A DNA stretch of 64,000 bases, taken from the NCBI GenBank assembly GCA_964270895.1, contig OZ185448.1; one strand, written 5' to 3'. The stretch comes from Podarcis filfolensis (taxonomy: Eukaryota). Of this stretch, positions 1-64,000 are shown piece by piece. Numbering within the stretch: the first letter of the stretch is position 1; every line of letters begins with the position of its first letter. The notes beneath the pieces are model-generated. The model was not told the origin of the DNA. It saw only the letters and a program-made list of their open reading frames with translations, and did no database searches. Position numbers and translations under genes: made by a program.

Positions 1-159
1 GCTACTTTGCAAGCTGTGCGGGGCTGGGACCTCTCTGTTTTTGCCTCATTCTATGAAGTGACATCTGAAGCATTACTCCATACATTACTACTACCGTAGT
101 TGTAGTAGTAGTAGCATAATACTTCTGTATGTAGTAGTAGTATCGTAGTAGTAGTAATT

Positions 160-226
160 CTGTATATAAACCGTCTTGAGATTACTTTTTAACAATCAAG
201 CAGTGTGTATATATTATAAAATAAAG
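160..226 (+). mobile_element. Possible L2-type LINE/SINE 3' tail
   Basis: tataaaccgtcttgag...aagcagtgtgtatat...aaataaa resembles the squamate tail GTAAACCGCCTTGAG...AAGGCGGTATATAAAT (recalled). Confidence 0.4.
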
Positions 227-2744
227 TCTACTTAATTCACTTTTATTGGACTCCTTAACGACAACTAAAAAGTATTTTCCCCTCTAACATTATAAAAATC
301 ATGTCACAAAAGGAATGGGGATTGGGAGGGAGAAGGATAAAAGAAACCTCAGGCAATATTATTTAGCTACTACTTATTATCTTATTAGCTATTACCTATT
401 ATTATTGTATTGGTTACTACTACATACTTATTATCACCACCACATATCATCTGAAGTGCCCTGTAAACTTACTCTGAAATTCAATGGGGGAAACTACTAA
501 TTAACAATGCATCTGCTACCGTGTCCCATGCCAGGCGTCTTCACTCTGAGTGAGTCCTACTGAATCTATCAAGACTTACTTACTCGAGGCTAACTTTGGC
601 TGGGTGAGAGTCCACGTTAAGAACTGAGCATGTTTCTACTTAAAATACTCCTACCCTCGCCAGTAGCAGGGGCAGCGTTTCAAATCCTGTATGCCTGGCT
701 CAGCCAGTTCGTCGAGGGACCTTATTCGTTTATTTGTTGAGAGCCCTGTTCGTGTTTTCGGGCTCCGCAGATGAAGCTTTTCCTAACGCGTCATCATGTC
801 TATGCCCAAACCCCCCCCCCCAAGTTCAACAGACCACACTTCTGCCTTCTGGGCACCATGGCCCGGAAGTTCTATCAAGGGGTGGGTGGGTGGGTGGCAT
901 ATTGGCAATGCATGCCATCTTTCAGATCTCAAAACTTCAAATATTACCACTCTTGGGGAAGAAAGAAAAGAAAGAACTTACTTTTCAACCAACCACCACA
1001 ACATCTCTGTCTGTCTCATTTGGAAAGGAGTGAGTGTTCTTCAAGTCACCTCTACAGAGCTAATGGTTGGCGAGTTTGACGACTTCCTTTTCCCAGTGAC
1101 GTCTGCATAATCAGCAGCTCCAGATGAAGAGAAACGCTTTCCCCACCACCACCCAACATAGAAAAACAGAGTTGTTCATGTACGCAAATGCGCTCTATGG
1201 GGTTGGCTAGTCGGTCTTCTTAACAGACCCACTCCAGGTTTCCTCCGAGGACTCAGGGTTTGCCGAGGCCTCTCACGCCAAGGGGTTGGCAGCACCCTGA
1301 CGCCATGAGGAAAAGTTCACCTGGATGTCATCCCTCCCTCTCTGTTAAAGCTAACACAACATGGTGCAGATATATACATCCAAGTCACGTTACACCCATC
1401 CGGTGGGATATTTTGGCAGGTGCTCATCATCATGGTCAGGACCAAGTCAGACTTCAATCCTGTCCTGTGCACACTTTCCTGGGAGTGGGCCCCATTGGTC
1501 CAGCGAGGTATACTTATGAGTAAACAGGCACAGCCCTTCAAAGGACTTATGGATTCCAACGAGAAAGATTTCGAATTCAGGAAATCAACAGCCTCTAAGG
1601 GTGCTTAATGCTGGCTAATTTGTGATGGTTGTTGTGGTGGTGGTTGCAATGGGATCCGTTGTTTTTGGATCCAGTTAATTCCCTTTAAAGGTCCCAGAGA
1701 TTTCAGAGAAGCCTTGGGTGGTGCGACTCTGTGTCTACTCAGAAGTAATCCCAATTGAGTTCAGTAGGGTTAGCTCCTAGGGAAGTGGGTACAACACGGC
1801 ACTTAGCTCTCGCTTGTTGAACCGAAGCTTAAATATGCTTCCTCTTTGTTGTTGCTCACCATCCAACCTAGAGTTAAGCAATTTTTTTTAGCTTCCAATG
1901 ATTTCAATGCCAGAGTGAACCTCTTTTGAACCAGTGGGACAATAACTTAGCTGGTTGCTTGGGGTAAAGTTGGGAGTGTTTGTTTTGGGGATGATGGTAA
2001 ATAACTAAATATTTCATTTTACGTTGTGATGCTGCAAGAGGGATCAGCGATCCTTTAAGTGTTTCAGTTCCTTCCTCCGTTTTCTGGAAATATCTAATGG
2101 TCAACAATTAATGAGGTTCATTAAGCGAATTTTGATTGCTTACGATACAGTTAGTTCCCTGGTCAATTGTGTTCTCTGTGTGTGTCTCGTAAACCTAAAT
2201 GTCACTTTACTTGCGAACGTATCTATGCGATGATTTAGTCGTCGTAGACAATAACACATTTTTTTAAAAAAATCAGACTTCCAGGATAGTGGAGTTGCCT
2301 CGCTTTGGAGATGAAAACGCGCGGCTTCTTCGGCCCTTCATCCCTGGATCACAGACACAACCTGTTCTAGATTATCCACAGCATCTTTAAAGGGGGAGGA
2401 TATCACTTTTCGTTTTAAATAGACGAGGCACCCCTCCCCCCCTTCTCTCTCTCCCTAACCCTTTAAGCTTTTCAAAGCATTTGGGGTCTGCCACTCAAAG
2501 GACGATGTTCTAATGGGGTTTGACAGCTTTTTTTCAAACAACTCGGCGAATTGGGGGGGGGGGTTGTTGGGGGATGGGAAGGAAAGAAAGTAAGAATAGA
2601 AAATCAATCTCCTACTTCTGAAAAGTTTTGCAACCCCTGCGTGTATATTCCCCATATAAATAAGAATTCGGAATAAATCCAACGGCATGCTGGGTGAGGT
2701 GGTGCAGACTCCGACTAGATTGCGCCCCTTATAACCTATGAACG

Positions 2745-2908
2745 GTCATGGGAATACAGGCAGTTGCCTTATACCAATTCTAACCATCAGTCCAACATTG
2801 CCAACACTGGTTGGCAGCATCTGTCCACGGTTTCAAAGAGAGGTCTAGCCAGACCCACCTGGAAATACCAGGGATTGAACCTACGGCCTTCTGCACGTGC
2901 TCTTCCAT
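2745..2908 (-). mobile_element. tRNA(Ala)-derived squamate SINE (Squam2-like), degraded
   Basis: Plus strand ...acctggaaataccagggattgaacctacggccttctgca... is the reverse complement of a tRNA B-box head. Body aligns by eye with the other copies. Confidence 0.65.
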
Positions 2909-5900
2909 CAAGCTTTGGCTTTCCGCATATGGTTTGCAAAATAAGACTCAGCTGTCCATCTAATCCAGGCCTTAGCCGGGACATCAGAAGCAGGGTATCA
3001 AAACTGAGGGTTGCTCAGTGTTCCCAACAACAGGTCCTCAGATGTCCGTGGCCCTATCGCCGCTCCAGTCAATAGACGTTGACCTGCCCCCCCATCTTGT
3101 GGTCCTCAGTTCTGTAGGTCGAGGGCCTCACTAGGCAGAATGAGGGACTACAAATGAATCGGAGCAGGGGAGGAGCTTGTAAGGCTCTTAATTCCAAACT
3201 CCAACATGAACTCCAGACTCTAGCACTGGATGAAGAGCATGTTTCTACTGCCCTGAACCTACTGCCCTTCAGTTCTCACGTTCTGTGCTTCCTTTTGCTT
3301 CTACACAAACACACTCACCTTAAATGACATCTCAGCATACCTAAATTCAAGATCCTCCACCCTTGTCGATGATGAACCAGAGTACAGTACAGTGCTCAGG
3401 GGTTCCAGCAATAGCTGGGTTTCTCTCCGCCCCGAGCCCTCCCCGCATAAGTCCCATAGCTCTCCATCCAGAGCCAAGTCAAGGCAAAATATTTCTGTTC
3501 CGATTCACTCAAAGTCTGGTGGCAAACTAGAGGGGAGATCAGTGGTTAGACTCTTCCCAAGTGGGAAGTGGTAGCGTCGTAAAAGAACCTACAACCTTAA
3601 ATTTCATGTACTTGTGCAAGCTTGGAACGGCAGATTAATCAACAACTTATTCCCTTGATTAATCCGTCATCTGTAATGCTTGTAATATCCCCAGCCCTTT
3701 GATTGTTATGGTCATAAAATATAGAAAATATTCCAGAGGGTCTGGCGGTCTACAAAGAGCCGTAGCTTCCATTGCAAGTTATTTTGGTTCAGCATCTCCC
3801 CAAAGGCACCTTCGTTTACTTTCATAACAGGGCAAATGATCTCATGACAACTTAGGTAGCCATCGATTATTCGGTTGAAAGGTAGGCCACTCGCCCATTG
3901 AAAAGCCTCTAATCGACTGACAGCCCTGGAAATATTTGTATGATAACTCCTGAAAGGGTAGAAATGGCCTGGGTGGACGCGAGTACAGGAAGCAAATTCT
4001 CAGGACCGGGTAGCCAAAACGGGATGAGCAGTTCAGTTTTCTCCTTTGCCCGTTTCTCGGTGCCTCAAGAATATTTTGTTAAGGACACTGGGAACGATCT
4101 AGTAGGAAGTCGTCCCTTGTCCCATATGCTGGAAAACTTATAAGAATCCCATAAAGTGCTCAAGGGACTCGTCCGCCTCCCCCTCCCAAAATAATATGTC
4201 CCCATTTTTCTCGAGCTTAAAATAACCGGGCAATTGTTTGGAGAAGGCCTAAGTGTTGTCTCGGGGACTTTTAACAGCGTGATGGTTGCTGCTCCCCTTG
4301 TCCTAGATACTTTACAGCAAGTAAAACGCGACTCTTCCTAGACCAGCCCCTAGTGACAAACGGGGCAACATATCTACCCTTGTATTCTCAACCCGCTTCC
4401 TTCTTTTAAGATTTACGGCTTCCATGCGGAAGAAATCTCGGGGCAAGGGTACCGTTCAAACTACAATCCCCAACCGAGTGAATTGTTGCTTTTTTTTCCA
4501 AGAACAGCTAAACGGCTTCCATGACAGCTAAACAGGTTTCAAACCAGGTTATATTTGTCATGTAGATCTGATCTTATCGAGAACGAGGAAAGCACGTTTC
4601 TTATAATGCCAAGAGCTTTCGACTTGTTACCGTCACATGATAAGAAAACACCGCTTGATTAACACGCAATCTAGACAAGGAGAGAGAGAGAAAACCAAAG
4701 GGGGGGGGGAGAGAATCCTAGATACTATTTTACCTCCTGCGATTTAGGGTGCGGGTATTTTTGGACTAATGTTGAAATCATGCTCCTTTTTGCACAGCCG
4801 ATTGACAATTTCTCAATAAACATATGTTTCCCTTCACCCAACCCTTTCTATAGATGCAAACGTACTTTGATCTCTCCTATTCGTTTTATTTTAAGCAGAG
4901 GAAAAGTTTGAAATATGAACAGCGTTAAGGGGGGAGTGGGCCAGTGTTTACAAACACTTGTGAGCGCGCCTGTATCCTAAAGGTCTTTCCTCTTCGTGTT
5001 GTTGTTGTTAATCTTGTACCCAATGCGCTTCCTAACCAGCCTTCTAAATTAGAGAAGGCGTCTATGTATCCTTGGGATGGTAGCTTCAGACCTTAAACCC
5101 ACAAACTTTCCCGTTTTCCTTCACAATATGATTTCTCCCAAAAATACACTTGCAGCTGACAGTAAACGAGTGTCTGGGAGCGAACAGGAAGAAAGTACTT
5201 TGCAAAACGTTTCCCCAGTAAATACGATTGTCTGGTTACATCTGCGGGAAGGAAGGGACTATATAATATGTATATAATATATATAATATTTCGGAGGAGG
5301 AGAAGGGGGCTTCTCCATCTCCTGCCCAAAGTAAGACAACAAGCAATTGGCATAATAATAAAATGCACCCAGATTGTTATGATACATTTGGGAGCGATGA
5401 GGAAGGAATAATGCTGCTGGTTTCTTTCCAGATCGGGAAATATTTCTCACAGCAATTTGGTGAGAAGGGCGTGGACGTTTTGTTTTTGTTTTTTTTATTA
5501 AAGGAGAAATGGGTCGATGGAATTCTCCACGAGGAAAGAAGGGGAAGGGGAAGGGAAAGAATAAAGAAATGCTTTTCTTTCTTTTGTTTAAGCAATTCAC
5601 ACCAACTTCTCTTTTGCGACTTCTTTCCTAGAAATTGTGGAAACTGAAAGAGGCGAGTCTTAATATCTGCGATGGACATTGTCATTACTTAGGGTGGGAG
5701 ACGCTGAAATGAAATCTACGGATCCTTTCCTGGCGGGACAATGGTATGCAGGGGGGGGGGCAGGCGCGGTCTCTGTATTTTAGCTGCTAGTTAAGCGAGC
5801 AGATAATGTTCCCCGCTCGTTTTCACATTTATTTGTACCAACCGTCGGGTTAAAGCCACATCTGACTTCATTACTTTCAGAAGCTGTCTATTTGGCGAGT

Positions 5901-7398
5901 GTCACTTTTCATCACGCTGGGCAAATAAAATTCTTGGAGAAATGAATGGTGAAGGAAGGCCAGAGAGGAACATCGCGGCTGTTTCCCTTTGGACGCATCG
6001 CGTCCTCCAAGGCCTCAGCCGCGCTTTGGAGCATCTTCCTGCTCTCTGATTTCAGATGTATTTAAAACAAAACAAACATCTCCAAACTCAATCTATCGTT
6101 TGTGCTCCAAATGCACAAGTTGCGGGGTGGGGTGTCACAACTGAGAAGACCGCAATGAAGGGGGATACAAAACACGGCAAAGATAGCTCTGAACTGCCTT
6201 TCAAATCTATTTTAATATCATAGAAACCGATGGCTCCATTAGGCCGCGTCTCACGCCTATCCACAGAGGAGATACAGAACCGGAGGTTAATTAGGAATCA
6301 TTTTTGTCTTGATTTTTAATAGGAAAAGTCCTTGAAGGAAAGATGGGAGGGATAAAGAGCCCATCTTCTCCACTTCTACTCCCCACCATAAAAAAAATTC
6401 TAGGGGGAGAGAGAGAGAGAGAGAGACTAAGGACAAAAGGAAAAAAGTTGTTAAAACTAGTCGGTTTGGGAACAGTTCCTAAACCTCACCGCTTCCTTTC
6501 ACTCTCTCTGTTTTTAAAAGAAAATCTAAGTCGACGGAGAGCGAAATTAAAGACCTTAGCATAGGAATCTAAGAACTCGATCATATGGGTCTGGAGGAAG
6601 TTGCAGGTCCAGATATTGGCTGCTTTGTTTTATTTGAAAGAAAGCAGTAACACGGCCTGATCACACACACACTTTTTTTAAAAAAAGAGCTCGTCTGATC
6701 TTCAAATCCCAGACATTTTCGCCTCTGTTTCCAGGAGAAAGAGTGAGTGAAAAATAAATAAATTTAGGAGAGGAAAGGAAGGGAAAGTGGGAGAAGCAGG
6801 TGCATGGCAGCGATTGGCATGTTTTCTACAAATCCCCCCTCTGCATCAACACCTCTGTCTTGTAGCACAAAAGCGAAGAGAACTGAATCTCTCTCCGAAC
6901 CCCGAAAACTTACAAAGAAAGAATCTTGTCTCCTGAGTTAATGCCTTGCTTCTCCAGTCTTTCTCCTTGTACTCGCTCTGGAGGCTGCCTAGGTTAAAAT
7001 CAGTAAGATAACTTTCGTCGTGTTTTCGAACTCACTTATTTATAATTACGTTTATCTCTTGTAAGCCCTCCCCCCATTTTTTAAAATGCGCCTGGTTTGT
7101 GTGTGTGCATCTAAGATGTATCGAGAAAACACATGCTTTGCACTTTTCCTGAATAAGTCTCATTTCTACCTGCCAGTCCCCCACCCCCTTTTTGCCTCTT
7201 TCTTACTTAAGAAATCAGACTGTTTGAAGGTTTGTTTGCTCTATCTTGTCTTTTTTGCAGAGCTGCCCAATGGAATTGTAACCCTCTCCTAATCTCCGCG
7301 GCAGAAACCATGCTAATAAGGGGCTCTCTCGCCCAAACCTGTCACCTTGGAGCGCCACCTTGCCGCTGAAAGGGAAACTGCAAGTCCAGAAGATCTTG

Positions 7399-7538
7399 NN
7401 NNNNNNNNNNNNNNNNNNNNNNNNNNNNNNNNNNNNNNNNNNNNNNNNNNNNNNNNNNNNNNNNNNNNNNNNNNNNNNNNNNNNNNNNNNNNNNNNNNNN
7501 NNNNNNNNNNNNNNNNNNNNNNNNNNNNNNNNNNNNNN
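7399..7538. other. Assembly gap (140 N)
   Basis: N run. Confidence 0.99.
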
Positions 7539-10500
7539 ATAGAATCGGACACTTGAAAGTGCCCCTTTCGCTCGGAGTTGAAGAGACATTGTATCTTTCC
7601 TGGCTATCTCCTGTAGTATCAGAATGTGTGGGTGTATGTGTGAAGAAGCCGAGGTGGGGTGGGGGGGGGAAGAGAAGAAACGCAAAACCAACCTTGGGTG
7701 TACGGTTTCTCAAAGACTTACAAGTTGTAACCTAACCGGCAATGTTTGAATTTAAGCTATACAATAACGGATAGATTTTCACACCTCGCCTATAATTTAA
7801 AACCCCGGTATTCATTCATTTATTTATTTTTTAAAGTTTGGAGGTAACCCAAACGCACCCTTATGAGTCAATGGAAAGAAAGATATCGAGTAACGCCAAG
7901 GGGGAAAAAAATGCTCAGAGGAAAATCAAACCAAGGCAGAGACTCAAACCGCCATTGGCGAGGGGATTATGTTCATATTTTAATTCTTGGCCACAATGGC
8001 GGACATTTCAGTTTTTCACACACACAGAGGCAGAAACCAAAACGTTTGCCTAGTCAAATCAAGGACAAGTTCTAAATCAGTGATTATTCTCTATCTGCCT
8101 GTCGATCGCAATCTCTCCCTTTTTAAAGAATCAGACATACACTTTAGCAAATAAACTGAGATATTTTTAAATACAATCTGTTTGAGATAAATAACAGTAT
8201 TTTAAAACAGTGTCTGAGGGCCAGTACAAAACTTGGGAGAAAATATATTTATGATCATCACTTCTGGTTGTGGTTGTTGTTTATTTTTCAAAATAACAAA
8301 TATAAATATTCATAAAATGGAAACATGCAGGGGGAGATGATGAATAAGGCGATCCTATGAAAGGCGCGAATTATATGTAAGCATCCCAAAGGCGTTCATA
8401 TGTTAACGCAGACGTTTGCGGGGAAACGTTTTCCTCGAGACACTTTATTTTAGACCTAGGCTGGGTTCAATTTATTATAAGCAAATTCTTAGAGTCCATC
8501 TATCTGTTTATATCACACTTATCGAACCGAACGGAAAAGTTACGTCTCTCGGCGCAGAGGCGGCTTCGAACAGAGCATGTTTCTGAGGTTTCTGATTCCA
8601 GGCTCACGCCTCGTTTCCACAATCTGTGAAGCAACTCAAAGATGCTGAGCAGAGGAGCAGAAGAAGGTACAAACATTTGTGCATCTGTGATGCGTTTTTA
8701 AAAAATATTGTTGTTTCCCTGGCTTCTTGATATTTCCCACCCATCATTAATTCGTGTAGAGTGTTTTCCAGAGTAAAGAAAATAAAAGGGGGAGGCAGGG
8801 GAGGGAGTGAGAGTAAAATGAGTCTAAACAGATTCTACCCTGAGAACAATAGATCCAAACAGCTGCGACAGGTGGACCCCCGTGATAAGTGAGGAAGACT
8901 TCTGTCTTACAATTTTGAATATTAGAGAGGACATAATACGCGGAGTCCACTTTCCTTAATAACAAAGGATTCAAAAGGCGGGAGGGGGGTGGAATTGAAG
9001 AGCCACGCTTTGATCACGTACATATAAAAGGGCTATATAGAGATAGAGAGATAGACAAGAAGACAGACAGTCACGAAATTTGGGGATAGTGTGAAGCTTT
9101 GTGTTGTTATCGTTTTAGACAAGCGCACCTCCCAAATCCTTGGGAGAAATGTCTGTGGGTGTTTGACCTTAAAATAAAATTAAAAAAGAAAAAAGAAAGA
9201 AAGGAGCGAGTAGGCGAGAGAGGGGAAAGTTGGGGGGCGGGGGAGAACCGAAAAATATATTCCCCCCCCAAAAAAAAAATAATATTATTGCCGTTACGTC
9301 TCCTACCACAAAGATGCAAAGTAAGGCTGTGGAATTTGTATTACAACCCGATCATAATGTTTCAGCGGTGGAAAACATGTAGCCAGAGGGTGTTGCTAAT
9401 GATTCCTGGATTAGAGAGAGAGGCAAAGGAGGGGGGGGGGGAGGAAACTGCTTTCATAAAAAAAAAGCAGTCTGAAATTTAACCATTAATCCCAGGCACC
9501 GGAATATATCAAACCATCCCACACACCGCAGAAGGGGGAGGGAGGGGTGGGGAGGGGAAATCTATCATTAGCTTGATGCACACGCCAGGATTTCTATACT
9601 TTTCTCCCTTAAGCCTGCTCACGGCCTGTTCCTTGGAGATCTGAGGCTGTGGTGCTCAGGGTCGCTGAGGGTGGAGGTGAGGGCTGTTTAAACTGGGTGG
9701 GGGAGAAACACTGCAAACTTTTTTTCCGGGTGGGGGCTATGCAAGGGGAGGGGGAGCTGACCCATTCCCCATGGCAGGTCAACGGGAACTGCAATGAAAG
9801 GGGAGGTTTGCATTTATGGGTCAGGGGTGGGTAGGGGGAGAAGGCACCCTCCTTCTCAAGGCCGAGGAGAGGAGAGGTTTCTGATGTGAGGGGGGACTCC
9901 GGGTTGCATAGCAGACGCGTGGTTGTGTCGTGCGATTTTTCTCTCTCCCTTTTGCAAGATATATGTCGCTGGAGGGAGCGAGAAGGTTTCCTCCAGGTTT
10001 TCGCAGAGGAACACGCGCTCCAGAGTCAGGGCCTTCCTAGTTCACACCACATAGTAGCCTCCCCCCACCCCGGGCAACCCGCGCGGTAAAGGATAAAGTT
10101 CTATCCTGGAAACTGGAAAGGAGGAATCTACGAGCAGAGCTGCAGGAGAAGATCGAAGAAAGAGTCTCATGGCAGCCAACGAAGTAGATTGAGAGTCCAC
10201 GAAAAGCCAAATGGGTTAGGCTTTAGAGAGCTAGGAGGTTCTCTGTTCCTTTTGCTTCTGGAATCTGGAAAAACCGGGGGGATAATCGGTGGGGAAGAGA
10301 GGAAATTGATCGACTGACTGACGCCTAGGAGCAAGTCCTGGTGGCAATAAGGCAAGAGCAATAGCCTCGACTCCGGGACTCCCTGAAACGTGTTGAGTTG
10401 TTTACAGCAGGGGGGTTGGTGCTTCTTTGAAGCAAAGTGTGTGTGTGATTAACTCCCCCCTCAACTTGCGATGTCCTGCTCTATTTCCCAGATTGTTTGT

Positions 10501-11214
10501 CTTAAAGACTTTCCCCAACAATCCTCAAAGTAGCCCCAATCTCTTCCTCACTCCTCACACATCACTTCAGGGGTACTTCATCCGTGGTGTATCACTTGAG
10601 AATAAAACAGGCGGTTTAAAGGAAGTGCGCACAAGGCCAAGTTCTTGGTCCAAACAGAGTTATTCATTCACCTAGTTGCGAATAACTATAAATGAACCGC
10701 AGTGCCTTAAAACGGAGAGCTCGCAGCACTGAGAAATTGGCATCACTCCGATTAGATTTTAGAATATGTAGTTTGGACTGTTTTATAGCTTCTGCGCAGC
10801 CTGCCTCTCTCATTCCAGCATCCATAGGTATATGGTTGGGATGCTAGGGATCCTCTCGAGGTAAGTCTATCAAAGAGGAAGAGGACTGAATAGAAGAGGC
10901 GTCCACCAGCATCCAAATCATCCTTCTCTTTGGAGTCCCATAAGATAGGAGAGAGAGAGCGCTTCAGCTGAAATTTCAATTGTTATTGTTATTGCTTGGA
11001 CCTGTCCTTCACTCCGATTAATCCAGTCTCCCCCTGCCTTTCATTATCGTAAGAACAGAATGTCCTGGTTGATAAAACTAGAGCGCTATGAAAGTATTGG
11101 CCTTCTGTTGTTCATGGATTCACAGGTATACTGTTCCTGAACATGGAAGATTGCTTTAGCTTTCATAGATAATAAGCATTGAGGTATCCACCATACGCTG
11201 TCTTGATTTTCTCC

Positions 11215-11330
11215 AGCCTTCCCTGACTGTCTGCCCTCCATATGCTTTTAGACTACAACTTCCATCAGCCTCAGCTACCACTAGGGCTGATGGGAGATAT
11301 AGTTCAAAGCACATAGGGAAGATTGGCTTA
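11215..11330. mobile_element. Palindromic MITE-like element, same family, degraded
   Basis: gactacaacttccatcagcc...ggctgatgggagatatagttc inverted core. Confidence 0.6.
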
Positions 11331-11639
11331 ATCCGGGGTCAACTCTATCACGGTATAAGGGCCATCAGCACATACCTTATGGTAGCGAGTCATTAAACCG
11401 TTTAAATAAAGACGAACTCTTCTGCCCTCAGTCCAATCTGATCCATAACTTAACATCCATTACTGTAAAAGGATGGGATACCTTGGGCCCAGCCGGGTTC
11501 AGTCTCTCCGCCAAAAATTCTCTGGGGCAACTGTGGGCAAGGCCAAGAAAAAATGGGCGTGTCCACCCCACAACCCCGCCCCCCATGTACAGGACTCTTT
11601 TACCCTACTCGTTTACCTCCCCTCAATAATTTTACAGCG

Positions 11640-11725
11640 CAAATCGATGCATACTTACTTTCAAATCGGGCCCATTGAGTTCAATGGGATTTGCTCCCAA
11701 GCTAAATTCCTAGGACCGCAGCCTT
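11640..11725. mobile_element. Short hairpin repeat, second family
   Basis: Central CCCATTGA-GT-TCAATGGG (11671-11688); end taggaccgcagcc. Confidence 0.65.
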
Positions 11726-12359
11726 AGCTTAGTTTTCGAAATTGAAACTAGAATAATAATGAATGGATGGATGACAAAGACTATTGGATTCAGTGGCCCT
11801 AACTTGATAGTGGTGGTGGTGGCGGAGATTTTGAATACATTTAAATTTTAAATGTAAAGATATATATGCCCGCACCATCCCACAGATAATGGGCGAGTCC
11901 TTGCCCCTGGACTCCCGTCCGCCAAATATGACCATCAGCATCTTGTCGCAGGATTATGATAGCTCGCGAATCTTTGCAACTGCCATCCCCCTATAACTAA
12001 GGGTTGGCGGGGAGGGGGAGGAATGAAACAGGGGTGGTGTGGGGCTTGTAACCGTGGTTGTGCTGGAGAGTTTCTTTCATCCTGCCTGGGAATGTCTGCT
12101 TTGAGTACCATGTGTGCGAAGCACAGTAAGGAGAGGGGAAGCGGGGTGGGGGTGGATATTAGATGTGTGTATGAGAGAGAATGAGAGAGTTCTTGTACAA
12201 GATCTCGAGAAAGAAATGTTCCCTTTGTAAATCCCAGGAGTATCAATTGGCTTTGCTTGCTGCAAGATACAGAGCAAAGGAGGCGCCCTGTTGGACATCA
12301 ATGGGGAAGAAGGGAGGTGGAGGATTCGCCCCCTAGCCTTTGTCGTTCAGCTGTGGCGT

Positions 12360-12720
12360 TTTGCTGCTGCTGCTGCTGCTGCTGCTGCTTCTGTGGCTAA
12401 ACTTCAGGCATGTTTAACGGCGTAAAACAACACCAAAAATTGCGCGAGGAAAAATTGCGCGCGGGAGTGTCAGAGCTGGAAAGCGAAGTCTCGTGGGAGG
12501 AGAGGGGAAGGGGCGAAATGCGGAGCTCCTCGCCTGACTTCTCCCTTCCTCGTTAGACAGCGCCTGCTCAGAGCCTTGAACGCGCAGAAGAAAGCGCTCG
12601 CAGCAGCTGATTCCCCCGCCCACACACACAGCCGGTTCCCCGGCCTAGACCGCTCCGTCTTGACGTCATCAATTTCAGACGCGAAATTGACGAGGTCCGC
12701 TCTGGGTTTCTAGGGAAAGA
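12360..12720. promoter_or_regulatory. Orphan CpG-rich promoter/enhancer-like element
   Basis: Full CRE TGACGTCA (12661-12668), GC box CCCCCGCCC, tandem AAAAATTGCGCG, E2F-like GCGAAA, (GCT)n tract. Confidence 0.5.
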
Positions 12721-13996
12721 AGAAACAGGTGTTGTCAGCTAAGTGCATCCGGGGGGAAAGGGAGGGTTGCATGTCTTGGGCTGGGCTGGGTGGGTGGGTG
12801 GGAGAATCGAGATTAAGGAATAAAGAGTTGGCAGTCTGGTGGCCTTAATCTAGGTTAATTTGGTCCCCACTCCCCCTTTTGCAAGAGCTATAGAGATAGG
12901 GAAAGAGAGAAAATGGACCACAAGGGCCCATTCATTCTCTCTCTCACACACACATACTGAACATTTTACTGATCTCCTACAGTAGCGTAAGAATGAGAAA
13001 TGTTGCATAAAGGCAACGTGTCAGGATTCCACCCCTCGCATCCTACACATCCCGTTCCACTACTTAAGTTTAGTTTCCCTGGACATTCCCACTGTACATG
13101 GCAGCAAACTCCATTGAAAACAATGGGATTTACTTCCAAGTAAACATGCACAAAAATTGGAATTGGGGGCGCTTTATTAGAACCCCTCGACTTCTTCCTC
13201 ACTTTGTCCACCATTCAGATACACCTTTGACACTTTTTGTTTAGGAAGTGGAGCAATGGCAGTATAGTCAATTCTGTCGCCTTCCTTCCCCTATATTAAA
13301 TATAGTTTCTTAATCCTACCCTTCTTCCTTCCTTCCGAGAGGTATTATTCTTTGCCAATTTTTGCACGCCACTGTATGTGTGATTATATATACACACACA
13401 CATATATATCCCATATATATATATGACCCGAGACTGTTCTTTTTTTGGCATGATATGCTCTCGCGAGAGAAAGGAAAGCGGTAAGAAAATGCGATGAGTG
13501 GGTGGTGGTTGTTTTTTGTTTGCTTTTTTGATCCCTCGTAGGGATTTCCTTTCTTATGTATGATGATAAAGCATAATTCCGTCAAGTAAAGCACTTTGAA
13601 ACCTCGTGGATTTCAATGAGGGGTTACTTTAGAAACAATAATCAAAACACCTGTTTAACTGTCTATTTGAAAACTATGGGACTTCAAAGTACCTACGTAT
13701 CCCTGGCCGGCTGGTATGTGTCTAATGTTTTATATCTACAGTTGTGTGTGTGTGTATACACACATGATATTTTTTTTTACTTACTTACTTACTTCTTCAA
13801 ATCTAGCCCTTCTCTCGCAAGAGTCTGTCATTTCAGAGTTAAAAATAGTCTCAGGTCATAACTGAGAGTAGCATTACGCACACACATATATGTAGATAGA
13901 TATATACAGTTGGGTGCAAATATTGTCACAGGAGAGTGAATTGTGTTCCTGTGCTACCTCTTGGAAGGAAGGAGTTGAGAAACCATATTTAACAGA

Positions 13997-14027
<31 letters not shown>

Positions 14028-16033
14028 AGAAAGAGTAAAACTATATTTAATAGTGGTTTAAAAAAGGAAGCTAGAGAAGGAAGGAAGGAATTGTAAAATA
14101 TTTAATAGAGCAGAAGGAAGGAGTTGTAATATATCTACAAAAGATTTAAGAGTGACGCTTGGAGGAAATAAAATACCCCCCCTTTTTTCAGGCATATTAT
14201 CTTGCGAATATTGATAGAGGCCATGGGAGAGATATTAACAATCGAAGATGGAAGAGGCGGCCCTTCTCATACGTCATGTTCAGTACTAGCAAGTCCTGCT
14301 GCTCCACTTAATATAATTAAGATGGGATAACTCAAGTGGCCTTGGAAGGAAACAGATATTAATGGATTGCAAGGGAGAGCATTTGCGGGGAGAGATCCTG
14401 ATGGAGCGGCGGTGGCGCGCCTTCCCCAAGGCGAGACTGCGCGTGGAGATAGAGACCCAGGCGGAGTCCTTGGGTGCTAGCTGAAATATCAGGCACCCCT
14501 CAGCGCGTATATCGGCAGCTCAGATGCGCCTGGGTGCATTAGAGAGATCCACTTGGCCGAGGTGACCCCCAGACGCGGAGAGGCGTGTCTCCGGACATCT
14601 ATACGCCAAGAAATGGGCACCCTGTTTGATTGAGCTCTTTGAGGGTGTCGCTGTTTGAGCGTCCAGGCAGGGAGGGTCGTGTTTGTGTGGAGAAGGGGGG
14701 GCACTCCCTCTGTAATTATCCAAGCTGACACACCCTCACTTTCAGCCAGAATTTGGTTTCCAGGCCCAAAAGCCAGCCGAACCCAACGGCCCTGCGTCTC
14801 CAAGCGATTTATACCCACCGGGCGTTCAAGGAGCTTCGATGGGTTTAAAGGCAAATACTTTTTAGGATGTGTTGAGATTGTGAATCGGGGTGGGGAGAGA
14901 GAGAGAGAGAAATGAGAAGTAAAATTATGCATGGGGCGGCCTTTTCTCATCTTCCTGCCCTTCCTCAGGCTGGAATCCACAATGGGTTGATTATAAATAT
15001 TGCATCACAAACCTGGGTAGCCCTTGTTTTCTCCTTGGGTTGTGTCATTCTTGCGTCTTCCTTGGTCAGCTTTCATATCAACAGGCGAACAGAGGTCATT
15101 TTAATTTTTGTTCCACACCCCTACCCCAACACAGCACCTGATGTTCTTCCACGTCCATCTGGTTATAGCGTCACTTCCCTCCTCCCACCCCAAATATGCT
15201 TCCTCCTCCCTTGCCAATGTAATCCACACTTGCATGTTGGTGGATAGGGACCCCATCGTCCACTGAGGACGATTTCTTCGTAGCGGTCCTGAGTCTGCCG
15301 AATTACGTAAGCCCGGCTTCCAAACGACCCCTGCCACTGCTCGTGGAATATTAATCAAATCAATCAAGACTGACAAATGAGAAATATTGGCGAGAAGGTG
15401 GCAATTTACAACTTTGTTATTAGTTAAGAATCGCCCGCCTTGTAAGAGTAATTAATAACTCTCTTGGATAGAGACAAGCTGAAGGCAAAAAGAGAAAAGA
15501 GAAAAGGGAAAGAGGTAGGGCAGCCTCTTGAAAGAAAAGAGAAGGACAGGAGGAGAAGTGAGTTACATGTCAGCGAAAGAAAGCATAGAAGTACTGGTTG
15601 TTTTTTTTATAAGAGAGATTAATGGTCGTGTGAATTAGCATTTCCTGCATGTGCGTTATAGATTTCCTTTTATGTATGCTTGTATATATTTCAGAATTAA
15701 TAACGCGCGCGCGCACACACACACACACACAAAATGCACATGCAAATATAAATACACGCTAGTTTGTTTAAAACCAAATAGACAGACAGGAAGAAACGCA
15801 TCTATCCATCCGTCTGTATGTCTATATTGTCTCCTCTCATTTTTACAATCACATTACAAGGGGTATACAATTTCAGGAAAAGGGGCAATCAATTCGCAGA
15901 ACTGGACCCATTCTTTTCCTAATGCATCTTTCCACCTTTTCTTTTCAAATGTTCTTTTAAAACGACTGGTGCTCCAAACTCAGTTCATAATAAGAAGCTG
16001 ATTGCTCTCTCCTCAAAGCGAGCACAGTTCGGC

Positions 16034-16118
16034 TGCAATCCTACGCGCACGTAACTGAGGAGTGAGCCCCATTGAACGCAACGAGTCTTACTTCTGAGTA
16101 GGCATGCATAGGATTGCA
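16034..16118. mobile_element. Short (~85 bp) hairpin repeat, second family
   Basis: Perfect 10-bp terminal inverted repeat TGCAATCCTA (16034-16043) / TAGGATTGCA (16109-16118) with a ccccattgaa core. Confidence 0.7.
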
Positions 16119-16157
16119 TGGTTAATTCTCCAGACACTCATCTTTCTCATTCCTTTC

Positions 16158-16195
<38 letters not shown>

Positions 16196-17221
16196 GGCAC
16201 CTTCAAGCTCCACCCCTCTAATTCCAGTCCAAAACATGTCTTGTTTTTCTTACGGACACATAAATCACCCCTGATGGTTCAAGACTATATTGAAGTAAAT
16301 CGGCTTACTGTGAGTAAAGGTCCAAGTCTTCCGGATTCCTTGTGCCACTGGTTGCAACTCCACAAACATCATCCTCACCATCATCAAACAAACAAACAAA
16401 CAAACAAACTTCCCACTTTTTTAAAAAAACAACAAGTGGGTATATATGGCCGGGTGATATGGGGGGGGCGTAGGAGGGACAGAGGCAAACTTTATCTCTT
16501 CTGTTTTTTATAAGCTGCCAGCCTTTGCCTCCGCTAAAGCCCAGGCTTGGCTTTACAAAAGGTAGCCCCCTTAGATTGAGATTTATTGGTTTCCAAATGA
16601 AAAGATTCATTTGATATAAGAGGTTAACTCAAAGTTCCTTAAACCGTGACTGGCATCGCCAAAGAGGTTTTTTGCCTACTCAGCACAAAGGCAGTTCAAA
16701 GGAGCCTTTAAAACACACACACACACACACACACATCTACATACACACAAACACACTCTCACACTTGAGACTCAACTGCAATTTTCTTTTCACTTTTGTT
16801 TCTTTCTGCTATTACAAAGCCCCCCCAGCCTCTTTGTAGGTAGCTGGAGGGGTCTCCCCCCCACAAGCTGAACTTTGCCATTTTGGTGTTGACCAAATCC
16901 CCTCCCCCCTCATTTCTGCTTCTGTGTGTGTGTGTGTGTTTTAAACCATCAGTGAATGGAAAGCATGAAAAGATTAATCAATGTTTTTTAAAAAAAGAAG
17001 AAGAAGAGAGAGATAGAAATGACTGGAGACAGAAGGAGAGATAACTGGTAGAATTTGAAATGCAGAAAGAGAGAGATTGGGAGGGTTAGAAGGAGGTAAA
17101 GAGGAAGAGTTGGAATGAGGCAAAGGTATAAATGGGGATGGAAGAAATGGAGAATGACGAACAAAGGTCCTGTTGGGGGGTTACTAGAGAATCCAGACCT
17201 GCGAAAGGAGAAGGTTGTTGG

Positions 17222-17223
<2 letters not shown>

Positions 17224-17280
<57 letters not shown>
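17224..17280. repeat. Compound (TG)n(AG)n microsatellite
   Basis: Direct reading. Confidence 0.95.
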
Positions 17281-17283
<3 letters not shown>

Positions 17284-20200
17284 ATCCTGCGTGTGAAGTC
17301 TGCTATGGAAATGCTAATGAGATAAAATTAACCCGGCTGTTTGTTACGTTGGAGAGAGAGAGAGATCACTGCCTGACCCAGAGGCGATGGGGACATCTTA
17401 CTTCTAGGCAAGATAGGCGAGACAAGTGCTGCAGTGCTGAGAGAGAGAGATGGAAATATGAGGTATTTTAGTGGCTGCTCTGTTTTCTAAAGAAGGCCTG
17501 GGGTAAACGAGAGTCTGAGGATTAAAGAGCCCCTGGCTGTCTCCATGTTCTGTGAACGATCCTCTTCCTTCCCCGCGCCACTCCACCCACAATCCCACCC
17601 ACCCCCTTTTTTCACTGGGGTGGGGGGGTGTTGAAGAGAAAGAAGCAAGCCTTTGAAATGAACAATGTCTACTTTCTTTTCTCTGGGTCCCGAGTCTTCA
17701 GACCGGAGTATCTGAAATCTCTTTCTCCTCCTGGTTTCCCCCTCCTTTCTCTGTCAAACACATGCACACATTGTTGCGAACCTTTATCTAAAGAGTATCG
17801 CCCTTGTAGTTAGATGAAAACAGCAGGGAGACGTGGACCCTTTTCATAAGAGAGAACTGACGTGGGGAATGTTGGGGTGCGATCTTCATCACCATCATCA
17901 TCTCGAATATGGATTTTTGGGTAAGGGTGTGTGTCGAATATAGGGACAGAAGGATTGAGCACGGTTTTCACAACGCCTCTGAAACCTCGAAACAAATCAT
18001 CTCGGTTAGGCAAATCTAAGCAAAGGCCAGGAATTGTGTCTTCACAGTCAACTGAGATGTCTAGGCTATCACTTCCATGGGGCCTGGCGGGTGCTTGTGA
18101 ATATGGGACTGTTCTTGTTTTTAAATAAGACGTCAGAAAGAGTGCGCGCGCGCGCGTCCGGGCCCTAACCACACGACTAGGAAGAGTGGCAATACCAAAT
18201 AATAAAATGAATGAGGGTTTAACAAGCGTGGGTGGCGACGTGGGAAATAACAGAAGCGGGTGGAGAAGTGCGTGTATGTATTGAGGGGCGGAAGAGTATT
18301 TACCAGTCGCAGATCGTAATGAGAGAAAGAGCAAAAGTAGTAAAAAAAAAGTAATTTCAAGAATCAATAACAGTGTAAGGGCAATGCCCTTCCAGCCTCC
18401 TGCTGTGGAGCTTTGCCTCTGATAGCAGTGATGTCCGAGGCGCAGGAGACTGTGGGGAAGAGCTAACCTAGTCAATTTCACGTCGGTTTCGCATCCAACG
18501 TTGCCAGTTTCCGAATGGACCGCCTCCCTCACAGGATGGTCTCAAGCTCTTTCGGTTTCTCGCTGGCTTGAAGACAGAGAAGAAGGGAGAGTTTTTCCTC
18601 GAAAGTGCGCGCGCGTGTGTGATCTCCTGGCAACCAAAAAGGGGGAAAGGGGGGGGGGGCGGCGGGTGGAATCAGGTTCAGATAAAAATGTGTAGCTTCT
18701 GACAGCTGCAATGAATTTGGGAAGAGCTGGTGGGCTCTTAGCTGTTAGTTAAGTGGAATTAATACAATAAAATACAAGGACTCCATTCTTCCGAAAAGTA
18801 AACTTCTAAGATCCATTACCTATGGAGGGACACACACGTTCACACGTCTGTGGGGAAAGTCCTGTCCTAACAGGGAACTTACCCACTGAGGGTTTTTAAA
18901 TTTTATTTAGTAGCAACCATTAGAGAGCCTTTCCAGACTGGTTCTGGAATTTCTCGGAAGGATTCACAGACCAATATGAGGGGCAGTATATGCTACTTGC
19001 CCATTATTCGGAAATGTGTAAAATGTCATTAACAGTTCCCCCCTCTGGCCGCACCATTTCTGACGATAAAGAGTAAATTCAATGCTTTCAGCCCTAGAAT
19101 GAAGGGGCGAGGGTATTAGGTATTAATCAATAGGCCATCAGAAATACAAATTAATTGTTTTATAGCTGAAGAGGGACATTTCCCATCTTCTGTTAGAAAT
19201 TCAGTCCTAGTTATGGAAAGGTTAAAACTCGCTCTCAACCATGTAGGATTTCGAAAAGTTTTCGCTCTATCAAGCGTCCGGAGGTAGGTAGTGGATGGTC
19301 ATCTGATATTACTGGGAAAGGATATCGGTAAAGAAAAACGGGGGGGGCAGTGGTGAAAGGGGGCGGGGGGCACAGAGAGAGGCGATTTTATAGAGCCAGT
19401 TTGCAGAATCCGAGAAGGTCCACTCAAAGTTCACCAGTAGTTATGGTAAAGGACATCGTATATACAAAGCCAGGATTTTCTGCACACCACAACTAAGACT
19501 GCAATCCTAAACTCACTTACCTGAGAGTAAGCCTCATTAAGCTCAACGAGACTAACCTCTGAGAAGTGGTTAGGTTCTCACTCCTTGCTCTCTTTCGGTT
19601 GTCGTATAGCGACGAAATTTATGCTAGGATTCCAAGGCCAACATCTTCTGGTCGAGGCTGGAGTTCTCTACAGAACAATATTCGGAAGAATGCGAAACAT
19701 CCTAGAAAATATTTATCTGTTCCTGATCCCCCCTCCCCCATAAAACACACACACACCGCGATAATAAATGTTAAAAGCCCAATCTGTACCCAAAAGTGTG
19801 TGGGGAAAATTATTGCGAAGAAATACCAACTGGTATCTGCTGATCCGTTAAAAGGTTTTTGTTTTTGTTTTTTAAAGAGCATACCCTGTAGACACTTCCT
19901 TGTTAAGGTCCAGTACTTGTTTACTCTGTAAAAGTTGAATAAGGGCGGCTTGCTTCTTAAGTAAGAGGACAGCGGACCGGGGTCAAGGGACATTCGATTT
20001 ATTCCGATCCGGAGAACGTAAGCGCACTGAAATCAATGCGTTTGGATAGTTCCCTTAGTGTTTCTCTCCCCCCCCCGCCCCCAGCAATAAAATAAAATAA
20101 CATTTATCAAACGTGGAGGTGTTTCGAGGCCTGCGTTACAGTTTATTCACTCCGAGCTTTTACAGATCATTTCCTTCGGAGACTGTATCCCGCAGCACAG

Positions 20201-22111
20201 CCTTCCTTGAAGTAGATTCCAATTTAATGTGTGTAACGCAGGAGGCCAGCTCCCCATCCGCCTCATGTTGGAAGGGTGAAAGGATGCTCAGGTTTTCACT
20301 TTCCACCCAGTCAGGTGAAACAGCAGCAGCAGCAACAACAAAAATCCAAATTTATTTCGGCAAGAGGAAAGGGGTATGTGTGTGGGGTTCGGTTCTCCTT
20401 TTGTCCCTGGAGGGAGGGGAACCACCCCACCGATCTAGCAAGCGAACGAAAATGCTATCCTAGTCCGGTTCAGGGGAGACACCTCCCCGCCCCCTTTGGT
20501 AAGGAGGTCCCCGGTTTATGGGGACTTGATGGCTATTTCCACAAAACTCCAGCTCCTGAGCCAATGTCCTAGAACGCAACTGTTAGATTGCAAGGCTTGC
20601 CGGCTACTTGCATCTTCCTGCACACGATCATTTCGCCAGCTCTATTTCGAAGTTAAATAATTTGTGGAGGGGGGATTGGGGGGAACGGTGTTACTAACAA
20701 ATATCTATGGAGAATAGGCTACCCTTTCTCTGGGTCCGCAGAAATCTATTTCCATGTGGTTGCAAGCACCAAACGAGGTGTGCAACGGACATAAAAACAG
20801 CTGCATGTGTTTCTCGATCTTTCTCCCTACATCCTCCAAGTCCGTCTTAAAAATCCGGCTAAATTGGTTAAAAAGGGCTGGGTTAGATGGGGTAGCCGTG
20901 GACACCAACCGTGGCTCGTTCCAGAAACGGAATCAAATGTATTTTCTTCCCTTCTTGACTATATGTCTTTGCACTCCCCGTTTCTGTCTCCCCTACTCCC
21001 ACGATAAAAAGAAAAGAAATATGTCTTTAAAAGCAGAACAAACTCTGCATCCTGAGCAGCCTTGTATTTTTTTCCATCACTAGGCCCCCTTCTTGGCCCA
21101 CCCCCTTGACACGGCTGCATTGAGGGTGAGGGTTTGGAGGTCTTTGGAGGTCTCCGAGAGCGACAGTACTTGGATTAGCTGGTAGATGGCACAATTTTCT
21201 AACGTTTAGAAAGAGAGGAGACAAAAAAGGGAAAAAAAACCCAACAACAACAACAAAACGGGAGCCAGAAGTCCATTTAAAAGCCCTTTATTTGAAGAGG
21301 AACAAAGATCACTTGACAAGCACAGTACAGGAGACATCTCAATGAAATTTCTAGAGGAGAATTAAAAAAAAAACAACTGCAAAGGAGCTTGGTGTGATTT
21401 CACAAGGTTTTACTTTTTATAAGAAATTTACAGTGCAAAATGCGTTTACAGCTACCTCTTTTTAAAAATATATATATAAATAAAAAATAAATACCCAGCA
21501 TTGGAATGAGAGAGTTGTACACTGAAATAGGGCTGGTGGAGAGAAATGAAATATTGGGAAGGGATCGTTCCTGGAGGGAAGCGAGGTTCATAGACTTACA
21601 GCGGTTGTGAAGAGCTAGGAATACCTGTCGCTTAAGAAACCCAACAGCACAGATCCTAGAGGGTCCTATGAAATATTCCCCAGAATAAGGGCGGAAAATA
21701 TAGATAATGCAGTTGAGGGGAGAGATGTGTAGTTAACAGCGTGTTTACACAGAAGCGAGTCACCAAGTGCAATGGGACACATTCCCAAGTAAGAGTGTAT
21801 AGGATCGCAGCCTAAAGTAACAATGGATCCAGAGACCTGGGTTCTGCTTCATTTTATCCACACTACGGCCATATATATAGGATACCTACACACCGGGCGC
21901 AATCCAGCTGAAGGTGGTTTTGACTTGAGGCTGCGAACCTATGCAGACCTCCTTCGGAGTAAGGCCCATTAAACTCAGTGGACCTCACTTCCGAGGAAAT
22001 ATGCATCGATTCCAACTGTGGTGGGGTTTTTTGTGAAGGTGGCCTCCTCAGAAACAAAAGTCATTGAGCTGACAGGTGCTTACTTCTCAGTAAATATGCC
22101 TCCAGTCTGGT

Positions 22112-22270
22112 GGAACAGAGGCACATACAAAGCTGCCTACACTGACTGGCAGCGGCTCTCCAGGGATATAGACAAATGGCTCTCCCAGCCGTACCTGGAG
22201 ATGCCGGGGATATGAACCTGGGAACTCCTGGGTGCAAGGCAGACGCTCTACCGCTGCGCTATGGCCCTTC
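22112..22270 (-). mobile_element. tRNA(Ala)-derived SINE with internal deletion
   Basis: acactgactggcagcggctctccagg...ctggagatgccggggatatgaacctggg...gctctaccgctgcgctatggccc. Confidence 0.8.
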
Positions 22271-23384
22271 CAAAGTCTGGTTCAAGCACGTTTACTCGTG
22301 GTTCTCCTCATTATTTCAGAGAGACTTTCTTCCAGGTAAATGTGCATAGTGGATCGCCGGCGCATGGCCTTAGCTCCGTAGACTGCAACGGCCCTTCGTC
22401 TCAAATTTGGCTTTCTCTGGGCTGGCTCATCCTCCTTTCCCAGTGATTTGTTTTTCTTTCCCCTATTTCCATCTTTACGAACCCCCCTTTTCCTTAAATG
22501 TTTCCAGGAATGGAAGAAGTTAGAAAACGGAAGCGCATCAAGGCGAGGTCACTACAGTCTTGAATGGATTTTATTCGCGGGTTTTTTGGGGGGGAGACAA
22601 TAAATATATTCTCAAAACACAACATGGAAATTTAAGACTGAGTTCTCCGCAGGTCTGAAACGTGAAGAGGGCTGTTATTTAATCCGCAACCTGGGAAGCA
22701 GGGGCAGGGAGGGGGCGGCGGACAACAATAAGGCACCCGGAAGAAAGAGAAAACCATCCAAACCAGGATCGTGTGTCTTAATTTCAGCTCCGAAACAACA
22801 GTTCCAAAACGAGAAAGAAAGAAGATTGCATCCAAGGCGCGGTACCAAAACAGAAAGGATTGCCCCCAACCCGATTTTAATTCCGATTAATTAATTCAGA
22901 TGATATCCTGACACATCTCCGCCGCCACCCTCCAGTACTTTCCCCCATGTAGAAATAATGATATTGGTGTTGGGTGTTTCGTCATACTTATTCGCTGAGC
23001 AGGTCTCCCTTACAGCGCTTGGAGGCGAGTCCCTGTTGATAAATCTATCATTAGTACCGTTTGGAAACCGGGAGACAGTAAATTCACCTTAGGTTTGGAG
23101 CGCGTTAATAGACATTTATTAAATGCTTCAGAGAGAGAGGGAGAGAGAATAGAGGAGGGAGGGAAGGGGGGCGTCTGATTACAGGCAAAGTGTAAGACAC
23201 ACGTTAACATCAATTTGCTGGAGGAGAAAACGAGCGGGGAAACTAAGACCGAGAATCAGACCTAAAGAGAGGAAAAGTTAGGGTGTAACTTAAATGACTA
23301 CAGGATATTATTTATACCTTTGCTCATTTCAATTTGGCCTATTTCTCCTTAGTGGAGTGGCCACTGTTTCAATTTCAGATGGAG

Positions 23385-23421
<37 letters not shown>

Positions 23422-25361
23422 GCCACCCACGTGTGATAAGCCCCCCCCCCTTAGATATGATCCACCACAACCTCTGCTTTTTTCTCCCCTCCCTCACTTC
23501 GCAAGCTTTTAACTCTAGTATCAGCCTTCTCTAAGTGAAGAATCCCTCAGGGATCTAAGCAAACTTGTGTAAAATAGTTAAACGAAGCGTGTTTCAAAGA
23601 GGATTGCAGCAATCGACCCCCCCCCCCTTCTCTCTTTCCCTCTGTACACACAAGCACCCCGCGCGCGCTCACCTTAATAAGGTAAAGGGCTCAGTTCAAA
23701 AGACAATATTCAGAAATTTGTAAAGGAAGGATTAAAAAAAAATCGAGATCCAAAGAAAATAAAGAGCCGCAGGGAGGGGGAGGGTAACACGTATTACTGC
23801 CTCTGTTCTGTAAACAATTCGATTATATCTCTTGATATAATTTTTATTTCATTTCCGCTTTGCCTCAGGTTAGTTTTTTCTTTTTCTTTTTAATCGCCTT
23901 CCAGGTAGGTTAATGGAGTCCCGTGGGCACCTATTTCTCGCAGAGAGATGGGATCAACGTCCCGTCCCCCCCTCCCCTCCAACCAGCCAGCACTCCTCTC
24001 ATTCTGTCCTCCTGGTTTCTCATCTTCCTATCAGATTCTTTAAACTTGGGGCCGCGTGGCGTCCTTCGGGCTCAGAAACTGCCCAAACTTCCCTGTCCGC
24101 TGGGGAAGTTTTCCTTCGCCAGCTACCTTGAAATCGACCTAAGGAATCCTAGTGAAACCCAACAACAGGGCGCAAAAAGAGAGATGTTCTGACCTTTGCC
24201 ATTCCTTCGGGACACTTGTTCTCGGTGGCTTTTAAGACCATCCAGACAAAGAAAGGCAGAGAGATTTCAAGGGACGTTAAGGACGAGCCGGACAACAAAG
24301 CTATGTGTAATATACCAAACCCAGTGTATATAGGATCGCTGCCACCCTAAGGTAAGAATCACGGTCAACTCCAGGAGCCTTACCCCTGTGTCAACATGCT
24401 TGGAAGCGCTGCATAAGCCAAATCAATGGGACTTTCCGAGTGCTGAACTTTCGATGGATCTTGCCCGCTGTCTAGTAATGCTACTTACTACTAATAATGC
24501 CACCCCATGATGTTGGTGTGTGTGCGCATCAGTAGCTATCTCCAGCTCCCACACCTTTAAAAACGTCTATTCCCTCGGTCTCCAAGTTTTCTTCGGAAGA
24601 GGGGTGGAGAAAATAAAATAAATAGGAGTGACAATCTTCTGAGGGAAAGCTCATTAGTTCGTTGTCCAAGCCTAATAAAGGAACAGAAGTGCATATTATG
24701 GGAGTTCAGCCTCCACACACGCTCTGTCAACCAAAATCAACCCTCTGTAAGTTTGATCCAAATTGGGGCTAACTTGGACCGCGATTGTTGTCCGGGCTCC
24801 AGGCTTTCTCAGAGACGAATCTCCCAAACACCATCACGTTTTAGAAGGAGGTGGGGGAAGAGAGAAAAGCCAGGGATTTAAAAAGCTGTGTGTTTTTACA
24901 CATTCGAAAAAGTCACCAGGCCTTATGATTCACCCTTTCATTTCTCTTGCCGCTGCCACACTATATTAATGGGGGTTCAGAAAGTGGGGGGAGACAATGG
25001 ATTTGGGGGATGAGAACTGCCTCCAACCAAGAAGATCCATTGAAACCCAAGCGCCTTCTTCCACAACTCTACTTTCCAAGCAAACGCAAAAGAATTTTCC
25101 GAATAAAATACTATCCCTCCTCTCCCGGCGTTTGCTCAATTAATCACAAGGCACCTTTGCAATAAATGTGATTCCCCCTCCTCAGAGAAACCCGGGCTGA
25201 CAAGAGTCCCTTTCCTTGGCCAAACATATATGTCCTCTTCCCGCATTCTAAAAGCGCTTATTCCGAAGTAAATCTCACGAAGTTCAAAGCCGTGGAAGAC
25301 ACTCCCAAGCATATGTGCCGAAGACCGAAGCATTAGTGGGAGGGCTTATCCCTCATGGATG

Positions 25362-25486
25362 GTAATAGTAATAGTAATAGTAATAGTAATAGTAATAATA
25401 GTAACAGTAACAGTAATAGTAATATAGTAATATAGAGATGTCTTAGCAAAGCCCTGCATCTCCAACCCAAGACATTATTTCAAATA

Positions 25487-25530
<44 letters not shown>
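25362..25530. repeat. (AGTAAT)n and (AAT)n tracts
   Basis: Direct reading; two tracts separated by about 50 bp. Confidence 0.9.
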
Positions 25531-25531
<1 letters not shown>

Positions 25532-28400
25532 GCAACTGCAACAACAACAACACTGTTGACATTTCACTCCTAGGGAAGAGATGGGCAAGGGAGATGGAAG
25601 GGGAGGGAATGCACATATGTATATAAATATATAAAGTTTTAATGGCACATCTGACATATTAAATTAGGCAGTTTTACAATTGGGCCCGGCTGCGATGCTA
25701 ACTGATTACAACTGCGTTATCAAAAGGGCAATACGATTTATAACTTGTCGGGCACGAGCCCGGATGATAAACAATAGCGGAGATCTGGTTTGTATTAGGG
25801 AAGAGCGGAAGATCTAAGGGCTAAGCGATGGGCTTGCGCCGCGTTTCATGGGCTGTATAACCGTTCCGTGCAAAAGGAACCGACTTCTCCGTTTTCTTTC
25901 TTTCTCCCCACCCCCCCTCGCTCCCAATCCCCTTCCAAGAGACTCACGCAGGGGTCTCCCTCTCTCTCTCCCGAGCCTGTCACCTTCTTAAGCAGAGAGT
26001 TATTTACACTCTTGATGCGGGGCTGTTTATTCAAGAGGCCTCGCTTCGCCCCATCCCAACATTCGAGTTAAAGGGCCCCTTCCCCCAGGATGAGGTTTCA
26101 CACACTCCGTTGGGGAAGGATGGGGGCAAAGTGGGTGGGGGTGTGTGAGAGAAATATCCCCCATTTGCTTCCTTTGGTGTGCAAAAAAACCAAAGGAAAA
26201 CAAAACAAAACAAAAACCTACCCTGAAAAAACAAACAACCCAGATAATTTCTGCAGCCTTTTCTAAATCCACACCTTTTATTAAATACCAGGCTCGTATT
26301 TTCTCAGTCTGTTAAATTTTTTAAAAATATAAAACACAACACTCTTAACGCATGTTTACGCAAATTCAGCAACTGTTCTCTTTCGTGGTGTTTACTCTAA
26401 GGGACAAGCAGGAAGGATCGCAACCTTTTCCCCAAATAAATACCAAAACATTCATTCCTAAACTGGGGCGACGGGGTGGGGGTGGGAGGGGGCACCTAGA
26501 AGTTCCTGTGACAAACAAACAACTAGGACTAAGCGTTTTTTAAAATGACCGCAACGAGGTAAAAATTTGCCATTAAGTAGACAGCCGCGCTGCGGGAAGC
26601 TTAACAGATAGAGGAGAAAATGCGGACGGAGGGAGGGGATGATCAGAAGCACTTTTCCCCTCTTGTAAACTCCTAGCCTCCCTTTTCAATAGACTCTAAG
26701 AAGGCCTCCATCTTCGTCAAGAACCGTCTCTCTTCTATGTAGACAAGACACGCTCTCTCCCCCTTTCCCCTAAAATATTAATAATAATTCATTGATTTTT
26801 GGGTTTCTCGCTGCAGATCAAGCTCCCAACGCCATTCCTTTAAAGAGCACCTTTTGTTATGAGATTGACAACACACACAAGCACAAAAACGCTTCATCAC
26901 TTCTTTAAAAAAAATTAAATAACGCTCTGCAGAGGGATTCTCCCCCCCCCCTTTCTCCAATGGTCGTAGAGCTTAAGAAAGGGATGCTTTTAAAACAAGC
27001 TGAGTTCCCAGGTAATTTAGATTCGGACGTGTACCCTAAGCTGAAAGAGAGCCCCTCTCCGCCCACCCCTTCGCCTTTGCAATACGGATGTCTTCAGTCA
27101 CGTCTGTCCGCCCCTCTGCGGATACCTAACGCCAGACCACCTCAGCAAATCTCTTTTAAGTCCCTTCCCCAAACGGAAGACGATAGGAAAATAAACCTTA
27201 TCCTAGAAACCAACCCCCAACCCCTATGCTAGGTTGAAGAGAGGCGAGAAGGCGGGCATTTTCCTCCAAATATCTCCTAGATACCCGCTCAAGCCCTGTC
27301 CACAGACTTCCCCACCTAAGTGTATAAATGTACTAAGCAAAGTAATTCCACATTTGAAGTGAGTGATCCTGTGACCAAGAATGGATTTCAAGAGGTTGTG
27401 GACGGCTTCTATTCACACTGAATTCCTCTACCCACGGATTAGGAGCATGACATCAAGGGATAGATGCACGTGTGAGCCACCCTATCTGAAAAGCACCTTG
27501 AAGCCCAATCTATCTATTTCGAGATCTGCTAGAGCGAGAGCGAGAGAGAGAGACAGACAGAGAGAGAGAGCGAGCATCACAAGTTTAGGCATTCGGAATC
27601 CTGTGATGGAGAACTGGACAGTGTAGCTGTGGAGGGTTTGTAATATCTCCCCCCTTCAACGCACACATCCTTGCTTCTTTAAATCCACAGCTAACCACTG
27701 GACTTGCCTTGACTCGATTGCTGGCTTGGGAGTTTTTGCAGAGAGGTGCCCCGCTGCCTGCAGCCTTGTGTATGCGTTTAAATACCAGCCTCCTCCTGAC
27801 TTATTACGAGGATGAAGGGAAAGATCTCTCTCCTCATCACAACGCGATTCCTTTTGCTTAGCAGGACACACTCTCTCTCTCTGCAGTACACTTCTGGGAG
27901 ACGCCATGTTGGCTGAGTTAATAGGACAACCCAGCTTCAAGGCAATAGTTTCACACGCTTTATCTACTCCCCCTCCCCAAACACACACCGCAAACATATT
28001 TCCTCCCCTCCCCGCAAAAAAACGCCACCGAGGAGGACGAATCCACTCTTTAAGAGGAACGATGTGCTGTCTCTCCAGTAATTGCTACGGGGTTGGGGGT
28101 GGGGAACCGAGAAAGAGCGTGAGATCTAGCGTCAGACAAGCGGAGTGAATGCAATCCGCAGCGAGTAACCTTTTAAACCGGCCTGCGCGCGAGTTGCGTG
28201 TATGCTACCGCTCGCTGGCGTGCGTTTCAAAGCCTCCATTATTCTCCGCGCGATCCTCGCCCTGTCATGTCCTAAGGCAAGCTCGATCCCCCAAACCCTT
28301 ATGCTTTAACTTTCGGAATAAGATTCTCCCTTTCCCTTCACCCGGTCCAGTATAGTGAAGTTAATTGCTAGAGGGCAGGACGAAGGAGAGAGAAAATTAG

Positions 28401-28405
<5 letters not shown>

Positions 28406-28477
<72 letters not shown>
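28406..28477. repeat. Compound (TG)n(AG)n microsatellite
   Basis: Direct reading. Confidence 0.95.
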
Positions 28478-28480
<3 letters not shown>

Positions 28481-31005
28481 GGGCGGAAAGAGAGCTTCTC
28501 CCATATGTGCTTTTAATAACATTATTAATAACAATCGTATTTCAAAGGCTCTTTCCCCTGCTGTTCTTTAAGTGGAGAGTCACTTTAATAATTTTACTTA
28601 TAATTCCAACACTGGTGCTGGGAAGGGGAAGAACTCAGATTTATTTTTATTTTTAAAAGAAATCCAACCACCCTAGAGAGGGAGGCTTGAGGGAAATCTC
28701 CCGACACTTCAAGAGAAAGAGTTGCTCGTATTTAGCAGCTTTTTATAAGAGCTAGTCAATTTCACATAGGACTCCTTCTGAGTCCGGGCCCACTTCCTTT
28801 GTCCGGCTCAATTGCTCGGGGGGAGCTCCTTTGTTCTAAGTCAGCAGGCAAAGAAAAACTTTCCTTAAATGCCATAAACTCACACCTATCTGAAAGCCTT
28901 TAAACAACTCCACCTCGGAGCCTTTCCAAATATATGGATGCATATAATGGAGACAGAGAGGGAGGGAAGGGGAATGGAATGGAAAATTTACCGAGGGAGA
29001 AGAAGGAAAGTGAAATGGCGGGGTGGTGGTGTGGTGGCTGGAACTGGGTTTTTGTTGAACCCCTTTTACATTCAGCTCTTTTCTGCCGCCATCTCTCCAG
29101 TCCAAGCTCGATTAGGAAATTAACGTGGGGAAGCGAGGGAGCGGAGGGAAAGCAACGCCAAGAGAGACAGGTATATAGAGGAAGAACAACTGAGCAACAG
29201 CCCAGATGTCTGAAGGTTGGGGGGGGGGGGAGAGAGAGAGAGAAGAAGAAGAAAAATCAAGGAATGGCTTTTCTGAGGAGCTGAACATCATTAAGCTGCA
29301 ATATGCCAGGAAACACATTTGCAATAAACGATTGTTTAAGAACAAACACCACCACACACGGAAAGCAAGCAGGCCAAAGCGGGGGGGGGGGGGGAGAGAT
29401 CCTTCGAGGTGAAGTTAGAGAAGGGTTAAGTTCCCCTGTTAAGTTCATTCACAGACACAGACATCCTTTAGAGTAGGAAACAGTAACCAGCACGAAAAGC
29501 ACCACTAAAACCGGAGGATCACTCTGCTCTCTAAACCAGCAAGCATATTTATCTATGCATCTCAAAAGTGCCTTGGGTTCATAGGAAAAAGAATCATTTG
29601 CAGCCATTCGCAAAGAGTACACCCATTCCTCGAAAATAAATAAAGACAGACAATGTCTGGTCCATATGCCTGGAACTGAAGCAAGCCATAGATGGAGTGT
29701 AGTTCACAAACTGGTGGGCTCTTTCCGTATGTATGTATGTATGTATGTATGTATAGGTCAGAATGTGTGGCTGGGGGTGGGGGCAGAAAGCCTTAGAAGA
29801 GGGGACAAGAGGCTGTTTTGAGTACACCCTCTATACTGCCCTCCTCCCACTCAAATTCACAAGACATCAGAGTTTTTATCAACCTGCTTTGGAGAGCTGA
29901 AGCGCAGGGAGAGCAAGAAAAGTTGACTGTAGGAGGGGACGGAGGAAGCGTTTTTGAGTAATTTGAGGGCAACAGATACTGGAGCCAATCATTTCAGTGG
30001 GAATCTGGCCTTTTACTCAATATGTTGGGTTGAAACAAATACACTACTATTTACAGCACAATCTCCTGCGTGCTTCCTTCGGGATAAATCCCATTGTATT
30101 CAGTTGGGCTTGCTCCTAACATAGGACTGCAGCTTTAAGTGCAGCGTCTTTTGGAATCAATCATACTTATTCCTAATCATAGTTAGACTCAGAATGCATT
30201 ATTATAAGTCCTTCTTTTATAACGCTAGGTGCCTACACACACACGCGTGCGCGCGCACACACACACACACCTTGTACATTCTGTCTTATGGTCTGAGAAT
30301 CTTTGGCTCTCTAAAAGAAAAGAAATGGGGAGGAAACTATGCAAATCCACTTCTGAGTTGAAAAGATCTCTCAGTGACAACCAGCACACAACAATTCCAG
30401 AGTTCTTCTCTATGTCACAGACATTGGGATTCAGAGCAAACAACTGACCTACATTTTCAATAATGCCACTTGGCTTGAACCAGATTATATACTCACAATA
30501 CATACATACATACATGTGTGTGTTTCTGTGTACATGTGTGTATATCAGTTCCTATGTAGGCACTTAAGTGTGACAGAATTAACAGGTCATTGCTCTTTTA
30601 ACCATCTCCTCTGCAGTTATTATTACCAGTATTATTTTTTGTAATTATCAAGAGGATAAGAGGAAAGGAAATGTTGCCATCTTAGGTTGCAATCCTATGT
30701 ACTCTACGTACAGGTTGTGAAAATTATTTTGGGGCAATCATATTGAGGATTAGGTTGGCGACCTCATGAAGCCACAATTAAACCAGGAGCTGAAGCTGGA
30801 ACATCTCACCATCACCACCAAACCACCACCATCTATTTTACAGGAAACACACACAAACAACACCTATTGTGTTGCAGGCCGATTCTGAAGCAGAGTCTAT
30901 CTATCTATCCAAGGACCAAAACCTCTTCAACAGAAGAATAAATAGGAATATTTTACCCCAAGACATTTAGGAGAGCCATACAAGGTGTCAGATATCAAAT
31001 AATAT

Positions 31006-31011
31006 TTTAAT
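31006..31011 (-). terminator. Candidate distal poly(A) signal ATTAAA
   Basis: Minus strand reads GAAATTAAAATATTATTTGATATCTGACACCTTGTATGG; a CA about 20 nt downstream, then GU-rich sequence. Confidence 0.6.
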
Positions 31012-31196
31012 TTCTGAATACTTTCAATTTTTCCTTGGAATATAACACACAAAGACTGGACCAAACAGTTTTCAGTTATTATAACTTTTACAGTATACAG
31101 AAATGTTGCACTTAAAAAAAAAAACCCTTCAGCTTTTTTTTTCTTTAAAACACAAAAACTGTAAACTCTAAGATACTGAATCAACCACATTATCTA

Positions 31197-31203
31197 TAAG
31201 TGC
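31197..31203 (-). promoter_or_regulatory. miR-302/miR-430-family seed match (GCACTTA), site 2
   Basis: Plus strand TAAGTGC at 31197-31203. Confidence 0.55.
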
Positions 31204-31609
31204 CAACAGTAGTGTTATTTTTTTTTGTCATGCTGAATTCAATGGTTTTTTTCTTTTTTCTTTAAAAAAAGGGAAAATATCAACAAGTATTATAATACAA
31301 AGAGCTTGCAAATATACAAACAGATAGAGGAACTTGGTAACAATTTAGGACAACTAGGCGGAACCCAATTTTCATTCAAATTACAAAAAAGTTCACTTTG
31401 TGATGAAACCCTATGTGTGGTTTTGTGTGCGTGTGTGTATGTGTGTTTTCATCAAAACTGTGTTGTGTCTTAGACACAATTCCTTCTCCCTCCAAGAAAT
31501 ACGCATTCCCTTCCAAAATTCATGTTTTGTCTTTAAAATAGATATATATATATAAAAACCTAGTCAAGGGAAGGTGGGCTTGCGGGTGGGGGAATAGTTG
31601 TGGTTCTCT

Positions 31610-31615
31610 TTTATT
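31610..31615 (-). terminator. Candidate proximal poly(A) signal AATAAA
   Basis: Minus strand reads GATCGAATAAAAGAGAACC. Confidence 0.45.
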
Positions 31616-31671
31616 CGATCTCAATAATTATAGCTGTCGTAGCTTGGAGCTAAATTTTGGCTGACTAGTTG

Positions 31672-31678
31672 TAAGTGC
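31672..31678 (-). promoter_or_regulatory. miR-302/miR-430-family seed match (GCACTTA, 7mer-A1), site 1
   Basis: Plus strand TAAGTGC = GCACTTA in the mRNA. miR-302 repression of mammalian NR2F2 via its 3' UTR is established. Confidence 0.6.
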
Positions 31679-32124
31679 GCTTCCATCTTTCCTACTATTG
31701 TGGGGATTTTTTTTTCCTTCTCTTTATGTTCTTCTCATAAACCTTTCTGAGACAGTTTTAATTCTTTCAGAACTTTTTTTAAAAAGGATACACAGTTGTA
31801 GTTGTTTTTTTTTTTTTAAATGAAGGCAAGATTATATCAAAATTATTATAGAACCACAGAATAAACTGGTTTGGAACCAGAAAAAATACAAAAAAAAAAC
31901 CCAAACAAAACCCTATAGGTACACAGACAACATAGGACAAATTAATAATTTGGAAAAGAGAGATAGATAGAGAGATAGAGAGAGAGAGAGACTTGTTTCC
32001 ATTCCATTAATTTTCTCCAGATTCTTTTAAATGCACTTTTAGCAAGAGATTGTGTTTCAAGTTAAACACCCCAGAGAAAAGAAAAAAAGAAAAAAAATTC
32101 CTTTCCCCTTTTCTTTTAAAAAAC

Positions 32125-32127
<3 letters not shown>

Positions 32128-32179
<52 letters not shown>
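32128..32179. repeat. (GA)n microsatellite in NR2F2 3' UTR (CU-repeat in mRNA)
   Basis: Direct reading. Confidence 0.95.
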
Positions 32180-32181
<2 letters not shown>

Positions 32182-32460
32182 TAGCAACTTCTGGACAACA
32201 GGGGAATTCTTAATTCAGTCTGTAAAAAGTTCATATCACAAGTCTTTTTTTTTTTAATTAGTATTCAGTCCATTCCAATTATTCTCTCTTCATTTTTAGC
32301 CAAGATGCAACATCCTTGCTTAGCTGAAGGACGTTTAAAACAACCGCCAGACCCCAAAGTCACTCGCAAAAATCCTCCGTTCCAAAATTTCCAATTTTAT
32401 TTTTTTTCAAATTCTCTCATCTGTGGGTTTGTTTTTTCCTCTCTCCAACATTTTTTCCCC

Positions 32461-32787
<327 letters not shown>

Positions 32788-34530
32788 TCAGTATCAAACA
32801 AGTTATAGTTCCCCCTTGGAATGGTTTAAAAACCAATCCCTCCCCCCCCCCGCAATCAAAAGAATAGTAATAATGTAAATAAAATCACAGCTAAGAACTG
32901 TAAGAATGAAGTCGTGAGCATTGCAAGATAGACGCTGCTCTTGAAATCTTTTGAGACTTGCTTCCTAGCGATTTAAGTCCTGCGGAACTTGGGGGGTCAA
33001 CGTGCTTTGGGTCGATCTGCTTGTGCGCGCCCAAATCTGCGGATCTCTCCCTCCAACCCTACAGTCATTTATTTTCCCTTTTGAAAGTCAGGCTCGCTGA
33101 GTTCAAGTCTTGGACTTCCGAATAAGCCGCGAGGACATGATTCAGTCCAAGTTAAGCCCTGCTCAAGCTACAATCCCAAGCACAGAGGAGAGTCATGTTG
33201 CAGTCCTGTCTCCACGCTTCCTAGGGAGCCAGTCCAGCAAGATTTTTCCTCTGAGTAAACACGCGTTTGGATCTTCCTGTTCTTTCTTTCGGTTTCAACA
33301 GGAGCACGTGCTCTTTTTTTTTTTTTTTTAATAATATTCCAAAAGTCTCCCCTCCCGGCCAGGATTTTGGCCTGAGGTCTTGATTTTAAAATTAACCCCA
33401 AACCTTTCAGTGATCTCACCAGATTTTCACTGCATTGGGATGAGGGAGGGGGGAGAGTCTTTTGGCGGCGGGGGTGTATGGAGAAGGAGAAAGATAAGAC
33501 ATGGTCTTTCCTCACAACACACATGCTCGCATTGGGGAAATAACTGTGCTGAGTCTAATCTCAAAGGCCAGAAAAGAGAGTTTCATAAAAAAAGAAGAAG
33601 GCAGCAGAAACCCACACACGTTAAGAAACTGGCTCAACTCAGGATAATGGAGCCCCGCACCCAAAAAGCGATTCCCCCCTAAAGGAGACACCGCCGTTTC
33701 CCTCAGTCTTTGAAAGTGATTTAAGTGGTCCTTTAAAACTGATCTTGTCAGTTTAGCCTATTCAAAGGCAACCAAGCAAACTCTGATCGCTCTCTTCATT
33801 AGAGCTGTTTCTCTCTCTCCCCTTCTCATTCTCTGTCTCTCCCACTCCCCTTTCTTTCCTCGCCTTTCTTTCCAATCATACGAATATATACTTTTTATTT
33901 TTTTAAAAATGCATCTGTAAGATACGATTTTTTAAAAAGAAAAAAAACTGTTTAAAAATAATTTAGAATTCTTGCCACGCTTTGCACTAATATATAGATA
34001 TATATATTGCCCCACTTTTGACAGGCTAAAATACAATGAGGTCCCTTTTAATCAGAAGCTGCCTTTGCTCAGGTTGTGACCTTAGCTGGCTGGGCAAAGC
34101 ACTAACACATGCATATTTTTCAAAGCCATTAGAATCTAGATATAGATTCTATAGAAAGCACCAGTAAATATTATATGAAAATTCTCTACATCTAAATAAC
34201 ACATCAGCCCCAGTGCTATTGGGGCGTCTTAGCTGACAAATCCCTGCATCCGTTCCCCCCATGTTTTATAACCCCACAAAATCAGATAACAGAAGCTTTA
34301 TCTAAGCTGGGAAGGCAATTTACATACAGATCCACATTTTGCAAACAGTCATAAATTTCGCACTTTAGACAACAGCTGAGAGGTTTCCCCCACAAAGGTA
34401 ACAATATTAATCACACTACTGCAACCCACTACAACACCAGATTTGAAATCAAATGTTTGGGGTTCATATGTAGGCCTTAAGAGGCTCAGAGAAGATCCTC
34501 AAGAAGGAAATAATGTGTCCTTTTAATAGA

Positions 34531-34570
<40 letters not shown>

Positions 34571-36283
34571 GCACACTGTTCCTTTCTAGTGCTGCCTCTG
34601 ATAATTGATCACCTCTGAGTCCGACTAATTTAGGTGGGCAACAAATATTTTTGGCCAGGGGGTGGGGGCAGGCAGAGGTGTAACTGTGGAAAGCAATAAT
34701 ATATAAAAGGAAGTTCAGGTCACGACCTAAATTTTGGACAATGTCCAGAAAGGCACTCGGTTTCCTCAGACCTCCCTTAACATAACAAGGACTGGATTGT
34801 AAATCCTAATTTTCCCACATAAACTACTGATGCCTCGGCCTATTTCCTCATATCAAAGGTATTTTTAAAATGAAAGACAATATTTTAAAATATATCTATC
34901 TATCTATCTATATACCAATGAGTGATTACTTTACAGATCCTGCCTCCATTCATATGGTCATCACATGACCACTACCCAAAGCTGCACCATTACTTACAAG
35001 ATAAACACACACACATCACTATTTATATTCTGAGAATCTAGCATACTGTTAGAGGCCTGATCCGATGAATTATAATTTTTTAAAAAGAAAGTATGTCTTG
35101 AAATTATGTTGCCTCCAGAGTTAATATCAGATATATTACTCACCCAGGTTGAACCACAGCTAATTAGATTTCATCATGCATTCCATTATTGTTTTATAAC
35201 TGTAGCGCTATTTATATGCAGCAGAAAGTTGGCACTGAAATCTCTCTCTCTCTCTCCAGTCCCCCCCCTTCTTTTTTGGCACTTTTGATTGTTTAACAGT
35301 GCAACTCTACACATCTACTCAGGAGTAAGCTCCACAGAGTTTCATGGGGATTGCTTCCAGCCAACTCTGATAAAGGACTGCAGCCTAAGTGACACTTTTT
35401 CAACATGCATTTCTTTTTTGTCTTTATTTAAAGAGGAGTTAAAACAGAAACCCATAATGTTGCAATTCAGGGACTACAGTTGCAACACTTCTTCACATTC
35501 CTTATCCCCGCTGCTGTTATGCATGAGTATTGCCACTACCGCTAGGTTTTTGTATAGGGGGCAGCAACTTGAATTCCAAACACACATTCTTGCTTCAACT
35601 TATTATTATTATCATTATTATTTAAAATACACCTAGCCCCTCTGACCATGGTTTAGACCCACTTTCTCCCCCTTGGCAATCTGCTCCAAGGCCGCCAGGT
35701 TCATGAGAGTTTATTCACCCTCAGTCCTTTCCAGAATGTGATTGATTTGTTTATTGGATACTCTAGTTAGAGCTCCAGCACATATCCCCCTCCAATATCC
35801 CTTTAATTTTAGGATTCTTCTATCTCCTTCGAAGTAGGCTTTCTGCTTGGTTAAGAATTCCACTGGTTATTATATATATCTAAAAAGATCCAGCATACTC
35901 TGGTTATTTATCAACTTGCTATGCTTTAACTATATCAACCCAGAGGTTATTTTATTCGAACATTTAGCGAAAGTCTTTATTCCCCCTTCGCCAACAGTGA
36001 CTGCACATGGCTCAATAAAAAAGTTATTCTGTCCATATTACATTAAAATTGAAGGCAGAATATTTGGAGGGTTTTCCTCCTCGAAATAAATCGTCTCTCT
36101 CTCTCTCTCTCTCTCTGCTTCAATGCTAGGCACCCTTGAACTAACACTGGACGCAGCGAGCCTTACTTCAGAGTAAACATGCAATAAATAGGATGAGAGA
36201 TGTAATCTGCTCATTGCTTCTCCCTCCCCCCCCCAAAAAAAACCCCAGTTGCGGTGTTACAAGTTCAATTCCGAATTTTCTCA

Positions 36284-37153
<870 letters not shown>

Positions 37154-39032
37154 TCAATCCAAATGCACTTTTTTGTGGGTCGGGGAGAAAAGATGGGTGA
37201 GGGATCAAAAGCTTGGGGGGGGGGACTGCAGAAGGCAAAAAGTAATGCCCCTTCCTTGGCCAAACGAACAGCCAGCGGGCAAAACACAATCACAAGCGGC
37301 TCTTCCGCCCCCTCCATTCAATCGCCAGACGTATCAAAACACAATTAAAATAAAATACTCGAATTATCTTCTCTCCACATCGCTATTTATTTTTTTTTGA
37401 AGGGAGAAACTGGCAGGCAAGGGCCCCCTCCCCATATTTTCCAAACGCCGCTTTCCCCGAAGAAGGAGAGTTGCTGCTGCTTCCTTTTTAAAACTACAAC
37501 ACAATCTATATCAAAGGAGGAGAGAGATCAGATTAGAACTGCAGCCACACACGTCCATAAAATAAAATAATATCAAACAGCACGGCCTATTGTTACATTT
37601 CCTCGCCATTCATTCAGAGGTGGGGGTGGGAGCGAAGCTTTGGAAAACCCCGGGATCGGCTGTTTTTATGGAAAGTGGGCCTCTCATTTGGTTCATAAAT
37701 TTACATGGTGACAAGAAGAGAGAAAATGAAAGACAGAAAGACCCACAAAAGCGCCGAGGGAGGGGGGTGGAGAAGGAAGACGAGAATGTGGACGAGAGAA
37801 TGTTTTTTATTTTATTTTGCAGGGGCTGGATCTGGCTCCAACGTGGCCCAAGGTGGAGATTGAGCGTTTCAGAGAGCGAAGGAGGGCAGCCTTTAACCCC
37901 CAAACATAAGCCAGACACCGGAGGTTGGGAGGAGGGGAGAGGAGGAGGAGGAGGCGAGCGCAACGCCATTAAGGAAGCTACAGGCTCGCCTTTCCTTGCC
38001 CTCTCGGAATCTTCCACCACCGAGCTCCATCTTGCTCACAGAAACCTCCCTGGTTTAAACTCTGTATTTATTTGTGTGTTTCCTTCCGGTGCTTAAGATC
38101 CCCGATCGCTCTCTCCCACTCCCCCGCCCCCCGACCCGCAACCCGGCTTGCTCTCCTCCACCCTCCCAACCCCCGGGAAAAAAGAACTGGAATAATACAT
38201 AAATGAAATCTTGATTATTATCAGGGGCATAGGCCAAACAGGACCCCGCGCGCGCGTGTTTTGAGAGCGCGAGGTTGAGCTTTCTCGCCCGGACTGGGGA
38301 GGAGAGAAAGCCCCGGGAATTCTTGGAAGAAGCCTCGCGGAATTTCTAACCGAAGGGAACCTCTCTGGCAATTGACTGACTGATTGATTGATTATTGGGA
38401 TTAGCAACGCGAGGAAGGGAGAGAAGTTACAGAGCTACGTCTGAGGTTATCTTGCACGTTGTTTGGGGAGTGGTGGTGCCTACGGATCGCTGCGGGCGGT
38501 GGAAGGGTGGCCAGGAGCAGAAAGATCCCAGCCAGCCTCTGACCCCCGCCGTTGGACAGAACCCACCCCCCTGGAGCCCATCGAATCCATTCTAAGGTAT
38601 AACGCACAGCATTTTCGTGGGGTAGCCATTGTGTTTGGGGCTGGTGGGTTGAGAGGAAAAATAAAATAAAAATGGAATCTAGCTTTTCTTGGAATCAACA
38701 AGCGGGCCAATGTTTGTCAGGGAAATGCATTCCACCCACCCCCAGCCTCTCACACTCCACACCACGTTTCCTTGTCCTGTTAAACTCACCTAACCCTGCT
38801 TTCCCAAGGACAGCACCACACGCCCCATTCCAGGCCATGGCAAAAGAAGAGGAAATGTACACAAGCTATGCAATCCCAGAAAGCAACCCATCTCTAAAAT
38901 CCACGGTCCTAGTCCTCCTCATCCCACGCTGGTCTCTGTTTACATGCGCACGCAAATCCAGAGACCTCCCGCCCTCTTTCCCCTCCCCACCGGGGTGGGT
39001 TGAGAAGTGGAAAACAAATGAAATTCCAATAC

Positions 39033-39462
39033 CTTCCCGTCTCATTCCAACCTTGAGGCATTTTTTGAGGCGACAATATTGGCACTGGTTGCGGTGATGT
39101 TGGTCAATGGGACAGTTCCGGTTGGCGCGGCACGTGTAGCTGAGGTTCCTGCGGACGCTGCGCTTGAAGAAACTCTTGCAGCCTTCACACGTGAATTGCC
39201 CGTAGTGCTTGCCGCTGGACTTGTCCCCGCACACCACGCACTCGATGTGCTGCTGCTGCTGCTGCTTCTCGCCCTGGCTCTGCTGGCTGCCTTGGTTGGT
39301 CTGCGCGGGCGTGCTGGGAGGGCCCCCTTGGCCCGGCGTCTGCGGGGTGTGCGGGGCGCCCGTCGGGGGTCCCGGCACAGGGGGCGCTTGCGAAGGCTGC
39401 GTTCCTTGCGGGCCGGCCACATCGTCCTGCGGGTCTCGCCACGTGCCAACTACCATTGCCAT
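39033..39462 (-). CDS. NR2F2: NR2F2/COUP-TFII coding exon 1 (A/B region plus C4 zinc-finger DNA-binding domain), 143 codons + 1 nt
   Basis: Translates [15 protein letters not shown]...[72 protein letters not shown] context GATATGG. Donor G|GTATTG at 39032-39031. [15 protein letters not shown] and the N-terminus match NR2F2 rather than NR2F1 or NR2F6 (recalled sequences). Confidence 0.98.
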
Positions 39463-40081
39463 ATCTATGGGACACCTTGGCCAAATTGCTCGCCCCCCGT
39501 AGCTTTCGGTTGCCAGCGGATCCGCTTCTTCCGAGGGCTGAGCCCGCAGCTCTTCAGCTAGGAAGCGTCCTTGCGAGAGAGACCTATTTATCTCTCTGTC
39601 TAGATATAGATAGATATAAATATATAATTTAGTCCACCTTTGTTTTTATTTGTTTTCTCTTTCTTTTGCTGTCCTCCCCAGTTCGCGTTGGCGAGTTTTT
39701 GTTCCCCCCTTCTTTTTTTCCCTTTTTTGTGGAAGTTGTTCGGCTTGTGTGCGGTTTCCCTTCTTTTTCTTCTTCTCTTCTACCCTCCTCTGGTCCTTTC
39801 TTTTTAAATTAATTTAATGTCCTTTTTTTTTTCTTTGCTTGCTTGCGCCCCACTTTTTCCTTGCTGGGCAGTCCCCCAAAATAAAGTCAGCAATGCGGGT
39901 CACCAAAGTGGGGTGGGGAGGGGAAGAAAAGTAGAGCAAGAACGAGGAAAGAGAGAGAGAGAGGAAGAAAGAAGAAAGGGGACGAGGAAGGGGGAAACAG
40001 AGCAAAGAGGTTGGAGGCGATTGTCTGGTAGCAAATGAATAAAGGAGAAAAGTACAACAAAAATACAAAAGAGGAAGAGAG

Positions 40082-40134
<53 letters not shown>

Positions 40135-41845
40135 TTCTCTTCAGAGGTGCCCCCCTCCCTCTCTCTCGGGGAGCCGAGCAGAGTTGCAGGAGGAGAGGCT
40201 GGTGTCTGGGGGCCAGATCCAGAGAAGCCCGCAGTCAGCCATTCAGGAAAGCCATCGAAAGCCAGAGAGGGGGGAAAGCTAGCAGCGGCGGCGGCGGCGG
40301 CAGCAGCAGCAGCAGCAACTCCGGCGCGCGGCCGCTGGAGGAGAAGAGGGAAAGGCGCCGCGGCAGAAGATCCCACGCTCGGCGCGGCGCTCCGGAGCCC
40401 CGTCCTTGCTGCGCCGCCGCCTCCTCCCGCTGCTGCCGCCGGTGGGAGTGCTGGGATCGGATGCCCCGCTCGGAGTTTGGCGAAGCTGTAGAAACATCAA
40501 CCAGGGAGGCAGGGAGGGAGAAGAGAGGAGGAGGACGGGAGGGAGGGAAGGAGGGAGGGGGGGAGGGAAAAGAAAAAGAAAAGAAAAAGCCCTGGCCAAA
40601 GAAAACAAACAAAAAAAGCACACACGGGACGCGCGCGCACACACGAGACACGCACACACGCGAAATAGGCTAAGGGAGCCTTTTGGGGGGTTCGGGTTCC
40701 CCCCTGGTTCCTCGGTGGTGCGTCCCTCTCTCTCTCGGCGTGCCTCGCTCTTCTTCTTTCGCCCAGCTCTTTCTTTCTTTCCTTCCTCGCTTCTTTCTTC
40801 CCCCGTTTCTTTCTTTCTTTCTTTCGTTCGTTCGTTCGTTCGTTCGTTCTTTTTTTTTTTTTTCCTCCCCTCCTCCTTTGCTGCCGAGGCTACTCCGGCT
40901 TGCTCGCTCGCTCGCTCGCAGCCGCCGCCTCCTGCTCCTGCTGCTGCTGCCGCCGCCGCTTGCCGCTGCCTTATGCTGCTCCCGTTTCTTTCGCAAGTGG
41001 GTCTCTTTAGCAAAGCTGCTTCCTCGCACAACACATGGGGCGATAAGGGGAGGAGGAGGAGGCGAGGGAAGGGAGAGAGAGAGGGAGGGAGGGAGGGAGG
41101 GGGTTAGGGAGGGAGGCGGCGGCACTGGAGGAGGTGGGTGGGTGGGTAGAGAGGGCTGGGGGGAGGGAGCGAGCGAGGAAGAGAGCGAGAGCGCGGTGGG
41201 GGGAGACGAGAGAAGAGTGAACTCTCCCCAAGCTCAGGAGCCCCCCGACCCACCCGCCCCCCTCAGCCAGGGAGAAGGATAAAAGGAGTGCAGGAGGGGG
41301 GGAGGAGGAGGCGGGGGCCCGAGTGGGTGTCGTTGGGTGGGTGGGGGAAAGCAAGGGGTGGAAATTAATAAGAATTAATAATAAATATCAGAAGCAAAGA
41401 GAGAGAGAGAGAGAGGAAGGAAAATGCACCAGATTCCACCCCCCCTTTCTTTTTGCACGCATGCAAAAGTGGAGATTTTGGAGCGGTCCTTTGGCGCTGG
41501 GGGTTGGAGGGGGGGAGAGAGGAAGAGAGCTCTCCTTGCAAGCAGAAGAGATGGGGGCAAGCGAGAGAGGGTTTTGCACGCGCACAAAAAGGTAAAGGGG
41601 GAGGGGGCAGCGAAAGGAAGAAAGAGAGAAGGCGAGAAGAGAGAGAGAAACGGGGGTAAGAAAAAGAAAGGGGAGGGGAGGGAGAAAAGAGAGAGAGAGA
41701 GGCAAGGGGAAAAAAAGAGAGAGACCGAGAATCCCAGTGATCAAATATGCTAAGGAGGGTGGGTGGGTAGGTGGAGTGGGGGGGGGGGTTAAAGGAGTGA
41801 ATGCGATTTATAGGAGCGGGGCTGGGGAGAGTGGCGAACGCTTTC
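39463..41845 (-). other. NR2F2: Predicted long 5' UTR of canonical NR2F2 (TSS inferred from TATA position)
   Basis: CpG-rich, microsatellite-rich sequence between the ATG and a TATA box at 41869-41876. TSS and lack of an intron are inferred, not observed. Confidence 0.55.
40085..40130. repeat. (GA)n microsatellite in predicted 5' UTR
   Basis: Direct reading. Confidence 0.95.
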
Positions 41846-41868
41846 TCCGCGATCAGCTCACCCAGCTC

Positions 41869-41876
41869 TCTATATA
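41869..41876 (-). promoter_or_regulatory. TATA box of main NR2F2 promoter (TATATAGA)
   Basis: Minus strand reads GTGTCAAAGTTCACTATATAGAGAGCTGGG. Confidence 0.65.
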
Positions 41877-41877
41877 G

Positions 41878-41890
41878 TGAACTTTGACAC
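41878..41890 (-). promoter_or_regulatory. DR1 nuclear-receptor element GTGTCA-A-AGTTCA (RAR/RXR, HNF4 or COUP-TF type)
   Basis: Plus strand TGAACTTTGACAC: two AGGTCA-like half-sites with 1-nt spacing. Resembles the DR1 described in the mammalian COUP-TFII proximal promoter (recalled). Confidence 0.75.
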
Positions 41891-41911
41891 GACGGCTGCA
41901 ACTTAGCACAC

Positions 41912-41925
41912 GTTGCCATGGCGAC
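41912..41925. promoter_or_regulatory. RFX X-box-like palindrome GTTGCCATGGCGAC
   Basis: One mismatch from the perfect X-box GTTGCCATGGCAAC. Confidence 0.6.
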
Positions 41926-43889
41926 CGCTCGCCTTATAAGGCAAGAGGCTGCCTTTGACTGGTCAAAAGCTCCCGGACCTCCCCTCGCCCCTCATTGGGC
42001 AGTTCAGCCTTGTGCACGGCTGGGATGGCTGGAGCCCCGGGAAGTCCGCCAGGTCCTAAAGGGAGCTCGGTTCTTTGCTTCTTCTTCTTCTGCTGCTGCT
42101 CCTTTCTATCTCGTCAACACCCCCCCGCGCGCCCTTTCCCTTTCCCCCCTTCTTCTCTCTTTCTCTCACTCCGTAACCCCCCCCCCCAATTTCTTTCACC
42201 CAGCTTTGAAACTCAGAGCAACAAAAGTAAGATTTGAAGGGGGAATTTTTCTTTTAAAAAGAAGAAGCATTATACATATTTTATTTATTATGGGAATGAG
42301 GGATCTAGCAATGATTTTTTTAAAAAAAGTCTTGATTTTGCGCGCACACACAGACACACACACACATATGCGAGAGGGTGGGTGGAGGTCGGGACACCGC
42401 TCCTTTTTAAAGGATGCTAGACAGGTCTTTGTGAGACGACGGACTTTCTGAACTCTTTTGCTGGGAGATCAACAGTACGGTCCATCCCCCTGTGAAAGGC
42501 TGAGGCTTGAGGAAGAGAGACAGCTCTATCCTCTTCCTGCCACTGTTGCTGAGCTTAGGTGGGGAAAAACAATTTCGTTCTTATAGGGAAGGGTCATTTC
42601 AGCTGAGCAGTGGCGTTAGGGGAGCTGTATGTGCCTGGGTTAAAGAAATTAGACAAATACAGCACTGTAGACAGCTTGGGTCGCAGCGGTGCTGACACAG
42701 ATTGACACAAACGCTGCCCATTTCGGATTAAAGTTCTACAGGTAGGTGGGTTGAACTTTTAATTGCTTGATGACACGCAAGTCAGAGAATTGTTTGTTTG
42801 TTTTTCTTAAAAAGAAACACCCCTTCTTTTAGAAAAAGAAAAAGGAAGGAAAGAGAATACACTCTAACCTTGGCACGATGGTCTTGTAGAGAGATCTATG
42901 GACACAAACGCTAACTTGCTCTCACTTTCTGACATGGATGTGCAGCGAGGGAGGCCGTTAAAACTGGATTTCGAGCATGCAGATAATTCCCATTTTTAGC
43001 TTAGGAAGTCTCAGCCTTCCTAACACTCTAGAGGAGGCTGGCCCGTTGGGGGAAAAGATGCAGATAAACTGATTTGCTGGCACTGCGTAGGAATCTTTTG
43101 AAAGCTGCTTGCTCGACACATACATTAGATAGACATCTATCAATGTATAGGGGCGCACACATCAGAGGCTAGGGTAACAGACCTCAGAATACTTAACCAC
43201 ACACTTCATTGTTCCCTGAAGCCTCTAGCATTCCAAGAACCCATTCCCTTTGCTCCAAAATCCAAACAGAAATGGGGAAAAATTAGCATACAAATACACA
43301 CATGCATACATACGCGCAGAACGCCTGGCCGCCTGTACATACTCCCAAATGGGGAGACGTCTAACCCAGATGCCTTCTCAGGAGGAAGGCGATGATAGCG
43401 AGAAAGGGGAAAAAATCAGAGAGGAAAAGGGAGGAAAAGGATGGAGTTAATCAAACCCAGAAAACACATTTACAGCCTTTTCGCATTGGATTGGAAAGAC
43501 CCAAAGTCCCCCCCCCTCTCACCACCCCTTAAGAAAGCATATTTCCTCTTTTATGTTAACAGGAAGGAAAGGGGGAGAATTTCAGAACAAAACAAAACAC
43601 CCAAGCATGGCGAAGTACATTTGAACCTCTGCAACTTGATTTAATTTTATAGCCTTAGACGAGGTTACATATTTAAGTCATCGCCTAGCTGTGGGATCTC
43701 TCGCGCTGCAATCTAGAGGCAAACTGACCTCCAGGCAGAGAAGTAAGTGTTCCAGCGAAATACATTTGCTGAGAAGGACAAGAGAAAAATGATAAATGGC
43801 AGGCTAGAAACAGACTCAAAACTGAGAGTATATATATTTATATAACTCATATATACCCCCACACGCACTTGCACACACAGACTTCTTGG

Positions 43890-43892
<3 letters not shown>

Positions 43893-43970
<78 letters not shown>
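43893..43970. repeat. Compound (GT)n(AT)n microsatellite
   Basis: Direct reading. Confidence 0.95.
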
Positions 43971-43974
<4 letters not shown>

Positions 43975-45959
43975 CACAAATACACACGAGGTATGTCCAA
44001 GACACATATTAAATGAGACAATGGGGATCCCAGATACAAATATCTGGATCTGGAGCTGTAACCCTTTCCATCAGCTCAACGCTATCACGTTGCCACGTTC
44101 GTACCACCCACCCCTTTCTGTTGAAGAAATAAATGTCTGTTGCTAAGCTTGCAGGTGCTACGGACGAAGGCAGGAAAGTTGTAACATGAACTCTGCTTGT
44201 TACTGGCCCTGGCAATATTGTCCGTTTCATACGGTCAGTTTCAAAGCGAGCGGTGGAATGTTCTATTGATTAGAAGGACTTGGCCGCCTGTAAACAGTGG
44301 AAGATGCCCTCTATGATCCAGAAGAGATGGAAATAATCGGCCTCTAGGATTGCAGAGAACTAGCGCCTTCATACACCCCCCTCCATATCTCTCTCTCTCT
44401 CGTGTGTGTGTGTGTGTTTCAGAGTATGGAAATATATATCCTGGATATATCCTGGATATATAGGTGATCACAGCCTATGTAAGGAAAATTCTCCCCATAT
44501 ATCACCACCATATCTTATTTTATCAGAAGAAATCTTATGATTCTGCTGAATGCAAAGACTACCAAAATAAAAATTAAAAAATCCGAAAGGGGAAATAACG
44601 ACCCTTCTGTATTAATCGTTTTCCTGCAGGATCGCAAAAAGAGAAAGCAACTAATCACCGAGAACTAAAATAGACGGAGCTCACTCAAGCCCTAACATCA
44701 AATGCTTTGATAGTGTACGTCTGTTCATCCAAAGGATGGAACTATTAAAAATAGCAGAGGTGGGGAGTTGGCAAGTTCATGGCTGACTGGCTGTTCATTC
44801 TCTCTTTCTCTCTCTCCCCCTCCCCACATTACACAGCAACATAGGATCGCTTAAAGAGAACGATTCTCAATTCATCATCCATAACTGTCAATTTACAGAG
44901 CTCAGTTATAATCCCAGACCTTATTTATTGCCTTGCAAGTAAGGATCCATTTTGCAACTTCTGGGGAGAAGCAATAGTGGTATTAATAATACCTATCCAC
45001 GTTCCCATTTTTTAAAACAGGTGTACATTCATCAGGAGATCCGGGATGTTAAATAGAAAAAAGTGTGGAATGTTTTATGGGAAACGTTAGGTTACGCGAG
45101 GTGGGGAAGCAGGAACCTCCCCTCTTTATTTTTTCCTGGCGAAAGGTGCGGGGATGGGGAGAGTTTGGTAAAACAACAACAACGACAACAAGAAACCCTC
45201 CCTTCAGTTCTTCCTGGCTTCTTTGCAACGAAGTTTGGACCCTCTGAAGTGAAATCAGTGGGGGGAAACCGCTGGGTTACGTGGGGGGAAGACTCAATGA
45301 ATGCTCACTGTGTTGTTTGCCTCCCCCCCCCGCGTCCCCTCCCAGCTCCATCCGAAGAGCTATGAATGGGGGAAAGTGGCCCTCCATTGTGCGACACTGA
45401 ACTTTCAAGTCAATGTAATTTTTAACCACTGGCTTGTGGTACTTTGAAAATCACCAGGGGCTGTCAGAGTCGGGCCCTCTGAAAAATTTACAGTGCTAAA
45501 TTAGAACATATGCTAGGAGAGCGAGAGATGGAGAGAGAAAGAGAGGACAGAAGTGTGTGTATTGGTGTGTGTGAGGCGGGGGGGGGGGGGGGAGGAGGAA
45601 GAGGACCGGCTGGAAGACTCCAGAAGTACAGTATGCGTCTGCCCCCTAGCGTAAGTCTTTCATCGGCCTGAAAAAAATCCAACTTTCAAAGAAACGCTGC
45701 TCTTAAAGGGAAAGGGACGTGGGGGGAGGACGTAGGCAAAGCGAGACGGGGGGGGGGGGAGGCAAGCAACTCCTAAACTTCTGTACGTTTATAATATGAT
45801 TAATTCCTCCGGATTGCCAGTTAAGGAGTTATGTCATTTTAAAAATAAAATAAAATAACATCTTTTTGTGCTCCGGACTTGCAAACTTCCGAAAAAATTG
45901 TGATTTTTTTTTTTTAAGGGAGGAGGCGACATAGGATGGATAAGGAATCCCCCGGCCGG

Positions 45960-46182
45960 TCTAATAGGGAGAAGCGAGTGTGAGCGAGTGCATGTGCGTG
46001 CGTGCGTATTTCTCGCGCTAGGGAAAGTCTAGAGCTCTTCCACGCGGCTTTTTTTTTTTAAGTGACATCAGCCTGAAGATTATTAATCCCCCCCACTCCC
46101 CAACTTCCAACAATTAAAAGGAACAAACAAAACTTTGCGCCTGGAAACCTGGATTTGGCAACAGATATCCCCTCTGGCAGTG
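45960..46182 (+). ncRNA. Candidate first exon of an antisense lncRNA (NR2F2-AS1-like position)
   Basis: CpG-rich unique block ending in a plus-strand donor CAGTG|GTGAGT (46183-46188), between the isoform-2 exon and the main promoter. Positional inference only. Confidence 0.3.
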
Positions 46183-46923
46183 GTGAGTACCTCTACTTTA
46201 TCATCCATCAGAGATTTTAAGGGGGTAAGGATAAAGCGGAGCTGCGGAACGGGGACTGCAAAGAAGGCTAGTCGTGAAACTCAATTTTGCTCCTGGAAGA
46301 AGTGGGGGGGGGGAGAGAAACCCAAGCAAAAACGCACGTGGCTACAAATTCTTGCAGTTTCATTTCCTATTCCTTGCCTTAGAGAGGTCCCTTTTCCTCC
46401 CCCCTTTTCAATCACTGCTTATACCCACAGCAATACGACCTTGAGATTTTAGACTGGTTCTGACTCAGAGAGGCATCATCATCATCGAATCCGAACCGGA
46501 TTTGGAAGGGGGGGTACCCTTTGGATAGCTGGAAAAGGGGCTTTATAGAGAAGCATATTTTTCACGACATACACCCACACACACATAGGGACCTTTCTCT
46601 CAATTAGTAGTTGATGTAAAGTCCACACACAGACATCGTTCCCCCCCCCCCACGCTCCCGGCACAAATCCCGCCCTCCCCACGTAACCTTTGAAAGCAGA
46701 GTTTTCGTCCCCGACCCTCAAACCATTGACTTCGGGGGTGCGGGGGAAGTTCTCTGAATTTCAACGCAGGGCATTACTTTTGCGCTTCGGATTTCAGCCT
46801 TTAAAATGAAATAAGTAAGGAATGAGAGAGGGGGAGAGAGACCCGCACGGCCACAAACCAGGTCGCAAGGAGAAGGGGAAAGAGAGAGAGAGAGAGAAAT
46901 TTAAAAAAGAGAATGAAACATAC

Positions 46924-46966
46924 CCAAAACATATTTGCCTTGTTCAAGATCCCAGATCGCTTGCAT
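46924..46966 (-). CDS. NR2F2: NR2F2 alternative first coding exon (isoform 2/B, DBD-less), MQAIWDLEQGKYVL + 1 nt
   Basis: Read by hand: AAG ATG CAA GCG ATC TGG GAT CTT GAA CAA GGC AAA TAT GTT TTG G|GTATGT. Phase 1 fits exon 2; in-frame TAA upstream. 43+528+275 = 846 nt = 281 aa. Resembles the human isoform-2 N-terminus MQAVWDLEQGKYGF (recalled). Confidence 0.9.
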
Positions 46967-47488
46967 CTTCTTCCTGTTGTTTGGCAGCTGATGGCTTTTA
47001 AATTATTATTTTTTTAGGAAAAAAATTGGGCAGGAGAAAACCCCCCCTTAGGCAATGAAAACGTATCGCCCTGGTATTTATCTTAGCGATTGTACAAACT
47101 GATTTTGGAAAGGAGAGCGAGGGGTGGTTACTATTGGGGGTGGGGGTGGGGGAGAACCTGAAGGGATCAGCGAACGAAAAAGAAAAAAAGAAAAAGAGCG
47201 ACGAAAGGATAAGATCTTTCTCAATCTATAAAGGAATGTGTTTTGCCCCCCTGTGTATTTTGAGCGTGGAGCCTTGGAACAGGCGGCAGGGAGGAGAAAT
47301 GACAATAATAATAATATCCTATATATGCACACTCTTAAGTTTAAACAGAGCGGGTCCGAGGGGGAGTTTGCTTCACAGCGGTTGAAGAATGCGCGCCTCG
47401 CCTTTAAGAAAAAAAAGGGGGGGAGGAAAGAGCCCCCACCCAAACGTTAAGGTAGCAGATATCTATCTTCTCATTCCTTAGAAGGAAG

Positions 47489-47630
47489 NNNNNNNNNNNN
47501 NNNNNNNNNNNNNNNNNNNNNNNNNNNNNNNNNNNNNNNNNNNNNNNNNNNNNNNNNNNNNNNNNNNNNNNNNNNNNNNNNNNNNNNNNNNNNNNNNNNN
47601 NNNNNNNNNNNNNNNNNNNNNNNNNNNNNN
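47489..47630. other. Assembly gap (142 N)
   Basis: N run. Confidence 0.99.
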
Positions 47631-49275
47631 AATGCACGTATTGGTAGAGATGGACTTCCAAAGCGGAAAGTCATCAGAAATCGGGGTTAGTAGGACTTCA
47701 GAGAGCATTAGCTTTTCAGGCAATGAAGGAAAAGAGAGGTATATTAAAAAAAACCCACACCAAATGGATTGGGGGTGGGGTCTTGGGCGAAACAGAATGA
47801 GCTGGGGCAAAAAGTTCGAAGAGTTATAAATCCGGAACTTCCTCCCCCCTCCCTCGCCACTTTTCTCCTTCACTCTCTATCATGGGACCCCCTCGATCTG
47901 GAGCGTTTAAAGAGACCACAGATATCTGAGGTCCTTTATGTGCTTGTCAGACTTGGTGCTAATTTAAATAAAACAAAAATACCAACAAAGATAACCTCCC
48001 CTTGTGTTAATACAGACACCCCCACCACCACAATGGGAAGGAAAAGCACCTTTTGAAGTCTCCCCCGAAAACTGCTTCTGGGGTTGCCCATAGAATTGTT
48101 CTTAATTTTGCACAAAGTGTGGGTGGGAGGGATTCAGTCTGTACAGATTGTTGTTGTTTAAAAATTACAAGCGGCCACAAATTTCGTTTACTTATCTGAG
48201 CTTTTACAAAAAGAAGAAGAAGAAAAATATATGGGGGATGCACTTAATTTAATAATGAGAGGGGAATGTGCGTGTGTGCGTGGAATATCACCGAAGGTAC
48301 CTGGGAAAAAACCGTACTGTGAATAAATGTCACAGGTGACAAAAGGATCATACCTTTCCTTTCCTTCTGCTAATTTCTTAGATTCCCCACTCCCGGCCTT
48401 TAAAAGATGCTTCTGCAATTAACTCCACCACCTCCTCCAGCGTTAATTGCATGTTTACAGGGCTAATGAAATTTACAAATGGGTTTGGCCCACCTCAAAC
48501 AATGATGAAAAACTAGAGAAGCAAGTTTAATTACGTCCACCGAGGAGGTTTGCTTGGCGAGGGTGGGGGGAGAGGAAAGACAGGGTATTGATCAGAGGGG
48601 GGGCGGGGGGAAGGTGACTCATTTTCTACAGGTCATTAATGACCTTAGATTATAGGCCTGTAAAAAAAAATCCCCTTTCCTGGGAATGCCTTCGAATGAT
48701 TGAGACTCATCCCAGTCGGATGGATTTTGATGATGGTTCTGGTGGGGGCACCTTCTATCAAAACGCACCCCTAAATCCTTCGACCAAGGCCAGTCTTCCC
48801 AAAAGAGGAACCCCCAAAACTATATTTAATTCTTCTTAGAGTCTCTCTTTGCTTGTATGTAATAGAATTACAGTTCCTCTTGTTTTCGCTGCTGATATAA
48901 TTATCAATACCTTTCAAAGGATGTCCCTTTCAGAAATCCTTCAGACACACGTCTCCCCTTCTGTGTTGTGAGAAGAAGGGAAAGCGGAGAGGAAAGATTT
49001 GGGGCGGGTGGGGTGGGGGCGTTTAAAGAAGAGAATTCCACCAGCTACAAATGGATTCAGTCTCCAGCCTCAGCATTATCCACCCCCCTCCTGCCTCCTT
49101 GCAGATCAGCCTTTCCAAAGTTTGACTGAAGTTATGAGGATATCTGAGGCTTTGCTATGGAGAGGTCAGAGGTGAAGACTATTTTAACCCTAAAAAAGCA
49201 TGCCGGTCTCCCTACACCGAGAGTGAATGCTCCTGCCCCCCCTTACCCCAAAAGAAGAACAAAGCATGACTCGGA

Positions 49276-49319
<44 letters not shown>

Positions 49320-49397
49320 TTTAAAATCCGAGTCACATAAGAGTAATACGATGGAAGCTCCAAAGTATTGCATTTAAGATCCTTCCTTCCTCTCTGT

Positions 49398-49446
<49 letters not shown>

Positions 49447-51340
49447 ACCCCACACTCCAGTTTTTCCAAGGAACTGGCTGAGGTTTTTTTTTTTTTTTTT
49501 TTTTGTCTTAGGGGGAATAGTGGGAGGGGGTGTTTGAATGGTATGAAAGGGACGAAGAAGGTCCCGGGCAATCGATTTTTCTTGTCCTCTCTGTCTTTTC
49601 GGATCAGTGCCTTTCAATGGGCATGGAGGTGCTCTTTCAGACACAAACTTGTGCTACATTTTCTGCCTGTATTCCTGCTAAATACAATAAAATGCTGGAC
49701 AGATTCCACACTCGCACTCACACAAATGCACAAACACACGCACATACACCTCTTCCACACCCTCTTTTCTTCTTCCTTTGGGTAGAAAGCCCTCTAATTA
49801 AATTGTTTGATATGCCCAGTCAAGACAGGGCAATTTAATATGCATTAGTATAAAGATATATTCTGCGAGGAAGCGTTTTTCTACTTTTCCTTATTAGCAA
49901 AAGGGTTTTTTGGGGGGGAGAGAGGGAGGAAAGGGCTCCTTTTAAACATCCAGACATTGACAGAAGAGGGTGCCTTAGTTCTCTTCACTCCCCCCCCCCC
50001 AATTCCTATTTTACCTGGATGGAGCAGGATATTTATTTATTTTTAAAAAGGGAACTCGCAGAATCTCGGCACGTACTCAAGTTCTTAAGAAACATGCCCT
50101 TTGTATTTCTAGCCTATTTGAACACCCTGGGGGCTTACTTCAGAGTTACCGCGCATAGGATCGGGCTGCAGGTCTCTCGGTGAGAAAGGAAGGTGTCGGT
50201 TTCGCAACCCAAAAAGGCCTTCCGAAGGAGAAATTTGAGGATGAGTGTTTGCTTGTTCATTTTTTTTTTCTTGGGGAATAATTGGGTTCCCTATCCCCTC
50301 CTACCCCTAAAAGCACTGGAAGTTACGCATTCTCACGACCATGTTCTGGGGTGGCGGTGGAAGAAAACCTAACTGCGTGGAAAGTATCGTCTCTATAATT
50401 ATACGATGGCTCTAAGAACTGCAGGCACCTATACGTTTATTTATGTTTGTTTTAGACGCTCACGTCCTTATGTTATTCCAGACAAACATCTGTCAGCTGG
50501 GAGACTCCGTGCCTATCCTTACCGGAGAGAGACACAGATGACTATGATATATATTATCAACCCAACAACACAGAAATACTACGCTCCCCCTCCCCCGTAG
50601 TGAAAGATACACCGAGTGGGCATGATCCAAACAAATTTAACAGCATGTTCATGTTGCAGTCCCATGCACACTTCTTATGTGGGAATGAACCCCATTCAAG
50701 GAAATGCGCTGCAGGCGCCTCAATAGAAATCGTGAGAGCAATCTTATACTTGCCTAGTCAAGCTCGCTGAATTAAATGGGATTTACTCCCAGGTAATCGG
50801 GTAAAGGACTGCAGCTTTAAGATGCCTTTCTTTCATTGTGCTTTTCTCTAACAGGACGTGAAAGTGTCTTAGCGTTGACTAAATCGCCTGTCTGTTTTTA
50901 GAGATACACGCTAGATTAATTTTGCCGCGTTCACACGAACCCTTTGGGTCCCCATTCCCAGCAACATCAAAGCTATGGGTCTCCCAGGTGTTTCCCTATG
51001 CTTGGAAGCGCAGGGAAAGGCCTGTTCAGATACAGAACGAGCCTTTTACCCTAAGATCCTCCCTGGCCACAACATGTGCCTGTCCTGTCGTGTGAACAAG
51101 CTGGCCTAACAATTTTCCTGCTTTATTGGCGCGTCTTATTCATTCTTATCCTAAACAGGCGGCGGCGGGGCAACCGTTTTAAGGCGATTTCTTCTTCCTT
51201 CTTGGGAAGGCAATAGTTGAATCGGTCTCCCTAGATGAGGTCAAAGAAAAGGTGGGCACATTTATCGGTGCGTGAAAGAGAGAGGGAGCATGACTGATGG
51301 ACGGATGTGGGGAACGAGCGACAGATGCGACTAAAGAGAT

Positions 51341-51426
51341 GGATCCATACTGCACGCATCTGAAGGACACGTGTAAATACTGCATGGACACGGATCCATA
51401 CTGCACGCATCTGAAGGACACGTGTA
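51341..51426. repeat. 35-bp perfect direct repeat, period 51
   Basis: GGATCCATACTGCACGCATCTGAAGGACACGTGTA at 51341-51375 and 51392-51426. Confidence 0.9.
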
Positions 51427-51769
51427 CATTTATTGCACATCTGCATTTCAGGGGTAAACGCTTTAGAGCTCTGTGGAGCCAGGGGTCATATTTTACCTCG
51501 AGGAAGTGCTTCCTCGGCCCGCACCTGGATCACAACGGGAAGCCATTTATGCGGAAAAACCGCGGTGCGGACCCCACTCGCACTCCAGTGCTGAGCCCAC
51601 CCCCCAGCCCGTCCATTATTTAATTCACTGGGCATGAAAGTCACTGTGAGGCTGCAGATCCAGGAAGGTGATCTGGGGGGGATTATTCCCAAGGAATCCA
51701 GCGGGAATGAGGGGGTGACTTCGACTGAAACACGCCCAGGTTCCAGACTCCTATAAGGGGAATAGGCAG

Positions 51770-51770
<1 letters not shown>

Positions 51771-51815
<45 letters not shown>
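51771..51815. repeat. (ATCT)n tetranucleotide repeat
   Basis: Direct reading. Confidence 0.9.
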
Positions 51816-51817
<2 letters not shown>

Positions 51818-54534
51818 CATCCATCCCAGCATGAATGGTATTTTTGATACCCGCGATTCCTTGCCCATTGTAGGTGGACTCCTACCAGAGAACTTAAATG
51901 GAAGTTTCGAAAACGCCTCCTATAAATTTAACTTGGCGTGCTCAGAATTATATGTAAAATATCCCTCTCTGTGTGTGAGAGAGAAATTGTTCAGATAGAA
52001 TCCCCCCCCCTCTCGGCCGCTGCGCCTTCAATTTGGCAAGCGCGGCGATTTCAGAGAGTTTTGTTCCCACTGCGGGAGCGTAACTTGCGCGCTCTTTTGC
52101 CGAAAGTTTAGGTTTGTTTTGTTTTGTTTTTTTAAAAAAGGAGGCCGGAGGGGGAGAATCGACGGAGAGAGAGGAGAACAATTTTCGTGTCGAGAGCAGG
52201 AAATGGAGTGGAAGAAAGAGAGAGGCGGAAAGTATCAGGGTCCGAGCCCCTCGCCGCGCTCTTTTCCCGATTGCGCTGCTGCGCCGCGCGCATTTCAGGT
52301 GCAATAAAGCCAGCAGACTTATTTCCAAGAAGCCGCACGTAGGATCGGTGGGGGGCAATCTCTCCCTCTCCCTCCCTCCCTGCTGTCCCTGCGCTATAAG
52401 AGAAGGAGACGTCTGTCTGAGGCAGACCTCACCTCTTGGACAGCCCCCCTCCCTTTGAGACTGGGCTAGCTCTATTGATCCAGAGGAGACGCTAGAGGTA
52501 TCACCAGGCTAAATATTTGCCGATCACACACAAACAGTCAGGTTACCCGAACGATTTTTCCCTCCCTCCCCTCCTTCTCTTTCTTCCTCCCCCCCCTTTT
52601 TTTTACTGCGCGGAGAGCGTAGTGGAAAGGGAGAGAGGGGGGCAAATCATTTTATTAGTGTGTATAAAGCAAAGAACACATTCTAAGCAGGAGTGTTTTA
52701 AGATGTGTCTTCAGCGGGATGAAAAGAGTTAGCGAAATCGATACGGAGTGATTAGGAGCTCCCGGAGTGTCGCGGGTGTGGGGGGAGCGAGAGACCGCAA
52801 GCGAGCTGTGAATTTCTTATATTTGCTAATCCCAGGTTAAGGGGAAAGAAGGAGAGCGCAACTCAAAGAAAGAGGAGTCTGGACTCGAAAGCCGAAGATT
52901 TTCAGGCACGGTGGGGCGGGGTGGGATGGATAGAAGAATGAAATCGAACCAGGACTGTAAAATGCTGGCACACATTTCCTTACCCGGATTCCCCCAACGC
53001 CTCCCCCATCTCCACCCGCGAAAGAGTCCCTCTTAGTTAGAGGAAGGCGAAAGAAAACCTGGAGGATTTCTCAATTAACCCTCTACGAAGCAAGCAATTG
53101 CATGTGTTTAATTCCCCCCTCTCCCCAGTTTTTATAACCGTGTTTATGGCACCTTACGATGGTACTTGGAGGGTATCTACGCGTGGATGAAATATAAGGG
53201 GTTTGCGGTTGTGAGAGAGACCGTCACCCAAAGATGTCAGAGAAGCCCAGGGGCTGGGATTGTCAGCTCCTGGGGGCCCATTTGATGTCCGACTATTCCG
53301 CTGGTGAGGGTGGGGAGGCGGGCGCAGTAAATGGAGCGATTCAGATCGATTTGGAGAAGAGCGGCGTTTAAAGCTTGCTCCTTGGTTGAACTTTTCTCAT
53401 TTTGCCCCAGCACATTTGCACTCCCCCTTCCACGAGAAGGGCTGAGTCCCGGAGACAGAAGGTTGTGGAACTGATAAGATGGCTGGGATGTGGGATGGGA
53501 GTTGGTGCGTGTGTGCTCCTTTCAAAAGAAGGATCTTAATAAACGCACACCTCGACAACTTGAAGAGAGAGAGATGTTTGCTTCTCTTTCCTCTCCTGGG
53601 GTGTCTTCATTTCAGCTCACGGAAAGGTAGCAGGAGCTGAAATGTACAGCGGGAGAACAGGCGGAGATCTTGCAAAAAAAACCCCCAACCTCAACCCCTA
53701 AGCACAAACACACGTTTTCCGAAGGGATAGAAATGTTGAACCGAGTCTTCACATTGCAGTTCTTCCAGAAAGTCAACTTGTTTCCAAGGAAAGTTCTCTC
53801 AAAGTGGGGCAGTTTGGCTAAGGAGGCATTTGTAAGAGAGAGACCCCCCCCGCACTTCCCTTCGGGTAGACATTAGAGTTAAGAAGCTGGAGGGGGGCGG
53901 GTCAACTAACTGGCTACATAAATCGAAAGGGGGGGGGGAGAAGCCTTTCCGTAGAACTGCACGACCTTGAGCTAAACTCCCCCCCCCATACAAATGATCT
54001 CCATCACCGCATCAGGGGGTGGGGTGGGGAGTCAAATTTACCTCGATATTTTTAATGGCTACTTTTTCAGAGTCTACAATGCTGGCTGGTTTAAATTCTA
54101 CCAAACCCCGGATTAAAGTTACAGTTCTTAACAGTCCAACATTAATTTTTGTGTGTGTTAAAAAACCCACAAGAAAAAAAGAAAAAAGGGGGTGCGCACC
54201 GTCCATTCCCCTCTTTGACTAATTCGTTAGATTAGAGATAGGAAAAGTTTGACCTCAAAGGTCGGGAGCAGCTGGGTTTCATTAACTCTTGCGGCCCCAG
54301 CACAGAACCGAGGTTGAAGACCCAAATTTAAAGCGGGGTGGAGGACGAGGTAGGCGTAATGTTTGAAATAAAATAGAAAGGGGGAAAGCTATGGTAGATA
54401 GTGGGTCTAATATCTGCAGGGTTTTATTTGGGTGTGTGTCTGTGTGTTCCCCACCTGATTCTTGGAGTCTAGTTTAAATGTCTGGAAAAAGAAAACAACT
54501 TTTATTATTAAGTTAAAGCAGAATTTAAAACAGG

Positions 54535-54620
54535 GCAGCCCAATCCTATGCACGTTTCCTCGAAAGTAAGTCCCACTAGGCTCCAAAGGACTCCTCTCAC
54601 CCCCAGAATGTGCACAGGGT
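54535..54620. mobile_element. Short hairpin repeat, second family
   Basis: gcccaatcctatgcacg...agtaagtcccact...gtgcacagg. Confidence 0.6.
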
Positions 54621-55507
54621 CGTAGCTTCCCCATCAATTAACTGCTGCCAGTTATAGATGCATTCCCTAATCACAAATTTCAAAATGTGGATTTTAATTG
54701 GAGCTGTAAAAAGAAGAGAGAGAGAGAGAGAGAGAGATGTTCTGTGAAGCGATCTAAGCACATCTCTTGTTTCCTGAAATTCCTTTTAAGAGGTGATGAT
54801 GGTGGAATTGGGCCCCACAATATGAACTCTCTGCATCCTATAGCTGAGAAAGAAAGGAGAAAATACATCTTAATTCACAGGCCACCTTCATGTTACCCAT
54901 CTGGAGTGATTCACATTTATTGCAGCACATTGGTATGTATTGCAATCAGTTAATTTGTTGATGAATCATGTAAAATCAGAAGCAGCCCTTTTATGAGTTG
55001 GTAGCCAAATATGGCAAGTACTTTTACAAGAGGACAGTCATAAGCAGCCTTTCACACACAGGAAGTCTGCACGGATATAACTAGCATGCAGTAGAAATGT
55101 ATGTGTACATGCATGGTAAACATGCATATGTATGAAATACGTATAAATATACATGTATGTGTTTGCAGGTGCACTGTGCACTCATATAATATCTAAATGT
55201 GCAGATAGATACTTCCACTACAAGATGTTCATAAGAACACACTACATCTCACAATCCTGTTTGTAAGATTGCTTATTTTGCACGGTGAGCCTCTTTATCA
55301 GACAAAAATGTGAATTTTAAAGGAAGCAGGAAAGTTGACCTCTACAGTTAACATAGCTGCAGCAATGGATGCATTCCCCCCCCCTCCCCGGAAGCCCTGG
55401 TCCAAAAAATGATTTAGCCTTAGGAGGAAGGGAAAATGTATCTTTATGTAACTGCTGGAATATTTTTTTGGTTTGAACCTTTTAAGCTCACTGCCTCCTC
55501 TACATTG

Positions 55508-55510
<3 letters not shown>

Positions 55511-55554
<44 letters not shown>
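55511..55554. repeat. Compound (TG)n(AG)n microsatellite
   Basis: Direct reading. Confidence 0.95.
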
Positions 55555-55990
55555 AACTGTAAACATCTATCTGTTCTGAGCCATAATTTTAGAATATTTT
55601 AACTGTTCTTATATTCTGAATTGATTCCTTGATTCCCATTTCATTAAAAAAACAAGTTGCATGTTTCAAGCCAGCAGGTTCTATAATGCACACACACACA
55701 AATCATTGTACAGGAGCCATCATATTCCTATTTTAATGGTTTTCTCTCCCATCTGAAAAAGAGACCAACTATAAAGAAATGAATGCATGTTCAAATAAAT
55801 AAATATGTTGAAAAGTGAGATCCATATATACTAAAGGCATAGTCAAATTATTTTGATAGCTTCCTGTTATTTTTGACACAGGCATTCCAAGGACTGGTAA
55901 CAATGAAACAGTTTCCAAATGTTTTCATTCAACTGAAAATGCCAGTTTGGGGGGAAAAATTAAAATAACCCAGATTACAGAAACCTCTCC

Positions 55991-56050
55991 TTTCCTTTCC
56001 TTTCCTTTCCTTTCCTTTCCTTTCCTTTCCTTTCCTTTCCTTTCCTTTCC
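55991..56050. repeat. (TTTCC)12 pentanucleotide repeat
   Basis: Direct reading. Confidence 0.95.
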
Positions 56051-57803
56051 TTTCTCATAACAAATATTTTCAATAACCTGACAACAAGGAAATCTTGTGG
56101 AGTCATTTCTGGTGGTTTTTTTTTTTTTTGAAGCATATCCCCAAACTAAGGAACAAAATTGCCCCCAAACATGGAAATCAAGGGCTTTAAAAAAATCACA
56201 TCCCTTAAAAAACAACAAAGCAGAATCACTTTAGACTTCTCTGCATGTATCTATATTGCAAGCCAATGTTAAACAAATGGGAGCTCAAATTAATTCAATG
56301 TGACATTTTATTAGTTTCCAGGCTCTATGTTAAGGTTTATCTAAACAAAGAACTGGCATTTGGATCACACTATAAACCTGAACTGATCTATGGGCTGAAG
56401 CATAAAGGAGAAGCTCTCAGTCGAGAACCCATATGACTTTAGCAGATAGAAAAAACAGCAACCCACAAAACCCACCACATATTAACGAGCCTTGTAATTA
56501 TTAGCGCACCCTTGATCCTCTTGCCTGCAAGAGCCTAGGATTTCCTTGCAAAGATTTTAAGTGCCTCTTTAAGATGGTGTCTCCTAAAATGAGTTAAGAC
56601 GAACTGCTCTCAAACAACAGTTGAATACTTGTCTAAAAGGGGATGTTTAAACTCTACTTGTTTGCCCATCTGCCCCCCGCCCTCAAATTGACTTTTTCTT
56701 GTCTCATTCCTCTTCCCAAGGATGACACTAAGTTTAGTATCAAATATTATTTTCTGTGTTGCTGTTCTAAAAATAAAGTAAGCAAACATTTATTTTCATA
56801 ATCTGGCAGTTTAAGAGGGGTAAATGGAATGAAGACCACATCACATTTAAGAGTTAAATCGCAACTAGAAAAAGCAGTTATGAAGTACCAGAAACAATGG
56901 AAATGGTATCTGTGGTTGTCAGATAAGCTTGTTGTGAAAGTTGCAAAATACATTTTTGTGAAAAATGAAGTTTTAAACACCTCTCATAGGCATCTTTCCT
57001 TATGATCACCCCCCCACCTAATAATACTACCACAATCAACTTCCTCTATGCCTTAGGATCAATGTAGCTGTATGTATGTACTGTGTTATATACAGGCTGT
57101 CAACCAATTAAAAAATCGAGTCAATTAATAAGTTGCCTTTTCACCAGTTAATTGATTGATCAATGAAGTACATTGGCATGTTACCAAAAAAACTCAAGGG
57201 GTCCCATTTTGACTTACTGAAAGAAGTGTGAAGAAATTTTCAGTGTTATAATCATTTCCTTCCACCCCCCCTTCCCTGTTATGGGGACAGAATAGAATCA
57301 AAATAGGCTAAAATAAATACTGAACTTTAACCTGTGTCCTTAATGATCAAAACTGGCCTCTACTTTAGTTAATTAATCTACCAATTAAACCAATATTCCA
57401 GTTAAAGCACATACACACCTGGTTAAAATAATCTCATCGATAACACCTCTCTATCCCACTCTTTCACCGTTTCATTCATTGCTTTAGATTCTGTATTCTA
57501 AGGTGTATTTCCAGAGATCTATTTATTTAGCAGAACCCAACATTCTTTTGCGCCTCTACTGCACTTGTATGGGTGCCTGATGCCCAGCACTGAGTCTCCC
57601 TGAGACTTAAGAAGGAGAACTCACAATAACATTTGTACATTTGGTAATTAAACACCTGCATCTTGCATTCTGAAAGTTGATCTTGCAAAGTTTGCCATTT
57701 TTCATCCACTGCAACTATTTTTGTTTAAAGGTTACATTTAAATATATCCACCTTGTTCTGGCAACCACATTTCAAGCTATTTTACAACCATGTTTGTGTT
57801 TAG

Positions 57804-57939
57804 NNNNNNNNNNNNNNNNNNNNNNNNNNNNNNNNNNNNNNNNNNNNNNNNNNNNNNNNNNNNNNNNNNNNNNNNNNNNNNNNNNNNNNNNNNNNNNNNN
57901 NNNNNNNNNNNNNNNNNNNNNNNNNNNNNNNNNNNNNNN
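57804..57939. other. Assembly gap (136 N)
   Basis: N run. Confidence 0.99.
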
Positions 57940-59170
57940 ATTTTAAAGGACATCATAATTTTTGGGGCCGGGGAGGGATTTTTTTTACATTACTTGAAAG
58001 CCACATGCTTCTGTCATGGTGTACATTGTAGATGATCAGGGTATGGTTTTGCCATAATGTAGTGTTTACACCCCCCCAGCTCCTGTAATTTATCACTTTA
58101 AAAAAATCGTCCTAATTTTGGCCCACTTCAAGCATCTGTATTTTCATCTTTTTGGGTTTTCATATAGAAGAGGAAATTGACAAGCTCACAGCCACAGAAT
58201 CTTAGAGCACGTCTGTTTTTGAAATAGAGGCTAGGGGTCAAAGGGCAGGGAGTTTTACTTTTATTATTATAATACTTTTAATAGTTTTAAGTTTCAGGGC
58301 AACAATGCAGTCATTTTGATAAGGGAGCTCATGTGTTTCTGTGACACATAACCCCCCCTCTAAATAACAAAAAGAAGAAACTATACCCCTGCTAAATTAA
58401 AAAACAGGGCATATGTTAAGTATGGTTCATATTATGGACTTCAAAATTCTTTGCCATTGCAGGGAAAGTCTCAAACATTTCCTGAACTCTGTATACAGCC
58501 TCAAAATAGAGGGTTTTGTTTTCAAAGTTGTTGACAAGCACCCTTTGGCATACTTAAAATGGAGACCATTTAAGTTCTAATCAGAGTAGATCCATTGAAG
58601 TTAATGAACCTAAGTTAGATTTGTCCATCAATTTCAGTGGTCTACTCTAAGCAGAACATATATTGGCTATCACTTGATGTTTTCAGCAACATACATTTTA
58701 CTGACTGGTTAACTGAGGTTTCCTAAGCCATATGGGAGAGAACTTTTCCCTCATAAGCTGAAACACTATTTCATGTCTATGACATTTCATGGCTACCTGG
58801 TCTAGTACGTCTTCATCCATTCTCTGCTGGGTCTACCAAATTTGAATCAGCAAAACTTGTCTTCTTATAATTTCATTCATAAGGAAAATTCTATGATGCC
58901 AACAATGACGGTTTGTAAGTTGCAAGAAAGGAGAGATCTTTCAACTTTAATGCTATGGTCCTTGCGTTGTGTTTTCAGATCCTATTAATTTAATTTAAAC
59001 CAGTAACATTCCATTGGTAAACCACAGGGCTTCATGAGCCAGCAAACAAGCATATATATCACAACGGAACCTAAACACACCCAAAACTAAAAGAAGCATC
59101 AAAACATGCCAAAAGCAGCAGAGAAGAAGGAGTGCTGTTTTCAGATTCTTTGTAAAAGTCATGGTGCCAT

Positions 59171-59356
59171 AGGAAACTGCTTTATTCGGAGTCATCCTAT
59201 TGGTCCATCTAGCTTAGTAGTGTCAACACTGACTGGCAGTGGTTCTCCATGGTTTCAAACTGAGAGTATTCACAGCCCTACCTGACAATGCTGGGCTTGG
59301 AAACTGGGACATTCTGGGGGCAAGGACAATGCTTTATCATTGAACTATGGCCCTTA
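59171..59356 (-). mobile_element. tRNA(Ala)-derived SINE
   Basis: ttggtccatctagcttagtagtgtcaacactgactggcagtggttctcc...cagccctacctg...tgaactatggccc. Confidence 0.75.
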
Positions 59357-59659
59357 CCCTGATGGCAAGTCAAGGGAAGGGTGTTCCAGAGCTTAGGCAC
59401 CACAACCAAAAACTCCATTCTCTCTGCTGATATCCATCTTGCTCCATTCTTTCTGAATAACCTCTTAATGATCTGGAAAACTCACATGGGTGTGTACAAT
59501 ACTCTCTGGGTACCTTCATTCAAAGCCTTTTAGGGCTTGTGCATATGCAGGTCATATGTTAGTATGTGTTTGTAGTGTTTTTTCAGAGGGTTGTACTAGC
59601 TAGATGAACCTTGGGGTATCTTACAACTCTGCAAGTCTTTGATTCTATGTACCTGATAT

Positions 59660-60185
59660 TTCACCCAAGTTCATGGACTTCTTAACTGGAAGAGTCCCTC
59701 AAATGGAAGAGGATGCCTTCACCCTGGTATGCCCCCCCCCTTTATCACATACACAGCTCACCAAGACAACGACAAGAATCCACCAAAAGCATACAGATCA
59801 ATATGGCTAACCTGATTAAAAAACACCCATCCCACTCACACATGAAAACAAAGTTCACCACAGCCAATCACAAACAAACAACCACACCCTAGACCAACCC
59901 CAATCTCTCTCACCACCAAAGGAACACAAGCGAATAGTAAAGAGAACCCGCACAAGCGACACTGACACAAAACTCCACACATTAAGTAAAATAGAAACAT
60001 TGCCACCCGACTCCACCCCCACTCACCATGGCCCCCTCCACCTCTTTCCCCCCTTTCTTCCTAATGTAACACTAATGTCTCAACAAATAAAACTGATCTG
60101 TAGAAAATGTAACTTGCAAAAAGAGTCATTGCACATACTTTTGTGAACCAAGAAATCTTTAATAAAAATACATTTTAAAAAACAC
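59660..60185 (+). mobile_element. Possible 5'-truncated LINE 3' end (A/C-skewed block ending in AATAAA plus A-rich tail)
   Basis: G-poor, T-poor block 59760-60040; AATAAA at 60086 and 60161; ends aataaaaatacattttaaaaaa. Confidence 0.35.
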
Positions 60186-60946
60186 ACTGGGAAAGTCCCT
60201 TGCTACCAGAGTCTGTGGGGGTCCATGCATATAGAAAAGTAACCTATAGACTAGAATGGAGTGTCTCCAGAGAATATAGGAGGCCCTTCCTGTTCTAGGG
60301 TGCAGCCCAGGAGTTTGGGACCTCCTTATCAACCCAAGTGACCAGAGTGGTGATGCAAACAGAACAGTCTCCTCCTGCATCTTTAGTAGGAGCAAATAAG
60401 CTTTGTCTTTGTTAATCTTTGCTTCCTGAGCTGCTTATTGTAGGGTCCCTTAATAAGATTCAGAGCAACCTCTGGATTCCCCAAACGGCTGTCTGAAAAC
60501 TTCTGGCTAAGCCAGGTGACCACTTTGACAACATCTAGGTCTCTCCCAGCCATTTTCAGAAAGAGGATCACATTCTGCCCCCCTTCTCATATTTTGTTGA
60601 AGATGTAGTGTTTGTTTGTTTGTTATGCTCCTACACATCAAATTAGAAAAAGCACAAAGATTTCTGTGATCTGCAATTGAAGGCAACTCAAGAGAGAAAA
60701 ATAAAAATTTCAGAAGCAAGGATGGGCGATTATAGAGAATTTATTGAGTGGTGTATTATCGTGGGATTAATTTTTTGGGGTGGGTGGGAGGCAAAGCTGT
60801 GACTGGAGGGCAGGAGAAACACTGGCTGTCCTCCCCCCCTCTCAAGGCATTGCTAACTTTTATGATATTTCTCCCTGCGCGCGCTCTCTCTCTCTCTCTC
60901 TCTCTCTCCTTTCTACTATCTGCCTTTGTGCCTTCAGGGGCAGTGA

Positions 60947-61077
60947 NNNNNNNNNNNNNNNNNNNNNNNNNNNNNNNNNNNNNNNNNNNNNNNNNNNNNN
61001 NNNNNNNNNNNNNNNNNNNNNNNNNNNNNNNNNNNNNNNNNNNNNNNNNNNNNNNNNNNNNNNNNNNNNNNNNNNNN
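60947..61077. other. Assembly gap (131 N)
   Basis: N run. Confidence 0.99.
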
Positions 61078-61680
61078 CTTCTTGTTGTTGCTTTCTATCT
61101 CTCCCTTTGCTCTTCAGAATAAGAATAAGAAAAAAAAAAATGCTGTCCAGCACCAAATCCCTTTCAATGCCCCCCCTTTCTAAAAAAAAAAGGACAATAA
61201 TAGAAATGGACAAGTTAGGTGTAGAGTTGCAATACAGTCGCAGGTTTGAGTGTGTGTTTTTATCTCATTTGCAAAGGCTGAAGCCTCCTGTCAGTCACAT
61301 TAAAATGAAATTGGATCTAACATTTATTCAATAAATACTTCTCTTGTAGGTAATCCAGAGCAGAGTGCTTTTGACACACAAGGACTTAATTTATCTCAGA
61401 TAAGAAGTTATTAATATCGTACATTTAAACTTGCCACCTACAGTAAGGTCATTCAGATCTTTAATGTGATTCAGAAAAACGAGTTTGAGGGGAAGAAGGG
61501 GACCAAGTTTGAGATGGCATTCTATGTGTCAGCAGTGGGAGGGAAACACAATAGTTAGTGTCAAGGAAATAAGGTTCTATAGTGGAAACATTGACCATCA
61601 TTTCCGCTCAGCCTGAGTTCGTTGGAGAGTTCATTGCTTTTGAACCTGACTTTTCCATCTGCAAAGCAGGAATGATAGGA

Positions 61681-61870
61681 ACATAAGGAGGCTGCCTTAC
61701 ACCCAGTCAGATCATTGGCCCACCTAGTTCAGTTCTGTCCACACTGACTGCCAGCATCTCTCCAGGGTTTCAGGCAGGGAACATTGCCTGGTCTTCCTGG
61801 AGATCCTTGGGGTTCTATCTGGGACCTTATGCATGTAAAGCACATGCTCTACCACTGAGCTATAGCCCTT
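61681..61870 (-). mobile_element. tRNA(Ala)-derived SINE, near full length
   Basis: Minus strand GGGCTATAGCTCAGTGGTAGAGCATGTGCTTTACATGCATAAGGTCCCAG...; A box intact, B box degenerate. Confidence 0.85.
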
Positions 61871-61940
61871 CCTCAAGAAGTGAGGAGGCTGTATTATTTG
61901 CTGGTCAAACAGTTTGTCCAACTAGCTTGGTATTGTATAT

Positions 61941-62068
61941 TCCAGGTGTGAGGAACCTCTGATCCTCCCGATGTTGCTGAACCACAATTCCCATCAACAT
62001 AGGCAACGGCCAGGGTTGATGAGAGTTGTAGTTCAGCTACATCTTGGTAGGCTAATCTTCCCACACAC
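61941..62068. mobile_element. Palindromic MITE-like element, same family, degraded
   Basis: gctgaaccacaattcccatca...tgatgagagttgtagttcagc inverted core. Confidence 0.6.
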
Positions 62069-62099
62069 CAGAATCAGCTCTCCTTGAATCCCAAAATGA

Positions 62100-62190
62100 A
62101 TCTTTTCCAGTCCTACCTGGAGATTTTGGACATCAGACCTGGGACCTTTTGGATGCAAAGCTCCTGTTCTGTCACCGAGCCACAGGCCTT
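62100..62190 (-). mobile_element. tRNA-derived SINE, 5' fragment
   Basis: cagtcctacctggagattttggacatcagacctgggaccttttggatgcaaagc. Confidence 0.65.
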
Positions 62191-62515
62191 CTCTGAATGT
62201 TGTTTCCACCCTACTCTATATAAATGCCTGATCTGTATAAAATGTAGTGGGCGAATCTTCCCGCCTGCCAAGACATATATTGTATGTACCAGAAGGTTCT
62301 TATGGCAACCAGACAAACTGCTTCAAAATCAACCCAATAGGTGCAACGTGGGCTTTTACACTTTTGTGTAACAATGCATTTATGTATAAAAATTTTCAGG
62401 CACCTCCATAGGTGTGATGAGGTGGTTAAAAGATCAGAAGCAGGAAAGCTAGCTTAAGTGATCTTAGACATGCATTGGAGGAGAGAAGCGTATCATTTGG
62501 AAGGGTGGCAGTCAA

Positions 62516-62638
62516 CTTCCCCCAACCTGGTGGCCTCCAGATGTTTGGACTACAACTCCCACCAGCCCCAGAGCTGTTTTTGTTGGGGCAGAGGAAAGCA
62601 GTATTCTAAAACATCTGGAAGGCACCAGGTTGGGGAAG
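62516..62638. mobile_element. Palindromic MITE-like element
   Basis: Long imperfect inverted arms cttcccccaacctggtggcctccagatgttt / aaacatctggaaggcaccaggttggggaag around a ctacaactccc core. Confidence 0.75.
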
Positions 62639-62734
62639 AGTGGCTGAACTAAAGCCCATTCTGCTTATTTATTTGATCAATTAACAACGTCTCACATCGT
62701 ATGATGTAGCCACCTTTATTAATTATTTAATTAA

Positions 62735-62786
62735 GTGTATTTATATCCCCCTTTCTCCCAAGTTGGTCTTCAAGGCAGCTTACATT
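62735..62786 (-). mobile_element. Possible L2-type 3' tail
   Basis: gtatttatatccccctttctcccaag...tcaaggcagcttaca is the reverse complement of the same tail type. Confidence 0.5.
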
Positions 62787-63069
62787 TTTTTTTATAAAAA
62801 ACCCCCATTATAAAATACAAAGTTAGAAAAACAAACTAGTTAAAAGCAATAGTTAAAATACAGTACGCTAAAACACATTTAAAACAAGCATCAAAGTACA
62901 GTTTGCCCTTACAGAAGGCAAATGGTCAGCTTTGTATTATGATCATTCTAACTTGCTGAAGCTAAGGTTTGCCTGGGTCATATCGGTACTTAGATATGTG
63001 ATTACCTAGGGACTCCCTCGTGTGGCACCTTGGGTTCTTTTGAAGAAATGTGGGATAGGAACACAGGAT

Positions 63070-64000: not shown

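Follow-up and report, generated by a model that had tools for sequence, protein, structure and literature searches.

The segment at 46924–46966 on the minus strand of the window (the whole 64 000-nt stretch of Podarcis filfolensis DNA analysed here) is, as we conclude with high confidence, the coding part of an alternative first exon of NR2F2, and it defines the known isoform that lacks the DNA-binding domain (DBD) and is called variant 2, isoform b, COUP-TFII_V2 or NR2F2-Iso2. The exon in the lizard is thus an already known and already annotated conserved feature. Below we describe the locus and the product, the place of the exon in earlier annotation, its conservation and the evidence for its transcription and splicing, and we weigh these against the alternatives.

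RESULTS

The NR2F2 locus and the 281-aa product

The minus strand of the window is the NR2F2 (COUP-TFII) locus, and the features needed here are the following, in window coordinates.

46924..46966, minus strand: alternative first exon, coding part (ATG, 13 codons and the first base of a split Ala codon); known from sequence and translation, from a product equal to RefSeq isoform X3 of lacertids and from the third-position wobble pattern
46918..46923, minus strand: 5′ splice donor GTATGT of the alternative exon; GT in 13 of 13 loci with the exon, and a transcript contig breaks exactly at 46924
46967..47488, minus strand: 5′ leader of the alternative transcript, extending to the masked N run or past it; matched by contigs from run X1 (collinear over 46924–47488) and run X5 (47020–47246)
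36904..46917, minus strand: intron spliced out in the short-isoform transcript, containing canonical exon 1 and its CpG-rich promoter; bridged by the X1 contig between 46924 and 36903, with a word depth of zero at 46500–46895
39033..39462, minus strand: canonical exon 1, coding part (N-terminal region and C4 zinc-finger DBD), absent from the short isoform; ORF with a donor at 39033, and PF00105 only in the full-length model P0231
36376..36903, minus strand: NR2F2 exon 2 (hinge and most of the ligand-binding domain), common to all isoforms; 100% identity to NR2F2 proteins of many tetrapods
32461..32735, minus strand: NR2F2 exon 3, coding part (end of the ligand-binding domain, AF-2, stop TAA); from splice reconstruction

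The alternative ATG is located at 46966–46964, with A at −3 (aagaagATGc) and C at +4, and two in-frame stops are present 13–14 codons 5′ of it. From 46966 to 46924 the exon reads ATG CAA GCG ATC TGG GAT CTT GAA CAA GGC AAA TAT GTT TTG G and is followed by GTATGT; its 14 codons, which extend down to 46925, translate to MQAIWDLEQGKYVL, the extra G is at 46924 and the donor starts from 46923. The canonical ATG (39462) is on the same strand, and the alternative exon is 7.5 kb upstream of it. Canonical exon 1, from this ATG to the donor at 39033, leads to the full-length product of 410 aa. Exon 2 has its acceptor (...actgcag) before 36903 and its donor at 36376 (G/GTAAGC).

Joining 46924 to 36903 in phase 1 gives GCC (G plus CC, Ala), after which the frame goes on as VQRGR, and the alternative exon, exon 2 and exon 3 (32735–32461) together encode exactly 281 aa. 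Pfam found PF00104 alone in this product (residues 66–253, 138.6 bits against a gathering cut-off of 23.5), compared with PF00105 plus PF00104 in the full-length lacertid NR2F2 model, and the structure of the COUP-TFII ligand-binding domain (LBD; PDB 3cjw) spans residues 40–281 of the short product. In the 281-aa product the LBD is complete and the zinc finger (zf-C4) is absent. The ATG with A at −3, the upstream stop, the donor, the phase, an exon 2 at ~10 kb and a length of 281 aa had all been read from the sequence in the initial annotation, and every one of them was found where it had been placed. It had also remarked that the exon is too short for the ORF list, which is correct for 14 codons and a list minimum of 20 aa.

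A second acceptor is present 21 nt 5′ of exon 2 (36904–36924, minus strand; tgtag followed by TTTCTTCCTTATTTACTGCAG) and would add VSSLFTA. Because of this addition, the lacertid ‘isoform X1’ has 417 aa compared with 410 aa for the product of the proximal acceptor; the contig of the short isoform uses the proximal acceptor of exon 2 and not the site at 36904–36924. Just past the donor of the alternative exon there is a (CT)n microsatellite (46865–46912), whose length is strongly variable among lacertid assemblies and which was skipped as a repeat in the read comparison. Four runs of N with 131–142 bases are present in the window (7399–7538, 47489–47630, 57804–57939 and 60947–61077), and one of them, at 47489–47630, interrupts the leader or the promoter region of the alternative transcript, whose 5′ end lies in this run or farther upstream. 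Compared with four lacertid assemblies, none of which is that of the window, the intron of the window showed ~99% identity to GCA_027172205.1, 94–98% to GCA_964188315.1 and 91–95% to the other two.

The exon in earlier annotation

Searching proteins with the translation of exon 2 brought up a cluster of short NR2F2 products, one of which, the 281-aa protein P0124, is identical over all 281 residues to the product spliced from the window. P0124 is the NCBI ‘COUP transcription factor 2 isoform X3’ of Lacerta agilis (XP_033023383.1) and Podarcis muralis (XP_028562888.1), and two further XP accessions belong to it. We also fetched 15 NR2F2 loci of other vertebrates, which were reached via the full-length proteins and whose records hold the longest product of each gene only. 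In 11–12 of these 15 loci (the exon is present in 13), the alternative ATG is the exact start of the recorded gene range; the record of the frog Pelobates is the exception, with the exon present 5.3 kb upstream of the annotated gene start. Because the product is identical to the X3 models of both lizards and most gene ranges open at the alternative ATG, the initial description of a hidden exon that was likely missed by automated annotation is wrong. Its assignment was right: the first coding exon of human variant 2 (isoform b) has its orthologue in this segment, with a matching head, phase, length and domain content.

Conservation of the exon across vertebrates

The exon was intact in 13 of the 15 fetched loci, which include lacertids, a snake, Anolis, a bird, marsupials, a bat, a frog and paddlefish, and gene models with the exon are additionally present in turtles, a caecilian and reedfish. 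All 13 loci with the exon keep the ATG, the preceding AAG, the frame and the G/GT donor, and the frame disruptions in other reptiles that the initial annotation had named as a refutation did not occur among them. The exon was not found in an older garter-snake assembly (L007), which has gaps at that place, and it was not found within 10 kb upstream of the second paddlefish NR2F2 copy (L015). The other paddlefish copy (L014) has it, and its presence in one of two copies may result from differential retention after genome duplication. The heads encoded by the exon are the following.

Lacertids: MQAIWDLEQGKYVL
Tegu and Anolis: ..YAL
Snake: MQAIWDLEQSKYTL
Turtles, birds, bats and shrew: MQAIWDLEQGKYGF
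Primates, dog and marsupials: MQAVWDLEQGKYGF
Xenopus, Leptobrachium and Pelobates: MQAIWDAEQGKYVF
Ascaphus: MQAMWDAQQGKYVF
Caecilian: MQAFWDAEQGKYVF
Reedfish: MQSAVEAEQRKYAF
Paddlefish: MQPFWETEQRKYLC

These heads have the consensus MQ-x-x-W-(D/E)-x-(E/Q)-Q-(G/R)-K-Y, and residues 13 and 14 vary freely (V/G/A/T and L/F/C). Because the exon is present in frogs, caecilian, reedfish and paddlefish, it is older than the mammal–reptile split, and the element that had been called ‘ancient, selected’ reaches deeper than was claimed. Models of shark and skate carry ...QIISD(S/T)EQRQLQAMMFA before VQRGR, and in a flatfish model the last residues are ...AAYAFA; these ends may be diverged versions of the same exon, although a whale-shark model has Thr at the position where Met would be.

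Substitutions were compared among seven distant taxa (Podarcis, snake, Anolis, bird, marsupial, bat and frog). Variable sites were 15 of 42, with 4, 2 and 9 at codon positions 1, 2 and 3, respectively (hypergeometric P = 0.007). The Nei–Gojobori method gave a dN of 0.06 and a dS of 0.61 between Podarcis and bat, or 0 and 0.92 when codons 1–12 were taken. The dN/dS comparison that had been proposed for the exon came out in the expected direction, with dN far below dS in most pairs, bearing in mind that estimates from 14 codons are noisy and that several pairs are saturated or have a dS of 0. Peptide-level conservation across the mammal–reptile split, as initially claimed, is thus upheld, with synonymous third-position changes dominating. 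In the exon 28 of 43 columns were invariant, compared with 22 of 215 for the 150 nt before it and 4 of 202 for the remainder of the intron sample; of the 8 positions just past the donor, 6 were the same from frog to mammals. The substitution pattern is that of a translated exon and not of a non-coding conserved element, and conservation of this coding type, as judged from the compared sequences, dates from the last ancestor that ray-finned fishes and tetrapods shared.

Conserved non-coding elements are also present near the exon. A 26-nt block at 47073–47098 (minus strand; TTTGYACAATCGCTWAGATAAAYACC), 107–132 nt 5′ of the ATG, hardly varies between frog and mammals and includes a GATA-like AGATAA; a pyrimidine tract and CAG stand before the block in most species, and the X1 contig reads straight through it. 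The block may be an element of the promoter or the leader, or it may serve as an alternative acceptor. Moreover, an E-box at 46985–46990 (minus strand), ~20 nt 5′ of the ATG, is CAGCTG in lacertids and CACCTG in bird, mammals and frog, and is then followed by a conserved CCAAA.

A transcript from the upstream promoter could be real and its 14 codons nevertheless not be selected as protein, if they belonged to a regulatory DNA or RNA element (a promoter-proximal element, a splicing enhancer or a leader structure) and the protein started at MPPTQP in exon 2 or the head were irrelevant. The block at 47073–47098 and the E-box at 46985–46990 do adjoin the exon, but conservation stops sharply at the donor, and within the exon the third-position excess (9 of 15 variable sites, P = 0.007) and a dN far below dS are at odds with a purely nucleotide-level constraint. 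Many databases also have models that start at MPPTQP, whereas ATG, frame and donor are kept in 13 of 13 loci with the exon, from paddlefish to mammals. Finally, because of the C at +4 the Kozak context is good and not perfect, yet the leader has a single 3-codon uORF, so scanning ribosomes should meet the AUG at 46966 first. Taken together, we consider a non-protein origin of the conservation very unlikely.

If the segment is taken as a translated exon, purifying selection on residues 2–12 argues for a function of the head itself, perhaps as a signal for interaction or stability; with an invariant Met-Gln start, the head would be a substrate for NatB-type acetylation. The stronger proposal, that the 14-residue head has been under purifying selection since before the split of ray-finned fishes and tetrapods and therefore has a function of its own, distinct from that of the other DBD-less NR2F2 products, we put at even chances. 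In the literature that we searched, such deep conservation of the head was not described.

Transcription and splicing of the alternative exon

In runs labelled RNA (a guessed kind) from a closely related organism, up to 65% of the sampled words of 46850–47488 were present. Over 46500–47488, run X1 of a close relative, labelled ‘RNA?’ (again guessed), gave one contig of 687 nt with a word depth of 7, which is collinear with 46924–47488 with 7 substitutions and 13 gap letters (~98% alike). This contig extends ~80 nt past 47488, and the transcribed leader accordingly covers at least 600 nt 5′ of the alternative ATG. At the other end, the match ends exactly at 46924, and the remaining overhang of 29 nt (AGTAGGTGGCATTCTGCCCCTCTGGACGG, plus strand) has a single occurrence in the window, at 36875–36903, which is the first 29 bases of exon 2. 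The junction 46924/36903 was thus read from the loose end of one assembled contig, from a relative ~98% alike, and the intron at 46500–46895 had zero coverage in X1. Junction reads from 46924 to 36903 had been suggested as a check in the initial annotation, and this contig of a closely related lizard joins the two positions directly. In a second study, run X5 gave a contig on 47020–47246 only, and no reads on the stretch were obtained from the raw-read RNA runs X18 and X19, with 12% of each sampled.

The visible leader of 522 nt contains one upstream ATG only (47474, MRR-stop), and 46966 is therefore the first substantial start codon. Compared with 3.6 ATGs expected, a count of 1 (P = 0.08) is only suggestive of a leader depleted of ATG.

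The kind of the run was guessed, and the junction comes from one contig with an overhang of just 29 nt, which could also be expected if the contig derived from DNA (a processed retrocopy or an assembly chimera) and not from spliced mRNA; expression in the lizard would then be unproven. However, the break is exactly at the GT donor and the overhang starts from the exact AG acceptor of exon 2, and an overhang of this length would fit a de Bruijn contig ending at the shared exon 2, assuming a word length of ~31. Words of the leader, moreover, were found in four runs of the same sample and in further runs of other studies, and RefSeq models with the same junction are present in related lizards. 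RefSeq models are normally built with RNA support. An origin of the contig from DNA is therefore, in our view, scarcely credible. A chance short ORF beside a chance GT, for which nothing but the small size of the exon speaks, is refuted by the identity to annotated orthologues, the conservation across vertebrates and the junction contig.

DISCUSSION

Proposed mechanism

In human, the orthologous transcript NM_001145155 has its own transcription start site and is without the DBD, and the short isoform binds full-length NR2F2 and moves its activity up or down depending on the cell (PMC10073109, PMC7016888, PMC8997336). The review PMC7016888, which cites Yamazaki 2013 and Rosa and Brivanlou 2011 on the function of the isoform, gives the orthologous variant for mouse and human; isoforms are not mentioned in a paper on Nr2f evolution (PMC8608329). 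Our literature search on the short isoform returned no paper on a non-mammalian species, and a text search of the literature for the head peptide returned no paper.

In the lizard, as the X1 contig of the close relative shows, the transcript starts at least 600 nt 5′ of the alternative ATG, ~7.5 kb upstream of the canonical start codon, and skips the canonical zinc-finger exon 1 by a phase-1 splice of 46924 to 36903. If ribosomes begin at its first substantial AUG, the protein has 281 aa, consisting of the 14-residue head, the hinge and the complete ligand-binding and dimerisation domain. By analogy with the mammalian work, this short protein would be unable to bind DNA by itself and would pair through its LBD with full-length NR2F2, and probably with other partners or cofactors; we infer on the same grounds that the lizard protein dimerises with its full-length receptor. 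Such pairing would raise or lower the activity of the partner depending on the cell.

Significance

The gain for knowledge of the isoform is small, in that it has already been studied in human and mouse and the lizard exon is already contained in the RefSeq models of sister species. Work on human cells shows effects of the isoform on stem-cell differentiation, on melanoma metastasis and on pancreatic cancer. What is gained, modestly, concerns evolution: the head and its splice have been kept from paddlefish to mammals with a substitution pattern of the coding type, which argues that the DBD-less form is an old and selected part of NR2F2 biology and not a by-product of mammals or tumours. With conservation of this depth, the short head deserves a functional test.

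Comparison with known systems

The closest known system is NR2F2 variant 2 of human and mouse (NM_001145155, 281 aa). As in the lizard, its alternative first exon precedes canonical exon 1, the head of 14 residues, MQA(V/I)WDLEQGKY.., is joined in the same phase to AVQRGRMPP, and the product has the full LBD without the zinc-finger domain and is of the same length (PMC10073109, PMC7016888). The lizard head and that of primates and dog (MQAVWDLEQGKYGF) agree at all but three of the 14 residues, where the lizard has I4, V13 and L14 and the others have V, G and F. Regulation of variant 2 by promoter methylation, its partners and its effects are known from mammals only. The RefSeq entries for isoform X3 in Podarcis muralis and Lacerta agilis are the same protein as the product of the window, with a gene range that opens at the same ATG; these entries are computed models in sister species.

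Other DBD-less NR2F2 products exist, namely the type of human isoform c, which starts at MPPTQP in exon 2, and those from lineage-specific first exons. They share the same LBD and likewise have no DBD, but the conserved 14-residue head of the lizard short isoform is absent from them, and the lineage-specific first exons, such as those encoding the heads of rodents, pangolin and rabbit, are not conserved between lineages. In the paralogue NR2F1, DBD-less models of owl (P0187), crocodile (P0190) and dog (P0204) end in ...MFGYS before VQRGRMP, and NR2F1 may have a short alternative first exon of its own at the same phase-1 site.

A more distant likeness is to NR0B1 (DAX1) and NR0B2 (SHP), which have no classical DBD and act by binding other nuclear receptors and not DNA. 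The short NR2F2 would, by analogy, also be an LBD protein that acts via other receptors. NR0B1 and NR0B2, however, are separate genes with N-terminal repeats of their own, whereas the short NR2F2 is an isoform of a DNA-binding receptor, probably made from an alternative promoter.
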